Origin: Candidatus Gottesmanbacteria bacterium RIFCSPLOWO2_01_FULL_42_22
GTDB taxonomy: Bacteria; Patescibacteriota; Microgenomatia; 2-02-FULL-39-11
Direction of reading: 5' to 3'
Assembly (NCBI GenBank): GCA_001779315.1
Contig: MFJU01000004.1
Coordinates: forward strand, 6,753-70,752
Length of the DNA stretch: 64,000 nucleotides
This document shows positions 1-64,000 of this stretch, piece by piece (the stretch's first letter is position 1; the number at the start of each line of letters is the position of its first letter). The notes beneath the pieces were generated by a model. It made no database searches, was not told where the DNA came from, and saw only the letters and a program-made list of their open reading frames with translations. Both the position numbers and the translations under genes were made by a program.

Positions 1-2213
1 AGCGATGGAGTCGGTGTCAGAGTCGGTTTCGCTACAAAAGGCAACAGTTTTAATTTTTTGAAGTAAATAGTTCCCTCGACTCCCCTTTCGGAGGAAGTGC
101 TTTTTAATTCAATGGCATTTGAGGTATAAGCGGATCCCTGATTGGCGGTAAAATGCGGTCCCTGGTAATAAACCCACTCTCCTTGCGGTTTAAAGCCGTC
201 GTAAGTCCTTAACTCACTGGCCCACCAATACTTGGCAATGGGATCTAGATTGAAATACATGTTTAGTCTCATCTCGCTTCCCCTCTCTGTCCAGGTAGCT
301 TCCAAAGTTGTATATAGATTGCTGCCGGGATCTGAACGTACTTCAATAGATGTTCCCGGATCAGGTATACCGTAATATTTCTTGCCGTTGGCCATAATGT
401 AGAATGATTCAGTCTCCAGTTTGACTGTTTCAGTCGCCCATTTGATAATATTTTTCCCCTGATAATGACTGCGCCAGATATTCAAGTCCAGTCCTTCGAC
501 AGTGCCGTTATAATTGAAATCTCCGTCTCTGTTCCTGTTTTGGGTTGAGCGCCCGTAATTATTAAGCCAAATGACATAGTCCTGTCCGTCGACTTTACCG
601 TCCTCATTGGCGTCTCCCGGCATTAAATCATCAGGTCTGGTCGGTGTCGGGGTGATCGTCGGAGTCAGTGTCGGCGGCGGACACCACCATCCGCCTGAGG
701 GCAGGATACAGGCGGAATCAGTAGCGCTGCTATTGCATAAATCAGGTTTTGGCATGCAGGTCGGGGTGGGCGTTAAAGTAATAGTCGGTGTCGGGGTTAG
801 CGTCGGCGTCGGAATTACCGTCGGGGTCGGAGTCCTGGTCGGCGTAGCTGTCGGAGTCGGGGTATTACTTGGCGGTGGGCACCAGTAAAAGTCGGGAGGC
901 TGATCGCAATAAATGACATTGCCGTTTTCATCCGTTACTCCAGAAACACATGGCGGTAACGGCCGGCATATCGGTGTTGGGGTCGGCCCATTCCATTTAC
1001 AAAGTTCTTTATTATTGAAACTATAGGCAGGCATAGATGAAGTCGTATTTTGACAATAGTTATTTAATGACATTAGTTGAGATTTAACTGTGAAATTGGA
1101 TACTGCTCCTTTTGCCTTATAACAAGTTAGGGTGCCATCGTTGGAACAATTAACTCTGCCTGTAAAGCTTCTGGTATTGAAGGCCTTAGTTTCACGGCAA
1201 TAAGTGGAAGAAAAATAAGTCACGTAATTTCGTGAACTGTCGCTGCCTCCGCATAACTGGTTGGCGCTGTCATACCAGCCTGTAGGCAGCGGTGTGGGCG
1301 TGACCGTTGGAGAAACAGGCGGCCGAACGCAAGCTCCATTTGAGCAGCCCGAGGGACATGTCTGCAATCTGTTTATGGCATATTTACCGCCGTCAGCCGG
1401 ATTCCTCCAGCAGAACCATTCGGAAAGTAAGCCGGAATATGGAGGATTTGCCTGCCCCTCTTGGTTTACAACTGCATAAGCACAGTAATCTTCAAAAGTT
1501 TTTACCATACCATCCGGCTGTTTTTGCACGGTGGTCCCTTTTTGAAAATAGTCCAGTCCGTCAGGATACTCCGGGCTTACATCGGAATCAGTACAGCTGA
1601 CTGCTCCCGGGACCGGAGTCAAAGTACTTGTTGGAGGTACGACTCTGGCTACTTTCACGCTGCTATTGGTTGTAGATATTGGAGCGATTACCACCGAGGC
1701 GTTACTGACAACCTCAAGGTCGGAAACGGTTATCAGTTTGGGTTTTGAGGTCAACTCCCTGCCTATAAACCAGATATTGGCAATATTTAAAGCTTTGTCC
1801 GTTGGCGGTCCGCTGCCGGGCGTTTCTGCCGCCAGTTCGATCACCAGTTTGCCGTTTTCATTAGCTTTGGAGGGACTGTCCATTCTTATAATCTTGCTAA
1901 AACCGGAGCCTGATATGTCGATTTTTTTTTCAGTTGACAGTTTTAAATATTCTTCGGGGAAATTTATTTCGGCTTTGAAATAATCAAGTTTTTCCCCGGC
2001 TGAACCGTTATCGAAAACAGCTTTCAGGGAAAACATGGAGTCGGAATTCAAAGTTATGATGTTTTCAGTCGGATAAACAGCGATTGAGCCGCCTGTGGCG
2101 GCTGCTTCTTTCCTGGATTCAGTATTCAGTTTTATGGCATAAAGAGCCAATCCCAGGAAAATTAGCAACACCGGCAGACTGAGAAGGACTAATAACTTTT
2201 TATCTTTTATCAT
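1..2213 (-). CDS. Secreted Cys-rich, Pro/Thr-linker protein with an internal dockerin-like repeat pair. It is partial: the C-terminus runs off the window edge.
   Basis: I hand-translated the minus strand from the ATG (revcomp of 2211..2213) and found it open to coordinate 1. The ORF is absent from the supplied track, presumably because it has no in-window stop. It has an N-terminal signal peptide (MIKDKKLLVLLSLPVLLIFLGLALYA) and TPTPT linkers (antisense of the + strand GVGVGV ORF at 607..888). Dockerin-like duplicated calcium-binding segments are present (DANEDGKVDGQDYVIWLNN and DFNYNGTVEGLDLNIWRSH). A CPSGCSNGAC motif is paralogous to the neighbouring gene. Its ATG overlaps the upstream gene's stop as ATGA. 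Confidence 0.6.
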   Translation of the reverse strand, partial: MIKDKKLLVLLSLPVLLIFLGLALYAIKLNTESRKEAAATGGSIAVYPTENIITLNSDSMFSLKAVFDNGSAGEKLDYFKAEINFPEEYLKLSTEKKIDISGSGFSKIIRMDSPSKANENGKLVIELAAETPGSGPPTDKALNIANIWFIGRELTSKPKLITVSDLEVVSNASVVIAPISTTNSSVKVARVVPPTSTLTPVPGAVSCTDSDVSPEYPDGLDYFQKGTTVQKQPDGMVKTFEDYCAYAVVNQEGQANPPYSGLLSEWFCWRNPADGGKYAINRLQTCPSGCSNGACVRPPVSPTVTPTPLPTGWYDSANQLCGGSDSSRNYVTYFSSTYCRETKAFNTRSFTGRVNCSNDGTLTCYKAKGAVSNFTVKSQLMSLNNYCQNTTSSMPAYSFNNKELCKWNGPTPTPICRPLPPCVSGVTDENGNVIYCDQPPDFYWCPPPSNTPTPTATPTRTPTPTVIPTPTLTPTPTITLTPTPTCMPKPDLCNSSATDSACILPSGGWWCPPPTLTPTITPTPTRPDDLMPGDANEDGKVDGQDYVIWLNNYGRSTQNRNRDGDFNYNGTVEGLDLNIWRSHYQGKNIIKWATETVKLETESFYIMANGKKYYGIPDPGTSIEVRSDPGSNLYTTLEATWTERGSEMRLNMYFNLDPIAKYWWASELRTYDGFKPQGEWVYYQGPHFTANQGSAYTSNAIELKSTSSERGVEGTIYFKKLKLLPFVAKPTLTPTPS

Positions 2214-3682
2214 CTTTTACCCCTATTATCCAACCATTTCACAAAATCCAATCCGTCTATATATTTATCTTGATTGAAATCCGCCCTCAGGTCAAGACAT
2301 ATCTTACCCTGGTTAGGATAACATTGGCTGTTTAGCCAGACGGAATAATCCAGACCGGAAATTTTGCCGTCGCAGTTGGCATCACCGTATTTTCTTTTGC
2401 TGCAAACAACAGCAGTTATTGGTACTTTGGTCGGAGTAATTGTCGGTGTAAAAGTAGGTGTCGGAGTTACCGGACAGATCCAACCACCGGGAGGTAGATA
2501 AATTTCCGGGCAGGTATTCCCCCAAGCTCCGCTGGGACAGGGTGGTGGAGGCGGTACACATGTCGGAGACGGCGTTATTGTTGGTATCGGCGTTTCTGTC
2601 GGGGTAGGTATGACACTATTGTTGTAATAAACGATTAATTGGGGAGCTGAATTGGAGGGGCCGCTTTCTCTGGAATAGAAACCGGTGTTGTTGCTTGAGT
2701 CAGCTGATAAAATGAATGAATATTCCCCGTTGCCTTTTATGGCGGATGTGACATCATACCAGACAAATCTGTAAGGGGGCACCTTATAAAGGTTATCCAG
2801 AGCTTCACCGATTTTGGCCGGTCTGTTGTTATGATTCAGTGTCGCTTCATTCCAATTATTTGAGGTCAGATAAATCGCCGGAGCATTACCCGATCCGTCA
2901 TAGGTAGTTTTCAAAAAAAGTAAAGCTTTGGTGACTGCTCCATTTACTCCCTCAGCTTTGGCTTTTATGTATGAGTGGCGGACAGGGCTTGAATCTACAA
3001 TCAGAAATCCGTCACTCCCGGTGTTTAAATCAGGTTGTGATCTGTCTGTATAGGCATCGGCAACTAACGGAAAACTTGCTTTGGCTGATTCATAAGGAGT
3101 CGGTGGCGGTGAAACCGGGCACCAGACTTCGTTAGGATTTGGATTGCAGTAATCGATAGATCCATCAGTCTTCTTTTCCCCGTCAGCACATAACGGTCTT
3201 TGTGTACAACCCGAGGCGGAAGGAGGTGTAAGCTGCTGACTGCAGGCTCCATCAGAACAACCATATGGACAATTTATGGAAACGCTGTCGATTATCTGCT
3301 GGCCGTTGGATTTTGTCCGGCAGGCATGCTCAACCAGAACTGTTTGAGGAATACAGCTAGGATCAGAAGATAAGCATTCCTGAAGAAGGCAGGTGTCCTG
3401 GATTGTCACCGCGCTTCCATCCGGGACAAGGCCGGTTGTTGTGCCTTTTAGAGAAGAAATTTTACCTCCGTCCGAATCAGAACAGGCAACAGGTGTAGGC
3501 TTGGCAGTGGAGGAAGGCTGCTGGTATGTTTGGGTTTGCAAATCCGAGGCTTTGGGGAAAAATCTGGAGCCGACTTCAACCAGTTTATTGCCGGCGAAAA
3601 TACCGGCGGTCAAAACGGCCATTCCGGCCAGAACCGCCACTAATGTTATGTCTCCCCTCTCCTTTTTAATTCGAGCAGGCAT
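2210..3682 (-). CDS. Secreted protein with a signal anchor, Cys-rich region, DNRLRE-like domain, PT-rich linkers and a C-terminal dockerin (type I-like) pair.
   Basis: The ORF track has 2210..3793. I prefer the internal start MPARIKKERGDITLVAVLAGMAVLTAGIFAG at 3682, which gives a signal anchor. The NWNEATLNHNNRP...FVWYDVT motif resembles the DNRLRE domain. PT linkers include TPTETPIPTITPSPT. The C-terminus (DANCDGKISGLDYSVWLNS and DFNQDKYIDGLDFVKWLDN) is dockerin-like. Confidence 0.7.
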   Translation of the reverse strand: MPARIKKERGDITLVAVLAGMAVLTAGIFAGNKLVEVGSRFFPKASDLQTQTYQQPSSTAKPTPVACSDSDGGKISSLKGTTTGLVPDGSAVTIQDTCLLQECLSSDPSCIPQTVLVEHACRTKSNGQQIIDSVSINCPYGCSDGACSQQLTPPSASGCTQRPLCADGEKKTDGSIDYCNPNPNEVWCPVSPPPTPYESAKASFPLVADAYTDRSQPDLNTGSDGFLIVDSSPVRHSYIKAKAEGVNGAVTKALLFLKTTYDGSGNAPAIYLTSNNWNEATLNHNNRPAKIGEALDNLYKVPPYRFVWYDVTSAIKGNGEYSFILSADSSNNTGFYSRESGPSNSAPQLIVYYNNSVIPTPTETPIPTITPSPTCVPPPPPCPSGAWGNTCPEIYLPPGGWICPVTPTPTFTPTITPTKVPITAVVCSKRKYGDANCDGKISGLDYSVWLNSQCYPNQGKICLDLRADFNQDKYIDGLDFVKWLDNRGKR

Positions 3683-3804
3683 AAGGAAAATACTTGCCTC
3701 TATATAAAGATAAATACAATTTTTGGGAAAAAGCAAGAGGTACATGTATCTTTGAATTGACAGAATCATTTGAAAGTGTGCATAATAAATCAACGTTGAA
3801 AAAA

Positions 3805-4716
3805 ATGAAGCAAAAACAGCAGCGGCCGCACCCGACGGATCCCTACCGCCACCTTATTCCTCTTCTTATTATCCTGATTGCTCTTAGCCTGACCTTATCT
3901 TATGTTCTCTGGCATAAGCTCAATTATCGCTCTCTTGGCCAAACAAACGACACCTCAAAATCCATCAAGTTCGGCACTTTTGAAGCACCGCCGACTACCC
4001 CGGCTTATGAACCCCCTCCGACCGGCTCCTATAGCGGTCCGCTCCCGATTACTACCCCGGCCATTGGCGGTCCTGTCCCGCCGGTTGATTATTATTGCAT
4101 CGATGATGAAGATCCTGATATGTGCGATGACAATACTTCCCATCTCGTACCCAAAGGAGCAGGCGGTGTGGCAGGTTCCTGCGGTACAGTCATCAGCCAG
4201 GCCCACCGGCTGGTCATGGCACTTCCCCAGTACATGAAAGGCTTGAGGGATAAATTAACCTTGGCAATTTCCAACTGCGGTTATTCGACCGGACCGTCCG
4301 ATTCATACGTTTCGACTCATTTTGTCATAGATGCTTATAATCTGGCCGGTATAACCGGACTTAATAAGACTGATCCTGCCCATGTCAGCCCGTCAGGTTT
4401 ATACAATTGGTGGCAGAGCCCTCCTGCCGGTTACCTCTTTGTGCCTTATAGTCCAGCCGCAGTCCAGGAGTATGCTGCCGGACAGCGCGATTTAACGGGA
4501 TGCGTCATGTTTCTGACCACATCCTCAAGCTTCCACATCGGCATCGTCAATAAATTGGAGCTTTTCACTGCCCAGGGGGATGGCGTCATCTCTATTCTTC
4601 AATCAGGCACCAGTATGTATATTGACCGCTTTCCTGTAGCCAACTGGAATATCAGCAACTCATCGACCAATATGACATATACATCCGGTGTTGCCGGATT
4701 CGGCTGTTATCAATAA
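3805..4716 (+). CDS. Membrane-anchored Pro-rich protein with a possible Cys/His (CHAP/NlpC-like) hydrolase core.
   Basis: The ORF is open from 3694, but ATG 3805 (MKQKQQRPHP...) immediately precedes the TM helix LIPLLIILIALSLTL. It is divergent from the dockerin-protein operon. The spacing of SCGTVISQAH and FHIGIV suggests a Cys...His papain-like fold, which I rate as weak. Confidence 0.5.
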   Translation: MKQKQQRPHPTDPYRHLIPLLIILIALSLTLSYVLWHKLNYRSLGQTNDTSKSIKFGTFEAPPTTPAYEPPPTGSYSGPLPITTPAIGGPVPPVDYYCIDDEDPDMCDDNTSHLVPKGAGGVAGSCGTVISQAHRLVMALPQYMKGLRDKLTLAISNCGYSTGPSDSYVSTHFVIDAYNLAGITGLNKTDPAHVSPSGLYNWWQSPPAGYLFVPYSPAAVQEYAAGQRDLTGCVMFLTTSSSFHIGIVNKLELFTAQGDGVISILQSGTSMYIDRFPVANWNISNSSTNMTYTSGVAGFGCYQ

Positions 4717-4724
4717 ATAAAAAA

Positions 4725-5195
4725 ATGGATCTTAATAAATTTCATCTTTTGTCAAACAAAAAAATTCTGGTTTTAGGATCAATTATTATTTTCATAATTC
4801 TTCTGATTGTGATCTTTCTGCCAAAGAAAAAGTCTCCAAGTTTAAAAAATAATCCCGCCCAAACTGTGATGTATATCACATTACAGCCGCCTTCACCTGT
4901 CCCTACCAATTCAGCCCAACTTAAGCAAGCAATCGAGGAAGCAAAGCAATCAGCCCGCGAATATGACGACTGGCAGGCAAATCTTAGGCTAACCTATCCC
5001 TGGCTGCGAAAACTGCCGGTGGCTGATGATAAATATTATGTCTATTTTGATCTTAAAGAGGAAAAATTCCTCGGCTCGGTCTATCCTGCTAGCGGCGATA
5101 ACGTGGCCATTATCAAAGCCGAAGCCCTGCGTGTCTTAAAAGAGGTCAAAGAAATCCCCGTCGATGACTACCAAATCAGCTGGACCGTCAAGTAA
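4725..5195 (+). CDS. Small membrane-anchored hypothetical protein.
   Basis: ORF with one N-terminal TM helix (ILVLGSIIIFIILLIVIFL). It has no recognisable domain and is co-directional with the preceding gene. Confidence 0.45.
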   Translation: MDLNKFHLLSNKKILVLGSIIIFIILLIVIFLPKKKSPSLKNNPAQTVMYITLQPPSPVPTNSAQLKQAIEEAKQSAREYDDWQANLRLTYPWLRKLPVADDKYYVYFDLKEEKFLGSVYPASGDNVAIIKAEALRVLKEVKEIPVDDYQISWTVK

Positions 5196-5232
5196 TTACT
5201 ATATTTTTTCCGATCCGGGATCGGCATGAAGC

Positions 5233-5916
5233 TTAGGATCCGGGATTTTTTGCATCAGCGAGTACAACCGCTTCAGGAATTGAATAAAGAATTGAGGCCG
5301 GAAAAATATTTAAACCCTCCTCTGATTCCCGTTCCAATTTCCATAAAACTTGCTTTTTTGTTTTACCTGCCAGGCAAACCACTGCAAAATTGCACTGTTG
5401 AAATGCTTTAGGGGTAAGTGTAATTCTTTGAGGAAATCTGCCTTTATTCTCATACCCTACCGCAAATGTGTCTTTATCCCATAATTTCCGGTAACCGGGC
5501 AGCAGTCCTACCGTATGCCCGTCATCCCCTATGCCTAAAATAGCGATACGAAAATCAGTATTTTTATACAGTTTAGAAATAGTTTGATTATATTTTTGCG
5601 CGGACTCCTCCATTGTTCCTTTTTGATCTACAGCATAAAAAGTTAAACCGCTTTTTTCTATCTGATAGGCATTAATGTCCTCTTTATTTTCAGGCTGAAA
5701 ACGCTCATCGGCTTGTGCAATTGTCAAAAAATGAGGTTTTTTGGACAGGTTTTTCAGTTTTTCGGCAAAGAGCGGGTAGATATTAACGGCAGAACCTGCG
5801 GAAAGAAGAAGCAAGGTTTTTTGGGAGCTGGCAATTACAGCATCAATTTTTTCCGAAATTATGTCAGCCGCTTTGTGCCAAATTGATCGCCTGTCTGTCT
5901 TAACAATCTTAATCAT
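5233..5916 (-). CDS. pgl: 6-phosphogluconolactonase / glucosamine-6-P isomerase superfamily protein (Pgl-like).
   Basis: Motifs LSAGSAVNIYP, ADERF, ILGIGDDGH and RITLTPKAF match the 6PGL/NagB fold signatures (LAGG..TP, DER, GxGxDGH, R[VI]TLT). Confidence 0.7.
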   Translation of the reverse strand: MIKIVKTDRRSIWHKAADIISEKIDAVIASSQKTLLLLSAGSAVNIYPLFAEKLKNLSKKPHFLTIAQADERFQPENKEDINAYQIEKSGLTFYAVDQKGTMEESAQKYNQTISKLYKNTDFRIAILGIGDDGHTVGLLPGYRKLWDKDTFAVGYENKGRFPQRITLTPKAFQQCNFAVVCLAGKTKKQVLWKLERESEEGLNIFPASILYSIPEAVVLADAKNPGS

Positions 5917-5923
5917 TTTTTTC

Positions 5924-6946
5924 CTAATCGGGATTCTCCAAAAACCTCAGCAGTTCCTCTTTTTTGGCCAAAGTCGTCTTGACCGCCACTACTCCTTTTT
6001 CCGGTTGACCGTACAAAACCAGCGATCCGAGCGGAGATAAAAGAATGGCTGGTAGGGATGCCAGATCTTCCTCCCCGGCGACCTCAATTGCCCTTAATTT
6101 GCCGTCCGTAAGTGACTCTTTGAGATTCCTTTTTATAACTTTGACTAATTCGTCAGTGATATGACCGGCAGGATTTGAAACTTTACTATGGGCAGATATT
6201 TTTCCGAAGGCCAAATCAGCTAATTTCTGATGCTTTTTAATTCTCTTTACGTGAAAATCCACGATAGCCAATTGGTACCTGAATTCTAACTTATTCATCA
6301 TATAGACCACTTCGTCGCCGACGGCCGTTATCATTACCGGCTTTATTTTATCTATCTGCTCCTTTAGTTTTTTTCCGATTTTCAGGATATCATCCTCGGG
6401 ATTTTTTATCAGGATTCCTATGGGAGATTTCAGCTTTAACCGCAGGTTTTGCGGCAGCTTCCTGCCGAAGATATGCAAATCAGCCATTAGCTGGCCAAAG
6501 CGGTTGATCTCACCCATCCTGATTCTGCTGGATGAAATAGCTTTGCCGTCCTCGGCCATGACTAAATCCATTGTTTCCAACTTTAATTGAGGCAGGCCTG
6601 ATTTCCCTCTTTTTTGGTTTACTTTTTCTCCGCCTGTCCGGGAATCGGCAGTGACCAATAAAGCCTCAATCTCATTTTCTGCTGTCGCTGGTCCATAAAC
6701 ATCATCGATTTTTACAATCTCAACCCGCGGCCGGAAATTTTGCTCTTTTATAAAGAGCATCAACTCCCGTTTCCTATCACTATAATTCTTAATTTTAATT
6801 TTGGATTTTTCTTTTACAAAAGAATCAGAGGTTAGTCCAATAATGACTCTTTCACTTAAATCAAAAGCCTGGGAAATAAAACGATGGTGTCCTTTATGCA
6901 AACGGTCAAAAGTACCGGCAATGGCGATCTGGCGGTATTTCATCAA
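5924..6946 (-). CDS. Cytidylyltransferase-fold (archaeal-type PPAT-like, HxGH) N-domain fused to a DUF359-like C-domain. I infer it is a candidate bifunctional PPAT/dephospho-CoA kinase.
   Basis: The N-terminus IAGTFDRLHKGHHRFI is the HxGH nucleotidyltransferase motif. The C-terminal half (VGDEVV...AGEEDLASLPA) resembles DUF359/COG1909. There is a 4-nt ATGA overlap with upstream glgA. Confidence 0.55.
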   Translation of the reverse strand: MMKYRQIAIAGTFDRLHKGHHRFISQAFDLSERVIIGLTSDSFVKEKSKIKIKNYSDRKRELMLFIKEQNFRPRVEIVKIDDVYGPATAENEIEALLVTADSRTGGEKVNQKRGKSGLPQLKLETMDLVMAEDGKAISSSRIRMGEINRFGQLMADLHIFGRKLPQNLRLKLKSPIGILIKNPEDDILKIGKKLKEQIDKIKPVMITAVGDEVVYMMNKLEFRYQLAIVDFHVKRIKKHQKLADLAFGKISAHSKVSNPAGHITDELVKVIKRNLKESLTDGKLRAIEVAGEEDLASLPAILLSPLGSLVLYGQPEKGVVAVKTTLAKKEELLRFLENPD

Positions 6947-8382
6947 TATTCACCTGAACAGAGCTTTTCATAGAGAGCAATATATTCAGCCGCACTTTTT
7001 TTCCAGGAAAAATCAGCGGTTAGGGCCGCCATGATCATCACGTCATAGGTTTTCCTGTCATGGAGGCGCAAATCGATGGCTTTTCGGTAAACATGCTCCA
7101 GGGATTCAGAGGTATATTTTTCAAAAAGAAAGCCGTTATGGTTGTTCTTGATCGAATCGATCAGGCCGCCGGTATGGTGCGCTATCGGGATAGTCCCGAA
7201 AAACATGGCCAGCATCTGGATCAGGCCGCATGGTTCAAACTTGGACGGGATGACTATAAAATCCGATGATTCGTAAATTTCATGGGCCAGGCCCTCATTA
7301 AAAGTGAAATTGCAGTAAACGTTCTGCGGATAGAATTTATTAAACCACTCAAACCTGGCTTCCCAATCGACGTTGCCCGATCCCAGGATGACAAACTGGT
7401 GATTCTCCAGATCGAGATTCCTAATCATGCGGTGCAGGATGTCCAAACCTTTTTGAAAGGCATCGAAACGGCCGACAAAACAGGTCAAAGGGATATCATC
7501 TTTCTCTTCAAATCCCAATTTCTTCTGCAGCAGTTTCTTATTTTCCTTTTTTTTGGAAAGGTAATATGAAAGGTTGGCGGCAATTTGGTCAGGATGGTCC
7601 ATCCGGCTTCTGACAAAATCGCATTTCTTGCCGCTGTCGTGTTTCAAATACCTGGTGATGTTGATGCCGTTTAAAATTCCGAATACCCTACCCTCTTTAC
7701 CCCGCAGGATCTCATCCAAGCCAATGCCGTATTCTTCGGTCATGATCTCCCTGGCATAAGTCGGTGAAACTGTAGTCACCACATCGGCATGGATTATCCC
7801 TTCCATCAGTAAATTTAACTGTTTAGTTTCCCTCTCCCAGGCCAGGATACTGCCCTTTTCCTGATTGATCCCCAATTTTGAGAGCACATCCTTGCTCACT
7901 CTTCCCTGATGGGCCAGGTTGTGGATGGTCAGCAGGGATTTTATCGGCAACTTTTCTTCTTTGATAAGAAGCGGGAGCATACCTGTATGCACATCATTGC
8001 AGTGGATAATATCAGGTGTAAAAGATAAAAAATTCCCCTTGATAGCCTCAATTATGGCTTTATTGAAAAAAGGCCAGGTATCCTGATCGATAACCACATC
8101 CAAATAAATGCTGTTCTTGAGAAAAAAACAGGGAAAATTATTCAAAGGGTGCAGGGCTTTGTATATATCCACTTTTTCCTCTTTGCCGTTATAGATGCAA
8201 TGAAATGTACGTATATGTTTCTTGTTGATTTCACCAAAACGGACTGCCTTATAAAAAGGCATCACCACGGCAATATCTACTCCCATCATAATTAAATCCG
8301 CCGGCAGGGCCCGGGCCACATCGCCCAAGCCTCCGACCTTAAAAAACGGCGGCAGTTCCCAAACAGCAAACAAGACTTTCAT
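6943..8382 (-). CDS. glgA: Glycogen (starch) synthase, GT5 family.
   Basis: The N-terminus MKVLFAVWELPPFFKVGGLGDV is the canonical KVGGLGDV ADP/UDP-glucose glycogen synthase motif. The length is 479 aa. Confidence 0.9.
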   Translation of the reverse strand: MKVLFAVWELPPFFKVGGLGDVARALPADLIMMGVDIAVVMPFYKAVRFGEINKKHIRTFHCIYNGKEEKVDIYKALHPLNNFPCFFLKNSIYLDVVIDQDTWPFFNKAIIEAIKGNFLSFTPDIIHCNDVHTGMLPLLIKEEKLPIKSLLTIHNLAHQGRVSKDVLSKLGINQEKGSILAWERETKQLNLLMEGIIHADVVTTVSPTYAREIMTEEYGIGLDEILRGKEGRVFGILNGINITRYLKHDSGKKCDFVRSRMDHPDQIAANLSYYLSKKKENKKLLQKKLGFEEKDDIPLTCFVGRFDAFQKGLDILHRMIRNLDLENHQFVILGSGNVDWEARFEWFNKFYPQNVYCNFTFNEGLAHEIYESSDFIVIPSKFEPCGLIQMLAMFFGTIPIAHHTGGLIDSIKNNHNGFLFEKYTSESLEHVYRKAIDLRLHDRKTYDVMIMAALTADFSWKKSAAEYIALYEKLCSGEY

Positions 8383-8385
8383 AAC

Positions 8386-9771
8386 TTAATTATACATAGG
8401 TTTATTAACTCCATCCCATACCCCATTCCATTCTGCACCTTTTCCTCTTAAAATATCAGCGGTCAGTTTTATCAGATTGCTTGCCGCTTCCTTTTCTCCA
8501 TTTTCAACAAACCACTTTGTCTCCATTATGGATCTGTACAAAGTATGCATTGCCAGACCCCGTCTCTCTTTTTCTTCTGGATGCCTCCGTAAAAATTCAT
8601 CAGTCACAAGCTGTTGCCGTTTCCGGTCCAGGGCCAGGCCTGCAATTGACGCATCATAAATCTGCCCGGATAAACCCTTACGTTGAGCCCTATCTCCGCT
8701 GGTTAGCGTATACTCAGTCTCTCCTGATTGCGGATTTCTTGATTTATGAATATTTCTTGGGAAAAGCGTTCCGTGTGTAACTCGGGTTGCGGCAAGTAGG
8801 TTTTCATCCTTCTCGATCAGATGCTCTCCAACGTTTAATTCTGTTTTTCCGTTTTTAAATCGATATAAAGGCAAATTATTTTTTATCATCTCCTCAAGTG
8901 CCTCTGTAAAAGAAAATTCTGGATCACCGCCTTTAATACTCTCCGCTAATTCATCATATAATACTTTAACTTCAGGATTATCAGTCATTTTGTCAGTCAA
9001 TTCCTCCAGTCTGTCACCCCACCGCTTGTCCGATGATTTAAACTCATCAAAATCTCTTTCACGGTTATACCACCATTCGTCACCGCGGAAATTACAGCCT
9101 TCATTCCCTTCTTTTAACCAGCTATTAGGAATATCAATCTGATTGACATTTTCCCATTCTGCGAACTCATTTGTAGTTGGATGTGCCGCTTCCAAATAGT
9201 CAAATAAAATTCGCATTCCCTCAGGACTATCCGGATATTCATGCGGATTTGCCAAATGTATTCCTTTTTCAGGGCCGCCGGCTCCCAAAGATCTTAAATT
9301 TTTACGATATCCCGTAATAAAAGCATGTCCCTGATCCGTCTCAAAAATCTGAATGGCAATTGGTATCGGCGATTTGCCTTTATGTCCTGCTTCAATCCAT
9401 TTTTTTTTAACGTAAGCGGCGACGATTGTTCGGTAAGCCCATAAATTAGGTGCAAAATTGGGCTCATTACCGCCTTTGACCTCGGATGGTTTATGCAAAA
9501 CAAAACTATACTCCTGATCTTCAGGCTTTTCTTTTAGTGGAATAACTACCATTGGGCGACCTGACAATGCTTTTCTGTCCGCATCCGATTCAGTTTCAGG
9601 CTCTAAAATCCTGCCGCCCTGTAACGCTTTATTGTCAGGCCAAGCAAACCCTTTCCTACGAATGAAAACTGCCAGTTCTTGCGCTTGACTCTCAAATCCT
9701 TTTTTTATTGACCAGGGCATATCGGTAATGCTTTCAGGAGAATTTAACAATCTGTCAGGAGATGAATCCAT
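8386..9771 (-). CDS. Hypothetical protein (461 aa), apparently co-transcribed with glgA.
   Basis: Long ORF with only a 3-nt gap to the glgA start. It has no TM helix and no motif I can assign. It may be glycogen-related by context only. Confidence 0.55.
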   Translation of the reverse strand: MDSSPDRLLNSPESITDMPWSIKKGFESQAQELAVFIRRKGFAWPDNKALQGGRILEPETESDADRKALSGRPMVVIPLKEKPEDQEYSFVLHKPSEVKGGNEPNFAPNLWAYRTIVAAYVKKKWIEAGHKGKSPIPIAIQIFETDQGHAFITGYRKNLRSLGAGGPEKGIHLANPHEYPDSPEGMRILFDYLEAAHPTTNEFAEWENVNQIDIPNSWLKEGNEGCNFRGDEWWYNRERDFDEFKSSDKRWGDRLEELTDKMTDNPEVKVLYDELAESIKGGDPEFSFTEALEEMIKNNLPLYRFKNGKTELNVGEHLIEKDENLLAATRVTHGTLFPRNIHKSRNPQSGETEYTLTSGDRAQRKGLSGQIYDASIAGLALDRKRQQLVTDEFLRRHPEEKERRGLAMHTLYRSIMETKWFVENGEKEAASNLIKLTADILRGKGAEWNGVWDGVNKPMYN

Positions 9772-9830
9772 AAAATCATATAGGGACGGTCCTTTGATAT
9801 ACCGTCAGGACAATCCGGAAATTAATTACT

Positions 9831-10880
9831 TTATAACTCCAATATTTTTTTATAAACTGATTCGTAATCGGCAACCATTTTTTCCTTTGAGAAATTCTCC
9901 ACGACCCGAGCTCTGCAATCACCTCTTTGTATCCTGTCAATTTCCCTGACCGCATGCACCAGGCCGCCAACCCCGGACTCCGTATCAACCGTAAAACCGG
10001 TTTTGCCGTCCTCAACAATCTCGGGGACCGAACCGCAGTTGTAGGCAACTACCGGTGTTCCACAGGCCATTGACTCGACCATCACCAGGCCGAACGGTTC
10101 ATGCCAGGTAATCGGAAAAAGGGTACAGATCGCATTGCCGTACAGACCGCTCGATGTCTCATGGTTTATCTCTCCGATAAAACTGACTTGTTTGCCGTCG
10201 ATCAAAGGTTTAATTTCATTTTCATAATACGCTCTGTCCGCCGGATCGATGGCCGCCGCGATGACCAGCGGCAGATTCAGTTTCCGGGCCGTCTCGATGG
10301 CCGGCAAAGGGCCTTTTTTTTCGACAATCCGTCCTACCCACAACAGATATTCGCCTTTGGTTTTTTCCACATACTCAAATTGGGAAATATCAATACCGTT
10401 ATAGACCGTCGCCGCAAAATTAAGTTCCCTCATGCCCAGCCTTTGGTTTTCGGAGATGCTGATAAAATTAAAGTGCTTAAAAGTCTCCAACACCCTTCTC
10501 TTTTCTTTGGGAATTTCACCCGGATAATATGAACCGTGGATCGTATGGACAACTGGAGTTTTAGAGAATTCAGCCTGGAACATGGCCAGATACTGGGCGT
10601 GGTTGTGGATGATGTCAAATTCATCTGCTCTTCGAAAACATTCCCGGTAATGGATCAGCGGCAAATACGGCAGGTCCTTGTTAAATCCGCTGTTGCCCAA
10701 TCCTTCCGGATAGACGCTGACCAGTTTAGCCCGGGTCTGGCTGTCGCCGCTGGCAAATAAAGTGACATCATGGCCCCGGTCGACCAGACCGTCAGCCAAT
10801 AGGGAAACGATTTTCTCTGTCCCTCCGTAAGCTTTCGGAGGCACGGATAAATAAGGCGGAGCTAAGATACCGATTTTCAT
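9831..10880 (-). CDS. Glycosyltransferase family 4 (GT1-fold).
   Basis: EPFGLVMVESMACGTPVVAYNCGSVPEIVEDGKTGF is the classical E-x7-E GT4 signature. The N-terminus KIGILAPPY...YGGTEKIV is also typical. Confidence 0.85.
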   Translation of the reverse strand: MKIGILAPPYLSVPPKAYGGTEKIVSLLADGLVDRGHDVTLFASGDSQTRAKLVSVYPEGLGNSGFNKDLPYLPLIHYRECFRRADEFDIIHNHAQYLAMFQAEFSKTPVVHTIHGSYYPGEIPKEKRRVLETFKHFNFISISENQRLGMRELNFAATVYNGIDISQFEYVEKTKGEYLLWVGRIVEKKGPLPAIETARKLNLPLVIAAAIDPADRAYYENEIKPLIDGKQVSFIGEINHETSSGLYGNAICTLFPITWHEPFGLVMVESMACGTPVVAYNCGSVPEIVEDGKTGFTVDTESGVGGLVHAVREIDRIQRGDCRARVVENFSKEKMVADYESVYKKILEL

Positions 10881-10977
10881 CTCTTATTCTATTCTATCCT
10901 AACAATAATCTTGGGGACAACATTATTATTAAATTCAGAGACATTCAGTTATAATACAGGGCCTTGTAGCGATCTAT

Positions 10978-11655
10978 ATGAAAAAAAGCGGCGTTATCTA
11001 TACCCATAACCTGAAAAAAATAAAACCGCTGTCGGAAAGAAAAACTTCCCCTGCCTGGGGAATAAAAGTCGTTTTTCTTCTAATCATGATAGCTTTTTTT
11101 TGGTCAAAACAAACCCGGATAGCCGGTTCGAGACTGGCCGAGTTTGTAATATCAAACACTCCGACTCCGTCACCGACTGCCACTGCCACCCCCACTCCCA
11201 CACCGACTCCGGTCATCCTTCCCTCAAGGCTGATTATTGATAAGCTGGGAATTGAAGCCGAAATCGAATATGTAGGAGCTGATGAAAACGGCAAGATGGG
11301 AGTTCCCTCAAATTGGGACAATGTGGCTTGGTATCGGGCTGGGCCTGTACCGGGTCAGATGGGCAATATGGTTATAGCCGGCCATTATGACACAAACCGG
11401 GGCAAACCGGCAGTTTTTTATCATTTGGAAAGTCTGGAACCCGGGGACATAATCCGGATTTCTAAAGTTGATGGAAGCTTACTCTCCTATCAGGTGACTA
11501 GTAGGGAAATTTTTCCGCTTAGGGAGGTACCTGTTGATTATATTTTCGGTTCAAAAGATACCTCTCAATTAATATTGATAACCTGCAACGGTTACTTCAA
11601 TAGGGGTATAAAAAGTTACTCCCACCGCATCGCCGTCTTCGCGGAACTTTTATAA
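10978..11655 (+). CDS. Sortase family transpeptidase.
   Basis: It has an N-terminal TM helix and a TPTPSPTATATPTPTPTP linker. The catalytic His is in MVIAGHYDT and the catalytic Cys is in LILITCNG (TLxTC motif). Confidence 0.8.
   Translation: MKKSGVIYTHNLKKIKPLSERKTSPAWGIKVVFLLIMIAFFWSKQTRIAGSRLAEFVISNTPTPSPTATATPTPTPTPVILPSRLIIDKLGIEAEIEYVGADENGKMGVPSNWDNVAWYRAGPVPGQMGNMVIAGHYDTNRGKPAVFYHLESLEPGDIIRISKVDGSLLSYQVTSREIFPLREVPVDYIFGSKDTSQLILITCNGYFNRGIKSYSHRIAVFAELL
11161..11222. repeat. Low-complexity (ACN/CCN)n tract encoding the sortase PT linker. Similar tracts lie at 607..900, 2440..2620 and 39780..39900.
   Basis: acnccgac-type reiteration encodes T/P-rich linkers. Their antisense gives the GVGVGV ORFs in the track. 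Confidence 0.6.
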
Positions 11656-11716
11656 TAACCGTTAACCGTTAACCGACAACCTGGGAGGTTACCCAGCCTC
11701 GCAACCTGGGGAAATT

Positions 11717-12148
11717 TCAGAAGGGGTTCAAGACTTCGATATCTTTTATTTCCTCAAAATCCGTATCATCAGAAATAATTGTCTTTATCTTATAAGTTTT
11801 CATATAAGCTACCAAAAATAAATCATAAACATAAATTTTTGGTTCCGAATTCATTAGCGAAATAAAAGATTTGAAAACAGCTTCATTCGGATATAGCACC
11901 CGCAAATTAGACCGCTGACTAAACAAATCAAGATCTTTGGCAATTTCCTTTTTGGATATTTTGAAATGTCTGGAAAAAACCGCCGAATATTCCAATAAAT
12001 TTTGGACTGTTAAAAATATGGTTGATGCTTTTTCTTCCAAATCATCAATTATCTCAAGCGTTCTTTTATGTTTAGCTGATTTCTTATCCTGCGAATAAAC
12101 AAGGATATTAGTATCAAGGAGATATTTTTTTCCGGAGATAATCATCAT
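11717..12148 (-). CDS. PIN-domain toxin (VapC-like).
   Basis: KYLLDTNILVY (D at the start of a PIN domain) and ...IISDDTDFEEI are present. It is paired with an overlapping upstream small ORF. Confidence 0.65.
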   Translation of the reverse strand: MMIISGKKYLLDTNILVYSQDKKSAKHKRTLEIIDDLEEKASTIFLTVQNLLEYSAVFSRHFKISKKEIAKDLDLFSQRSNLRVLYPNEAVFKSFISLMNSEPKIYVYDLFLVAYMKTYKIKTIISDDTDFEEIKDIEVLNPF

Positions 12149-12371
12149 AGATATCTTCTCTTTCTATCTTATTAATTCCTATACTGTATTTTCCCAACAA
12201 ATCAGTAAGTTTTTTTGCTTTTTTCTTTTTAAGAGTAATCCCGAATATCTCTTGTTTTAATCCCTGCTTCACCAAACCGGAGACACTCGTCTGTCTTTCC
12301 ACGGCAGTCAGTTTAGCGGCTTTTAACAAATCTTTAGGAATTATGACTGTAGTTCTGACATTTATATCCAT
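12114..12371 (-). CDS. Putative antitoxin (RHH/VapB-like) of the PIN toxin.
   Basis: The 85-aa ORF overlaps the PIN gene start and is predicted to encode a small basic protein. Its upstream region carries nested inverted repeats at 12421..12548. Confidence 0.45.
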   Translation of the reverse strand: MDINVRTTVIIPKDLLKAAKLTAVERQTSVSGLVKQGLKQEIFGITLKKKKAKKLTDLLGKYSIGINKIEREDIYDDYLRKKISP

Positions 12372-12618
12372 AATATAATCATACTAACATACAAACATAC
12401 TTATGTCAATCTCACTATTGGATTGATACTGTTCAGAGTTACGGACACAAAGTCATCCTGGTAAGCGAGGAAAGAGCGCATCCAGGATCCGTCGGGGATT
12501 CTGGACAAGCCAGAATGTCGATATTTGCCAGCGATTCTGAACAGTTACATTGGATCTAACTTTCACAATTCCGAATCGTTACATGTATATGCGTGATTCT
12601 GTAATTGATTGATGTAAT

Positions 12619-13020
12619 TTATTCTTTAACAATTTTCTTTGTTGAAGATTTGGAGAAGAAATAAATTATCCAACTTACTAGTGCCAAATCAGCTATTAAA
12701 TAATGACTGGAAAGAAAATCAGGAGTTAAACTTGAAGTACAAAATCTTGGAAAAAAAGGTTTAACTCCTCCATAACTGGGATTATCATTAGATGACTTTG
12801 ACACGATAGCCCTTCCCCAGGGGACTAAATATGAAAAATCTCTTTCAGTTCTGAAAGTACATCCGTTACCATAGATAAAAATTGGCAATCTGCTTACTAT
12901 AGCAAGAATAGACAATAAAATAGCTAATTTCAAGACTTTACTCCAGGGTTTTGAACGGATGACTATATAAATTATTACGGCTGTAATTCCTAATACCAAT
13001 GAAGAATAAAAGGCATACAT
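12619..13020 (-). CDS. Small multi-pass membrane protein, hypothetical.
   Basis: ORF with 3-4 hydrophobic helices, AT-rich. Confidence 0.4.
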   Translation of the reverse strand: MYAFYSSLVLGITAVIIYIVIRSKPWSKVLKLAILLSILAIVSRLPIFIYGNGCTFRTERDFSYLVPWGRAIVSKSSNDNPSYGGVKPFFPRFCTSSLTPDFLSSHYLIADLALVSWIIYFFSKSSTKKIVKE

Positions 13021-13056
13021 ATTTCTAATATATCATAATGGGGAAATGAAATTTTA

Positions 13057-13665
13057 CTATTTCCTTATCAGTAAATTTCTCAGAGCGTTTAATACTCTTT
13101 GTTTCATTGTTTTTTTGGATATATGATTATTGAAAACCATATCGAAATGCTCTGCTGTATTTTTTTGGGATTCATCAGAATAAGTAATATTAGTTTCTGA
13201 GCCTAATCCTGTCCTATTTGCAAATCTTGTTTGGACAGTTTCATCACTTATATCTATTTGCCAGCGGTCCAGATTGGGATAGTTAGTGGCGGCTCTGACC
13301 AGAGATCCGTTTTCATCTCTTACCCAAAAAAGCCTGTCTTCCCTGGTTGTTTGCTTTACCCCCCTTCTCTTTATTTCGTTTTCTTCAACCAGAACATCAG
13401 GGACTACTACCATATCATAATAAATTTGGGAATTGTCAGGTGCTCCTTCCCTGGCTATTTCAGCAAAATTCTCGGATAATATTACGTCGATGTTATAAGC
13501 CTTTTCCATCTCGCCGGTATTTGCATATCCCCGGCTTCTTGCCAATTCCTTTAATTTAGCTTCAAAAAAATTTCTTGCTGTCTGAGGTGTAGCTAAAGCT
13601 TCAACAATTGAATTAGGCCTTTCAGACGAACTGCTCTCTATAGGAATTGGCGTTAATTCTGACAT
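13057..13665 (-). CDS. Hypothetical protein (202 aa).
   Basis: ORF only, with no recognisable motif. Confidence 0.45.
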   Translation of the reverse strand: MSELTPIPIESSSSERPNSIVEALATPQTARNFFEAKLKELARSRGYANTGEMEKAYNIDVILSENFAEIAREGAPDNSQIYYDMVVVPDVLVEENEIKRRGVKQTTREDRLFWVRDENGSLVRAATNYPNLDRWQIDISDETVQTRFANRTGLGSETNITYSDESQKNTAEHFDMVFNNHISKKTMKQRVLNALRNLLIRK

Positions 13666-14021
13666 AATAATTAAAGCTTAACAGTTATTTACAAAATTTC
13701 AAACATACGGGATTTCTCAAACTTATTTTACTTATTGAAGTCGATATTTGACAATAGTACTAAAAATAGACTTTATATTTTAAAACCAATTGGACAGATT
13801 CCAATCTTGGGCTCCTCCATAATTTCCCTGGGCGATCCTATATTTTTTAAAAAGAATTCGTTTCTTTCTATATCATCGGCTGTTAAGTATTGAGATGAAC
13901 AGTCATTTTTATATTCAAACTGATAATGCCCGGGGGTCAAATTCATTCAGCTAAAAAATAAAAAAAGTACAAAGGTAGGGGAATTAATAAAATTATTTTA
14001 ATAATGTTCATAAAAATTAAA

Positions 14022-15086
14022 TTAAACAATCTTCTTCAAGGCCTCCTCATAATCTTTTACCATCTTCTCTACCGTGAAGTTTTCCATACAATGGTTGCGG
14101 CAATCCGAGCGCTTGATTGAATCAATTTTCTTGATTGTTTCCGTCATCTCCTCTTCACTGTTATTTTCTATTACAAAACCTGTCTTTCCATCAACTACTA
14201 CTTCAGGAATTGCCCCATTGGCAAAGGCGACTACCGGGGTGCCGCAGGCCATCGCTTCAATCATCACCAGACCAAAAGGCTCCTCCCACAGGATGGGAAA
14301 AAGAAAGGCTTTAGCGTTCTGGTAAAGTTCTACTTTTTTATAAAAATCCAGCTCCCCGAACCATTGTACCTGTTCTCCGTCAATATCCTTTTTGAGTTCC
14401 TCAAAATAATCCTGGTCGCGGATTTTGCCGGCCAAAATAAGTTTCAAACCCAGTTTTTTGGCAATTCTGACTGCCGCCCCCTGGTTTTTATGCCGGCCGA
14501 TTGTCCCCATCATCAGCAGATACTCTCCGCCAGCCGGCGGTCTGGGATGCGGATTGAATGTATATTTTTCCGTATCGGCACAGTTATAGACGGTGGCCAA
14601 ATAATTCAAATCAGGAAAATCTTTCCGCTGGCTGTTACTGATAGTGATTATATGAGTGTTATATGTTTTGAATAAGTTTGATAGCTGCGGAAAAAGGGGC
14701 AAATGCATGACGTTGACAAAAGGCTTTCCTAAGTGCATTACCAGAGGCAGAAAAACCGCTTCCCCCCGCATGTTATTCAAAATCAGATCATACCCGTCTT
14801 TTAGGTCAGTCAGCATTTGCATCGTTTCGGCGAGATGAACATTTTCCAGCCTCAATTTTCTAGAAGCTTCTGTCTCTTCCTTGCCTGCCGCAGTTTCGAT
14901 GGATACGGGTTGTCCTACTTCAATTAACTTAAATCCTTCCTCCTGTGATCCTCTCGAGGCAATCAGTATGATTTCATGACCGAGTTTGGCTAAGCCGCGG
15001 GCCTGGTAGTAGGCTATCCATTCCGTACCGCCCTGCTTTGGCGGCGGCACCGGTAATGCCACTGATCCTAAAATTGCTATCCTCAT
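14022..15086 (-). CDS. Glycosyltransferase family 4.
   Basis: EPFGLVMIEAMACGTPVVAFANGAIPEVVVDGKTGF is present. It is a paralogue of the 9831..10880 gene. Confidence 0.85.
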   Translation of the reverse strand: MRIAILGSVALPVPPPKQGGTEWIAYYQARGLAKLGHEIILIASRGSQEEGFKLIEVGQPVSIETAAGKEETEASRKLRLENVHLAETMQMLTDLKDGYDLILNNMRGEAVFLPLVMHLGKPFVNVMHLPLFPQLSNLFKTYNTHIITISNSQRKDFPDLNYLATVYNCADTEKYTFNPHPRPPAGGEYLLMMGTIGRHKNQGAAVRIAKKLGLKLILAGKIRDQDYFEELKKDIDGEQVQWFGELDFYKKVELYQNAKAFLFPILWEEPFGLVMIEAMACGTPVVAFANGAIPEVVVDGKTGFVIENNSEEEMTETIKKIDSIKRSDCRNHCMENFTVEKMVKDYEEALKKIV

Positions 15087-15100
15087 TATTAGAGTATAAC

Positions 15101-16312
15101 TTATCCGATCTTCAACTGCTTATGCTTGGGGCCGTTGTGGTTTTTAACCTTTGGAAAGTAGGCAAAGCGCATATACATCAGGATAAAGCGGTGGGCAATT
15201 GTTTCCCAGGAAAATTTTTCCTCGACAATTCTTCGGGCATTTTCCGCCATCTTATCCCTTTTTTCTTCATTGGATAAAAGTTTATTGACCTTGGCGGCAA
15301 TCTCCGTGGCATTTTTCGGCCTCACAAAAAAGCCGTTTACCCCGTCCTTGACAGCCAACGGTATCCCGCCTTTGCGGGTGACGACTACCGGCGTCTTGCA
15401 TGACATCGCTTCCAGAATGACCAAACCTAAGGGTTCATCCCAGACGGAAGGCGCCACAAAGACATCAGCCCGGTTATAAAATTTGCGCAGTTCGTCCCCT
15501 TCGGCTACATGCCCGATAAAATGGATATTGGACAGTTCCAGTGATCTGGTTTTCTCCTCGAGATATTGTCGCTCCGGGCCTTCCCCGACAATAACGATTT
15601 CGGCATTAATCTTTTTGGCAGCGGCAATCAGATAGCGGACTCCCTTGTAATGAGTCAGTTTTCCGGCAAACAGGACGACTTTTTTACCTGTCAAATGGTA
15701 CTTCTTATCAATATCGTCAGTGGCTAAATTCGGATTGAATTTTCTGACATCGACGCCTCCCGGGATGACTCTGACTTCAGAACGGAATTCGTCGCCGAAG
15801 ACTTTAAAAAGCCACTCTTTAGTCCAAAATGAGTTAGGTACGATCCTTCTAGCACGGCGCAGCGCATCCCCTGTCAAAGCCAGATAGCGCTTGTCTTTCT
15901 GGACGGTCGGCAGTTCCGAACCGTGGATGGAAATAACATAGGGTATCTGATAAACGCTTTTGATGACGCGGGCACACCATGATAATGGAAATGCGTGATG
16001 GACATGGATGATATTGGGGTTGAAATCCTCGACAGCCGCCCTGACACTATTGAGCATCTCTTCATACATCTCAATCAGATCATGGCTTGTAATATCGGTA
16101 TAAAGGATGGCATTCGGCCATTCCGGATGTCCGGTAAAGACAACCTGTTTGGAAGTTTTTAAAGGGTACAAGGTTACATTGGGAACATGCCTTGTATCAG
16201 GGGCGACCAAAGCGACTTTGAAATGCCGTCCGACCTCCTGGGCCAAATACCTGGCGTATGTGCCGGAACCTGACCCCCATAAAGGAAAGGTTTGTATATA
16301 CAGGATTTTCAT
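15101..16312 (-). CDS. Glycosyltransferase family 4.
   Basis: DEPLGLVILEAMSCKTPVVVTRKGGIPLAVKDGVNGF is present, with the N-terminus KILYIQTFPLWGSGSGTY. Confidence 0.85.
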   Translation of the reverse strand: MKILYIQTFPLWGSGSGTYARYLAQEVGRHFKVALVAPDTRHVPNVTLYPLKTSKQVVFTGHPEWPNAILYTDITSHDLIEMYEEMLNSVRAAVEDFNPNIIHVHHAFPLSWCARVIKSVYQIPYVISIHGSELPTVQKDKRYLALTGDALRRARRIVPNSFWTKEWLFKVFGDEFRSEVRVIPGGVDVRKFNPNLATDDIDKKYHLTGKKVVLFAGKLTHYKGVRYLIAAAKKINAEIVIVGEGPERQYLEEKTRSLELSNIHFIGHVAEGDELRKFYNRADVFVAPSVWDEPLGLVILEAMSCKTPVVVTRKGGIPLAVKDGVNGFFVRPKNATEIAAKVNKLLSNEEKRDKMAENARRIVEEKFSWETIAHRFILMYMRFAYFPKVKNHNGPKHKQLKIG

Positions 16313-16379
16313 TTAGTCTGTTCGCAATTTATCGGTCTAGTCCCACAATTTTATTTTATTTATGGATTTAAATGCAAAT

Positions 16380-17219
16380 TTAGTGCTGGCGGAAATAAAT
16401 TTGAGGGAAAAAAACGGATCCGGCCAGATGCCTTTTTAATCTCCAAGGCTCTTTGACAAGCCGGTAAGCCCATTCCCACCCGCTGTCCCTCAGCCACTTC
16501 GGCGCCCGTTTGGCCTTGCCTGACAAATAATCAAAACTGCCCCCGACGGCCATCATGACCAGCGGTTTTCCCCAATTTGACTGTTGCATTTTTTCTTTTA
16601 ATTTTTGAATGAAAAATTCCTGCTTGGGGAAACCCAGGGCAACGAAAAGAACATCAATCTTTCTCTGCTCAATCGCGTTTATCAAATTCTCGAAATATTT
16701 TTCGCTATTAATTACTTTCCCCTTATTATAATTTAGGATTTCGAATTCCGAATTCCGAATTTTTATTTCCGGTTCTCCCAGGACGTCAATTTTCAGTCCC
16801 TGGTTAAGTTTGCGTAAGCACTCTGCTGTCTGGACTGCCAATCCGGTCCTGCCCCCTATAAGTCCTATTCTGTCGTTCCTTTTCACTGCCTGACGGCACA
16901 ATGAAAGCATAAAATCAACACCGGAAATTCTCCGGATTTTCAATTTATATTTTTTTTCAACTGCCCAGACAATGCCGGCACCGTCGGGAAGATTGATTTG
17001 GCCTGTATTGACAGTCTGTCTAAACGTCTTATTTTTTTCGGCGAAAACTACAATTTCCGGGTTCGGGGTAAAAATAACCAGCGGTTTTACCCCGTCACTT
17101 TTGCCTTTTGCCTTTCGACTTTTGCCATTTTTAAAGTACTTATCGATTTTCTCCAGGATAGAATATTCATTTTCTGTAGTTATTTTCACGCCTAGAATTT
17201 TTATGGTGTTTTGAGACAT
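16380..17219 (-). CDS. WecB/TagA/CpsF-family glycosyltransferase (GT26).
   Basis: Motifs NLPDGAGIVWA, RIGLIGG and DVLFVALGFPKQE match the GT26 N-acetylmannosaminyltransferase family. Confidence 0.85.
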   Translation of the reverse strand: MSQNTIKILGVKITTENEYSILEKIDKYFKNGKSRKAKGKSDGVKPLVIFTPNPEIVVFAEKNKTFRQTVNTGQINLPDGAGIVWAVEKKYKLKIRRISGVDFMLSLCRQAVKRNDRIGLIGGRTGLAVQTAECLRKLNQGLKIDVLGEPEIKIRNSEFEILNYNKGKVINSEKYFENLINAIEQRKIDVLFVALGFPKQEFFIQKLKEKMQQSNWGKPLVMMAVGGSFDYLSGKAKRAPKWLRDSGWEWAYRLVKEPWRLKRHLAGSVFFPQIYFRQH

Positions 17220-17476
17220 AAATTATTATCAATGTCTTATTTTCTAGAAGTATTTTTGTCTTTATTTATATTTATGAGTACAAATATTATCCGGGAAGTT
17301 TTATTATTTTAACAATCTAAATAATCATTAAAACACTTAAAGTTTAGCAGAAGATTTTATTTTCATCAATTATACTGTGATTTTTTATAAAAACCGTTCT
17401 TTATTCTATTTTTTTTAATCTTTTTAGCCTAAATATATTACTATAAAGTCTTATTCATAATTCATATATCTTATCT

Positions 17477-18502
17477 CTATCTTCTGGCAATAGATCTTTT
17501 ATACAAATCAATATTTTCCAGAGCAACGCCGGTCCCCCGCACCACACATAACAGAGGGTCTTCGGCTATATGGACAGCCACCCCTGTCGATTGCATGATC
17601 AGTTTATCCATATTGGTCAATAGCGCTGTCCCTCCTGACAGGACTATGCCTTTGTCGATAATATCCGAAGCCAGTTCCGGCGGTGTATTTTCCAAAACTT
17701 CCTTAATGCCGGAGATAATTGACTGGAGGGGATTCTCCAAAGCTGCCGAAATTTCCTCGCTGCTAATTTCAATCAACCTGGGAAGTCCGGACAAGCTATC
17801 CCTGCCTCTGACTTCCATTTTCCGGATATTTTTTCCGACAGAGGCTTTCGGCAGTGCATCGCCTATTTGGATTTTGGCCTCTTCGCTCATTCTCTCCCCG
17901 ATGATCAGATTAAATTTTTTCTTGATATAAGCACCTATCGCTTCATCCAAGCGGTTGCCGGCCACTCTCACCGAATGATGGACGACCACTCCTCCCAGAG
18001 AAATAACCGCCGCTTCGCTCGAACCGCCGCCTGTATCGACAATCATATTGCCGGAAGGCTGGGCGATGGGGATTTTTGCCCCTATGGCAGCTGCCAAGGG
18101 TTCTTCTATCAGATAAACTGTCCTGGCTCCGGCTGAAAGTGTAGCGTCCATGACTGCTCTTCTTTCTACCTGGGTACAGCCGGCCGGGATGCAAATCATG
18201 ACTTCGGGTTTGAAAAAGCGGGTTCTCCCACAAACCTTGTCCAGAAAATAGCGCAGCATGGCCTCCGTCACCACATAATCGGCTATCACTCCTTCTTTCA
18301 AAGGACGTGAAGCGACGATATTCCCAGGAGTCCGGCCGAGCATTTCGCGAGCCTCATTGCCGACTGCTACTACCCGGTTATCGTCAATTGATATCGCCAC
18401 TACCGTCGGTTCATTTAAGACAACTCCCTCCCCTGCCAGATAAACCAGGGAATTAGCCGTACCCAAATCAATACCAAGACGTTTGAAAAGCATATTTTCC
18501 AA
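17477..18502 (-). CDS. mreB: Rod-shape determining actin homologue MreB.
   Basis: GIDLGTANSLVY, the phosphate-1 motif, and GGGSSEAAV are present. The length is 341 aa. Confidence 0.9.
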   Translation of the reverse strand: MENMLFKRLGIDLGTANSLVYLAGEGVVLNEPTVVAISIDDNRVVAVGNEAREMLGRTPGNIVASRPLKEGVIADYVVTEAMLRYFLDKVCGRTRFFKPEVMICIPAGCTQVERRAVMDATLSAGARTVYLIEEPLAAAIGAKIPIAQPSGNMIVDTGGGSSEAAVISLGGVVVHHSVRVAGNRLDEAIGAYIKKKFNLIIGERMSEEAKIQIGDALPKASVGKNIRKMEVRGRDSLSGLPRLIEISSEEISAALENPLQSIISGIKEVLENTPPELASDIIDKGIVLSGGTALLTNMDKLIMQSTGVAVHIAEDPLLCVVRGTGVALENIDLYKRSIARR

Positions 18503-18543
18503 TTAATTCTACTGTTCCTATGCTATAATTACAACGCCTTCCG

Positions 18544-19725
18544 ATGCTTAAACGTCTTTTCCTATTTTTGTTTTCGCTTGTTCTGATTGCTGGTTTGACC
18601 GCCGCAGTTATCCTCTATGGCCGGGGTTACCGCTTTGATCCCAAAGATAAAACTATCAGTCCGACCGGCATTCTCTCTGTTTCCTCATATCCCGGAAAAT
18701 CTTCAATCTTTATCAACGGCAAATTAATTTCAGCCACCGATGCCTCACTGACTTTGCCGCCGGGCTGGTATGAAATCAAAATCAGCAAAGAGGGCTACCA
18801 GCCCTGGAAAAAAAGAATCAGGATCCAGGGTGAAGTTGTCAGCCAAATTGACGCTCTCCTCCTGCCTTTTAATCCGTCACTCAGAGCCATTACCTTTACC
18901 GGGGTCGTCTCCCCCCATCTCTCTCCTTCAGGCACGAAAGTCGCCTATTTGGTTAAAAGTAGCGAAGATGATCCGGCCACCGGCAAAAACCGTTCCGGCG
19001 TCTGGCTTTTGGAATTAAGAACCGGTCCTTTAGGCACGAAACCGGATCCCAAGCAGATGTTTTCCATCAATCCTGAGGGGGCAGAGCTTATATGGTCATA
19101 TGATGAAAAGGAAATTATGGTAGTTTTCCGTCCCGCTGCCCTTCCCATTCAACAAGCTTACCTTATGGAAACAGAAAGCGGCCTCTCCATTATGCCAATT
19201 GATGTCACCTTACGGGCAGAGGAAATACTCCAGGAATGGGAAGAAAGAAAAATGCTCAAACATAAATCAAGTCTTGCCTCCTTGCCTAAAAACATCAGGC
19301 AAATTTTGACTGAATCAGCAGACGGAATTAAATTTTCTCCTGATGAAAATAAAATCCTTTATCAGGCTACTGATTCCGCCAGCCTTAAGCTTGTCATAGA
19401 CCCGCCTCTTATCGGCAGCAATCCGACGGAAGAGACCAGAAAACTGGAAAAAGGAAAATATTATATCTACGACGCCAAGGAAGATAAGAATTATTTTTTG
19501 GCTGATACTTTACCGATCTGGTATACCGATTCAAAACACCTCATTCTGATAGACCTGGATAAGATAGCCGTGGTTGATTACGACGGCACCAACAAGCGTT
19601 CAGTTTATTCCGGTCCGTTTACGGATAATCTGGTTTTTCCGTGGACTTCTGGAGGCAAAATAGTTATCCTGACCAATATAAACAGCTCATCTTCAGCTGA
19701 TTTTTACGACGTCGACTTAAGATAA
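18544..19725 (+). CDS. Membrane-anchored PEGA-domain protein with a C-terminal beta-rich domain.
   Basis: It has an N-terminal TM helix, then SSYPGKSSIFINGK...PPGWYEIKISKEGYQPW (PEGA motif). An extended -10 (TGcTATAAT, 18521..18529) lies 15 nt upstream of the ATG. Confidence 0.6.
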   Translation: MLKRLFLFLFSLVLIAGLTAAVILYGRGYRFDPKDKTISPTGILSVSSYPGKSSIFINGKLISATDASLTLPPGWYEIKISKEGYQPWKKRIRIQGEVVSQIDALLLPFNPSLRAITFTGVVSPHLSPSGTKVAYLVKSSEDDPATGKNRSGVWLLELRTGPLGTKPDPKQMFSINPEGAELIWSYDEKEIMVVFRPAALPIQQAYLMETESGLSIMPIDVTLRAEEILQEWEERKMLKHKSSLASLPKNIRQILTESADGIKFSPDENKILYQATDSASLKLVIDPPLIGSNPTEETRKLEKGKYYIYDAKEDKNYFLADTLPIWYTDSKHLILIDLDKIAVVDYDGTNKRSVYSGPFTDNLVFPWTSGGKIVILTNINSSSSADFYDVDLR

Positions 19726-19727
19726 AT

Positions 19728-19913
19728 ATGGATAAAAAAACTATGGCCATTTTGTTGAGTCTGGCTGCCCTTATCGCTGGAATCTATTTTCTGACAAACT
19801 CGGTTGATGTCAAACCTTTCTTCAGTTTCCCCGGCATTAACCAGGCTACCTCTTCTGGTTCCCAAAAAGGCTTCTCCGAACTCCTGGAACCGTCTCTTAC
19901 CCCTACTCCCTGA
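19728..19913 (+). CDS. Small membrane protein (61 aa), hypothetical.
   Basis: ORF immediately after the PEGA gene, with one TM helix (MAILLSLAALIAGIYFL). Confidence 0.3.
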   Translation: MDKKTMAILLSLAALIAGIYFLTNSVDVKPFFSFPGINQATSSGSQKGFSELLEPSLTPTP

Positions 19914-20643
19914 AATCCTTTTCCGGAACAGCCAGGATGATCAGTCGTTTAAAAGTCGTTCCCGGAGGCCAGCATGTCTGCAGTGTCAGCTGTTCATAGT
20001 TGGTCTGCCTGGTCAAATATTCAATTTCAGTCGGATCGACAATCAGTTTATTGGTTACCCTGTAAATATGCCTTTTTCCGTTCAAAAAAAGATCAACTTC
20101 ATCCCCTTTTTCCAGTTCCTTCAGTAAATAAAAAATAGCGTTATAACGGCCCACATTCCAAAAATTATCAGTTGAGTGGGCAAAGAGGAAAATATTACCC
20201 GTCACCCCCGGAAAAACCGTGCCGGCCGCGTGGGCGACTCCTTTTTTTAAAGCATCCAAATAAATATCAGGTTTGCCGGCATCAATATTGGGAGCAATCG
20301 GCGCGTTTGCCCCGATTTTCGGAATGATTATGCCGAATTTAGAGGATACCGGTTCCAGAAATTCCACTTTATCCCCGCCGGAAATCTGTCCAAAAAGTGT
20401 GTTGTTTATGATCTCCGGGGTTGGAGTAGGTTCCTCGCTCAATACCTCTGTTTCATCTTCAGCAACTACCCCCTTCCAGGCAATCTGGTAGCGGACATTT
20501 CTCATTTGGTTGAGCCGGTACTTGCTTTCCAAAAGCACAGCCGGACCCAATGTTCTGCTGATGCCATAGAGTGAAGCTAACAGAAGGAAATTTCCCAGTG
20601 TTCGTAAAATAATAAATCTGATAACTTCCCTGCTTATTTTCAT
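19903..20643 (-). CDS. Sortase family transpeptidase (second copy).
   Basis: It has an N-terminal TM helix. His is in IFLFAHSTD, Cys is in LTLQTCWP (TLxTC), and a conserved Arg follows. Confidence 0.7.
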   Translation of the reverse strand: MKISREVIRFIILRTLGNFLLLASLYGISRTLGPAVLLESKYRLNQMRNVRYQIAWKGVVAEDETEVLSEEPTPTPEIINNTLFGQISGGDKVEFLEPVSSKFGIIIPKIGANAPIAPNIDAGKPDIYLDALKKGVAHAAGTVFPGVTGNIFLFAHSTDNFWNVGRYNAIFYLLKELEKGDEVDLFLNGKRHIYRVTNKLIVDPTEIEYLTRQTNYEQLTLQTCWPPGTTFKRLIILAVPEKDFRE

Positions 20644-20653
20644 ATAAAAAAAG

Positions 20654-20725
20654 TACCCCTGGGCGGAATCGAACCGCCATCAATCGCTTAGGACGCGACT
20701 ACTCTGTCCGTTGAGCTACAGGGGC
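20654..20725 (-). tRNA. tRNA-Arg (anticodon CCT).
   Basis: Cloverleaf folded by hand on the minus strand: acceptor GCCCCTG/CAGGGGT, D-arm GCTC..GAGT, anticodon stem GTCGC/GCGAT with loop GTCCTAA (U33, CCT, A37), T-arm GGCGG-TTCGATT-CCGCC, discriminator A. CCA is not encoded. Confidence 0.75.
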
Positions 20726-20808
20726 ATAAATTTGGAACTGCCAATATCCAACCTTAATATTTTATCATTCAGGTGATAAAATACGAAGAGACTCTGTGTC
20801 AGGGAAAT

Positions 20809-20885
20809 CGGGATGTAGCTCAGTTGGCTAGAGCGCTACGTTCGGGACGTAGAGGCCCGCGGTTCAAGTCCGCGCATCCCGACCA
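20809..20885 (+). tRNA. tRNA-Pro (anticodon CGG).
   Basis: CGGGATG/CATCCCG acceptor, D-arm GCTC-AGTTGGCTA-GAGC, anticodon stem CTACG/CGTAG with loop TTCGGGA (CGG, G37), T-arm CGCGG-TTCAAGT-CCGCG, discriminator A. CCA is encoded. A candidate promoter is TTAATA-17-TAAAAT at 20747..20775. Confidence 0.8.
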
Positions 20886-20897
20886 ACAGAATATAAT

Positions 20898-21164
20898 TTG
20901 GCAAAGGGGGTGATCAATTTGAAACAAGTAGGTCAGGTAACCCACTATTACGATAAAATCTCTGTGGCGGTCATCAACCTATCCTCAAAACTTAAGGTTG
21001 GTGAGACAGTTAAATTTTCCCACCATGATGATGAATTTACCCAGACAGTCAGCTCAATGCAAAAAGACCACCAGGTGATTGAGAAAGCGGGCAAAGGGGA
21101 AGAAATAGCCATCAAAACCGACAAAAAAGTCAAATCAGGCGATAAAGTTTATTTGGTTTCCTGA
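20898..21164 (+). CDS. Small hypothetical protein (beta-barrel-like). It may start at TTG 20916 after a GGGGGTGA RBS.
   Basis: ORF with a good SD-like AAGGGGGTGA just upstream of an in-frame TTG. I recognise no family. Confidence 0.45.
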   Translation: MAKGVINLKQVGQVTHYYDKISVAVINLSSKLKVGETVKFSHHDDEFTQTVSSMQKDHQVIEKAGKGEEIAIKTDKKVKSGDKVYLVS

Positions 21165-21181
21165 ATCTCGGGTGAATCGCC

Positions 21182-21418
21182 TTATTTATTCTTTCTGCCA
21201 ACTGATTTTCTGGTGGGCTTAGTTTCGGCTCTGGCCCGATCGGCGAAAAATAAGAGATAAATAACCGGCAGGACTCCGACGGTATTCAAAACCAAAAGAG
21301 CGACAAACCAGTATTTGTGGTCTTTCTTGGCCGCTTTCCAAAGAGCAAAGCCCTTCATGATCAATTCCAGCGCGATAACCGGCAAATAGACCCATTTATT
21401 TTCAGGGAAGAAACCCAT
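21182..21418 (-). CDS. Small two-helix membrane protein, hypothetical.
   Basis: ORF with two hydrophobic segments and a basic C-terminus. Confidence 0.4.
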   Translation of the reverse strand: MGFFPENKWVYLPVIALELIMKGFALWKAAKKDHKYWFVALLVLNTVGVLPVIYLLFFADRARAETKPTRKSVGRKNK

Positions 21419-21442
21419 GATGATTATAGTATACTACGAAAC

Positions 21443-22024
21443 ATGCCCGATTTAGTGCTCGCTTCCCAGTCGCTGGGCAGGAAAAAACTGCTGCAATATC
21501 TCAAAATCCCTTTTAAAATCATTATTTCCTCACTTGACGAAGAAAAAATCCTGGCCAAAACCCCTGAAGAAACCATCAGGCTTCGGGCAAAACTTAAAGG
21601 CGAAGAAGTGGCATCCCGGCTCCAATCTCCTTCAATTATCCTTTCAGCCGACTCCGGTGCTGTCTTCGGCCGCGAACTGATCGGCAAACCGCATAGTAGA
21701 GAGGATGCAGTCAGAATTTTAAAAACCCTGGCTGGCCATCGTCATAAATATATAACCTCAACTTACATCATCAAATTATCAACTGATAAATTAAAAAGTA
21801 TCATTTACCAAGGGGAAAACACCAGTTTTGTCACCTTCAGAAAAATGGCTAAGGACGATATAAATTTTTTCCTGGACCGTACCGATTATACCCGATTTGC
21901 CGCCGGTTATATTTTAGTCAGCGCCCAGGATTTCATCACCCGTGTGGAAGGTTCCCTTTCCAACGTCATCGGCCTGCCGCTGGAAGACATCATCCCTGTC
22001 TTAAAAAAAGAACATATTATTTGA
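21443..22024 (+). CDS. maf: Maf-family nucleoside triphosphate pyrophosphatase (septum formation protein).
   Basis: Using the internal start MPDLVLASQSLGRKKLL: the Maf N-terminal LASQSPRR-like motif, ILSADSGAVFG and the GLPLEDIIPVL end are present. The longer ORF 21317.. would overlap the convergent small gene. Confidence 0.85.
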   Translation: MPDLVLASQSLGRKKLLQYLKIPFKIIISSLDEEKILAKTPEETIRLRAKLKGEEVASRLQSPSIILSADSGAVFGRELIGKPHSREDAVRILKTLAGHRHKYITSTYIIKLSTDKLKSIIYQGENTSFVTFRKMAKDDINFFLDRTDYTRFAAGYILVSAQDFITRVEGSLSNVIGLPLEDIIPVLKKEHII

Positions 22025-22071
22025 TATATTTCAAAATATACCTTTGTTTGCTATACTCACCTTAACAATTT

Positions 22072-22428
22072 ATGGCTATTACTCATATCAATGCAGTTAT
22101 AAAAAACCCTGTCATACCCGGCAAATCGATGATAAGAAGATTCCTGGTTGATTCCGGAGCAGTTTACTCCGTAATGCCGGAAAGTGATTTAAAAAAACTC
22201 GGCATAAAACCGACTGATAAACAAGGATTTAGCTTGGCTAATGGCGAAGTCATTGAAAAAGAGGTTGGCAATGCTTTATTTAAATATAAGGGTAAAATAA
22301 GAAGTTCTCCTGTAGTCTTCGGTAATAAAAATATCTATCTGTTAGGGGCAGTCACACTGGAATCTTTAGGAGTCATACTTGATCCGATAAACCGCGAACT
22401 GAAACCCCTGCCGATGCTCTTAATGTAA
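22072..22428 (+). CDS. Retropepsin-like (clan AA) aspartic protease, single-domain.
   Basis: FLVDSGAVYSVM is the D-S/T-G-A active-site motif. A Gly-rich flap and an ILDP-like C-terminal region are present. An extended -10 TGcTATACT lies at 22049..22057. Confidence 0.65.
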   Translation: MAITHINAVIKNPVIPGKSMIRRFLVDSGAVYSVMPESDLKKLGIKPTDKQGFSLANGEVIEKEVGNALFKYKGKIRSSPVVFGNKNIYLLGAVTLESLGVILDPINRELKPLPMLLM

Positions 22429-22441
22429 AAGACGCTGTTGA

Positions 22442-23329
22442 TTAAACCGAAACAATCCCCATCATGACTATTCCTGCCAGGCTGAAGAGAATCCCCAGCC
22501 GCTGCTGGCCGGTCAGCCGTTCTTTGAAAACGAAACGGGAGATGATGACAAAAATCACTGGTGCCGAACCGGCTATAGGCGCCACCACAGATGAAAAACC
22601 GTAGGTTATTCCCAGATTAAAGGCAAAATTAGCTGTTAATATCAAAAGAGTCATAGTTATGATCATCAATATGATGCGCCTGTTTTTAAGTTTATTTATG
22701 GTTATATCTTTTCTTTTGACCATACCCGTCAAATACATGTAAATAAAAAAGGAATATCCCGGATAGGAAGACCAAAACCAGCCGATTTTCTCGACCGGGT
22801 AGCGGACCAAAGTCCAATATATCCCCCAGATAAGCAAAGTTGCAAAAGATAAAACGATGCTTTTCTCTTTCAGTAACCGGCTTAGATTTCTCTTTTTTAT
22901 TTCTTCAAAATGAAAAGTTGCCAAAACCAATCCGCTGATTATCAATAAAATTGCTCCTATTTGGATTGCTGTCAGACTTTCTTTAAAAAGCAGAATTGAC
23001 AAGGGTACTGTTACGACGGGAAATGCTCCGCTGATTGTCCCAACCAAAGAAGTATGCCCGACCTCCAATGCCCGGAAATAAAAAATCGTGCCGTAAAGGC
23101 CGAAAAAATTTATCAGAATGGCCAAAAACAGCATCGCCCAATCATTAACCGGACCGGCAAACGGAATATAAAGTGAGGAAATGAGGAAACTGCCGATAAG
23201 CCAGATGAAATTGGCTGCCCTGTTGCCCAAGATACGGGAAACCTTGGCCACCATAATATCCCCGGCTCCCCAGCCGACCAGGGCTAGTAAGGCAAAGAAA
23301 ATAGCCATAGCCAAAGAGTATATCATCAT
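22442..23329 (-). CDS. EamA/DMT-superfamily transporter.
   Basis: Ten hydrophobic helices with duplicated EamA-like repeats (FRALEVGHTSLVGTISGAFPV...). Confidence 0.8.
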   Translation of the reverse strand: MMIYSLAMAIFFALLALVGWGAGDIMVAKVSRILGNRAANFIWLIGSFLISSLYIPFAGPVNDWAMLFLAILINFFGLYGTIFYFRALEVGHTSLVGTISGAFPVVTVPLSILLFKESLTAIQIGAILLIISGLVLATFHFEEIKKRNLSRLLKEKSIVLSFATLLIWGIYWTLVRYPVEKIGWFWSSYPGYSFFIYMYLTGMVKRKDITINKLKNRRIILMIITMTLLILTANFAFNLGITYGFSSVVAPIAGSAPVIFVIISRFVFKERLTGQQRLGILFSLAGIVMMGIVSV

Positions 23330-23382
23330 CTCGTGCTTGACAACATATGGTTCAGACAGTATTTTTTAAAAGGGTTTAAAAA

Positions 23383-23877
23383 ATGAAAGTCCGCCAATTA
23401 ATGCGGTTAAAACCCAAAACAGTTACACCGGATACTCCTCTTGAGAGGGTATGGCAGATCGTTTCCGAACTCAAATTCCATATTCTGCCCGTTGTCGATG
23501 AAAATAACCGGCTCAAAGGCGTCATCACTGCCGAGGATCTTTTGAAGAATTTAGTACCCGACTACCGTAATTTCTTTTCCGAATTTTATCCGGATGCGCC
23601 CACCATTGATGATATTGTTGATCAAATCGAAAAACAAATCCGTTTGACAGCCCGCGATCTGATGAATAAAAAAGTCTATACCGCAAATAGCGATCAGGAT
23701 GTTTTCAAAGCCCTGTCCAAAATGATGGTTTACAACGTCAGAATCCTGCCTGTCTTAAATGATGATGAAAAATTGGCCGGTTTTATCGTGGAAAAGGATA
23801 TCTTCAAATACCTCTTCCAAAAGGAAAAACACATTTTTGCCAAACTGCAAAAACTAAAGCAGAAGAAATCCTCCTAA
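23383..23877 (+). CDS. CBS-domain pair protein.
   Basis: Two CBS motifs (HILPVVDENNRLKGVITAEDLL and ILPVLNDDEKLAGFIVEKDI). Confidence 0.75.
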   Translation: MKVRQLMRLKPKTVTPDTPLERVWQIVSELKFHILPVVDENNRLKGVITAEDLLKNLVPDYRNFFSEFYPDAPTIDDIVDQIEKQIRLTARDLMNKKVYTANSDQDVFKALSKMMVYNVRILPVLNDDEKLAGFIVEKDIFKYLFQKEKHIFAKLQKLKQKKSS

Positions 23878-23940
23878 CCGATCCCGGATTGACAAATCAG
23901 GCTGATATAAATATCATTCCCCTATTCTGCCCCATCTAAT

Positions 23941-25629
23941 ATGCCTCCCGTACAAGAAAGAAACGAAAACAGACCACGCGCCGCAATAGATCAATATACA
24001 CATGGCTTGTCTGAGGAAATCAGGCAGCAAATGGCCCCTCTAATAGAAGATTCAATCAGAGTATATGATTGGGCTGTGGCGAGATTATCCAAACATGGAC
24101 TTACCCCGACCAAAGCCGATTTGCTCCTTAAAGGAAACGTCAACAGTGGCGATAATCCTGCAGATCCTGGTTTTGCTTTTGAACACGAACTTGCAGCTGA
24201 ATTCAGGCATACCGTCCACCATGTCACTGTTACGGCTTTAAAACTAAAAAGGTTCATGCTGGAACAAGAAATGCCAGAACGCGTGATTGCCTATCAATCA
24301 GGCACCGGTTTTCCTTTACCGGAGGAAATTGAGGGAAAAGTTGAAAAAATCGGCTTTCTGCAGTTCGGAAAAGGCATCCTGACACATATTCCGAAAGCCG
24401 ACCATAAAAGGGACGACCGGCCAGAAGAAGATGAAAGTCCTGAGGAATCTCCCGCCGGCATGTATTTTTATAAAGTGACAGCCGACAATGGCCGTGAAAT
24501 GACTTTGATTGCCTTGAAAGGTCGCTATCACGGTTATTCAGCTGTTGCTTCAGGCATGTCCTATCCCCATCACCGCCTGGCAATTCTTCCCAGGGTCCTA
24601 AAAGGTATCGGCATTGAAGAAGTGTTTACAACTTTTGCTTCCGGTTATGACGGAGTGCCGGAAGGTGATGAAGCCATGCCTGAGACCGGGGATTACGGCT
24701 ATATATTAAATTTTGCCGATCTTTTCGGTGAACAACAAAGGACCGACCCCGCCTTAGGGATCCAAACAATACTTGCACCGCTTTATGGCGGCCCCTATCA
24801 GGGAACCACTGAATTAGCCAATGGCAAAATGAGCATCACTCTGATGGAAAAAGCCATCCGCCATGTTTATCCGGACGGAAAAATGGCCGATGGAACTCTC
24901 ATTCCCGCCCGGCATGGCACCCTGTTCTATGACGGCCCTGCCCCCCATTTTGAAAATTCTGCACATTGGGCGCGGGCAAGAGTTAATGCAGCCAAAATAT
25001 TACAAACACCGGGTATGTTTGACACTGAGATTATCGCAGAGATTCCTTCAACTGTTATATCTACCAATCAGGGTATGTCTTCCTGGTCGGAAATAATGAA
25101 CTATAATCTATCAATCCCCAAAGGGAGCGGCGGAGTTGAATCTGTCTTCAACCGGAAAGTTAAAGTGACTTCCCTTACCTCCGATACCGACACTATTGAT
25201 CCCAGAACCGGAGGCCAAAGCCACAAAATTTCCGACGATGCGGTGCGTGAAGCCGGCAAGAAAGGGGCCGCTTTTTTTGCCCCTGTCGTCAGCGAGTACG
25301 CCAGACAAATAGCCTCTTTCTATAAGGAAGGAGAAAATCTCTCCGGATTAATGAACGAATTGGATAAAATTCCCCAAGATTCAAAATCAGAGCAGGACCA
25401 GTTAGACAGATTATTGTTGGAAGAAATACAACGCTATCAATTAAAAGATACTATGACAGTAAAAGATTTTTATGAAGATCTTGTAGATATGAGGGGGATT
25501 TGTTTTAGAGACGCTCAAGAAAAACCCGGCATGGAAGCATCCTATAAAATTGCGGTTTTATATGATAATTTAGCCGCAAGACTAGCCGAGTATATGGGAA
25601 TCGAACACGAGGGATATCGCTTCGCCTAA
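23941..25629 (+). CDS. Purine nucleoside phosphorylase family-2 (PNP/MTAP/XapA-like) core with ~180-aa N-terminal and ~120-aa C-terminal extensions.
   Basis: LKGRYHGYS compares with PNP KGR(F/G)HxYEG. TTFASGYDGVPEGD compares with TNAAGGL..VGD. GPAPHFENSAH...VISTNQG compares with GPxFET.AE...SxITN, with the catalytic Glu and Asn conserved and the spacing preserved. Total length is 562 aa. Confidence 0.45.
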   Translation: MPPVQERNENRPRAAIDQYTHGLSEEIRQQMAPLIEDSIRVYDWAVARLSKHGLTPTKADLLLKGNVNSGDNPADPGFAFEHELAAEFRHTVHHVTVTALKLKRFMLEQEMPERVIAYQSGTGFPLPEEIEGKVEKIGFLQFGKGILTHIPKADHKRDDRPEEDESPEESPAGMYFYKVTADNGREMTLIALKGRYHGYSAVASGMSYPHHRLAILPRVLKGIGIEEVFTTFASGYDGVPEGDEAMPETGDYGYILNFADLFGEQQRTDPALGIQTILAPLYGGPYQGTTELANGKMSITLMEKAIRHVYPDGKMADGTLIPARHGTLFYDGPAPHFENSAHWARARVNAAKILQTPGMFDTEIIAEIPSTVISTNQGMSSWSEIMNYNLSIPKGSGGVESVFNRKVKVTSLTSDTDTIDPRTGGQSHKISDDAVREAGKKGAAFFAPVVSEYARQIASFYKEGENLSGLMNELDKIPQDSKSEQDQLDRLLLEEIQRYQLKDTMTVKDFYEDLVDMRGICFRDAQEKPGMEASYKIAVLYDNLAARLAEYMGIEHEGYRFA

Positions 25630-25632
25630 TTT

Positions 25633-26301
25633 CTACAGATATTTTTTGGCCAGGCGCAGAGATTCCTTGGCAAAAAAATCCTGCACTTCTGCCCATTTTA
25701 CCGGTTTGATCATCGCCGGCATATTGTCTTCTTTAGCATCTTCAAAAAATCCTAAAGCCTTGATGATAACGTAAAGATTATTACCGGTATCGCCGAATTT
25801 TTTTACGTATAAATCAATCATCGTCTCAACTGTGAATTTTTGAGTGATGAAATATAAATCAATATAATCCCTTTTAGTCGCTCTGCCGGAAATTGCCGAA
25901 AGTTTCATTGCTGCAATATCCTCCACCGAAGCAACTTTGATGCTTTTGAATATTGAAAATTTACCGATTAGCGGATAGTTATATCGGAATAAACTTAACT
26001 TTACACCTTCAAATTCTCCCAATATGGTATGGGGTGGTTCAAGCAATGTAACAGAGAATTTACCAAGTTTGGTTAATTGAACGGGTATATCTTTTGCTAA
26101 AATACTCTTTTGGGTATAAAAATCCAAATCAACGCTTTTCCGATGACCTAAATGAAGTGCTAAAGCCGATCCTCCGGCTAAATAACAGGAAGTAAAAATC
26201 TCGGATTGTCCTAATTTGGCCAATGCATTTTGCGCATTGACCGGTAAGGTTCCCGCATGCATTTGATCTCCTCTATTGGAATATTTAACAGTCGTGACCA
26301 A
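25633..26301 (-). CDS. AbiEii/DUF1814-like nucleotidyltransferase (type IV toxin-antitoxin toxin family).
   Basis: YLAGGSALALHLGHRKSVDLDFY matches the GG(T/S)AL...R.S.DiDf NTase motif. The 5' end overlaps the upstream small ORF, so the true start may be internal or non-ATG. Confidence 0.55.
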   Translation of the reverse strand: MVTTVKYSNRGDQMHAGTLPVNAQNALAKLGQSEIFTSCYLAGGSALALHLGHRKSVDLDFYTQKSILAKDIPVQLTKLGKFSVTLLEPPHTILGEFEGVKLSLFRYNYPLIGKFSIFKSIKVASVEDIAAMKLSAISGRATKRDYIDLYFITQKFTVETMIDLYVKKFGDTGNNLYVIIKALGFFEDAKEDNMPAMIKPVKWAEVQDFFAKESLRLAKKYL

Positions 26302-26531
26302 AATATAACAGTTTTAGATGAAAAATCCCTCATTTTTTTGATTGTTTCAATAATGAGTTCCTCCGGAAAATTCCGCCTCACCCACCTGACTGCCGCCAGA
26401 TTCCCTTTATCCAATAACCTATTGATGACATAATACGGCTTTTTAGCAGGGTTAAGTTTCGTAACGTCGCAATCCCAGAAAAAAAAGTGCAATGAGGGAG
26501 GAAGTTTTGCAGGTATTAGCTTCTTTTTCAC
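26211..26531 (-). CDS. Small conserved protein, putative partner/antitoxin of the AbiEii-like NTase.
   Basis: ORF with the FFWDCDV...LNP...YVINRLLDKGNLAAVRWV motif, which recurs next to such NTases. This is a weak family assignment. Confidence 0.35.
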   Translation of the reverse strand: MKKKLIPAKLPPSLHFFFWDCDVTKLNPAKKPYYVINRLLDKGNLAAVRWVRRNFPEELIIETIKKMRDFSSKTVIFWSRLLNIPIEEIKCMREPYRSMRKMHWPN

Positions 26532-26554
26532 CCCTTAATTATAGCAAAAATAGC

Positions 26555-26980
26555 TTACCTTTTCCATTCCTGGATTTCGTGAGGGAGGAATATGAGATCC
26601 ATCTCTTTGGAAGCGGCATGGTCGTCTTCTGAAGCATGAATGGCATTTCTCTGGACATCTTCGCCGTAATCACCTCTTATGGTTCCTTTTGGAGCTTTTG
26701 TAGCGTCTGTCGGCCCGCATAATTTTCTTACCCGTTTTATGGCATCCTTACCTTCCCAGAGCATGGCCATGATGGGAGTCGAAATCATGAAACTTTTAAG
26801 TTCCGCAAAGAACGGTTTTTCTTTATGATGCTCATACCAGTCGTCCAGAAGGTCATCGGGCAGTCTCATGAATTTGGCGGCGATCAGCAAAAAGTCTTCT
26901 TTTTCAAAGCGGGCAATTATCTTTCCGATAAAACCCTTGCTGACGGCATCGGGCTTAATTAATACGACTGTACGTTCCAT
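26555..26980 (-). CDS. ndk: Nucleoside diphosphate kinase.
   Basis: ERTVVLIKPDAV, NAIHASED with the catalytic His, and a 141-aa length. Confidence 0.9.
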   Translation of the reverse strand: MERTVVLIKPDAVSKGFIGKIIARFEKEDFLLIAAKFMRLPDDLLDDWYEHHKEKPFFAELKSFMISTPIMAMLWEGKDAIKRVRKLCGPTDATKAPKGTIRGDYGEDVQRNAIHASEDDHAASKEMDLIFLPHEIQEWKR

Positions 26981-27032
26981 ATTTCTAATATATAAACTTA
27001 AAATTCAAAACTCAAATATCAAATCAAACCCA

Positions 27033-27058
27033 ATCCCGATTTAATCGGGATGATTTGT
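27033..27058. terminator. Candidate bidirectional intrinsic terminator between the M16 peptidase gene and ndk.
   Basis: A perfect hairpin ATCCCGAT-TTA-ATCGGGAT (27033..27051) is followed on + by a T-rich tract GATTTGTCATTTGAATTTTG and preceded by an A-rich tract. Confidence 0.4.
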
Positions 27059-27081
27059 CATTTGAATTTTGTTATTTGAAT

Positions 27082-28347
27082 TTAAAGAATCAATAATTTC
27101 TCAAATCTCTCTTCGTCTTTGTATGGTCCGATAACGGCCAGGTTTAGAGTCTGTTCTTTAAATATATTTTGGGCGGTTTCCCTTACCTCTTCTGCCGTCA
27201 CTTTATCGACATTTTTCATGATTTCTTCAGGGGTTTTTATTTTGCCTTCCAAAAGTTCCCCCGTGGCGAAAAGTCCGGCTACATTGCGGCTGTCTTCCAG
27301 ATCCAATATCAATTTTCCTTTCAGGTTCTCTTTGGCTTTTTTCAGTTCTTCCGCTTTAACCGGCTCTTTTCCGATTTTGGCAAATTCGGCCAGGATGACT
27401 TTTATGGCATCGTCGATTCTTTTAATATCGACTCCGGCTTGGGTGACGAAATTGCCGACATCGGTGTACATCTCATTGGCTGAGCGGATATAGTAAGCTA
27501 ATCCCCTTCTCTCTCTTACCTCGATAAACAGCCGTGATGACATGCCACCGCCCAAAAGATTGGTCAAAACTCCGAGTTTATAGCGGTCAGGATGGGTCAG
27601 ATTATAGCCCCGGACGCCTATACAAAGATGTGCCTGCTGGGTATCTTTATGGCGAAGAAGAAGTGCCGGCTTTTTTTGCCCGTCACGGAATTTTTCCGGC
27701 TGTTCCGGTTTTTTAGATTGCCATTCTCCGAGATATTTATTGGTCAATTCCCTGGCAGAGCCTTCTATCCCGCCGCTAACAGTTACAATCGTATTGGCAG
27801 GCCCGTAAAAACGGTTCAGGTAGGCGATAAAATCTTCCCTTTTGATTGAGCGGATGACGTCAGGAATACCGGCAATGTCCCGTCCCAGCTTGGTATCGCC
27901 GTAAAGGAGGTTTTCGTACAAATCGGAGATTTTGCGGATCGGCATATCTTCATACATATTGATCTCTTCGATAATGACGCCTTTTTCCCGCTCGATTTCG
28001 GCAGGGTCAAATTTGGAATGCAAAAGCATATCGGACAGGACATCAAAAAGAAGCGGCAGGTGTTTTTGTGCAGCTTTAATGTAATAACCGGTGTGGTCTT
28101 TACTGGTAAAGGCGTTAAATTCCCCACCGATACCGTCAATCAGGGTCGCAATGTCCAATGCCGTCGGCCTTTTTTGGGTACCCTTAAAAGCCATATGTTC
28201 CAAAAAATGCGACAGGCCGTTGATATTTTTCTCTTCGAAGCGTGAGCCTGCAGCTACAGTTATCAGCATCGTTACCGAAGCCACGCCGGGCATGGGGATT
28301 GTCAGGAGGCGCAAACCGTTATCGAGAGTGGTTTTCCGGTAGTCCAT
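27082..28347 (-). CDS. M16-family (insulinase/pitrilysin-like) zinc peptidase.
   Basis: GLSHFLEHMAFKGT is the inverted zincin motif HxxEH, with a downstream Glu. Confidence 0.85.
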   Translation of the reverse strand: MDYRKTTLDNGLRLLTIPMPGVASVTMLITVAAGSRFEEKNINGLSHFLEHMAFKGTQKRPTALDIATLIDGIGGEFNAFTSKDHTGYYIKAAQKHLPLLFDVLSDMLLHSKFDPAEIEREKGVIIEEINMYEDMPIRKISDLYENLLYGDTKLGRDIAGIPDVIRSIKREDFIAYLNRFYGPANTIVTVSGGIEGSARELTNKYLGEWQSKKPEQPEKFRDGQKKPALLLRHKDTQQAHLCIGVRGYNLTHPDRYKLGVLTNLLGGGMSSRLFIEVRERRGLAYYIRSANEMYTDVGNFVTQAGVDIKRIDDAIKVILAEFAKIGKEPVKAEELKKAKENLKGKLILDLEDSRNVAGLFATGELLEGKIKTPEEIMKNVDKVTAEEVRETAQNIFKEQTLNLAVIGPYKDEERFEKLLIL

Positions 28348-28392
28348 AAAAGAATCACATCATAGCAAAAAAAGGCACAGAAGGAAAGGTTT

Positions 28393-29523
28393 TTAAGGAC
28401 TGGCCATATCCGGCTCGGAATAACTGTAAAGGCTTTTGTCAATAATAGTTGATTTATTCCGATTCTTAATGTTAAAGAGAAAAAGATTTCCGTTATCCTC
28501 AAGTACTATTCTATTTCTGTCTCTGCAGGCAAAATCATCACCCATAACGATCAAATTTGGATCATCTAACCTCCAATTAGTTTGATAAATAGCCCTTCTT
28601 TTAATATCAGAGTTTATAGCGGTAAAAAGCATTCTGGGGCCGCAAAATTGGGGATTTTGCGGATTAAATACCGAATTATTTACATCCATTGTAAAATAAC
28701 CGCCAGCTAGCAAATCATGAAACTGCAGATATTTACCTGTATTTCTAAAGGTGCTTCCCTCATCATTGGTATCTATTTCTTGACCTTGAACATAATAAGA
28801 AATAATCTTCCTGTTTGTATCATAGGTAAAGAATTGAGGTTGAGAATTTAAGAAGTTTGCTACAGTCAAAGAAAAGCTGACCAGATCGGGATTATAAGGA
28901 GATATAACAATCTGATAAATATTACTCACCTCCGGCTCCAAACCTGATGCTTGTTTATCTTCTTCCGGCCAATGTTTTGAGGCAAAAATTGACCGGCTGA
29001 TTTTGTTTTTTTGACCCATCATAACTTCCTCTATACCCTGGTTTATTTTCTGCTCTCCTAAAATTTCCGTTAAGCTGTTTTTTACTGTTGTATGCCTCCA
29101 CCTCCATAAACTGTTTCTACTGGAAAAAATCACCCCGCAATTATCATTTTCAACTACAGGATGCTCGGCTTTATCAAGCTGTGTATCCGGAAAAATCTCA
29201 TTTAATCGTATTGGTTCCCTTTCTCTCCACCCTTCTGATAAATCAAAAAGCACTATTTGTGATTTATTCGTGATTTTATTTGTTTCAACAGCAGCCAGTA
29301 ATTCCTGATCACAAATTTCACCTGCCAAAGGAGCTGGTCCTGTGTTTCCCGGAATTACTCCATTCATGGCCAAATCCTCCAGATCAGGAGCAGCCGCCAG
29401 ATAAGCGCAGACCAGAGCGAACATCCCGACAGCTTGTCCCCACCTTCGCCAACTGATTTTTTTTAGTCGGTCCAAAACCCTTAAATTACCATTGTGGGTC
29501 CCGACTTTCCTTTCTGTCTCCAT
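28393..29523 (-). CDS. Membrane-anchored hypothetical protein (376 aa).
   Basis: ORF with an N-terminal signal anchor (AVGMFALVCAYLAAAP). I recognise no domain. Confidence 0.5.
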   Translation of the reverse strand: METERKVGTHNGNLRVLDRLKKISWRRWGQAVGMFALVCAYLAAAPDLEDLAMNGVIPGNTGPAPLAGEICDQELLAAVETNKITNKSQIVLFDLSEGWREREPIRLNEIFPDTQLDKAEHPVVENDNCGVIFSSRNSLWRWRHTTVKNSLTEILGEQKINQGIEEVMMGQKNKISRSIFASKHWPEEDKQASGLEPEVSNIYQIVISPYNPDLVSFSLTVANFLNSQPQFFTYDTNRKIISYYVQGQEIDTNDEGSTFRNTGKYLQFHDLLAGGYFTMDVNNSVFNPQNPQFCGPRMLFTAINSDIKRRAIYQTNWRLDDPNLIVMGDDFACRDRNRIVLEDNGNLFLFNIKNRNKSTIIDKSLYSYSEPDMASP

Positions 29524-29634
29524 AAAAAATACTCCAGGGTATTATAGACTATATTGCGGAATTATCAGCCTATCCGCTGCCTGTTGATCAATAAATTCCC
29601 GGCATCTTGACCATCTGTTTGAGATAGGGCTAGA

Positions 29635-30849
29635 ATGAAATTATTCCCGATGCTTTATTTTTCAGAATTATTCAATAAACAGGTTGCCACAGACAAAGGC
29701 AAAATTTTAGGCCAATTGAAGGATCTTTTTTTCCTTTACGGTGAAATCCCCACCCTTACCATATTGGCCGTTGAGGATAAGGACAGCCGGAAATTAATTC
29801 CGCTCAGTTTCCTTAAAAAAATCAACCATACCTTAACCGTAGCTCATGATTATGAAGCAGTCGAACAGACTGAAAGCGAACTGTCGGTGGCCGGCAATCT
29901 CTTAGACCGGCAGGTGATTGACCTTAAAGGAGACAAAGTCGTGCGTATAAATGATGTCATCATCTCCGAAAGCCCCAATTACTATATTTCCGGGATTGAT
30001 ATTAGCGTCTGGGGGGTCTTAAGAAGACTGGGACTTCTGAAACCGGTTATCAATATACTTCGCCAATTAAAAATTACTGTCCTTCAGGAGGCTCTTTCCT
30101 GGGGAGAGATCCAAAACCTGGAGCTAATGCAGGGGAAAATCCAGCTTAAGGTCAAAGAGGAAAAACTGGCCAAAATCCGTCCCGAGGACCTGGCTGATTA
30201 TCTGCAAACGACCAACATCGATAATATCAAAACTTTTCTCTCAAACCTTAATCTGGAAAAGGCCGCCGAGGTTTTTGCCTCTCTGACCGGTGCCCATCAG
30301 ACCGAACTTATACGCCAATTCAAAGCGGAAATGGCAGCCCGTTTTGTTGATCTTTTAGACCCGGATGAAGCAGTCGATATCCTTCTGACTGTTTCCGAAA
30401 AAAGGAGACAAAGTATTTTAGAGTTTGTCTCTTCCGAAAAAAAAGAGGAACTGTCGCATCTTCTTCGTCACTCCTCCACTCCCATGGGCGAACTGATGAC
30501 TACCGAATATCTGGTCGTCAATTCCAATCTGACGGCTAAAGAAATCATCGATAAAATCAGGCTCGAGACTTCCGACTTTGCCTGCCTTTATGCGGTCTAT
30601 GCATTGAATGAAAAAAGCCAACTCGTCGGCGTCTTTTCCCTCCATGAGCTTTTGATGCAGCCGCCCGATAACCCGGTTTATAAATTCATGGTAGCTAACC
30701 CGGTGACTTTACATCTTTCGACACCGGCCGATATCGCTCTAAATAGGCTGATCAGATACAATCTGTCTGCTCTGCCGGTCATCAATAACCAGAAACACAT
30801 CCTGGGTATGGTCACTTTGGATGATTTGTCCGATTATATAAAAAGATAA
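29635..30849 (+). CDS. Cytosolic Mg2+-sensing module: PRC-barrel-like N-terminus, MgtE N-terminal domain and CBS pair, with no membrane domain.
   Basis: The MgtE_N-like helical region (DLADYLQTTNIDNIKTFLSNLNLEKAAEVFASL...) is followed by two CBS motifs. The ORF ends without TM helices. Confidence 0.65.
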   Translation: MKLFPMLYFSELFNKQVATDKGKILGQLKDLFFLYGEIPTLTILAVEDKDSRKLIPLSFLKKINHTLTVAHDYEAVEQTESELSVAGNLLDRQVIDLKGDKVVRINDVIISESPNYYISGIDISVWGVLRRLGLLKPVINILRQLKITVLQEALSWGEIQNLELMQGKIQLKVKEEKLAKIRPEDLADYLQTTNIDNIKTFLSNLNLEKAAEVFASLTGAHQTELIRQFKAEMAARFVDLLDPDEAVDILLTVSEKRRQSILEFVSSEKKEELSHLLRHSSTPMGELMTTEYLVVNSNLTAKEIIDKIRLETSDFACLYAVYALNEKSQLVGVFSLHELLMQPPDNPVYKFMVANPVTLHLSTPADIALNRLIRYNLSALPVINNQKHILGMVTLDDLSDYIKR

Positions 30850-30876
30850 TTGCACACCCCCCAGGGGTGAATCCCG

Positions 30877-32190
30877 ATGAAATCAGGAACACCTCCGGGG
30901 AATATAAAACATATGAATTCAGTATCAGATATCAAACATAAAATTTGGATTTTCCGCAGGAGAATATTAATTTTCCTGGCAGTCTTTGGACCCGCCACTA
31001 TTGCCGCCATGGCCGATAATGACGCCGCCGGTGTCGCTACCTATCTTCAGGCGGGTGCTAAATTAGGTTATCCCATCCTTTTTATACTGATTATTGTCAC
31101 TATTCTTCTGGCTATTACTCAGGAAATGGGTATACGGTTAGCCATTATAAGCCGCAAAGGTTTAGGTGATCATATAAGGGAGAAATATGGTCTTAAAATA
31201 TCCATTTTCGTCTTTTCCGCGCTTCTTCTGGCAAATCTGGGCACTATCACGGCCGATGTTTCCGCCATCAAGATTATAAGCGAACTTTTTAATCTGCCTT
31301 CTCTGATTACTATCGTTTTTTTGCTAGTCCTTGCCTCACTCTTTGTCGTCAGGGGTAACTACCGCATCAACCAAACTCTGATGCTTTTATCCAGCCTCTT
31401 TTTTCTTACATTTATCTTCTCAGCTGTCAAAGCTAAACCTGACTGGGGCTTGGCTTTGTCCAATCTTTTCTTTCCTCATGGTGTGACTTTCGACCGCACA
31501 TATTTGATTAGTTTCCTGGTCATGGGGATGAGTATCTTGGGCACAACCATCACTCCTTGGGGACAGTTTTTTATCTCCTCATTCTCTTTTGACAAAAATA
31601 TTGATCCGCAAAAACTTAAATATTCCCAACTGGAAACCTATATAGGAGCCTTCCTGACTGATTTCTTTTCCTTCTTCATGATAGTTTCAACTGCAGCCAC
31701 CCTGTTTGTCTACGGCTTGACTATTACCACCGGGGAAGAAGCAGCTTTAGCCATAAAACCATTTGCCGGTCAATTTGCCAGCCTCATTTTTGCCTTCGGG
31801 ATTTTAAATGCCGGTTTTATGGGTATGATCATTATCGCTTTAACCACCGCTTATGCTTTTTCCGAATTCTTTGGGTTTTCAGGCAGTTTGGATGCAGCCT
31901 ACCACCGCGGTAAAATGTTTTACCGGCTATTCCTTTTTCAAATCATCACCGCCTCTCTCATCGTCCTTCTGCCTTCGGTCAACCTTTTCCGGCTTGCTCT
32001 CTTTACCCAAACCATCAATGCCATGATGCTGCCGGCTGTTTTTTATTTTCTGCTTAAATTTACCGCTGATCCCAAAATTATGGGAAAGGAAGTCAACAGC
32101 CCCTTCAAGCACTATTTTGCCCTGATTTCAATAGCAGTCATCCTGCTCGCCTCATTCGCCACACTGCTGGTTGGCATCTTCAACTTATAA
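30877..32190 (+). CDS. NRAMP-family divalent metal (Mn2+/Fe2+) transporter.
   Basis: GPATIAAMADNDAAGVATYLQAGAKLGY aligns with the NRAMP GPGfl.s.ayiDPGn...aGa.fGy motif. It has about 11 TM helices. Confidence 0.7.
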   Translation: MKSGTPPGNIKHMNSVSDIKHKIWIFRRRILIFLAVFGPATIAAMADNDAAGVATYLQAGAKLGYPILFILIIVTILLAITQEMGIRLAIISRKGLGDHIREKYGLKISIFVFSALLLANLGTITADVSAIKIISELFNLPSLITIVFLLVLASLFVVRGNYRINQTLMLLSSLFFLTFIFSAVKAKPDWGLALSNLFFPHGVTFDRTYLISFLVMGMSILGTTITPWGQFFISSFSFDKNIDPQKLKYSQLETYIGAFLTDFFSFFMIVSTAATLFVYGLTITTGEEAALAIKPFAGQFASLIFAFGILNAGFMGMIIIALTTAYAFSEFFGFSGSLDAAYHRGKMFYRLFLFQIITASLIVLLPSVNLFRLALFTQTINAMMLPAVFYFLLKFTADPKIMGKEVNSPFKHYFALISIAVILLASFATLLVGIFNL

Positions 32191-32215
32191 TTCCAATAGG
32201 CTACAATGAATTAAA

Positions 32216-33253
32216 ATGGTTTTAGAACACAAGAAACTGCTGAAAATATTCACCAATCCGACATTGCCGGTCACCAAAGGCCTGGAAATCCTCTCCTCAA
32301 TCCGCCATAAACCAAACAGCAACGCTAAAACTCTGCCGCCGATCGAAAAAATCAAGCATGGAAATAATAATCTGGTAATTTTACGAAATCCGACAGAAGA
32401 AAATATCCGCCACCTTAAAAAAAACTATGGTATACATCCCCTGCATTTAGAAGACATTGTCTCTACAGTCCAAAGGCCGAAAATTGACGAGGAGGAAGAT
32501 TACATCTTTTTTGTCTTCCATTTTCCCCAGTTTAACCCGGAAACCAACCGCATCAACTCCATTGAAGTCGATTTCTTCCTGACAGAAAATGATCTTTTGG
32601 TTATTATTGATACGCAATTCCAAACGATTGAGGAAATTATTCAGAATATTGCCGGAAAAGATAGTGAAAAGAAGAAATATTTTGCCGGAGGGCCCGGCAT
32701 GCTTTTCTACCGTATTCTGGATAATCTGGTCGATTCGATTTTTCCCCTGATTGACCTCTTTGAACGCGGTATTGAAAAAATCGACCGTGAGGTCTTTGCC
32801 GATGACCCAAAAAATGTCGCCGTCCAATTGTCATATTTGCGCAGGAATGTCATTTTTTTCCAAAGCCTGGTCAAACCGGAACTGAATTCCTTTGCTTCCA
32901 TTGAACAGAGTCCCCACCCGTTAATCAATGAAGAACTGAAGACATATTTTTCCAACATTACCGACCACTTGAAGAAAATCTGGGACAGGCTGGAAGATGT
33001 CATCGAGCTTTCCAACAACCTCTCCCAAACCTTCGAAAGCTATCTGTCATTCAAAACCAATGAAACCATCAAGATTCTGACCATGTTTTCGGTTGTCCTT
33101 ATGCCACTGACTCTTCTTTCCGGCATTTACGGCATGAATCTGGCCTTCCTGCCCTTGGCAGAACACCCGCAAGCTTTGACCTATATCACTCTTTCCATGA
33201 TTTCTGTTATTGTCATTATGATCGGCTTTTTCAAATACAAAAAATGGCTCTGA
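32216..33253 (+). CDS. corA: CorA-family Mg2+/Co2+ transporter.
   Basis: A C-terminal two-TM region carries the YGMNLAFLP (GMN) signature. Confidence 0.85.
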   Translation: MVLEHKKLLKIFTNPTLPVTKGLEILSSIRHKPNSNAKTLPPIEKIKHGNNNLVILRNPTEENIRHLKKNYGIHPLHLEDIVSTVQRPKIDEEEDYIFFVFHFPQFNPETNRINSIEVDFFLTENDLLVIIDTQFQTIEEIIQNIAGKDSEKKKYFAGGPGMLFYRILDNLVDSIFPLIDLFERGIEKIDREVFADDPKNVAVQLSYLRRNVIFFQSLVKPELNSFASIEQSPHPLINEELKTYFSNITDHLKKIWDRLEDVIELSNNLSQTFESYLSFKTNETIKILTMFSVVLMPLTLLSGIYGMNLAFLPLAEHPQALTYITLSMISVIVIMIGFFKYKKWL

Positions 33254-33257
33254 TGTT

Positions 33258-33812
33258 ATGAAAAATAAACCTGTCTTAATCGATGAAGTTCTTGACCATT
33301 TGCCCCATCTGATCCGCCTGCGGCTTCCCTGGTTAATGTTAGGACTTTTTATCGCTTTCCTGTCGACCATGTTTGTTTCCCGGTTCGAAGAAATTATTTC
33401 GGAAAATATCAGCCTGGCTTTTTTCCTGCCGATGATTGTTTATATGAGTGACGCTGTCGGCACCCAGAGCGAAACTATTTTCGTGCGGCAACTGCAGATG
33501 GGTAAAATGAATTTAAAGAAATACCTTCTAATGGAGTTTCAGATCGGTTTATTTATGGGCATATTTTTAGGCTCTGCCATATTCGCCGCTGCCTATCTTT
33601 GGTTAAAGTCAATGCCGGTAGCTCTCACCGTTGGTTGGGCGATGTTTACCAATATTCTGATTGCTCCGACCATCGCTGTCGTTATCCCGGAATTTTTATA
33701 CAAAAGGCATTCTGATCCGGCCCTGGGCGCCGGCCCCTTTGCCACCGTCATCCAGGACACCTTGAGCCTAGTCATCTATTTCCTCATCGCCGCATTGATA
33801 ATCCGGGCCTGA
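33258..33812 (+). CDS. mgtE: MgtE transmembrane (channel) domain as a stand-alone protein.
   Basis: It has five TM helices. The C-terminus GPFATVIQDTLSLVIYFLIAAL matches the MgtE GPFiTT.tDi.gl.iYf motif. No N-terminal cytosolic domain is present in this ORF. Confidence 0.65.
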   Translation: MKNKPVLIDEVLDHLPHLIRLRLPWLMLGLFIAFLSTMFVSRFEEIISENISLAFFLPMIVYMSDAVGTQSETIFVRQLQMGKMNLKKYLLMEFQIGLFMGIFLGSAIFAAAYLWLKSMPVALTVGWAMFTNILIAPTIAVVIPEFLYKRHSDPALGAGPFATVIQDTLSLVIYFLIAALIIRA

Positions 33813-33839
33813 CATAACAAACTTAAATCTAATGAGACT

Positions 33840-33868
33840 TGACCTATCATTATTTTTAGATTAAAATA
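33840..33868 (+). promoter_or_regulatory. Sigma70-like promoter (TTGACC-17-TAAAAT) for the AbrB/PIN operon. It implies a leaderless or near-leaderless start.
   Basis: TTGACC is at 33840..33845, with a 17-nt spacer and TAAAAT at 33863..33868, directly abutting the annotated ATG 33869. The second ATG at 33875 would be a leaderless start. Confidence 0.4.
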
Positions 33869-34117
33869 ATGGAAATGCAAAAAATAGTTTCAATCACCAG
33901 CCAAGGTCAATTAACCATTCCTCAATCCATGCTTAAATCACTGGGAATAACAGGCCCGGTTAAAGCCATAATCAGAAAAAAAGAAAATACTTTGTTAGTT
34001 GTGCCGAAAAAAGATTTCTGGTCACTGGCTGGAGTATTAAAATCTGATGTAAAATTATCAGATACCCAATTGAGGGAAGCCCGGGAGGTTTTTTCATCCA
34101 AATGGAGCAGGCAGTAG
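33869..34117 (+). CDS. AbrB/MazE/SpoVT-type antitoxin.
   Basis: The ~80-aa product carries a swapped-hairpin motif (ITSQGQLTIPQSMLKSLGI). It overlaps the downstream PIN gene. Confidence 0.6.
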   Translation: MEMQKIVSITSQGQLTIPQSMLKSLGITGPVKAIIRKKENTLLVVPKKDFWSLAGVLKSDVKLSDTQLREAREVFSSKWSRQ

Positions 34118-34482
34118 ACACCAATATTATCCTCAGATACCTGGTTGGAGACGATAAATTGCAACAGCAAAAGGCCCAAACTATATTTCAAAAAGCTAAA
34201 GATGGGAAAATATCATTAGTCATAAAACCCTTAATTGTGGCGGAGGCTTGCTTTGTGCTGGAATCGTTTTATCAAAGGGGCAGAGAAGAAATTGCCGATG
34301 CTTTCGAAGTCTTCTTATCCCAAAAATGGCTGAAAGTGGAAGAAAGGGAAACATTACTGGCTTTGTGGGATTGGTATAAAAAAAACTTTCATTTCGTTGA
34401 TAGTTATTTGCTCTCCTGGGCTAAATTAAATGCAGGAAAAATAGTCACCTTCGATAAAAAACTACTATCCTCTTCCTCATAG
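34102..34482 (+). CDS. PIN-domain toxin (VapC-like).
   Basis: VDTNIILRYLVGDD (first Asp), ...AEACFVLES and ...FVDSYLLS are present (PIN acidic residues). Confidence 0.65.
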   Translation: MEQAVDTNIILRYLVGDDKLQQQKAQTIFQKAKDGKISLVIKPLIVAEACFVLESFYQRGREEIADAFEVFLSQKWLKVEERETLLALWDWYKKNFHFVDSYLLSWAKLNAGKIVTFDKKLLSSSS

Positions 34483-34582
34483 CCGCCCTGATCATCCAAG
34501 CCTAACTATTGCCTAAGATATCTGTTAAACATCCCATAGTATTTGACTTCCAATCTTAATTCCTCTATACTTCCAGCCTATT

Positions 34583-34819
34583 ATGACAACAAAAAATGAG
34601 TTTAACGATCAAATTAATAAAATATTGCTTATGAAATTAAAAACTCTCATTCTTAAGAATCTAAGAAACGAAGATCTGCCTGAATTTAATGAGCTTGTAA
34701 AACAAAACAACGCAAACATTCTTCTTCAATTCGCTAATTCCAGAATTCCTGATCTGGGTAATCAATTATTTAATGAAATATATAACCTAAAACAACGGTT
34801 AGAAAGCAGTATAAAATAA
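34583..34819 (+). CDS. Small hypothetical protein (78 aa), first gene of an AT-rich two-gene module.
   Basis: The ORF lies 1 nt before the start of the next ORF. Local GC is clearly below the window average. Confidence 0.35.
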   Translation: MTTKNEFNDQINKILLMKLKTLILKNLRNEDLPEFNELVKQNNANILLQFANSRIPDLGNQLFNEIYNLKQRLESSIK

Positions 34820-34820
34820 A

Positions 34821-36392
34821 ATGCTAAATTTAGAACAACAAGAAACTAGACCTAGCTTAACTGGAGAAGAATTGTTAACTGCCAGTCTGGCTCTTGAAAA
34901 ACAATTAGCTCAAATAGATTTATATAGTACTCTTAGGCAATCAGATATCCCAACAGACATTGCTGAAGTTTATGAAAAATTAGGAGCAGAATTAACTCCA
35001 TTGGAGGAAAGAAAATCATCTACTTTCAAACGTCTTGGTCAGGGAATAAAAAGAGAACTTTGGGATAGTACTCTTGGAAGATCTATTGCTGGGACAGTAG
35101 TGATTACAACCATCGGAGAAATCATAAACCAAGGCGGTCCAATAGAAGCATCAGAGGTTTTTATTGCTTTTTATAACAGGTTAGTAGGTTGGGCTGGTGA
35201 AACAATCGAAAATATTGAAGCTTGGCCTATGATTTCAGCTGCTGGTGTAGCTTTGCTCTGGACGCTATTCAGTCCCAAAATCTATGAAATAATTTCTGCA
35301 CGAGACAGTGCAAAAACTGTAAAAACTTTATCACAAGATGCGGAGGCGAGAGAGAAACGCACAGCTGCTTTGCTTTTACATCAGGAAGGAAATGCTGATT
35401 TATTTGGCATAGGACCAAACATCCAGATTGACGTTGGCAAATCTGACCCCTCTGCACTTCTATTGATTGATTTATTTCATAAGTTAGGTATCGAAGTGGT
35501 GACTTATTGGGATCAAAGGAATATTCACTTCGCTCAAAACAAATACTGGGAAAAAACATATAACGATTGGACAAATCGTGAGACATTATTAAGAGGCAAT
35601 GTTCAAGAAAGTCTTTGTTCAATAATTTTAGTTTCCAATGGTGATGATGTCTTTCTATCGTCAAGAATACAAGATCCAACAAGGGAAGCGCAGGATATGA
35701 CCGATAATGAAGCTATTGGTTCGATCAACGCTAGAAATTCTGTCCGTAATAACTTAGGGCTCCCGGCAACGCCGCATATTATGGTCACCAACCCTCAACG
35801 CCTGATCGATATCGATTTGGTTAAAAGTGGAAGTGAATCATTTCATCCTAAAACAGTTGGTCAAGTTATCCGGGAAAAATATCCGAATGTGCATATTATT
35901 GATCCGGATCAATTGATTTTTGAAGAACTGGCTCAATTAGCCTTCAAAGAAAAATCTAAAAAGAATCTCCCCCTTGAATTGATTACTAATTCTGTCAGGG
36001 CATCTGAATATAAAACAAATTTAAGACTAGTAATAAATGAATACAATCAAAAAATCGGAAATGATAAGACAAAAAATATCAGATTTTCCACAAAAAAAGA
36101 CGGTCTAGAAACGTTGAGTATTATTTATGGTTCAACGGATGAAGATACTATAGCCCAACTCGAGACATATAAAGATGATTTTTCTCAAGAAGGTGAACTT
36201 GTAGCCATTATAAACGACCCAGAGAAAGTTGCACGATTACCCGAAGGATCAAAATATATATGTGTCGGTACCGTTATTGCTAAAGCTATATTCAAAAAGT
36301 TTATTGAATTAGTTGCTCAAGGAGCAATTGAATTACCACAGCAAATAACCCTACCCCCAGAACCGGTACAAAATCAAGAATTGGCAGACTAA
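34821..36392 (+). CDS. Hypothetical protein (523 aa), cytosolic, with no recognisable domain.
   Basis: Long ORF in an AT-rich segment, translationally coupled to the preceding 78-aa ORF. Confidence 0.5.
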   Translation: MLNLEQQETRPSLTGEELLTASLALEKQLAQIDLYSTLRQSDIPTDIAEVYEKLGAELTPLEERKSSTFKRLGQGIKRELWDSTLGRSIAGTVVITTIGEIINQGGPIEASEVFIAFYNRLVGWAGETIENIEAWPMISAAGVALLWTLFSPKIYEIISARDSAKTVKTLSQDAEAREKRTAALLLHQEGNADLFGIGPNIQIDVGKSDPSALLLIDLFHKLGIEVVTYWDQRNIHFAQNKYWEKTYNDWTNRETLLRGNVQESLCSIILVSNGDDVFLSSRIQDPTREAQDMTDNEAIGSINARNSVRNNLGLPATPHIMVTNPQRLIDIDLVKSGSESFHPKTVGQVIREKYPNVHIIDPDQLIFEELAQLAFKEKSKKNLPLELITNSVRASEYKTNLRLVINEYNQKIGNDKTKNIRFSTKKDGLETLSIIYGSTDEDTIAQLETYKDDFSQEGELVAIINDPEKVARLPEGSKYICVGTVIAKAIFKKFIELVAQGAIELPQQITLPPEPVQNQELAD

Positions 36393-36459
36393 TATTGCAA
36401 TAAATATTCGTCTCCGCTCATAACTTTTATCTTTTTCATTTGCTTGCTATAATTAACAT

Positions 36460-36795
36460 ATGCGTTTTTTGATTGATCTTCTTATCCGGGCTTTGGTGCT
36501 TCTGTTAACCGCCTATATCGTGCCCGGTTTTAAAATCGGTGATTACACCACAGCAGTTATGGTTGCTCTGGTTTTAGCCCTTCTCAATCTTTTGCTTAAA
36601 CCCATTTTGGTTATCCTGACCCTGCCGGCCACTATCCTTACTCTTGGCCTTTTCATGTTTGTCATCAATGCGATTCTTCTTATTATCGCCTCCCGTTTAA
36701 TTTCCGGCTTTCAAATTGCCGGTTTCGGCACAGCTATCCTGGCCTCAATCGTCATCACCGTCATCGGGAGCCTCCTTAATATCCTCATCAAATAA
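36460..36795 (+). CDS. Four-TM membrane protein of the phage-holin-4-like superfamily (DUF-type).
   Basis: LLTAYIVPGFKI with four hydrophobic helices across 111 aa, a pattern typical of the Phage_holin_4_2 family. Confidence 0.5.
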   Translation: MRFLIDLLIRALVLLLTAYIVPGFKIGDYTTAVMVALVLALLNLLLKPILVILTLPATILTLGLFMFVINAILLIIASRLISGFQIAGFGTAILASIVITVIGSLLNILIK

Positions 36796-36959
36796 GCTAT
36801 AATAGCGGTTCCAGATAAAATATCAAAAAGCAATTGGGCAAAAATGCAACTCCAAAAAGAATTCAGCAGGAACTCCGAAAAAGATTCTATATCAAAGATA
36901 AGGATAAAGCTTATTAAATATGCTTTTAATTCTTTTGGATTAGACTTCGAATTTATAAT

Positions 36960-37424
36960 TTATTTTAGGTCCTTGACCATGAAGAATTTAGGTTTGCCGT
37001 TTATTTTTCCCTGCATTACTAATTTAAACCCTTGTCTTTGATAATAAAACCTGGTTTGGGATACCGATGAAACCCAAAGTTTCTCAACTCCCCTGGCTTT
37101 TATTATTTCTTCCAGCTTTTTTAAAAGTCCAAAGCCCACCCCTTTTCCCCGGAATTCCTGATCGACTGTAAAAAAACCGACCCAGTATGCTTCTTCTCCG
37201 GGAAATTTATCCCCCATGGCTTCAGTTGCCCAGTTGACGTTATCCTGGTACCAACCGATGACACCGATTATTCTGTCATCCTTCAAAGCTATAAAATGGG
37301 CATCGAGATGTTCCAAATGATGTTCTATCTCCTTCCGGGTATCCAGTTCAGATCTTAAAACCAAATCGACAGCCTCCGGAAAATGTTTTCTGGTCAATTG
37401 CCTGATCTGATAATTAATGCTCAT
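36960..37424 (-). CDS. GNAT-family N-acetyltransferase.
   Basis: VDQEFRGKGVGFGLLKKLEEI is acetyl-CoA binding motif A (Q/RxxGxG/A). Confidence 0.8.
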   Translation of the reverse strand: MSINYQIRQLTRKHFPEAVDLVLRSELDTRKEIEHHLEHLDAHFIALKDDRIIGVIGWYQDNVNWATEAMGDKFPGEEAYWVGFFTVDQEFRGKGVGFGLLKKLEEIIKARGVEKLWVSSVSQTRFYYQRQGFKLVMQGKINGKPKFFMVKDLK

Positions 37425-37486
37425 GGTATACCCGCTATGGCTTTGATTATAAAATTACTTGTGAAAATTCCGTCATTTGGGCAAAA

Positions 37487-37900
37487 TCAGTTTTCCTTCA
37501 AAACCGTTACTTTTCTTTTGCTGTCTACCACCAGACTGTATTTTTCTTCAAAAATATCTTTTTTTCCCAATAAAAGCGGCATTGAATCTGCCTGTGTTTC
37601 AACTGCACTGCAGTATATTTTTATTATTTTCCGGCCGATTTTTACGGGAATATGAAATTCCCAACTTTTAACCGAGATGCCTCCGACACCCATCGTGGAA
37701 TTAACGACCAGATTCTTCTTTCTCAAGCCCAACACAGGCAAGAGATGTGAAGGGACTGTAGTGACATCGGCTCCGGTATCGACCAAGAACTCAAATTCCT
37801 GCCAACCGGCAATGGTCTTTAACTCTAACCGAATGATGGGATAAAATAATTTGCCTAAACCTGTAATTTCCGCGTATTCAAAGGGAAATTCTAAAGACAT
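37487..37900 (-). CDS. Retropepsin-like aspartic protease (second copy).
   Basis: FLVDTGADVTTV is the active-site motif. The Gly-rich flap is GVGGISV. Confidence 0.6.
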   Translation of the reverse strand: MSLEFPFEYAEITGLGKLFYPIIRLELKTIAGWQEFEFLVDTGADVTTVPSHLLPVLGLRKKNLVVNSTMGVGGISVKSWEFHIPVKIGRKIIKIYCSAVETQADSMPLLLGKKDIFEEKYSLVVDSKRKVTVLKEN

Positions 37901-38111
37901 ATTTGGAGTTTTTCTGGGGAATCCAGGAAATAGTTATATCCGCTTTTTTACCGGTTTTTTTGAAAAGAACATCCAGCCTCTTGGCATGAGCAACGATCTG
38001 CCCTGTTTTACGGTTTTTAGCCACATAGCCTGAACCATATTTTTTAATCAGTTCAGAAATATCGGTTGGTTTCATATTTATAAGTATATCTTTTACTACC
38101 GACTTTCTCAA
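37878..38111 (-). CDS. Small basic protein (77 aa) overlapping the start of the aspartic protease gene. It is either a partner or an N-terminal extension lost by a frameshift.
   Basis: ORF with a 23-nt out-of-frame overlap with 37487..37900. Confidence 0.3.
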   Translation of the reverse strand: MRKSVVKDILINMKPTDISELIKKYGSGYVAKNRKTGQIVAHAKRLDVLFKKTGKKADITISWIPQKNSKYVFRISL

Positions 38112-38149
38112 CCGTCACGGGGATTTGAAGTACTCCTGTAAATCCTAAT

Positions 38150-40288
38150 TCAGTAGATATCGAAGCTGATTTCCTTACAGCCGACCTTGAGGTTGGTCAC
38201 CGGATGGAAAGTCCCCAGCTGCAGTGATTTGGAAGTCGGTGCCAAAACCGTCGGCTTGGAATTGTCGAAATCAGGAATTCCCGTCGGTGTCGCTACTGCC
38301 AGAGGCTGAAGATTGTTTCTGTTATTCAACAAAAATACTCTCGACAGGAAATTGAGCAGGGAATCAAGAAGAGTCGTTTTTTTGGGTGTTTCAGTGCCCA
38401 GGACCGAGGCTGTGATACGGCCGCAGGCAATTTTCACCCAGATGCGGTAATGACCGGCGACACCCTCTCCAACCGGTACCAAAAAATCCCATTGGGTCTG
38501 GTATCTAGTGTCTGATCCGGGAACTTTTTCGGCTGTAATGGGATCGGAAACGGCGATTTCCGTTCCGTCTTTCTCCACATGGTATGTCATTGTCCGCACT
38601 TCCGTTGTATCCGGAAAGAGCGAGACTGCAAATGTCGTTATTGTCACTGTTTCCCCGCCGATGAAATTGCCGGCATATGTCACGCTGTCGCAATTGCAGG
38701 CTGCCGGAGGTGTCGGACTAGGTGATGCACTGATCCGCGGTTCGCGGTCCACATCGCATTGCGGATTGGATTCCGGACAGAACGGGCATTTGTCAGGACA
38801 TTGGTTCGGCTCGTCAGGACTGCATGGTTCACCGCAGGCAGGACCTTCGGGAGGCGGTTCTGCCGGCACGCATTTGGGGTTGGTGGCCGGGCACGATGGA
38901 CACTCCTGCGGGCAGTCAAAGGCTTCTTCCGGATTGCAGGGTTCGCCGCATGCCGGGGCTCCTGGTGTCGGAGTCGGCGGAATATCATCCCTGTCGACAC
39001 AGATCGGATTGGTATCGGGACAGAAAGGGCATTCCTGCGGACAGACATTTATCTTGTCCGGGTTGCAGGGTTTGCCGCAGGCAGGACCTTCGGGCGGAGG
39101 TTCTGCCACTTTACATACAGGATTAACTACCGGACAGGACGGACAATCCTGGGGACAATCAAAGGCTTCATTGGGATTACAGGGTTCTCCGCAGACCGGG
39201 GCTCCCGGTGTCGGACTTGCCGGCGGCGGTGTTCCCGATCCGCCGGGTGGAGGTGTTCCCGATCCCCCCGGTGGCGGTGTTCCCGATCCGCCGGGTGGAG
39301 GTGTTCCCGTTCCGCCGGGTGGAGGTGTTCCCGTTCCCGGACCCGGTGTATTTGTCGCAGGCGGTGCCCCACGGCTTAAGCTGACTACACAGGCAGCTTC
39401 CGGTGCCGACAGTCTACCGTCGGGTGTTACAAAATAAGCATTGATAGAAACTGAACTGGGTATCGCTCCCGTACTGGTATCTTGTACGAATACGTCTTCA
39501 TATTTCAAATCTCTTGAACCTCCCTTATTTGATGTTTTGTTGCCGTTGTAAATTAGCTGGACGGAACCGGTAGGACATCCTTGAATTTCAGTCGTACTTT
39601 CCCCTGTTCCTTTGGTAACGCAAAAGGGTTTGGCATTGCCCGGACCATAAAGATTGTCCTTATTGTAAAAAGCATAGAACAGGGATGCGATCTCCTCTTT
39701 TGCTTCAGAAGTCAATATGAAACTGCCTCCGGGAAATACCTCATTCTTGTCAATTGTTTCCTTAAGGCAAATTCCCGGTCTGGCAGGGGTCGGCGTCGGC
39801 GTTTCCGTCGGCGTACTGGTGGGAGGCGCTGGAGTGTTTGTAGGCGGTACCGGAGTACTTGTCGGTGACGGTCCGGGCGTATCGGTAGGCCCCCTTCCAC
39901 CCTTATCCTGGCATTTGTAACAAACTGTTGTATTATTACATTCGCCGCAATCAATAGTCTTCTTATCCACCTCTTCTTCACCGGCTTTACATTCATTAGT
40001 CTGATAACTTGGCGGACAATCAGGTGCCTCACAAATAGTAATACATTTTCCTTTATATTCAGTACATTCTTTTATCCCGTCGCCATCATCATCTCCTACC
40101 TTTACACAAGGATCACAACAACCCTGAAATGTACATTCTGTGCTTCCGCAGCTGGTTGAACAGGTGTCACAACTTCGGCAACTGTCTGCGCCTGCTCCGC
40201 TTACTCTATTTGGGGAAAAAAGAGACAGACCAAAAAAGATAATAAATATAATAAATAATATTATTTTTGGTTTGCAAATTATTCTCAT
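38150..40288 (-). CDS. Large secreted Cys-rich, Pro/Thr-rich surface protein (712 aa) with tandem Cys-module repeats and a paralogous C-terminal domain.
   Basis: It has a signal anchor, a CxxC-rich N-terminal region and PT linkers. Four tandem ~40-aa modules (ACGEPCNPEEAFDCPQECPSCPATNPKCV...) are followed by a (GTPPPGGSG)n run. Its C-terminal ~150 aa (CNCD...ITITT...SLFPDTT...SLQLGTFHPVTNLKVGCKEISFDIY) is shared with the 42386..43402 gene. Confidence 0.7.
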   Translation of the reverse strand: MRIICKPKIILFIIFIIFFGLSLFSPNRVSGAGADSCRSCDTCSTSCGSTECTFQGCCDPCVKVGDDDGDGIKECTEYKGKCITICEAPDCPPSYQTNECKAGEEEVDKKTIDCGECNNTTVCYKCQDKGGRGPTDTPGPSPTSTPVPPTNTPAPPTSTPTETPTPTPARPGICLKETIDKNEVFPGGSFILTSEAKEEIASLFYAFYNKDNLYGPGNAKPFCVTKGTGESTTEIQGCPTGSVQLIYNGNKTSNKGGSRDLKYEDVFVQDTSTGAIPSSVSINAYFVTPDGRLSAPEAACVVSLSRGAPPATNTPGPGTGTPPPGGTGTPPPGGSGTPPPGGSGTPPPGGSGTPPPASPTPGAPVCGEPCNPNEAFDCPQDCPSCPVVNPVCKVAEPPPEGPACGKPCNPDKINVCPQECPFCPDTNPICVDRDDIPPTPTPGAPACGEPCNPEEAFDCPQECPSCPATNPKCVPAEPPPEGPACGEPCSPDEPNQCPDKCPFCPESNPQCDVDREPRISASPSPTPPAACNCDSVTYAGNFIGGETVTITTFAVSLFPDTTEVRTMTYHVEKDGTEIAVSDPITAEKVPGSDTRYQTQWDFLVPVGEGVAGHYRIWVKIACGRITASVLGTETPKKTTLLDSLLNFLSRVFLLNNRNNLQPLAVATPTGIPDFDNSKPTVLAPTSKSLQLGTFHPVTNLKVGCKEISFDIY
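39222..39345. repeat. Tandem 27-nt DNA repeat (~4.5 copies) inside the 712-aa gene. It encodes GTPPPGGSG repeats.
   Basis: ggcggtgttcccgatccgccgggtgga is reiterated with minor variants. It generates the antisense Pro/Gly-rich + strand ORFs in the track. Confidence 0.7.
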
Positions 40289-40333
40289 TCTAATTAAGTC
40301 ATCTCATTAAACTGTCTAATTATCTATTTGAAT

Positions 40334-41458
40334 TCATTCTGTCAAATCTGCCAGTACCCCGGCAATCAAAGCGTTAACACGGGTATGATATGTCTTGCTT
40401 TGGAAATTGTGGTACAAGCTTAACTCTCTGTTATAGCTTTTTGACATTAATAACTGGACAACTTTATTTAATTCCGTTTTAATATCCTGATTATTATTTA
40501 TTTTAGAGAGTTCTTGTAAAAACATTATGTAATAAGCACAATCTTCTGCAGAGTTACAGCCTATTTTGGATTTGGCTTGAAGAAAATAATTGGCAAAATC
40601 AAGATATTTTGCTTCTTTTGTAGCTTTGTAAAGATCTATGCTGGCTATACCCAAAACGGCATCTTCGAGTTTATTATCCTTATTGCTAATAATCTGTAAC
40701 GCCATATCAAAATAAAATTTTGCTGCATCTAAATCGTCATTATTACCAAGATAGTAGTAGACATAAGTTAAATCAGAAGCATAGAGAGCATATTTATTAA
40801 AAGCCAAAGAATTAGCAATTTCCCATTTATCTAAAACTTTTCCCTCTATGACTTCATCTATTTTCGGATCAAGGTCATATTTTTTTTGTTTGATACTTCT
40901 ATTAAACTCATTCATTTCAGGACCGAAATGGATACTACCTATACAAACTTGATCAATTGCCTCTTTATTTTCTTTATCAAAGACTTCACTCTGACTCATC
41001 TCCCACATTAGCTTACAGTTATAGCTGTCATTTTGAGCCGGGAATCCGATTTCCGGTGTCGTTAATATAATTATGTCATTCTTTATTTTTACTAAATCCA
41101 CTTCTTTATTTGTGTTAAGGAAATTCTTGTACCTTGCCCAAAGTACATAAAGTCCGTATTGTTTATTTGTCTCTGTTGATTTCTGACATCCCTCACCGCC
41201 CAAACAATCCTCAAAAAGCAAATATCTACCCTTCTCATTCTTCATGCTATCCAACCATTTGATGATATTTCCGGCGATTTCCCTGGCTTTTTCCGGTGAG
41301 ATTTGGCCTGAACCCTGGGGATTAATGTCTTGTTCGATGGGTCTGAGATCGACTTTAGGGATAGGTAGAGGTTTACTTAGTGAAAGACGCCAGAAAACTA
41401 TGGCGGAAATGATAATTAGAAGTCCAATGGAGGAAAAGATGAGCAATTTCTTTTTCAT
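40334..41458 (-). CDS. Membrane-anchored hypothetical protein (374 aa), AT-rich.
   Basis: ORF with one N-terminal TM helix. I recognise no domain. Composition is clearly more AT-rich than the flanks. Confidence 0.5.
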   Translation of the reverse strand: MKKKLLIFSSIGLLIIISAIVFWRLSLSKPLPIPKVDLRPIEQDINPQGSGQISPEKAREIAGNIIKWLDSMKNEKGRYLLFEDCLGGEGCQKSTETNKQYGLYVLWARYKNFLNTNKEVDLVKIKNDIIILTTPEIGFPAQNDSYNCKLMWEMSQSEVFDKENKEAIDQVCIGSIHFGPEMNEFNRSIKQKKYDLDPKIDEVIEGKVLDKWEIANSLAFNKYALYASDLTYVYYYLGNNDDLDAAKFYFDMALQIISNKDNKLEDAVLGIASIDLYKATKEAKYLDFANYFLQAKSKIGCNSAEDCAYYIMFLQELSKINNNQDIKTELNKVVQLLMSKSYNRELSLYHNFQSKTYHTRVNALIAGVLADLTE

Positions 41459-41554
41459 CTAATTCCAGAATATGTAGAAAAGCGGCAAGAGTCAATATGT
41501 GTACAGTACAATATGTAGGCGGACATTTGATAGCTTTTATACTATAATCTGACT

Positions 41555-41974
41555 ATGGATGTTGACCAGTATAAACAATCAATCAGAGATTTTTTTAATA
41601 TTGAGCCGGTTGAAGCGGTATATCTTTATGGATCAGAGGCTATCGGAACGCCTAATAATCAGTCGGATATTGATATTGCCGTACTTTTCCGGAATGGGAT
41701 TAACCCAAAAAGGCGATTTGATTTACGCCTGAATTACATTGGATTTTTTTCCCGGTTACTGGGGAGGAATGATGTGGAAGTAATTGATCTCGACGCAGTT
41801 TCACTCGCACTGCAATACTCTGCAGTCGGTCCCAGGAAGATTCTTTTTGAAAAAAAGGGGGGTAACAGACGGACCCGTTTTGAAGCCGAAGTATTATCCA
41901 GATATTTTGATTACCGGTATTATATTCGCCAGAATTCCCTCCGGGGTCTTTCTTCGATGGTAAAAGGATTTTAG
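41555..41974 (+). CDS. Minimal nucleotidyltransferase (MntA-like antitoxin).
   Basis: LYGSEAIGTPNNQSDIDIAVLF is the GSx9-13D[IL]D NTase motif. -10 TATAAT at 41544..41549 lies only 5 nt from the ATG, so the transcript is likely leaderless. Confidence 0.75.
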   Translation: MDVDQYKQSIRDFFNIEPVEAVYLYGSEAIGTPNNQSDIDIAVLFRNGINPKRRFDLRLNYIGFFSRLLGRNDVEVIDLDAVSLALQYSAVGPRKILFEKKGGNRRTRFEAEVLSRYFDYRYYIRQNSLRGLSSMVKGF

Positions 41975-41976
41975 CT

Positions 41977-42393
41977 ATGGATACGATTGATAGAATAAAC
42001 ATCAGATTGAAAAGCCTAAAGGAATATGTGGTTTTTTTAGAGAAATATCAGGGGATTGCGGCTGCGGTATTGGAAAAAGACCTTGAAAAAAGAGGATTTA
42101 TCGGGCATTACCTGCATTTGTCTGCTGAAATAGTGATTGACATCTCTAATTTGCTTAACGCTGAATATAAATTTCGTCCTGCCCAAGATGCCTCAGAAAG
42201 TATTCTCATTCTGGGTGAAGAGGGAGTAATTGAAAAAGATTTTGCAAAACATTTCTCTAAAATCGCCGGATTTCGGAATATTTTGATTCATGAATATCTG
42301 AAAATAGATTATAAGATTGTCGCTGACAATTTAAATAAGTATTTGGCAGACTTTGAGAAGTTCGCCCGTCAGGTAGCCAAATATCTTACCTGA
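41977..42393 (+). CDS. HepT-like HEPN toxin (DUF86).
   Basis: RNILIHEY is the Rx4HxY HEPN motif. It lies 3 nt downstream of the MNT gene. Confidence 0.75.
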   Translation: MDTIDRINIRLKSLKEYVVFLEKYQGIAAAVLEKDLEKRGFIGHYLHLSAEIVIDISNLLNAEYKFRPAQDASESILILGEEGVIEKDFAKHFSKIAGFRNILIHEYLKIDYKIVADNLNKYLADFEKFARQVAKYLT

Positions 42394-43402
42394 TCGTAAA
42401 ATACATGTCCTTACAGCCTAGTTTGAGACTGGCAATGGGATGGAATGTCCCCAATTGCAAAGAATTGACACCGGAGGGAGCGATGACAGTCACGCTGGGA
42501 AATAGTCCGTAATCTTGGGCTGAAACAGGCTTGATGATAGAAGCTGTCTTTTTAGCACAGACAATTTGGGCGCTGATATGGTAGTTGCCCGGAGAGTCTT
42601 TGCCTTGCGGCAGACGGTATTTCCAGGATGTTTCGTATCGTCCGTAGGAGTTGAAAATTTCGGAGGCCGGGATGGTTTTCGATTTGGCGATTTCTACCCC
42701 GTTTTTAAAAACACGGTAAATCATATAACCCACTTTGGTTGTATCCGGGAAAAGGGATCTGGCGCGGGTGGTGATGGTAATCTGCTCCCCTGTCCTCAGA
42801 TTATCGCTGACGGTCATATTCTCGCAGTTGCAGGCTGAGGCGGGAGTGACAGTAATATTAGGAGGCCTCGTTCCCGTTGCTGTTACGGAAGGCGGCGGGC
42901 GGTAATTCGGATCGTAAATTATGTCTACCACTTTTGCCTCTGCCATACTGTTATTCAATTTATTCCCGGGTATAGCTTCAAACGGAGGAGGCACGGAAAA
43001 ACCGCCTGTCCAGTTTTTCGGCATGACAGCTGTAATTTTATGGGGATTTTGCCTGCAGCCGAATCCATCGGGAACATCCTTTTCCCTGCCCTCCGGTATG
43101 ACATTGCATTCCCGGCTCTCGGGGACTCCGTCATGATCCGTATCGATCATAGTCTGATACATTTGCTCTCTTTTTTCTCTTGGCAGTAAACTATATGACG
43201 AATAGAAAAAATAACCGTCGGGATTGGTAAAGGTATAGCGGATATTGTTCTCACTGTCTTCCCATTTGACGGCTATGCCCCCTATCGGAACCCCTGTTTT
43301 GGTTTTGACATAGCCCCAGACAGGCGGAGCATAAGCTTCAACTTTATCTGGAATAAATAAGGCCGCCAGAAATAATAATATCAGCAGAATTTTTTTTATC
43401 AT
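42386..43402 (-). CDS. Secreted protein (338 aa) carrying the same C-terminal ~150-aa domain as the 712-aa protein.
   Basis: It has a signal peptide (MIKKILLILLFLAALFIP). ACNCENMTVSDN...ITITTRARSLFPDTT...SLQLGTFHPIASLKLGCKDMYFTIR aligns along its length with the C-terminus of the 38150..40288 gene. Confidence 0.6.
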   Translation of the reverse strand: MIKKILLILLFLAALFIPDKVEAYAPPVWGYVKTKTGVPIGGIAVKWEDSENNIRYTFTNPDGYFFYSSYSLLPREKREQMYQTMIDTDHDGVPESRECNVIPEGREKDVPDGFGCRQNPHKITAVMPKNWTGGFSVPPPFEAIPGNKLNNSMAEAKVVDIIYDPNYRPPPSVTATGTRPPNITVTPASACNCENMTVSDNLRTGEQITITTRARSLFPDTTKVGYMIYRVFKNGVEIAKSKTIPASEIFNSYGRYETSWKYRLPQGKDSPGNYHISAQIVCAKKTASIIKPVSAQDYGLFPSVTVIAPSGVNSLQLGTFHPIASLKLGCKDMYFTIR

Positions 43403-44415
43403 GGCTCTTTTATTGAATTCTCGGCAAGTTTCTTATCTTCTATTTTGGCAAACATAAAGACGGCTTCAATCGGTTGCGAATTAACATTGGGGGTATCTTT
43501 GGCCAGATAAACATCGGAAATTCCACCTTCCGGCAGTTTCCATAAATTAGTGTCAAAATTGGGATCCAGACTGATTTTTTCGCCTTCCCGGACATCGAAA
43601 CGGAAGGAGGCGTTGGATTCGTAGGATGTGTCAATTTGTTCCAGCTCACTATCTTGTTTAATAATATCAATCGCCTCCTCCATCGTAATAGTGCCTTTTT
43701 TGACATTCCTCTGTAAAGCATCGATCTTACCATAAGCCATTTCTTTGCTTTTTTGATAGCCTAAAGGTCCGATTTTCTCGTTGTAAAACCAGATCGAAAC
43801 TATCGTGCCTGACAGCCGGGAAAGGCGGCTGTCAAAAATGCCTTTGACTTCCTTAACCAGAGAAAGGCGTTTTTGGTAATCTTTGTCAGGGGAATTATAG
43901 ACTGTCTCATCCAGGCTGATCACTCCTTCACCGGCCGCTTTCTGCAAAAGATTTGAGTCGCTACTGATCTTCTCGATCAGGCTTTTTCTGACATCCGGGT
44001 TGTATTGGGGCGGATAAAACAGTAATTCGCTATCGACGTCCTTCTGGAAGATCCTTTCCTCGCCGACAGTGGCGACAATTGCCGCAGAATCTTCTTTATC
44101 AGGGCCTGGACTCTTGCCGGTGACTGCGTCAATGACAGCGTAGGGCGTGCCGGAGGAAATACTTTCCTTATCAGGAGATTCCCACTTATTCTCTCCCAGA
44201 CAGGTATATCCGGCGATATTAATGCCTTTGAGCTGGCATTTACCGTGTACGCAGCAGCCGCCAAAGCAATTCCTGCCTCCACAGACAAATTCCGGTTGAG
44301 GAATTGTTTCCCGCGGGAAATAGCGGTAGGCGGCAAAAGTGGCCGCTAAAATCAAAATTAGAAACAAAACGATCGAAATCCGGCTGGAAAATATTCGGCT
44401 GAATATATCTCTCAT
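43399..44415 (-). CDS. Membrane-anchored protein with a CxxC-rich juxtamembrane segment. Parvulin/PrsA-like similarity is possible but weak.
   Basis: It has an N-terminal TM helix, then CGGRNCFGGCCVHGKC. There is a 4-nt overlap with the downstream secreted-protein gene, consistent with an operon. Confidence 0.5.
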   Translation of the reverse strand: MRDIFSRIFSSRISIVLFLILILAATFAAYRYFPRETIPQPEFVCGGRNCFGGCCVHGKCQLKGINIAGYTCLGENKWESPDKESISSGTPYAVIDAVTGKSPGPDKEDSAAIVATVGEERIFQKDVDSELLFYPPQYNPDVRKSLIEKISSDSNLLQKAAGEGVISLDETVYNSPDKDYQKRLSLVKEVKGIFDSRLSRLSGTIVSIWFYNEKIGPLGYQKSKEMAYGKIDALQRNVKKGTITMEEAIDIIKQDSELEQIDTSYESNASFRFDVREGEKISLDPNFDTNLWKLPEGGISDVYLAKDTPNVNSQPIEAVFMFAKIEDKKLAENSIKEP

Positions 44416-44470
44416 AGACAGGTAGTTATATATCCAGCTTATGATGAAATATAAAAGGAGTCAATAACTC

Positions 44471-44779
44471 TTAAGAAGTACTTACTTTAGATTTCAAATT
44501 TGCCCTGACTTTTACCACATCTTCATCATCACCAGCGGTGCTTAATACTCTAATCATATCTTGGTATATCCTTACGTATTCATTGTTTATCTTCTGCAAT
44601 TCAATTGCCGACATTAGATTTTCAATTACGAACAAAAGCGTTTCTTTTGTAACACTGCTATCCTCAAGCATCGACAAAAGCTCTGCTTCCTTTTCTTTTT
44701 TGTCTTCATAAACCAGATGTACCAGCTCGACTGCCAATTTTTGTAAATTCTCCTTTGGGAAATATATTTGTTGATCCAT
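44471..44779 (-). CDS. Small acidic protein (102 aa), hypothetical, downstream partner of the 682-aa gene.
   Basis: ORF 26 nt after the stop of 44806..46854. It is strongly acidic and helical. Confidence 0.4.
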   Translation of the reverse strand: MDQQIYFPKENLQKLAVELVHLVYEDKKEKEAELLSMLEDSSVTKETLLFVIENLMSAIELQKINNEYVRIYQDMIRVLSTAGDDEDVVKVRANLKSKVSTS

Positions 44780-44805
44780 TTTTTTATAATTTAAATCTTA
44801 ATAAT

Positions 44806-46854
44806 TTAGTCTAACTTGATTTTACCTAATTTGCTGGTAATTTTCTCTCTGATATAACCGCTGACTGTTTCGGAAATTATTGTCCGGACGTTGATACCCC
44901 ATGTCTTTTGCTTTTCTTCCAGCTTTGCATCGTCGTCAGTTGTTTCCTTATACACAGCCGGCACTGTCTCCTCGATTCTTCTGCTGATATCACCGACCAT
45001 CGTTGGAATTCTGTTTCTGTCACTGAAGTATCTCTCTGTCAAACTGGTCATACTGCTAAGCTGATCTCGCACATTACTAACAATCTTTCTTCTGGTTTCA
45101 CCTAATTTTGTAGTTTCCTCTCTCCTGACTGATTCAGTTGCCGGGACTGCCATCACCGGTACCTCTCCCCCCGAAAGCAAAGAAGCCATAACTCTCTCCT
45201 GCTTGTCATAAATTGATAATACCGACTTGGCTACCTTCCTCACTCCGTCCATCGGATTACCGGCTGTTTCAAGCCTAACGGCTAAATTTACCATTTCCTT
45301 TCTCCAGGTTTCTTTTCCTCCGACAGTATCGTCTTTTATAGCAGGAATTCCGTTCTTACCTTCCCAGACATCCTTCAAGAGGTTCACTTTAATTTGCAAT
45401 GCTTCCTGCTGGGATTTTAAGGTTGGTTCCCTTAACTGTGAAGCCGGACTTTGTATTTCCTCTGCTTGGCCGTCTTTTTGCACTTTTAAGGTACCGTCTT
45501 CACTCCGAAAGGTATATCCCTGTTGTGCCAGTTCTGAACAGCGGCTGTCAGCGGCGAATCCTTCGAAGATTCTGTTTCCGGTCAGTCCGATCATGTGACT
45601 TAGAGTTTGAACTAGCGCTTTTCTTTGTATTGGATCCTGAATTGCCGCATCACTTAACTCCAATCCAACCGCTTCGGCAATCAGCCTCATATTTACCTGT
45701 GTTTCCGCATCCTGGGGTTCCCTTAAATCACCGTCAGCAATTTGTCCCTGGAAATTTACGACAGCCACTGCGGTATCGAGGCGCTTTTGTGTGTGTTCTG
45801 CCAGTTTTACTTCAGCTTGAGTCTCTATGGCTTGTTTTATCCTGGCTTCAGCTTCAGGGGCCACCACCAAATTGCCGTCTTTATCTAATGTCGCTTCCGG
45901 ATCCCTCATCACTTGTTCTACCAGTTCATCATTAACCTCTAATTGCTTTTTTACATTGGGATTTACACTGGCAAAGTTGTCAACGGTTGTTTGCATTTTC
46001 TGTCCGTCGGCCGAATCTGCCAGCGTGATTTTATGGTACGCCAGTTCAGTTGAAGTGACCTTTTTTGTCCCATCATTTGCTTCTGACATTCCATCCTGCC
46101 AGTCAGTTGAGGCTAAATTTGCTTCTTGTAATACAATCTCTACTGCTTCTCTGGCTTTTAATGCCTGCCTGGCTTCACTAGTCAATCCACCTTTAACCAG
46201 TTCATTAACTGCTGCCCAGTTTTGACTGCCGTTAACAAATCCTGCCACATCACTATCTACCCTCATCCGGGAAGTTTCCGCCCCTGTCACCGCTCTTCTG
46301 GCCTTCCCTGTATTAATGTTACCGATTCTCTCATTATGCTCATCACTGACTTCCGCAACCCTCACCATTTGACCAGTCACTATTTCGGCGACAGTCGTAT
46401 CGACCACTTCAGTCCTTACTTTACCAGTGTAAGCTTTTGCCGCTTCCTGCCCAACCTCAGCAACTACCTCTGCCATGACTGCCGGCCTTGATGTCATCAT
46501 GGAGGGAACATCTCTTAATAATCTTTTCTTCTTTTTTCCGGCATTTGTTTCGGTAATCAGTTTAGCCTCTTCCACTTGCCCGGAAGCTGTTTCCAGTTTT
46601 TTTCCGGTTTCATCTGCCGCCCGTGCTTCTGTAGCGTTAGCCGCCAATACGGCTGATTCACTAGCCAGTCCCTGATTTTGCTCTTTTTCCTGTAATACTA
46701 CTTTCTTAAACATGTCAAGAGCTTCAGTCACTGGCTTGATTCTGGCTTCTCCAACCTGCACAGCCCCTTCAATTGGCTTTCTTAAGAATGCTCTTTCTGC
46801 TCTTGTTTTAAGTGCGCTAAATCTCTCTGCAATATTTGGTCTTATTTCTGACAT
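44806..46854 (-). CDS. Large hydrophilic Ala/Glu/Thr/Val-rich protein (682 aa), hypothetical, with no TM helix and no signal peptide.
   Basis: Long ORF with distinctly higher GC and different codon usage than its neighbours. I recognise no catalytic motifs. Confidence 0.5.
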   Translation of the reverse strand: MSEIRPNIAERFSALKTRAERAFLRKPIEGAVQVGEARIKPVTEALDMFKKVVLQEKEQNQGLASESAVLAANATEARAADETGKKLETASGQVEEAKLITETNAGKKKKRLLRDVPSMMTSRPAVMAEVVAEVGQEAAKAYTGKVRTEVVDTTVAEIVTGQMVRVAEVSDEHNERIGNINTGKARRAVTGAETSRMRVDSDVAGFVNGSQNWAAVNELVKGGLTSEARQALKAREAVEIVLQEANLASTDWQDGMSEANDGTKKVTSTELAYHKITLADSADGQKMQTTVDNFASVNPNVKKQLEVNDELVEQVMRDPEATLDKDGNLVVAPEAEARIKQAIETQAEVKLAEHTQKRLDTAVAVVNFQGQIADGDLREPQDAETQVNMRLIAEAVGLELSDAAIQDPIQRKALVQTLSHMIGLTGNRIFEGFAADSRCSELAQQGYTFRSEDGTLKVQKDGQAEEIQSPASQLREPTLKSQQEALQIKVNLLKDVWEGKNGIPAIKDDTVGGKETWRKEMVNLAVRLETAGNPMDGVRKVAKSVLSIYDKQERVMASLLSGGEVPVMAVPATESVRREETTKLGETRRKIVSNVRDQLSSMTSLTERYFSDRNRIPTMVGDISRRIEETVPAVYKETTDDDAKLEEKQKTWGINVRTIISETVSGYIREKITSKLGKIKLD

Positions 46855-46947
46855 AAATTTTCTAAATAAATTTAATAACTATATTAAATAGTGATACTAC
46901 TAAAGAAAAATGTCAATAAGAAAAAAGGACTACTCCTGCTTAACTCC

Positions 46948-47262
46948 TTACTCTTTTCTCTCCCTGTACATCTCCTCAACTGCTGCTTGTGGCGGCGGAT
47001 CGACGCCTTCGGGGATGCGGATGGTGATTTCTTCGCCGCTTGATAAAGTATACCGATACTCTACTTTGTTAGGGGCATTATTGAAATTCTCAATGAACTT
47101 TTCATCATATTCGGAATCCTGTTGGGGAATAAATTCCTCTTTGATCTCTTCTACTCGCTTCACTTCCTTATTTTTATTAGCCAGAAACAATCCCGCAAAC
47201 ATGATCAAAAGAATAACTAATGCTGCAATCGCTAACAAACTATATATTTTTATATCTCTCAT
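46948..47262 (-). CDS. Small single-TM protein, hypothetical.
   Basis: ORF with one TM helix (IYSLLAIAALVILLIMFAGLFLA). It is 3 nt upstream of the VanY-like gene stop on the same strand. Confidence 0.35.
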   Translation of the reverse strand: MRDIKIYSLLAIAALVILLIMFAGLFLANKNKEVKRVEEIKEEFIPQQDSEYDEKFIENFNNAPNKVEYRYTLSSGEEITIRIPEGVDPPPQAAVEEMYRERKE

Positions 47263-47265
47263 TTT

Positions 47266-48015
47266 CTACAATCCTATAAAATGCGGCGTATCCCAATTAA
47301 CCGGATGGATAAAATTAAAATTCCTGGCATTATCAATTGAGGATTGAGACACTCCCTTCAAAATAATATCGGATCCTCTCATTTCCGCACAGAATAAATC
47401 AAGGGCAATTCCGGCCTGATGTGCACTTTTTCCCGGAGGCGCCACCCCGCAGCCTGGATCGGTAGCGCAATTATTGCCTTTCCAAAGCCCTTCCTGCTCG
47501 GCATAAGAGCGGTAGCCGTAACCGATAAAGAGGGCGCAGCCCGGTTGATTATCGATATATTTTAATAACCCTGTCAAATCGGAAACTATCCCGCTTTTGA
47601 TCATGATGCTGTTTACCCTCTGCCAGAATTTGCCTCCTGTGGCATTATATAAATTAGTCAGATTGGAAGGAACAAAAGAAGGTGAATATGGTGGCCAGAT
47701 CACTCCCAATTCACATAAAGTGGTCTGTTCTAGAAAACGAGGCTGTGGTGAAAACATCGACAAGCCTAATTTGGCGCATTCCGCCGGATTACCTCCACCA
47801 TTACCTCCGGATGGTTCCGGTACTTCGCTGGGGGCAGGTGGCCCTGAGGGTATCAAAGTCGGGGTTCTGGTCGGTGTTGCCGTAGGAGTCCTGGTCGGCG
47901 GCGGGGTGAAACTGCCCAGTTTGATTGATTTCGGCGGAATCTGGGCCAAAACCCGCGCTTTTGAGATCAATAAAATATTGAGAAAAATAATTATTATGGG
48001 CAGAACTTTTGACAT
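47266..48015 (-). CDS. Secreted VanY/M15B-like D-alanyl-D-alanine carboxypeptidase (LAS metallopeptidase).
   Basis: It has a signal peptide and PT linker. GYGYRSYAEQEGLW and SAHQAGIALDL match the SxHxxGxAxD motif, and a downstream HP is consistent with M15B peptidases. Confidence 0.65.
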   Translation of the reverse strand: MSKVLPIIIIFLNILLISKARVLAQIPPKSIKLGSFTPPPTRTPTATPTRTPTLIPSGPPAPSEVPEPSGGNGGGNPAECAKLGLSMFSPQPRFLEQTTLCELGVIWPPYSPSFVPSNLTNLYNATGGKFWQRVNSIMIKSGIVSDLTGLLKYIDNQPGCALFIGYGYRSYAEQEGLWKGNNCATDPGCGVAPPGKSAHQAGIALDLFCAEMRGSDIILKGVSQSSIDNARNFNFIHPVNWDTPHFIGL

Positions 48016-48049
48016 TTAACTTTTGCCTTTTGCCTTTAATTTTATCCTG

Positions 48050-50806
48050 TCACATTCTCTCGACAGTCTCAATCCCCAGAAGCCATAAACCTTTTTTGAT
48101 TATTTTTGAGGTTGTATGCGTTAAAGCCAGCCTGAATAGGGAAGCTTGATTTTGCTTTTGATTGCCCAAAATCAGGTGTTTACTGTAAAAAACATTGTAC
48201 TTCTGAGCCAAACCGTATAAATAGGCAGCTATTGCCGAAGGCAAAAAATTCCTGCCGGCCTCTAAAACGACCTCTTCAAACTGATAAAACGTTCTCAACA
48301 GATCTTTTTCTTCTTCATTTAACTTTTTTCCATACTTAATACTTGATACCATATACTTAATACCGCGATCTTCGGCCTTACGAAGCACACTCCGGCATCT
48401 GGCATAGGTATATTGCAAATACGGCCCGCTGTCGCCCTCGAAATTGACCGACTTTTCCAAATCAAAAACAATGTCAGCCGGCAGAGCTACTTTCAAAAGC
48501 GAATATTTTATGGCGGCCACCGCAGTTTTCTCCAAAATAAGCTCGGATTCCGCTTTTGTGTAGTTGTCTGATCCGGTATTATGCAGCCTCTCTTTCAGCT
48601 TCGTTTTAACCATTTCCAGGAGCGCTTCTCCGGATATTATCTTGCCGGTCCTGGAGCTCATTTTGCCTTCCGGCAGTTTGACGAGGCCGTGTCCGAGATG
48701 TCTGGTTTTAGAAGCCAAATCAGGCTTGACGAGTGACAGCACCTTCAATAAAACCTGGAAATACTCATTGATCTCTTTGGCCGTAACGATCATCGAAAAA
48801 TCATACTGGAAGTCTTTATATTTAGTCGGCGCCAACCCCAACTCTTTAGTTTCATATGTCGGCAAACCTAATGCGTTGATAAATACACGGGTGTGAAGAC
48901 CGTATTTTTCTCCCCGGAAGACTGTCGCTCCCTCGCTTTTTTCGAAAATACCCTTTTCCAAACCTTCTTTGACAATCTGCAGGCCGTATTCACCGACAAT
49001 CGATTCCGGGTAATAGTAATCAAATTTTGCTCCCAGACGCCTATAAATGCTTTCAAAATAAGCTAAACTCCACTCCCGGCCCTTTTGAAACAGACTGCCC
49101 ACTTCCTGAATTTCTTTTTCATCTGCTTTGACGAATTGCCGGTAATTAATCCGGGGCTCCCATTTCATCTTTTTCTGCATGTAATCCTGGGCGGCAACAA
49201 AGACCAGATAGTTTATCTTATTCATCTCTTCCTTAGCTTTCTCATCCTCTTCGAAAGCGGTCGCACCAATTGCATAAGCTTCACCCAGATACTTCACTTT
49301 TTGAGTTAAGGATTTATTATCCATGTTTTTGGCCAGCTTCTTCATCCCCCAGATTGATTTGGCCACATGCATGCCGACATCGCCGAAATAATTCGCCCGT
49401 GCAACCTTGGCGCCCAACTCTTCATTTATCCTGGCAATAGATTCCCCTACGCTGTTACTGTATACGTGACCGATGTGAAACTCCTTAAAGGGATTGGGGT
49501 CGGTAAACTCTATAATCATCTTTTTACCTGTTTTCACGCTCTTTCCATAATCTGGCGCTCGTCCCATTTGACTGATAAGGTATTTTTCAGCCAGGAAGAT
49601 GTTGATAAAGCCGGGAAGCACTGCTTTTACATTCTCCAGGACATCTGATACTATAAATTTACTACCAGTATAATCATTACTATAAGTACTATATGACATC
49701 GATTGACCGCTTCCTATATACTTATTTAGTTGTTGGCTTATCTTTTCCGCTAATTCAATAGGTTTGACTTTTATTTTAGAAGCCGTAATCATGGCTAGAT
49801 TAGATGAATAATCCCCATAGTTTTTGCTGGAAGGATGCTCGAGTTTTATATCCCCGTATCTGATTCCAGAGTCCGGATAAAGTTTTTGAAAGGCCGAAAG
49901 AAGGGCGGATTTGATTTTTTTATCCGTGGAAACTTCGGCGTTTTCCAGTAAAGGATTGACCGCGGTTTTACTTTTTTCCGGGACTTTTTTTACTTTTTTC
50001 TCCCTTTCCCCGGATTTGATTAAGTCCTGTTTATTTTCTTTTAAATGTTCTTTTTTTGCCCGTTCAAAGGAAAACTCGATTGACTGTTTGTTTTGGGATA
50101 GAATTGCGGATTCGGTCCCGGCCTTAAAATGCATCTTTATATGTTGCTCCGCCTCTTCCAGAGCCTCGCTCAACTTCTCACGGGATAATGACGGCGCTTT
50201 TTCGACAACCAGGACGGCGTTGACCGTCTCTTTATCAATCTTTGTCCTGTCAGCCTCCCGCCAGTTCCATTTGCGGCAGATAAAGCCCTCCTCGTCCTGG
50301 TAGATGACTTCCCCGGGATCGCACTTTTCAGGCTGTGTTGAGCCGATAGTTATCCCCTCCTCATTGCCGGAAGCAAAAGTCAGCCGGATATCACCTTTAA
50401 CCTTATCCAGGTCCTCTGCTCCGGCCGGGAGGTGAAATTTTAATGACAGGTAGTTATAGAGATCTACTAGCTTGTTGATATGCGGTATTTCCTTATTACC
50501 GGCTCTAGCCCGTCTCAACAATGATTCAACCGAAGAGCGATAATCTTTGGGATGAGAGCCAAACGAGCGGTATATCTCGCGCCACTGGGAAATTTCCGGC
50601 AGGCTACCTATCTCCGTCTCGGCTAAAAGCATCTTCTGATTGGCCTCCTCTATCCGCAGCAGCTTCAAAATCTCCTCATTCCGGCCTGTATTATCCATCC
50701 CTTTGATGACAATCACCCCGATCTCAACCCCCGGATATTTCTCAAAAATTTGATTGATTATGATAAATTTCATCTTGACTTGCCTCTTTTTATTTGATAT
50801 ATTCAA
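48050..50806 (-). CDS. argS: Arginyl-tRNA synthetase with an N-terminal B3/4-domain (COG3382-like) fusion of ~290 aa.
   Basis: The ArgS core is FTDPNPFKEFHIGH (HIGH), an Arg_tRNA_synt_N-like segment from ~residue 300, and a DALR anticodon-binding C-terminus. The N-terminal LVDLYNYLSLKFHLPAGAEDLDKVKGDIRLTFA...NAVLVVEKA matches the PheT B3/4 domain pattern (Nyv..e.G.P.HafDldk..g.i..r.A). The track start is a TTG; ATG at 50773 is an alternative. Confidence 0.85.
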   Translation of the reverse strand: MNISNKKRQVKMKFIIINQIFEKYPGVEIGVIVIKGMDNTGRNEEILKLLRIEEANQKMLLAETEIGSLPEISQWREIYRSFGSHPKDYRSSVESLLRRARAGNKEIPHINKLVDLYNYLSLKFHLPAGAEDLDKVKGDIRLTFASGNEEGITIGSTQPEKCDPGEVIYQDEEGFICRKWNWREADRTKIDKETVNAVLVVEKAPSLSREKLSEALEEAEQHIKMHFKAGTESAILSQNKQSIEFSFERAKKEHLKENKQDLIKSGEREKKVKKVPEKSKTAVNPLLENAEVSTDKKIKSALLSAFQKLYPDSGIRYGDIKLEHPSSKNYGDYSSNLAMITASKIKVKPIELAEKISQQLNKYIGSGQSMSYSTYSNDYTGSKFIVSDVLENVKAVLPGFINIFLAEKYLISQMGRAPDYGKSVKTGKKMIIEFTDPNPFKEFHIGHVYSNSVGESIARINEELGAKVARANYFGDVGMHVAKSIWGMKKLAKNMDNKSLTQKVKYLGEAYAIGATAFEEDEKAKEEMNKINYLVFVAAQDYMQKKMKWEPRINYRQFVKADEKEIQEVGSLFQKGREWSLAYFESIYRRLGAKFDYYYPESIVGEYGLQIVKEGLEKGIFEKSEGATVFRGEKYGLHTRVFINALGLPTYETKELGLAPTKYKDFQYDFSMIVTAKEINEYFQVLLKVLSLVKPDLASKTRHLGHGLVKLPEGKMSSRTGKIISGEALLEMVKTKLKERLHNTGSDNYTKAESELILEKTAVAAIKYSLLKVALPADIVFDLEKSVNFEGDSGPYLQYTYARCRSVLRKAEDRGIKYMVSSIKYGKKLNEEEKDLLRTFYQFEEVVLEAGRNFLPSAIAAYLYGLAQKYNVFYSKHLILGNQKQNQASLFRLALTHTTSKIIKKGLWLLGIETVERM

Positions 50807-50828
50807 AACATAAAACTGAGGGAAGATT

Positions 50829-51341
50829 CTAATTTAGGGTCTCCCTCTTTTTTTTATACTCTAGTAAATACTTCAGGCTCCCAAAATCAATATGTTTGTC
50901 CCCCACTATCTTTTTTAACTCTTTCGCTGTTCTTTTTGGAGATGAAATAATAATTATTTCCTTCTTCTTTGAAATCAAATATTTAAAAAGCGGCGCAAAA
51001 TCTCCATCTCCGGTCAGAACAATGGCTTTGTGATATTCTTTTATCATTAAAAGCATATCCATGGTTAAATCGACATCACAATTTGCTTTTGTGCGCGTTC
51101 CGAATCTCTTGATTTCCTTTACTCTTAAAATATAACCGAACTGTTTTAGTTTCTTCAAAAAATTCTCTTTATGTATATTTTTTGAATCCTTCCCATAATA
51201 AAAGAAAGCTTTTTTAACCGAAAATTTATACTTTAAATACCTGATTAATTTTTTCTGGTCGATATACCAGCCTTCCGCTTTGGCACCGTAAATTATGTTT
51301 GAAGCGTCTACAAAGGCAAAACAACCGATCTTTCTTTTCAT
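50829..51341 (-). CDS. NYN/LabA-like (PIN-fold) domain protein.
   Basis: AFVDASNI, TGDGDFAPL and related motifs are typical of NYN domains. It sits between argG and argS in the same operon. Confidence 0.65.
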   Translation of the reverse strand: MKRKIGCFAFVDASNIIYGAKAEGWYIDQKKLIRYLKYKFSVKKAFFYYGKDSKNIHKENFLKKLKQFGYILRVKEIKRFGTRTKANCDVDLTMDMLLMIKEYHKAIVLTGDGDFAPLFKYLISKKKEIIIISSPKRTAKELKKIVGDKHIDFGSLKYLLEYKKKRETLN

Positions 51342-51359
51342 TGAAGGTTTGACTTCATT

Positions 51360-52613
51360 CTACTTAATCTGTTTCTGGTTGGAAAGCCTCATCTGCAGAG
51401 AATATATCTCTATAAATCCGGCGGAACAATTGGTATTAAAGGCAAAACCGTCACTATTGGAAAATGAGGCATAATCCAGCGCATACGGAGATTCCAAAGC
51501 AACTATTGTCGCCTGGCCTTTATACAACCTTACTGTAACTTTTCCGATTACTTTTTTATTAACCTCCTCATTGAAACAATTGATAGCCTTCATTACAGGA
51601 TCAAACCATAAAGCACCATAACATAAATAACCCCACTTTATGTCCAGTTCCGACTTCAACTGGTTCAGTTTTCTGGTCGAGACATACTTTTCCAGATCCT
51701 TATGGGCGGCAATAATGACCGCAGCAGCGGGCATTTCATAAACGCCTCTGGTCTTGAGGCCAACCAGCCTGTCTTCCAAAAGATGGACCACTCCGACTCC
51801 ATGTTTTCCAACAATCACATTCAGCTTCTGGACAAGATCGGCCAATTTATACTTTTTGCCATTCAGGCTGACCGGTAAACCATTCTCAAATTCCAGAACG
51901 ATTACTTCCTCTTTATCCGGCGCTTTGCTGGCTAAAGTATAAGTTGTCAGAAATTTTTCCAGTTGGGGAATTTCACTGGGGATTTCCACCTCACCTCCTT
52001 CCCAGGTCATGCCCCACATATTGTCATCGACACTATAGGGAAAATCAATTGAAGAGGGAATGGGAATCTTATTTTTCTGGGCATATTTGATTTCCTCACT
52101 CCTATCCATCGACCATTCCCTGACAGGTGCGATGATTTTTATTTTGGGATCATGGGTCAGAATATAGCCTTCCAGCCTGACCTGGTCATTGCCTTTTCCG
52201 GTACAGCCGTGGGCTATCGTCTCTACTTCGAGCTTCTTGGCGGCTTCGACAGTTTTGACAGCCATCAAAGCCCTACCTATAGGTGTCGACAAATGGTAAT
52301 TTCCCTGGTATGAGGCGTTGGCCTTGATTGCCAAAGAAAGATAACTTTCGGCAAACTCGTCTTTGACATTCCAGACTAGGGCTTTTTTAGCCCCAAACCT
52401 CACTGCTTTCTGGCGGATGGCTTCCAGATTATCATGTTGCTGCCCCAAATCAAGGGTCAGCGTATAAACTTCCGCCTTGTATTGGTCCTGAATCCACTTC
52501 AGCATGACGCTGGTATCCAGGCCTCCCGAATACAGAAGCAGTACTTTTTTGACTTCTCCGTAATTTCCTTCATAACTTGAGACTTTTTTATATAAATGGT
52601 TATTTTTTAGCAT
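51360..52613 (-). CDS. argG: Argininosuccinate synthase.
   Basis: VLLLYSGGLDTSV (PP-loop SGGxDTS) is present. The length is 417 aa. Confidence 0.9.
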   Translation of the reverse strand: MLKNNHLYKKVSSYEGNYGEVKKVLLLYSGGLDTSVMLKWIQDQYKAEVYTLTLDLGQQHDNLEAIRQKAVRFGAKKALVWNVKDEFAESYLSLAIKANASYQGNYHLSTPIGRALMAVKTVEAAKKLEVETIAHGCTGKGNDQVRLEGYILTHDPKIKIIAPVREWSMDRSEEIKYAQKNKIPIPSSIDFPYSVDDNMWGMTWEGGEVEIPSEIPQLEKFLTTYTLASKAPDKEEVIVLEFENGLPVSLNGKKYKLADLVQKLNVIVGKHGVGVVHLLEDRLVGLKTRGVYEMPAAAVIIAAHKDLEKYVSTRKLNQLKSELDIKWGYLCYGALWFDPVMKAINCFNEEVNKKVIGKVTVRLYKGQATIVALESPYALDYASFSNSDGFAFNTNCSAGFIEIYSLQMRLSNQKQIK

Positions 52614-52657
52614 AATATTAAAATTAATAAATCTTTATATAATTCTACTTCCAGACT

Positions 52658-53845
52658 TCATCTCTGCCGGTATCGCGCGGCAATTCTTCTGTATGCCTGC
52701 CTGAATGAATGGCCTTTTTTTACTAATTTATAAGCCTCCTCTGCCGCATGCAATTCGGGTGTATCAGCCTGTTCTAATTTTTCTTTGACCGGTTTCAAAT
52801 TCTTAACCAGAATCAGCATCATTTCCAGTGACTCTAAAGTCTGTTCTATACTGTCAAACAAAGGCCTTTTGATTTCCTGGAAATCCCTGTGATAACCGGA
52901 CATCAAATTGGCTGCCAAGCCGGTAATATTTATGTAATTGGCTGTCAGGCGGTGAACTTTACTCCTGAGAAGCTCGGCTATATCCAAATTCTTTTTATGG
53001 GGCATGATGGAACTGCCGCTGGTTAAAGACTTATCAATCTCTATAAAACCCAAAGTATCTGAAGAAAAGAACAACAAATCAGAGACAAATTTATTGATAG
53101 TCAAGGCTAATGAGATTAAAGAGGAAACAACCACAGCCTCGGATTTACCGCGGCTGTTTTGGCAATATAGAGCATTCTCAATAATAGCAGAGAAACCGAT
53201 ATCAGAAGCAGCAGCTGATCTGGGATAATCAAGAGGCAGACCATAGCCGGCACCTGTGCCTAACGCTGATTTATCTGTAATCTTTAAAGCAGCTTTCATC
53301 TGAATTACGTCATCCTGGAAACTCTCGGAGAAACTATGTAGCCAGGCTCCGAAAGTATAAGGCATGGCTTTTCTCGTATGGGTGAATCCGGGCATAAATA
53401 ACTTTGAATATTTATCTCCCGATTGATCGATCAGTCTCATCGCAGCCTTTACTTTTTTGATGATTTCCTCCAAATTTTCTTTGATATATAACCTGGTAGC
53501 CGTTGCCACCTGGTCGTTTCTGGATCTGGCGGTATGGATCTTCTCTCCGGCCAAACCAAGTTTTTCTGTCAGGTGCGCTTCGATTGCCGTATGCATGTCC
53601 TCATCACCCATTTTCAAATGAAATTTCCCTTGCTCAACTAGAATAGTTAGACTATTGAGACAATCCAAAACCTGCCTCAATTCTTTTTTTCCGTAAATGC
53701 CCATCAGAAACAGGCTCTTAGCATGGGCTTTTGTACCTAAAAGGTCATATTTTAGCAGTTTTTGATCCATGGCAAGATCTTCCTTTGTCTCAAAGGCTTC
53801 GACTTTTTTATCCAATTCCCAGTTTGTCTGCCAAAGTTTTTTCAT
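52658..53845 (-). CDS. argH: Argininosuccinate lyase.
   Basis: GSSIMPHKKNLDIAEL is the fumarate-lyase signature GSSxMPxKxN. The N-terminal MKKLWQTNW aligns with the ArgH start (M.LWGGRF). The track's longer ORF to 54034 starts at TTG and would run through the T-box/terminator, so it is rejected. Confidence 0.85.
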   Translation of the reverse strand: MKKLWQTNWELDKKVEAFETKEDLAMDQKLLKYDLLGTKAHAKSLFLMGIYGKKELRQVLDCLNSLTILVEQGKFHLKMGDEDMHTAIEAHLTEKLGLAGEKIHTARSRNDQVATATRLYIKENLEEIIKKVKAAMRLIDQSGDKYSKLFMPGFTHTRKAMPYTFGAWLHSFSESFQDDVIQMKAALKITDKSALGTGAGYGLPLDYPRSAAASDIGFSAIIENALYCQNSRGKSEAVVVSSLISLALTINKFVSDLLFFSSDTLGFIEIDKSLTSGSSIMPHKKNLDIAELLRSKVHRLTANYINITGLAANLMSGYHRDFQEIKRPLFDSIEQTLESLEMMLILVKNLKPVKEKLEQADTPELHAAEEAYKLVKKGHSFRQAYRRIAARYRQR

Positions 53846-54118
53846 ATAAAAACTCCCGTCTCCTGCTACAAAATATTTGTAACAAAGGACGGGAGTTCCC
53901 GTGGTGCCACCTTTATTCTCAACTGCACAATAAAACTTCTGTTTTTTACCCGCCGTAGCTTTATGCGAAGGTGGGTAAGCCTTGACAGAAGTCACAGTTG
54001 ACTCAATTTTATGAAACCTACTTAGTCCCGCCAATCGGCGGGGCTTTTCTTCAGTTCCTGGCTCCGGGGCTCGTCCTCCGATTCGGAGGGTTCCCCTTCA
54101 TCGCCTATTTGGATGTCA
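53846..54118 (-). promoter_or_regulatory. T-box riboswitch leader (tRNA-sensing transcription attenuator) for the argH-argG-NYN-argS operon. Its promoter -10 TATAAT (minus strand) is at 54125..54130.
   Basis: Minus strand at + coordinates 53898..53914: AAAGGUGGCACCACGGG compares with the T-box consensus AGGGUGGNACCGCGG. The antiterminator is AAAG[GUGGCACC]ACGGG-AACU-CCCGU-CUUU. The alternative perfect 9-bp terminator is ACUCCCGUC...GACGGGAGU (53852..53896), followed by UUUUUAU and directly by the argH ATG (53843..53845). The Stem I base resembles glyQS (GGCGAUGAAG ... CUGAAGAAAAGCC). Further GC hairpins lie at 54024..54043 and 54076..54090. Confidence 0.55.
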
Positions 54119-54250
54119 TCTTCTATTATACACGGACTGTCAATACTCTAATAATCTGATTGCCTGGACTAATGCCCGGGCATGAGGATCGAACAGATCA
54201 TCTGATTATGGTTTGAATCAATGCCCGGCGACCTGTTATGCTGAAAAAGC

Positions 54251-54946
54251 ATGGACACTTCATTTGAAAGGCCGCCCGCAGAAAAACAGAATTTTCCATC
54301 TGGAAAATTGGTTGATAGTTTTTTGAATTTCTATTCAAATATATTCAAACTTCCCGGAAGACCTTCAGCGGAAGAATTCGGGCTCTATGAGAGAAGCGAT
54401 CTGGAATCATTTATTGCCGGGCTGCCCAAACAGGAAGCTGATTACTGGCGGCATTTGGTTAAAATTATAGGACGCTCTCATGACGTCAATTATTGGGCGG
54501 TGCAGCCTGGTTCGAATATGGAGAACTTTAACCGGTCGATCGCTGCTTTTCAGGAAATTTCCAATTCAGGTTTTTTTTCTTACCCTGCTGTCAAAAAAGC
54601 TCAGGATATTTATGAAAAAACTTTACGGAAAATTCGTTCGGAAAAAGGAGGTTTTATCCCTCAATCTTATGTCGAGTATAAAAAAGACGGAAGTTTTTCA
54701 GATTGGGATATTGCCGTTAAAGGGGTATTTCTCAGAAGCGGCATAGATTGGCAGTCGAAGACAACCGGCTCGGAAGCCGATCTTTACCTGACGTTAGGTA
54801 AAGCAGCCGGCAATGCTTCGCTTAAATTTGCCGAGATAATGAATGAAAAACCCGGTTTGATAGGCCGGTTTATTTCCGCTATAAAAAACAGACTTACTTA
54901 CCCTCTTAAACCGCTAGAACAAGCTGTCAAGATTCCTGTTGGCTGA
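54251..54946 (+). CDS. Hypothetical protein (231 aa).
   Basis: ORF only. It is divergent from the arg operon. Confidence 0.45.
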   Translation: MDTSFERPPAEKQNFPSGKLVDSFLNFYSNIFKLPGRPSAEEFGLYERSDLESFIAGLPKQEADYWRHLVKIIGRSHDVNYWAVQPGSNMENFNRSIAAFQEISNSGFFSYPAVKKAQDIYEKTLRKIRSEKGGFIPQSYVEYKKDGSFSDWDIAVKGVFLRSGIDWQSKTTGSEADLYLTLGKAAGNASLKFAEIMNEKPGLIGRFISAIKNRLTYPLKPLEQAVKIPVG

Positions 54947-54964
54947 ATATTTATGGGACGAAAA

Positions 54965-55957
54965 TCAGTCGCCGAAGCCGTAATTGAGGTTTTCCGTCGG
55001 AGGAACTTCGCCATTGCCTTCAAATCCAATATCCGGATACGAGGGATCGCCTACCCTTTCATCAGTGACGCCCATGACTTCATTCTCATCCTCAGACAGC
55101 GATTGTTGTCCTTCATCGATTACCGGCGGCACATTGACTTCTTCATTATCATCATCTTCTTCTATAACTGTCGGGTTAATAATTTGCGGAATGAGATTTG
55201 GCTCGACTTGGATTACTTCAGCAGGTCGAGAATATGCTCTTGCCCAGACTGCTTCGCTGGTATAAAGCGCCCGGTCACCTTTTTGAGGCACAATGGCAAA
55301 ATAATAGCCGCGTCCCGGGACCAGACGGCTGACAGTGTAAGAATTGGTTTTACCGATATTTAAAGCTCCGTATTGATATTCGCCTCTTTTTTCTCCATAT
55401 ACCAGATGATAATTATCAGCATCATCAGTTGAAACATATGAAAGTGAAACCTGTCCAACACCCGGACCTGTCCAAGCTTTCAATACAATTGATGTATTGC
55501 TGGATACTCCGGCCTGCCCCGCAGAAATTGCAGATGTAGGCGGGGTTTTGGGCATCACCACTTGTCCCCAACCGGAAACAGCTGAAAATTCTTCGGAAAA
55601 CGGACTGGCGGAACAATCACGGGCAGCTGACAGACGGAAATAATATTTCTGTCCGGGATTAAGATAACCGACGCTATAAGATCTTGACGACTGGCCGCCG
55701 ATATTATCAGCTCCATAAAGATAATGTCCGCTTTCCGTTCCGTAGGCGACAGCATAACGGTTGGCGTAAGAAACTTCATCCCAGGAAATTGTCACCTGTC
55801 CGGCCCCCGGTCCTGTTTTTGCTGAAACACGGGAGGGTTGAGGAGGATATGGACCACCGCAATCGCCGGCCATTATTAACTCCGGTTTAAAAGCCGATAA
55901 ACTAACAAGAGTTAAAATCGCCAATCCGGCGGTTATAAACTTTTTCTGAAATGTCAT
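54965..55957 (-). CDS. Secreted protein with two fibronectin type III-like repeats and an acidic C-terminal tail.
   Basis: It has a signal peptide (FITAGLAILTLVSLSAF). The two FN3-like units are GQVTISWDEV...YAVAYG...YYFRLSAA and GQVSLSYVST...YHLVYG...YYFAIVP. Confidence 0.6.
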   Translation of the reverse strand: MTFQKKFITAGLAILTLVSLSAFKPELIMAGDCGGPYPPQPSRVSAKTGPGAGQVTISWDEVSYANRYAVAYGTESGHYLYGADNIGGQSSRSYSVGYLNPGQKYYFRLSAARDCSASPFSEEFSAVSGWGQVVMPKTPPTSAISAGQAGVSSNTSIVLKAWTGPGVGQVSLSYVSTDDADNYHLVYGEKRGEYQYGALNIGKTNSYTVSRLVPGRGYYFAIVPQKGDRALYTSEAVWARAYSRPAEVIQVEPNLIPQIINPTVIEEDDDNEEVNVPPVIDEGQQSLSEDENEVMGVTDERVGDPSYPDIGFEGNGEVPPTENLNYGFGD

Positions 55958-56096
55958 CTAAATCTAATGTAAGAAGTTATTATCGGGATTGTCAACCTAC
56001 TACTTATTCCCCAATCTATATATCAATATATAAATAAAGACATCAAAAGTTATCTGTCGGCCCCGGATTTGGTGTCTTGACAGTCCTTTCTCCCAT

Positions 56097-58493
56097 ATGC
56101 TTTGCTGGATATATGATATGTTTTCACATAAAAAAAAGCGCCATCTTAAAAAAGTAAAACAAAAAGCCAAAAAACAAATTTCTGCCCGTCAGAAAAACCC
56201 GGCAGCAATTGCTCTGAAAAAGAAAAAGGGCCACATCGTTTTTGATACACCGGTCATGGGCTTGGCTGCATATTTTAAAAAAACGGCTAAAAAATCAAGA
56301 CAGCCCGTCCCGGCAGGCAGAAAAAGTAAAAAAAGAAAAAAAAGAATTAAGAAGACCTCCAAAAAATTATTTATCCGTCCGATAATCCTGGTTCTGTTAG
56401 CCATAGCTTCGTCTTCCTCTGTGGCTTTTTATTTTCTGGTTTTAAAGGATTTACCGGACCCACACTCGCTCGTTCTGGACAAACCGCCTATGACGACCAT
56501 TATCCGCGACAGAAATGGCCGTGTTTTATACCGCGTCTACAACAATGCCAACCGCGTCCAGCTGTCCTGGGAGGAAATTCCGGATGTGGTTAAAAATTCA
56601 ACCATTGCTATTGAAGATTCAGGCTTTTATAAACACTTCGGCATTTCCATTAAAGCCATTGCCAGAGCCCTTATCAATAACCTCAAGGAAGAAGACATCA
56701 CTTTCTACCAGGGAGGCTCAACCATTACCCAGCAGCTTGTCAAAAACCGTTTTTTTTCTCCTGTCAAATCATATGAGCGGAAAGTCAAAGAGATTATTCT
56801 CTCTGTCTGGACAGAATATATTTTCACTAAAGAAGAAATCCTGACCATGTATTTGAACACAGTCGGCTATGGCGGACCGGCTTACGGCATTGAAGCCGCC
56901 TCCCAAATGTATTTTGGCGTTTCAGCTGACAATCTGACATTATCCCAGGCAGCCTTTCTGGCAGGCCTTCCGGCTGCTCCGACTACTTTCTCCCCTTTCG
57001 GTTCCCGTCCGGAAATATCCCGGCTGCGCCAGGCGGCTGTCCTGGAAAAAATGCTTAAATTGGAAATGATAAGTGAAGATAAGTATCTTCAGGCAGTCAA
57101 TGAAGACCTAAGCTTTATCCCGCAAAAAATTGATATTCAGGCTCCTCATTTTGTCATGTACATTAAAAAAGAATTGACCGATAAATTGGGTGAGAAAGTT
57201 GTCGAGGAAGGCGGTCTGGACGTGACGACGACCCTGGATCTTGATGTACAAACAGAAGCTGAAGAGATCGTCCGCCATAATCTGGCCGAACTTGGGGTAC
57301 GTTACAACATTAATAATGCCGCCACCCTGGTGACAGAGCCTGCCACAGGCGAAATTTTGGCTATGGTCGGTTCGGTCGAATATTTCGATACGGAAAATGA
57401 CGGCTATTACAATGCGGCCATCGCTCCCAGACAACCCGGTTCTTCCATCAAGCCGGTTAATTACAGCTTTGCTTTTGACCATGGTTATACTCCGACAAGT
57501 GTCATTTTGGATGCTCCGGTAGTTTACAAAACTCCCGGTTCCCGCGAATCTTATGCGCCTGTCAATTATGACGGCAAATTCCACGGCAATGTCACCTTAA
57601 GAACAGCCTTGGCCAGTTCCTACAATGTTCCGGCTGTGAAACTGTTGGAAAAGATCGGTGTCGACAATATGGTCAAAACCGGAATAGCCATGGGTATCAA
57701 AAGCTGGGAAAATATTCCTCCTATCGGCCTGTCTCTCACCCTGGGAGGTGCGGAGGTGACCATGCTCGATATGGCCAGGGCATACGGCACTATCGCCAAT
57801 TTAGGAGTGAAAAAGGAATTAAGATCTGTTTTAGCTATCACAGACAGCAATGATATTGATATTACCGAGGAGTTTTACCGGGACAGAAATCTGGCTTTTG
57901 TGGGCAGCGCCCAGGCTTCAGGCGGTATGGATGAGGTTCCCGAAGGTACCCAAGTCATTTCTCCCCTGTCTGCCTATTGGCTGATTGATATTTTGTCTGA
58001 CAATAAAGCCAGGATGCCTGCATTCGGCAGTTACGCCCGTTTATCTGTCCCCAATCACAAAATTGCCGTCAAGACAGGCACCAGCAACAGTTTCCGCGAC
58101 AACTGGACCATCGGTTTTTCACCCGAATATCTGGTCGCTGCCTGGGTCGGCAACAACGACGGTTCCTTCATGAACAAAAACCTGGTTTCAGGTATAACCG
58201 GAGCCGCTCCCATCTGGCACGACACCATGAGTTATCTTTTGGAAGGCCACGAGCCAAAAGAATTCCCCAAACCGGAGGGCCTGGTTCCCGTCAAAGTCTG
58301 TGCTGTCAATGGCCTTCTGACCTGCCCCAACTGTCCGGAGGAAAAAATTGAGTATTTTACCGTTGATAAAGTGCCGACCAAACAGTGCTTTTTCAGGCCT
58401 GCCTCCGAATGTGATGAGGCCAAAAAACAGGCTGAAGGCAAATCGGAAGAAGAGCGGAAAAGCCTCCTCTCTGCCTGCCCCTGGATAAATTGA
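56097..58493 (+). CDS. Class A penicillin-binding protein (PBP1A-type, GT51 transglycosylase plus transpeptidase) with an unusually long Lys-rich N-terminal cytoplasmic tail.
   Basis: The GT51 part is EDSGFYKHFGISIKAIARA and GGSTITQQLVKN. The transpeptidase part is SSIKP (SxxK), SYN (SxN) and KTGTS (KTG). About 100 aa of K/R-rich sequence precede the TM helix. Confidence 0.9.
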   Translation: MLCWIYDMFSHKKKRHLKKVKQKAKKQISARQKNPAAIALKKKKGHIVFDTPVMGLAAYFKKTAKKSRQPVPAGRKSKKRKKRIKKTSKKLFIRPIILVLLAIASSSSVAFYFLVLKDLPDPHSLVLDKPPMTTIIRDRNGRVLYRVYNNANRVQLSWEEIPDVVKNSTIAIEDSGFYKHFGISIKAIARALINNLKEEDITFYQGGSTITQQLVKNRFFSPVKSYERKVKEIILSVWTEYIFTKEEILTMYLNTVGYGGPAYGIEAASQMYFGVSADNLTLSQAAFLAGLPAAPTTFSPFGSRPEISRLRQAAVLEKMLKLEMISEDKYLQAVNEDLSFIPQKIDIQAPHFVMYIKKELTDKLGEKVVEEGGLDVTTTLDLDVQTEAEEIVRHNLAELGVRYNINNAATLVTEPATGEILAMVGSVEYFDTENDGYYNAAIAPRQPGSSIKPVNYSFAFDHGYTPTSVILDAPVVYKTPGSRESYAPVNYDGKFHGNVTLRTALASSYNVPAVKLLEKIGVDNMVKTGIAMGIKSWENIPPIGLSLTLGGAEVTMLDMARAYGTIANLGVKKELRSVLAITDSNDIDITEEFYRDRNLAFVGSAQASGGMDEVPEGTQVISPLSAYWLIDILSDNKARMPAFGSYARLSVPNHKIAVKTGTSNSFRDNWTIGFSPEYLVAAWVGNNDGSFMNKNLVSGITGAAPIWHDTMSYLLEGHEPKEFPKPEGLVPVKVCAVNGLLTCPNCPEEKIEYFTVDKVPTKQCFFRPASECDEAKKQAEGKSEEERKSLLSACPWIN

Positions 58494-58530
58494 TGCAAGC
58501 CTATACCTCTCCTTTAATAATTGACAGATT

Positions 58531-58559
58531 CTGTTTGATAGTTTATAATCTTAAAAGTT
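58531..58559 (+). promoter_or_regulatory. Consensus sigma70 promoter TTGACA-17-TATAAT upstream of the AbrB/PIN operon.
   Basis: TTGACA is at 58531..58536 and TATAAT at 58554..58559, with a 17-nt spacer. The ATG of the antitoxin gene is 22 nt downstream. Confidence 0.5.
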
Positions 58560-58581
58560 AGAAAGTTAAACTTTATCTATT

Positions 58582-58860
58582 ATGAATCAATCGTCTGATA
58601 CTCAACAGGAATGGCTAAGAGTCTTAGGCAAAGGCATGGTTACCCTGCCTAAAAAATGGCGTGATGATTTGGGAATTGACACAGGAGACGTCGTTAAAGC
58701 CAAGAAAGAAGGCAACAAAGTTATTATCGAAGCCGGACAAACCGGCCATGTCCCCTATCGCATTTATACCAAAGCTGAAATTGAAGAATTTATCAAAGAG
58801 GACAAGCTTGAAAGTGAATTGGTGGAAAAAGTCAAGCAAAAACTCTCTAAATCGGATTAA
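58582..58860 (+). CDS. AbrB/SpoVT-type antitoxin.
   Basis: GMVTLPKKWRDDLGIDTGDVV is a swapped-hairpin AbrB-like motif. The PIN gene starts 5 nt after its stop. Confidence 0.6.
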   Translation: MNQSSDTQQEWLRVLGKGMVTLPKKWRDDLGIDTGDVVKAKKEGNKVIIEAGQTGHVPYRIYTKAEIEEFIKEDKLESELVEKVKQKLSKSD

Positions 58861-58865
58861 CCTCC

Positions 58866-59291
58866 ATGAAGGTCTATTTTGATGCATCCGTCATAGTTGC
58901 CTCACTTCTCTCTGCGTCCGGCGGTTCTTCCCTTCTTTTTAAATTCATTAAGAAAGGAATGATTTCAGGTTTTACTTCACAAACTGTCCTTCAGGAAATC
59001 TTGGAAGAAAAAAAGTATTTCAAGTTTAGAAAATCTAAAAAAGAAATCGAGGATTTTATTGCTCAATCAGGCCTGGTGGTACGGGAAAAAATCTCCGAAG
59101 ATGAAATCAGGCAGTATGAGGGTAAAATCGACAAGGAAGATGCCCATCTGATAGCCGGAGCAGTCCAGACGAAATGTCAGTATTTAGTTTCCTTAGATAA
59201 AAAACACGTTCTAAAAGAAGAAGTTAGAAAAAAGTTTCCACACTTAAAAATTCTCTCCCCCAAAGAATTGCTGCAGGCAATTGTAAAATAA
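58866..59291 (+). CDS. PIN-domain toxin.
   Basis: VYFDASVIVASL (first Asp), DAHLIAGAV and a C-terminal LVSLDKK-type acidic residue. Confidence 0.6.
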   Translation: MKVYFDASVIVASLLSASGGSSLLFKFIKKGMISGFTSQTVLQEILEEKKYFKFRKSKKEIEDFIAQSGLVVREKISEDEIRQYEGKIDKEDAHLIAGAVQTKCQYLVSLDKKHVLKEEVRKKFPHLKILSPKELLQAIVK

Positions 59292-59444
59292 ATTCATCAT
59301 TAAGAACGTAACGCACAGCCTGCTCAGTTTCAGGTAAATCCCTGCCTTTGCCTGACAGTTTGTGAAAGGTCTCTCATCAACCTGAAAACCGCTTCTTTTG
59401 TAGTTCTTTGACGATTTCTTATATAATACCGGTATTTTATATAT

Positions 59445-60716
59445 ATGGGTGAACTATTCGAACATATTCCACCGGAGTATGCCCTGGCAATCCCGCCAGC
59501 CAGTGCTGCCTATCATCCCGACCTGACATCAGCCTTCCAAGCTCGCTTTGGTGATAGACTTCTTAGAACAGAGTTTGCTACCTTCAGTAATGATATGCCT
59601 TTACATTTGGTGGGAGAAGCGGGAAAAATACTGTTAGTTTCCACCTTCAACGGAGACAATTGGCGAGAGGCTAGTGTTGAAATAGCCTATTTCGGCAATG
59701 CTTTAACCGATAATCCCGACGAAGCCGGACCAAACACCCGGGAATTGGGCATTTTCTTTCCTTTTGCCGATTTAAGGCAAGATGCAAGAACCCGGAAACC
59801 GATAAAAGATTCCGTTGGGAGAGCAATTGTCAAAGCACAGGGAGTTACAGACAGAGCACTGGCAAAAATTATCAGACATGTTGCCGGAGCTCATTTTGTC
59901 TGCTTTGTGGATATGCATAATCCCTGGAAATCGGCTAAAGCTTTCACTGAACAGGATCTGGATGTGATAAATTTATCGACCAACAAAATATTGACAGAAT
60001 ATTTGGTCGCCAATGAACTTCTTTCATCCAATTTAGAGACAACTGTCGTCTCCACTGATATGGGCATCTATTTAACGGCCTATGACTTATCAGGCAAAAT
60101 TGGTAAGGCAATGAATGCTGACAAGGAACCTGTGCCCATGGTTATTTTCAAAAAAACCAGAGTTGGGACTGACGTAATTCCGGAGCATATTTATGGTGAT
60201 TTAAAAGGAAAGAGAGCCATTGTTATAGACGACATCATTGGCAGCGGCACAACATTAGAAGAAACTATCGAGGCAATCTTAAAATATGACCCGGCAGAAT
60301 TACTCATCTTCATTCCCCACCCGGTTTACGCCCCCAAGGGATATTATGAAAAATTAGAAAATATTCTTAAAATCGATAAAGTGAAATTGTTAATGGTCGC
60401 CGATACTTTACCACTGGTAAGACAAGGAATTAGTTATCCCCATCCCTATTTGAAATTTGATGGTGGGAAAAAAGTGGAAGTTCTTAAAATTCACGACTGG
60501 ATTGCTGAAAAAGCCCATACTATTCTGACAGCCAGAAATATTGAAGAAGCTATAAAAATTTTGGCAGAAGAAATAGTTGAACTTGAGGATCCATATCAAT
60601 TAATAACCGAAATGACCGCTATAACGGTTACACCAGAACCAAATGTCGCCGTTTATTACGAAGGTCAGAAATATGTTCCCATTCCTATGTATAGGGAAAT
60701 ATTTAGAAGCCCTTGA
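59445..60716 (+). CDS. prs: Ribose-phosphate pyrophosphokinase (PRPP synthetase) family protein with a divergent N-terminus and ~90-aa C-terminal extension.
   Basis: FPFADLRQDAR compares with PYFGYARQDRK. VDMH compares with MDLH. TTVVSTDMG compares with VVSPDhGG. KRAIVIDDIIGSGTTLEE is the PRPP-binding loop. Confidence 0.65.
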   Translation: MGELFEHIPPEYALAIPPASAAYHPDLTSAFQARFGDRLLRTEFATFSNDMPLHLVGEAGKILLVSTFNGDNWREASVEIAYFGNALTDNPDEAGPNTRELGIFFPFADLRQDARTRKPIKDSVGRAIVKAQGVTDRALAKIIRHVAGAHFVCFVDMHNPWKSAKAFTEQDLDVINLSTNKILTEYLVANELLSSNLETTVVSTDMGIYLTAYDLSGKIGKAMNADKEPVPMVIFKKTRVGTDVIPEHIYGDLKGKRAIVIDDIIGSGTTLEETIEAILKYDPAELLIFIPHPVYAPKGYYEKLENILKIDKVKLLMVADTLPLVRQGISYPHPYLKFDGGKKVEVLKIHDWIAEKAHTILTARNIEEAIKILAEEIVELEDPYQLITEMTAITVTPEPNVAVYYEGQKYVPIPMYREIFRSP

Positions 60717-60772
60717 TCTTAATAAAAATCCTATCGTCTGAACATATCTTACTTCTTCGGCTCTCCCGTCTT

Positions 60773-62002
60773 TCAGAGATAAAACCAGGGAATAGCTGTG
60801 ATGTTGTCGCTTACTCTTTCCGGTTTTTCTCCCATAGTGATGACATATCCGTGCGATGCTAATTTACGGTAATCATTGAGGAATATTTTCAGGCCTTTAA
60901 TTTCCGATGCGCTTATATACTTTGAGCTTTTTATTTCTATAGGGATCACAGATGATCCCCTGTCGATGATGCAGTCGACTTCAGCTCCGCCGGCAGTGCG
61001 CCAGAAACAGACTTTATAGTTTTTATTCAATACTTTTATTCTCCTGATAATTTCCAGTATGACCGCATGTTCAAACAGGACTCCCTTCTGGGCATGGATG
61101 GTGTTTTTCTCCAAGGGTATTTTGGCCAGGGAATTACGGACTCCCAGATCAAAAAAATAATAGCGTGACATCGAGAGTATTCTTTTTCTCGCATTTTTAA
61201 GATAGGGATCAACTCTTTCTGCAATCAGCGTATCTTCCAGGATACGGTAAAATTCTTTAACAGCCGGCTGGCTTACGCCTGATTCATTTGAAAGTTTGCT
61301 GAAATTCGGACTTGTTCCTGATTCTCTTGCTGCCAATTCCAGAAATCTGGAGAAAGCTCCGATTTTCCTGGAAATGGCTTCCGCTCTTATTTCTTCTTCG
61401 ATGTAAATTTCCGCGTAAGACTTTATGATATCGCGCTTATCCTCATCAGACAGGCTGATTATTAGCGGTAATGAACCGAAAATTAATGAGTCTTCAAAAG
61501 TGTAACCGGTTTTCCGGTTAATATTTTTCAGAGTTAAATCTCCCAGGGAGCTTTTTTTTATCCATCCCAGTTCACCCCATAATAAAGGATCTAAATGGAA
61601 TCTTTTGATCCTGCCCGGCAACAGATTAACCTTGCTCCTTTTAAGCTTTCTGGCACTGGATCCGGTAAATATAAACTGGGCGCTACCTTCGTCTATCAGA
61701 AACTGGGCAGAGTCAAAAATCTCCGGGACTTTTTGAGCTTCATCTACAAAAACGAGCGGTTTTATCCTGCTTGCCTTTACCTGCCTGATTATTGCGGAGG
61801 GGTCAACTTCCGTCTCCAGTCTGACTTTCGGATTCTGCAGGAAAATTTCAATCTTATTATCAAACTTTTCCAGCAAATCCCGAACTAAAGTCGTCTTTCC
61901 TACCTGACGGGGTCCCAGGATAAGTCCGGAAAATTTTTTCGTCAGAAGCTGTCTGATTTTTGGTTCTAAGTATCTTAATAAGTGTTTATTTTTACCTGGC
62001 AT
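60773..62002 (-). CDS. AAA-family ATPase (AAA_14 plus DUF4143 type).
   Basis: Walker A GPRQVGKTT, Walker B LVFVDEAQ and a C-terminal DUF4143-like region. Confidence 0.8.
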   Translation of the reverse strand: MPGKNKHLLRYLEPKIRQLLTKKFSGLILGPRQVGKTTLVRDLLEKFDNKIEIFLQNPKVRLETEVDPSAIIRQVKASRIKPLVFVDEAQKVPEIFDSAQFLIDEGSAQFIFTGSSARKLKRSKVNLLPGRIKRFHLDPLLWGELGWIKKSSLGDLTLKNINRKTGYTFEDSLIFGSLPLIISLSDEDKRDIIKSYAEIYIEEEIRAEAISRKIGAFSRFLELAARESGTSPNFSKLSNESGVSQPAVKEFYRILEDTLIAERVDPYLKNARKRILSMSRYYFFDLGVRNSLAKIPLEKNTIHAQKGVLFEHAVILEIIRRIKVLNKNYKVCFWRTAGGAEVDCIIDRGSSVIPIEIKSSKYISASEIKGLKIFLNDYRKLASHGYVITMGEKPERVSDNITAIPWFYL

Positions 62003-62163
62003 AAATAAACTATACTTTATATTTAAGTAATTGTCAATTACGGAAGACAGCTGTTTGAAACCTTGACAATTATCCTATAGTCTGGTAGCATTCCACTTCT
62101 TCAGTTATCTCCCCAGCTTTTTTCCTAGAAATTTCTGAATGATTCTCATATTTAGAAATTTTT

Positions 62164-62751
62164 ATGAAAAAGCATTTAGTCTTACTTTCCATACCGGCCA
62201 GGCTGATTCTCCAGGCTTTCTTGATAGGCCATCTTTTCGCCGGTCAGATTGAGGCCGGTTCTGAAGCCGGTCTTAAAATCGTGCCTACTCCTTCGCCCCA
62301 GTTTGTATCCGCTGAAGCTCAAGCTGAACTTGAGAAATTTTCTTCCGACGGCCGTTCCTGGACCAAATTCAAATATAAGAAACAAATAGCTAAAACAGCC
62401 TCAAAATATAACTTAGACCCTCAACTCATCTACGCCACCATCATGACCGAATCTGAAGGTAACGAGTTTGCCTATCGTTTTGAACTATCCCTCAATGAGG
62501 CTAGCTACTGCATGGGACAGATATTGGAAAGCACAGCCAGGTCCTTGGGTTTCAACGGAAAATCCGTTCAATTATTTGAGCCTGGGACCTGTATTGACCT
62601 TATCGGAAAGTATCATCAGAGGATGATAGAGGCTTACGGCCGGCTTTCCAGCTACCAGCTCGCCCGTGCCTACAATTCCGGATCACCCTGGAAAAGACCT
62701 GTCTGGGGCCACCTCTCCCGCTTCAAAAGATGGTATTACGAAGAAGGTTAA
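62164..62751 (+). CDS. Lytic transglycosylase (SLT domain) with a signal peptide.
   Basis: IMTESEGNEFA carries the catalytic Glu in an ES motif. CMGQIL compares with GLMQ, and AYNSG is present. Confidence 0.7.
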   Translation: MKKHLVLLSIPARLILQAFLIGHLFAGQIEAGSEAGLKIVPTPSPQFVSAEAQAELEKFSSDGRSWTKFKYKKQIAKTASKYNLDPQLIYATIMTESEGNEFAYRFELSLNEASYCMGQILESTARSLGFNGKSVQLFEPGTCIDLIGKYHQRMIEAYGRLSSYQLARAYNSGSPWKRPVWGHLSRFKRWYYEEG

Positions 62752-63054
62752 TCCTGTATATTCTGTGGATTAGTCAAAATTTCATCTGCTTGCATATTTA
62801 AATTCCTTTGAGAGTCAATTGGTTTAGTAGGCTCTCCTTGTCCAGCTAATTCTTCAAATGTATGAACAACAGGATTGTTTCCACCATTTCTAGAATTTAA
62901 AGGATTTATTCGTGATATATCAAGTAAGTTTTCTAGCTGTTCTGCTCCACCCCTATAACTCCTATTTGGATCAAGACGTAACGGATTTAATTTACCTAAA
63001 CACCTTAATCCTCTTTCAAAAAAATTCATACTTATATAATTTACTATCAGATAT

Positions 63055-63957
63055 CTATTTATTAATACTCCAGGCCATGCCGTCTGAAATGACTTCGATT
63101 TCACCATGTTGGTCGGTTCTGGCGATTTGCGACTTGACCGACTCAATTTGCGCCAGGGCTTCCTTGGTCGGGTGGCTCCAGGGATTCTTGCCGACCGAGA
63201 TGACCGTCAGTTCAGGCTTCAATTTTTCCAAAAATTCCCAAGTTATGCCTGTTTTAGATCCGTGGTGCGGGAATTTAAGTATTTCTATGTCAGGCAAATG
63301 GGCTGTTGCGACAATCTCCGGTTGTATTTTACTATCCCCGTCCCCTGTCAGTAAAGTATCAAACCGGCCGTAATTCAAATATAAAACCATCGAAAAACTG
63401 TTTAAATCAGTGCCTTCCGTTGATAGACCCAAAACATTACTGTTGTTGCCTGCTAATAAAATATTATTACCTAATTTTTCGCTTGTCCACTCCCTATCCG
63501 GCCACAAGACGTTAAATTTCACCTCACCCATCGAAAAATTATCACCCTGGTAGAGATTTTTTAGCGGAATGCCTTTATCCTCGATTTTCTTTTTTAGCTC
63601 CGAAAATCCCTGGCTGGTATTGCCGACGGGGACAGATACAAAATATTTAATACTATATCGGTCTATAACAGACAATAAACCCTGGAGGTGGTCTTTCTGC
63701 GGGTGGGTCAGGACAACCATATCAATTGTCCGGTCATAAAAAGGCATATTGTCACCCAGACATTCCAGCACCCGCTCGTTTGGACCCCCGTCGATTAAAA
63801 GATCCAGGTTTTGGGGTGTTTTAATAAAGATGGCATCTCCCTGCCCCACATCGCAAAAAATTAAATGCAGCTTGCCGTCAGGTTGGGAAAAAATATAAAC
63901 TGCAAGCAGAATTAAGCCGAAGAATGCACCTGTCAGGAATCCTTTTTTGGCAGCCAC
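63055..63957 (-). CDS. ComEC/Rec2-type MBL-fold domain protein, membrane-anchored, without the competence channel domain.
   Basis: It has an N-terminal TM helix. IFCDVGQGDAIFI is the ComEC MBL signature. LTHPQKDH is the HxHxDH-like metal site, and a downstream HHGS is present. Confidence 0.7.
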   Translation of the reverse strand: MAAKKGFLTGAFFGLILLAVYIFSQPDGKLHLIFCDVGQGDAIFIKTPQNLDLLIDGGPNERVLECLGDNMPFYDRTIDMVVLTHPQKDHLQGLLSVIDRYSIKYFVSVPVGNTSQGFSELKKKIEDKGIPLKNLYQGDNFSMGEVKFNVLWPDREWTSEKLGNNILLAGNNSNVLGLSTEGTDLNSFSMVLYLNYGRFDTLLTGDGDSKIQPEIVATAHLPDIEILKFPHHGSKTGITWEFLEKLKPELTVISVGKNPWSHPTKEALAQIESVKSQIARTDQHGEIEVISDGMAWSINK

Positions 63958-64000
63958 AAATCCAGTATAGCCTAGAATTCAAAAGAAGCCCCGGGAATCC

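Follow-up and report, generated by a model that had tools for sequence, protein, structure and literature searches.

T-box riboswitches on arginine genes are represented by the argG, argH and argC T-boxes of Clostridioides difficile (PMC11477304) and by an Arg-family T-box upstream of argS in Bacillus cereus (PMC2494555), and an Arg T-box family is listed in the TBDB (PMC7778990). Given the C. difficile precedent, a T-box on arginine biosynthesis, which a first-pass annotation of the DNA studied here had called unusual, is not so in itself. For CPR/Patescibacteria, our literature search found no description of a T-box riboswitch, and a perspective on the CPR mentions riboswitches merely as tools to import (PMC11665869). 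Although T-box control is a familiar mechanism, it seems to be undescribed so far in this bacterial group, where regulation is nearly unexplored and where the leader described below supplies a testable mechanism.

The DNA analysed, hereafter the window, is a stretch of 64,000 nt (contig MFJU01000004.1 of assembly GCA_001779315.1, positions 6,753-70,752, forward strand) from Candidatus Gottesmanbacteria bacterium RIFCSPLOWO2_01_FULL_42_22 (Patescibacteriota, Microgenomatia), a groundwater CPR bacterium of the Microgenomates. The landmarks of a T-box, their conservation and covariation among relatives, and two mutually exclusive folds are all present in the leader ahead of argH-argG-NYN-argS (Table 1). 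From these sequence features, we consider it highly probable (roughly 0.8) that the leader is a T-box riboswitch specific for tRNA-Arg, which controls the four genes through transcription attenuation. A T-box leader controlling this operon had been proposed in the first-pass annotation, and the proposal is supported by the Rfam alignment, by conservation, by covariation and by the alternative antiterminator and terminator folds.

Table 1. Features of the leader and its operon, in window coordinates; all lie on the minus strand.
Feature	Position	Details
Probable promoter	54125..54143	TATAAT 54130..54125, TTGACA 54143..54138; read from sequence
Leader	54105..53846 (T-box landmarks)	~270 nt, ahead of argH-argG-NYN-argS
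Stem I, truncated	54105..54060	Rfam alignment and fold
Stem I K-turn base		GGC 54105..54103, GAUGA 54102..54098; 3' GA 54064..54063, GCC 54062..54060
Stem I lower helix		GGGG 54096..54093 / CCCC 54069..54066
Stem I apical hairpin	54089..54075	CCUCCG-AAU-CGGAGG, 6 bp, above internal specifier loop
Specifier, predicted	54073..54071	CGA (Arg), then purine G 54070, the final unpaired base ahead of the lower helix
Stem II	54058..54013	Base helix GGAACU 54058..54053 / GGUUUC 54018..54013
Stem II S-turn strands		GAAGAAA 54052..54046, AAGUAG 54023..54018
Stem II apical hairpin	54044..54025	
Stem III, elaborated, with linker	54006..53919	
Linker	54006..54002	UUGAG
Stem III outer helix		UCAACUG 54001..53995 / CAGUUGA 53925..53919
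Stem III inner helix		ACUUCUGU 53992..53985 / ACAGAAGU 53942..53935
Stem III conserved loop	53984..53977	CAAGGCUU
T-box sequence	53914..53898	AAAGGUGGCACCACGGG, 5' side of antiterminator
Antiterminator	53914..53884	A1 AAAGG 53914..53910 / CCUUU 53888..53884; A2 ACGGG 53902..53898 / CCCGU 53893..53889
Antiterminator bulge	53909..53903	UGGCACC, 7 nt; UGGC is the predicted partner of tRNA 3' end G73-C-C-A
Terminator	53900..53848 (with U-run to 53846)	24-bp hairpin, 3-nt loop, one internal mismatch
U-run	53852..53846	UUUUUAU, abuts argH ATG
argH	53845..52658	Argininosuccinate lyase, 395 aa, ATG start; Pfam Lyase_1, TIGR00838
argG	52613..51360	Argininosuccinate synthase, 417 aa; Pfam Arginosuc_synth, Arginosuc_syn_C
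NYN gene	51341..50829	NYN-domain protein, 170 aa; PF01936, E = 3.2e-20
argS	50806..48050	Arginyl-tRNA synthetase with N-terminal B3/4 domain fusion; Pfam B3_4, Arg_tRNA_synt_N, tRNA-synt_1d, DALR_1

The operon, its leader and conservation among relatives

The assignment of argH, argG, a NYN gene and argS to the minus strand after the leader was borne out by coordinates and by Pfam/TIGR matches. ArgH scored 292.9 against TIGR00838 (cut-off 279.5) and ArgS scored 316.1 against TIGR00456 (cut-off 261.65), and the NYN protein had no match in the NCBIfam search of the operon proteins. The argS product measures 918 aa from a TTG start and 907 aa according to gene callers; its B3/4 fusion recurs within the versions of the operon at loci L118 and L119 (L numbers denote loci). 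The TATAAT -10 element that had been placed at 54125..54130 does stand there on the minus strand. The accompanying TTGACA was rejected as a canonical -35 because only 7 nt separate it from the -10 hexamer. The same TTGACA-N7-TATAAT/TATACT layout is common to L001, L118/L119 and L116, and stands 18-21 nt ahead of Stem I in L001 and L118/L119. We infer from the sequence a transcription start near 54118.

The leader itself might instead be coding, with a TTG at 54034 beginning a longer ArgH (458 aa), or encoding a leader peptide, and with the RNA structure incidental. The open frame does extend from 54034 and one JGI gene call is 445 aa long (P0001), but the invariant M1, K3, L4 and W5 of 22 aligned ArgH homologues fall at the ATG at 53845, the NCBI, ENA and JGI calls returned on five contigs are 395 aa, and within the short ArgH the Lyase_1 alignment starts at residue 22 and that of TIGR00838 at residue 10. 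What is conserved upstream is a set of RNA helices with compensatory changes rather than a series of codons. A coding origin is thus extremely improbable, and the TTG extension, already suspected to be an artefact, can be regarded as one. Some gene callers run into the leader, as the 445-aa call illustrates.

A scan of the window with RF00230 gave a divided result. At the default gathering threshold no T-box was called, because the score of 45.9 bits falls under the gathering score of 93 bits, of which it is about half; by that threshold the leader stays outside RF00230. In E-value mode, the match spans the full model (positions 1-219) with E = 7.4e-09 for the region and E = 6.7e-07 over the whole window, where it is the sole non-tRNA Rfam hit. 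The low score is explained by deletion of the distal part of Stem I and of the IIA/B region, and the core is not to blame. CPR relatives score 37-55 bits, L002 scores 84.3, and L035, a related full-length version, scores 97.3 and so exceeds the gathering score. With 37-55 bits against a threshold of 93, Microgenomates leaders are invisible to standard annotation, and a clade-specific model would probably uncover more of them. The folding z-score of the leader against shuffled sequences is -5.9. Weak plus-strand hits to Trp_leader and Phe_leader were rejected, since they mirror the apical hairpin of Stem II on the opposite strand.

For comparison, homologues were obtained by exact-protein look-ups, and 11 distinct Microgenomates-like loci were fetched. 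Each of the 11 has a homologous leader ahead of argH-argG, at a distance of 66-135 nt from argH, and the T-box element and terminator were conserved in all relatives compared. The downstream operons consist throughout of arginine/citrulline genes, and three include argS. A metagenome scan with an ArgH alignment (ultra-conserved motifs) returned mostly relatives at 31-45%, with few T-boxes among them. In the aligned leaders, Stems I to III and the antiterminator are each backed by compensatory changes. In the lower helix of Stem I and Stem II taken together, 92.3% of cells pair and 10 of 13 pairs show double changes, a level reached by 2 of 500 shuffles (score 0.90 vs 0.41); for the Stem III outer helix together with A1, the figures are 98.5% and 7 of 12 pairs, with 0 of 500 shuffles. 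Sliding the partners by 1-3 columns makes both signals collapse, and strand-swap controls and explicit helix tables agree with this result.

The individual helices give the same picture. The S-turn strands of Stem II (GAAGAAA and AAGUAG) are invariant across nine leaders, and compensatory double changes occur in eight of the nine pairs of its base and apical helices (six-leader alignment); pairing with its own strand averages -5.7 kcal/mol vs -2.0 with swapped strands. The outer helix of Stem III shows double changes in five of six pairs with 96.8% of cells paired, and the corresponding means are -8.8 and -2.5 kcal/mol. Its inner helix pairs in all six leaders though the sequence varies, and its AAGGCU loop is invariant in six CPR leaders. 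The sole conserved complement of that loop, the C-stem strand of the K-turn (AGCC), was rejected as a partner, being already paired. Stems II and III lie a mere 11 nt apart, and neither folding nor the Rfam alignment, which shows gaps and low posterior probability in this linker, reveals a recognisable Stem IIA/B pseudoknot (F-box) in the window. A non-canonical tertiary element may substitute for it.

Predicted specifier codon and tRNA partner

Stem I combines a K-turn (GGC-GAU-GA...GA-GCC) with a codon followed by a purine beside the lower helix, the arrangement that marks a T-box. The lower helix covaries among leaders (GGGG:CCCC, GAGAG:CUCUC, AGGGG:CCUCU, GCGAA:UUCGC and UGGG:CCCA). In the Rfam alignment, the distal part of Stem I comprises 21 nt in the window vs 74 model positions. 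Alignment and fold agree that the window lacks the distal platform for the tRNA elbow (AG bulge plus distal loop), which is present in L002 and L035. The specifier loop of the window likewise has no AGUA/GAA S-turn, a motif present in L001, L002 and L035. The leaders range from L002, whose Stem I is full-length, to the window with its 21-nt stub, and this gradation can reveal how large a decoding module a T-box requires.

These losses raise the question whether the leader is the relic of a decayed T-box or simply a constitutive attenuator, with tRNA sensing abolished and a hairpin that would set a fixed low read-through or be controlled by a protein. The missing or unrecognisable elbow platform, S-turn and IIA/B pseudoknot of model T-boxes and the low Rfam score are what such decay would leave, but over ~50% ArgH divergence the leaders have retained the invariant T-box core, the UGGN bulge, the position of CGA-G and the S-turn strands of Stem II, and five helices show compensatory changes. 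Moreover, actinobacterial T-boxes function without an elbow platform, and since class II lacks it, the platform is not obligatory for the T-box family (PMC11297988). We therefore regard a relic as quite improbable.

Judged from the aligned sequences, the specifier is CGA followed by G, adjoining the CCCC of the lower helix on its 5' side and occupying the specifier slot of the model ('GAAauucaCC') in the Rfam alignments. The same position reads CGA-G in L001, L117, L118, L119, L035 and L041, CGC-G in L030 and AGA-G in L002, so that with the window nine of nine leaders present an arginine codon (CGA seven times, CGC once, AGA once) ahead of arginine genes. Since the position reads CGA, CGC or AGA across argH leaders, arginine is the only consistent reading. 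The candidates named in the first-pass annotation (AGG-A, AGA-A and CGG-A) fall instead in the apical helix, the K-turn and the Stem II S-turn. The ACGG-loop-CCGU hairpin of Daviesbacteria/Levybacteria leaders, whose loops carry AGA or CGC, was also considered as specifier carrier and rejected, as Rfam aligns it to Stem IIA; its loop covaries with a downstream triplet (GAC:GUC in L111, GUC:GAC in L116), as expected of a IIA/B pseudoknot.

The purine after a specifier codon is more usually A, and the window has G. Together with the shortness of the 3' side of the specifier loop (at most 7 nt), this atypical geometry leaves the register unproven, and ACGAG read one nucleotide out of register would direct the T-box to a non-arginine tRNA, Thr (ACG-A, which occurs in the window, L001, L035 and L041) or Glu (GAG). 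Across the nine leaders, however, the adjacent registers yield a mixture of amino acids, in many cases with no purine to follow (-1: ACG, UCG, AAG, ACG-C; +1: GAG, GCG, GAG, then C/U), and a single amino acid, arginine, results only from the register that ends ahead of the last unpaired G. The uniformly arginine/citrulline-related operons downstream, three with argS, point the same way, and a non-arginine ligand appears very improbable.

On the arginine-specific reading, the ligand expected from the UGGC bulge is a tRNA-Arg that carries G73. The tRNAs of the window are tRNA-Pro and a single tRNA-Arg(CCU); the tRNA scan confirmed that the latter, at 20654..20725, carries A73, as had been noted, and for that reason it is excluded as ligand. 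A CGA-reading tRNA with G73 was not found within the 64-kb window. The search of 35 loci for tRNAs yielded one tRNA-Arg only, a tRNA-Arg(UCG) with G73 at the Microgenomates locus L116 (12602..12674), which fits both CGA and UGGC. Co-switching of codon and discriminator (CGA with UGGC vs AGA with UGGU) was rejected, since L035 and L041 combine CGA with UGGU.

Competing hairpins and the proposed mode of control

The T-box sequence AAAGGUGGCACCACG sits, as had been proposed, in an antiterminator with a UGGC-containing bulge; the bulge reads UGGCACC, and AAAGG/CCUUU and ACGGG/CCCGU are the helices. Its segment AAGGUGGCACCACG agrees with the 14-nt consensus AGGGUGGNACCGCG at 12 of 14 positions, and both deviations retain pairing as A-U. 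The 14-nt T-box and the 7-nt UGGNACC bulge that characterise the family are thus both present, and the core is invariant in nine aligned leaders. A1 is 100% paired across the aligned leaders, A2 covaries (GG:CC, UU:AA, UA:UA, AU:AU), and the Rfam posterior probability is maximal ('*') over nearly all of the antiterminator segment. At -9.5 to -10 kcal/mol, the antiterminator fold is the MFE structure of the nascent domain. The terminator had been described as an exclusive alternative, a perfect 9-bp hairpin with a U-run before the ATG; the exclusivity and the U-run stand, while the hairpin is larger, with 24 bp that include a perfect 10-bp run (AACUCCCGUC/GACGGGAGUU) and an MFE of -30.4 to -32.2 kcal/mol. 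Its 5' arm is built from the antiterminator's 3' half, and the common strand CUCCCGUCCUUU makes the two folds mutually exclusive. The U-run has just five uninterrupted U, and an equivalent of hairpin and U-run is present in every homologous leader.

On the proposed reading, transcription from the putative start would first expose the truncated Stem I, which, with help from the S-turn of Stem II, may offer the codon CGA (54073..54071) to a tRNA-Arg anticodon (UCG, or ACG with inosine). An uncharged tRNA would pair through its free G73-C-C-A with UGGC (53909..53906) and stabilise the weak antiterminator, so that polymerase enters argH; with a charged tRNA, the much more stable terminator (53900..53848) would form and transcription would halt in the U-run ahead of the ATG. 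tRNA binding, the identity of the isoacceptor and termination itself are inferred parts of this scheme. Arginine shortage would then raise arginyl-tRNA synthetase along with the two final steps of arginine synthesis, from citrulline to arginine. These bacteria appear to gauge arginine supply via the charging of tRNA-Arg and to couple the citrulline-to-arginine steps to ArgRS.

The same T-box could also act on translation, alone or in addition, with the hairpin blocking ribosome binding as in actinobacterial ileS T-boxes. The terminator 3' arm contains GGGAG, 7 nt ahead of the ATG, and the large hairpin buries positions -55 to -4 relative to the AUG, this motif included; therefore, ribosome binding would be blocked. 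A GGAG-like motif 7 nt upstream of the AUG is shared by the window, L001, L002, L117, L118 and L116, the U-run abuts the start codon, leaving no space for another ribosome-binding site, and a short Stem I is typical for translational T-boxes (PMC11297988; PMC7778990). However, SD-like motifs precede only 6 of 40 long ORFs vs a 10.7% background, argG, NYN and argS have none, and because SD usage is weak in this genome, SD sequestration was downgraded as the main mechanism. Complementarity to the conserved CGUCCUU strand forces a purine-rich arm without need for a separate explanation, and the U-run straight after the hairpin in all leaders is the signature of intrinsic termination. The same hairpin and U-run are retained in L105-L112, L119, L030 and L035, where the start region is separate and downstream. 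A translational or dual output is thus unlikely, though it deserves some weight, and transcription attenuation is preferred.

Comparison with known T-box systems

The traits of these leaders allow a further, tentative proposal, namely a distinct minimal Microgenomates T-box subclass that lacks the elbow platform, IIA/B and often the specifier S-turn, in which the AAGGCU loop of Stem III might position the tRNA or Stem II and a start-codon-fused hairpin might gate both transcription and translation. We hold this to be possible but doubtful. If true, the subclass would have the smallest natural decoding module known among T-boxes that keep Stem II (glyQS-type leaders being without Stem II), and a CPR-wide regulator would have been overlooked by current models.

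Transcriptional (class I) Firmicutes Arg T-boxes share with the window leader a K-turn at the base of Stem I, a codon plus purine closing the specifier loop on its 3' side, a Stem II with S-turn, a Stem III, a 14-nt T-box within an antiterminator whose bulge, UGGN-ACC, measures 7 nt, an intrinsic terminator that competes with it, and the class of genes regulated (arginine synthesis and ArgRS). The window leader differs from them in lacking the distal AG-bulge/distal-loop platform, the AGUA/GAA S-turn and a recognisable IIA/B pseudoknot, in its long Stem III, which encloses a second helix with the invariant AAGGCU loop, in a U-run that touches the start codon, and in its CPR/Microgenomates host.

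[quoted passage not shown] However, the actinobacterial type needs a Stem IIA/B pseudoknot and F-box (PMC11297988), neither of which is recognisable in the window leader, and uses a sequestrator without U-run, whereas here a long hairpin followed by UUUUUAU indicates transcription termination; it also serves Ile and ileS rather than Arg and argHG-argS. The U-run after the hairpin in all leaders, the failure to find a IIA/B hairpin and the weak SD use place the window leader outside class II (Actinobacteria).

The glyQS leader, to which the base of Stem I had been likened, is similar in its K-turn base (GCGAUGA...GGAGC), UGGN bulge and terminator/antiterminator switch; it lacks Stem IIA/B, and none is recognisable in the window leader. 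The likeness does not extend further, since glyQS pairs a full-length Stem I, elbow platform included, with the absence of Stem II, and the window leader shows the reverse, with Stem I truncated and Stem II present. Compared with these systems, the leader is a new, reduced member of the known T-box class.

The leader and its operon

The identity of the leader upstream of argH was investigated with Rfam, which at the gathering threshold returned two tRNAs only for the window. In E-value mode, the T-box model RF00230 aligned over model positions 1-219 to 54110..53882 and scored 45.9 bits, with an E-value of 7.4e-09 when the region alone is searched and 6.7e-07 over all 64 kb; nothing else apart from tRNAs reached E <= 0.1 in the window. 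The T-box claimed by the first-pass annotation is matched at full length, though the gathering score of 93 is twice what it reaches. Two things account for the deficit: where the model has a distal Stem I of 74 nt the leader has 21 nt, and its stretch from Stem II to the T-box sequence aligns poorly. Folding of the whole leader is more stable than that of dinucleotide shuffles by 5.9 sd, and we consider the element highly likely to be a T-box.

Read on the minus strand, the leader lies in a 405-nt gap between a divergent plus-strand ORF (54251..54946) and argH. The four downstream genes were confirmed as previously named. Gaps of 44, 18 and 22-55 nt separate them, in which the minus strand shows no terminator-like site. 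The argG, NYN and argS starts (52613, 51341 and 50806/50773) are AU-rich and lack Shine-Dalgarno (SD) motifs. An identical ArgH occurs in GCA_001779135.1 (MFJH01000034) and several groundwater metagenome assemblies, where gene callers start at the ATG (395 aa), in agreement with the earlier suspicion that the TTG extension of argH is an artefact. This ArgH is short, matching only positions 9-384 of the 455-position TIGR00838, with the usual C-terminal domain ASL_C2 at best very weak; most Microgenomates homologues (390-405 aa) are alike in this.

Features of the leader and operon in the window, and second-type leaders in homologous loci
Feature	Position	Strand	Basis
Probable promoter, TATAAT	54130..54125	-	sequence
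Stem I, K-turn-based	54105..54060	-	sequence
Stem II with strands GAAGAAA and AAGUAG	54058..54013	-	sequence
Stem III, long	54001..53919	-	sequence
T-box sequence AAAGGUGGCACCACG	from 53914	-	sequence
Terminator, very long hairpin, then UUUUUAU and argH ATG (53845)	53900..53848	-	sequence
argH	52658..53845	-	TIGR00838 292.9 > cut-off 279.5
argG, second gene of operon		-	gene identity confirmed
NYN-domain protein	50829..51341	-	gene identity confirmed
argS	48050..50806	-	TIGR00456 316.1 > cut-off 261.65
Second-type leader, L105	~5770..6000		
Second-type leader, L107	~2150..2423		
Second-type leader, L109	~5760..6000		
Second-type leader, L111	5783..6000		
Second-type leader, L112			
Second-type leader, L114			
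Second-type leader, L116	5733..6000		

A TTGACA lies just 7 nt 5' of the TATAAT (54125..54143, minus strand), and the same geometry recurs in L001 (~5696..5714), L118/L119 (L118 ~5..23) and L116 (~5703..5721). Allowing up to one mismatch per hexamer, TTGACA/TATAAT pairs with 7- and 8-nt spacers occur 12 and 15 times window-wide against ~6.5 in shuffles, an enrichment equal to that of the canonical 17-nt spacer (14 versus 6.9), and 10 of the 27 short-spacer pairs are intergenic although intergenic DNA makes up 12% of the window. Judged from sequence, this short spacing may represent an atypical promoter layout of the lineage. On the plus strand, a terminator-like hairpin at 54024..54045 with weak Trp_leader and Phe_leader matches was rejected as the Stem II apical hairpin read in reverse complement, with no plus-strand gene ending there.

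Conservation and covariation of homologous leaders

By comparing homologous argH loci, a T-box core was found 66-135 nt 5' of argH in 11 of 11 distinct Microgenomates-like loci fetched (L001, L105/106, L107/108, L109/110, L111, L112/113, L114/115, L116, L117, L118 and L119-121) and nowhere else in these loci. The core is also present in L002 and, ahead of argG-argH, in the three distant loci L030, L035 and L041. RF00230 scores 97.3 bits in L035, above the gathering score, 84.3 in L002, and 59.7, 55.2, 54.9, 53.6, 46.2, 38.9 and 37.4 bits in other leaders, and misses several entirely although the core is obvious. No T-box was seen in the argH loci of Parcubacteria and Saccharibacteria or in the closest metagenome loci (L025-L029). 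Among the ArgH proteins themselves, some 120 homologues share roughly 50% identity with that of the window and are named Daviesbacteria, Levybacteria, Gottesmanbacteria or Microgenomates, the nearest non-identical one being from Candidatus Gottesmanbacteria (53%). The regulated operons carry arginine/citrulline genes throughout: argH-argG followed by OTC, GNAT, DDAH, arginase or carAB, with argS downstream in the window, L114 and L118/L119.

Fused to the N-terminus of the window's ArgRS is a B3/4 domain of ~290 aa (PF03483, E = 2.6e-25), known from PheRS beta as its tRNA-binding/editing-type domain. Patescibacteria commonly encode this domain by itself, as a ~234-aa protein labelled 'PheRS beta subunit-related'. 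The fusion recurs in L118 (4358..7207) and L119 (5212..8061), is limited to a few Gottesmanbacteria-like genomes (window, L118, L119 and the database proteins P0121 and P0127) and always stands last in a T-box-controlled arg operon; the L114 ArgRS is plain (585 aa). The NYN protein (170 aa, predicted RNase fold) holds its place after argG and before argS in the window's lineage alone; relatives carry OTC and/or a GNAT acetyltransferase there.

Covariation in the window's type was examined in a small set of six close and three distant leaders. For the lower helix of Stem I together with Stem II (base and apical helices), RNAalifold found 10 of 13 pairs with compensatory double changes, a number reached by only 2 of 500 shuffles; 92.3% of cells were paired versus 69.8% in shuffles, and the covariation score was 0.90 versus 0.41. 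Sliding the partners by 1-3 columns lowered this pairing to 18-64%. The outer helix of Stem III and the first antiterminator helix (A1) were paired in 98.5% of cells, with double changes at 7 of 12 pairs (0 of 500 shuffles). Alignment-free strand swaps gave -5.7 kcal/mol for own against -2.0 for swapped strands in Stem II, and -8.8 against -2.5 in Stem III. Tabulated strand by strand, the inner helix of Stem III, the second antiterminator helix (A2) and the lower helix of Stem I are paired in every leader although their sequences differ.

Specifier codon and proposed switching

In T-boxes, a single purine follows the codon and is the last base left unpaired ahead of the helix. When the 3' strand of the specifier loop was read off the Rfam alignments (model 'GAAauucaCC'), this rule gave CGA in seven leaders, CGC in one and AGA in one, thus always arginine; neighbouring registers were mixed (ACG/UCG/AAG, or GAG/GCG), often without the purine. 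The specifiers suggested by the first-pass annotation were misplaced, AGG-A and CGG-A lying in the apical helix or K-turn and AGA-A in the Stem II S-turn. Its reasoning on the tRNA held: the UGGC bulge predicts G73, and the window's tRNA-Arg(CCU) has A73, and also the wrong anticodon. The Microgenomates locus L116 encodes a tRNA-Arg(UCG) with G73, the combination expected for CGA and UGGC.

Specifier-loop 3' strand, with the lower helix after it, in nine leaders
Leader	Specifier	Lower helix
Window	GGA-CGAG	CCCC
L001	GAA-CGAG	CUCU
L002	GAAGAGAG	CCUC
L030	GAA-CGCG	UUCG
L035	GAA-CGAG	CUCC
L041	GAA-CGAG	CCC
L117	ACCU-CGAG	CCCC
L118	AUCAU-CGAG	CUCUC
L119	AUCUU-CGAG	CUCUC

The competing hairpins proposed earlier are both present. 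The antiterminator (AAAGG/CCUUU and ACGGG/CCCGU around the UGGCACC bulge; -9.5 kcal/mol) is the minimum free energy structure of the RNA up to 53883, and the terminator spans 24 bp (-32.2 kcal/mol), displacing it once the 3' arm is made because both need CUCCCGUCCUUU. All relatives share this arrangement: their terminator hairpins range from about -16 to -43 kcal/mol, and every one has a U-run behind it. Such switching is standard T-box logic (PMC7778990, PMC11297988). Uncharged tRNA-Arg would pair with CGA through its anticodon and with UGGC through its 3' end, holding the antiterminator and allowing read-through, while charged tRNA, unable to cap the bulge, would let the terminator form and transcription stop at the U-run just before the ATG. 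We assign tRNA-Arg-dependent T-box antitermination as a whole a probability of about 0.8. A secondary translational effect of the hairpin is suggested by a U-run touching the AUG and, 7 nt 5' of this AUG, a GGAG-like sequence within the terminator 3' arm (window, L001, L002, L116, L117 and L118); however, SD-like motifs are near background in this genome (6 of 40 long ORFs versus 10.7% of random 20-mers), and complementarity to CGUCCUU imposes the purines of that arm. We regard this unproven addition to antitermination as rather improbable.

In L119 (1085..1136), the terminator U-run adjoins the AUG of a 6-codon ORF (MFTLSD), and the real argH start is a GUG 45 nt further on, preceded by AAGGAG; from its sequence, this start codon looks to have moved recently away from the terminator.

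Leader architectures and known systems

Two architectures were distinguished. The window type is common to the window, L001, L117, L118, L119 and L002, for which MAFFT aligned the K-turn, (A/U)CGAG with the lower helix, GAAGAAA, AAGUAG, AAAUGAG, CUGU(C/U/A)AAGGCU and the T-box core. In these six close leaders the Stem II-Stem III linker is only 9-11 nt (A-N-AAAUGAG), and no Stem IIA/B pseudoknot is recognisable in the window-type leader. A clade-special, elaborated Stem III encloses a second helix with an invariant AAGGCU in its loop (window 53977..53984, minus strand, CAAGGCUU; equivalents in the other five), and the surrounding helices vary by compensatory change. No pairing partner for this loop was found, and AAGGCU may serve as a tertiary or tRNA contact in place of the missing pseudoknot. 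Daviesbacteria, Levybacteria and other Microgenomates carry the second architecture ahead of argH-argG; of six such leaders scanned, Rfam finds only two. Its Stem I consists of a K-turn and a 6-bp hairpin with CGC in the terminal loop (CGCA or GUCGCG; AGCA in L111), followed by a IIA/B hairpin of canonical form, whose pseudoknot covaries (GAC:GUC versus GUC:GAC), and an extra conserved hairpin, AGCGUGUCGG-AACGGAGCGCU. Most have a separate start region 3' of the terminator; L116 has its U-run directly against the AUG.

Judged by analogy, the leader's function is that of an Arg-family transcriptional T-box, like those 5' of argG, argH and argC in C. difficile (PMC11477304) and 5' of argS in B. 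cereus (PMC2494555). A short Stem I without elbow contact is shared with actinobacterial class II T-boxes (PMC11297988), from which the window leader differs in having an intrinsic terminator and lacking a recognisable Stem IIA/B pseudoknot; unlike glyQS, it has Stem II. The second type resembles the actinobacterial 'ultrashort' form in Stem I but retains the terminator. Both this kind of element and T-boxes on arginine genes are already known; no description of a T-box riboswitch in CPR/Microgenomates was found in the literature searched. New here are the host lineage, the degree of reduction and a whole clade of T-boxes missed by the Rfam threshold.
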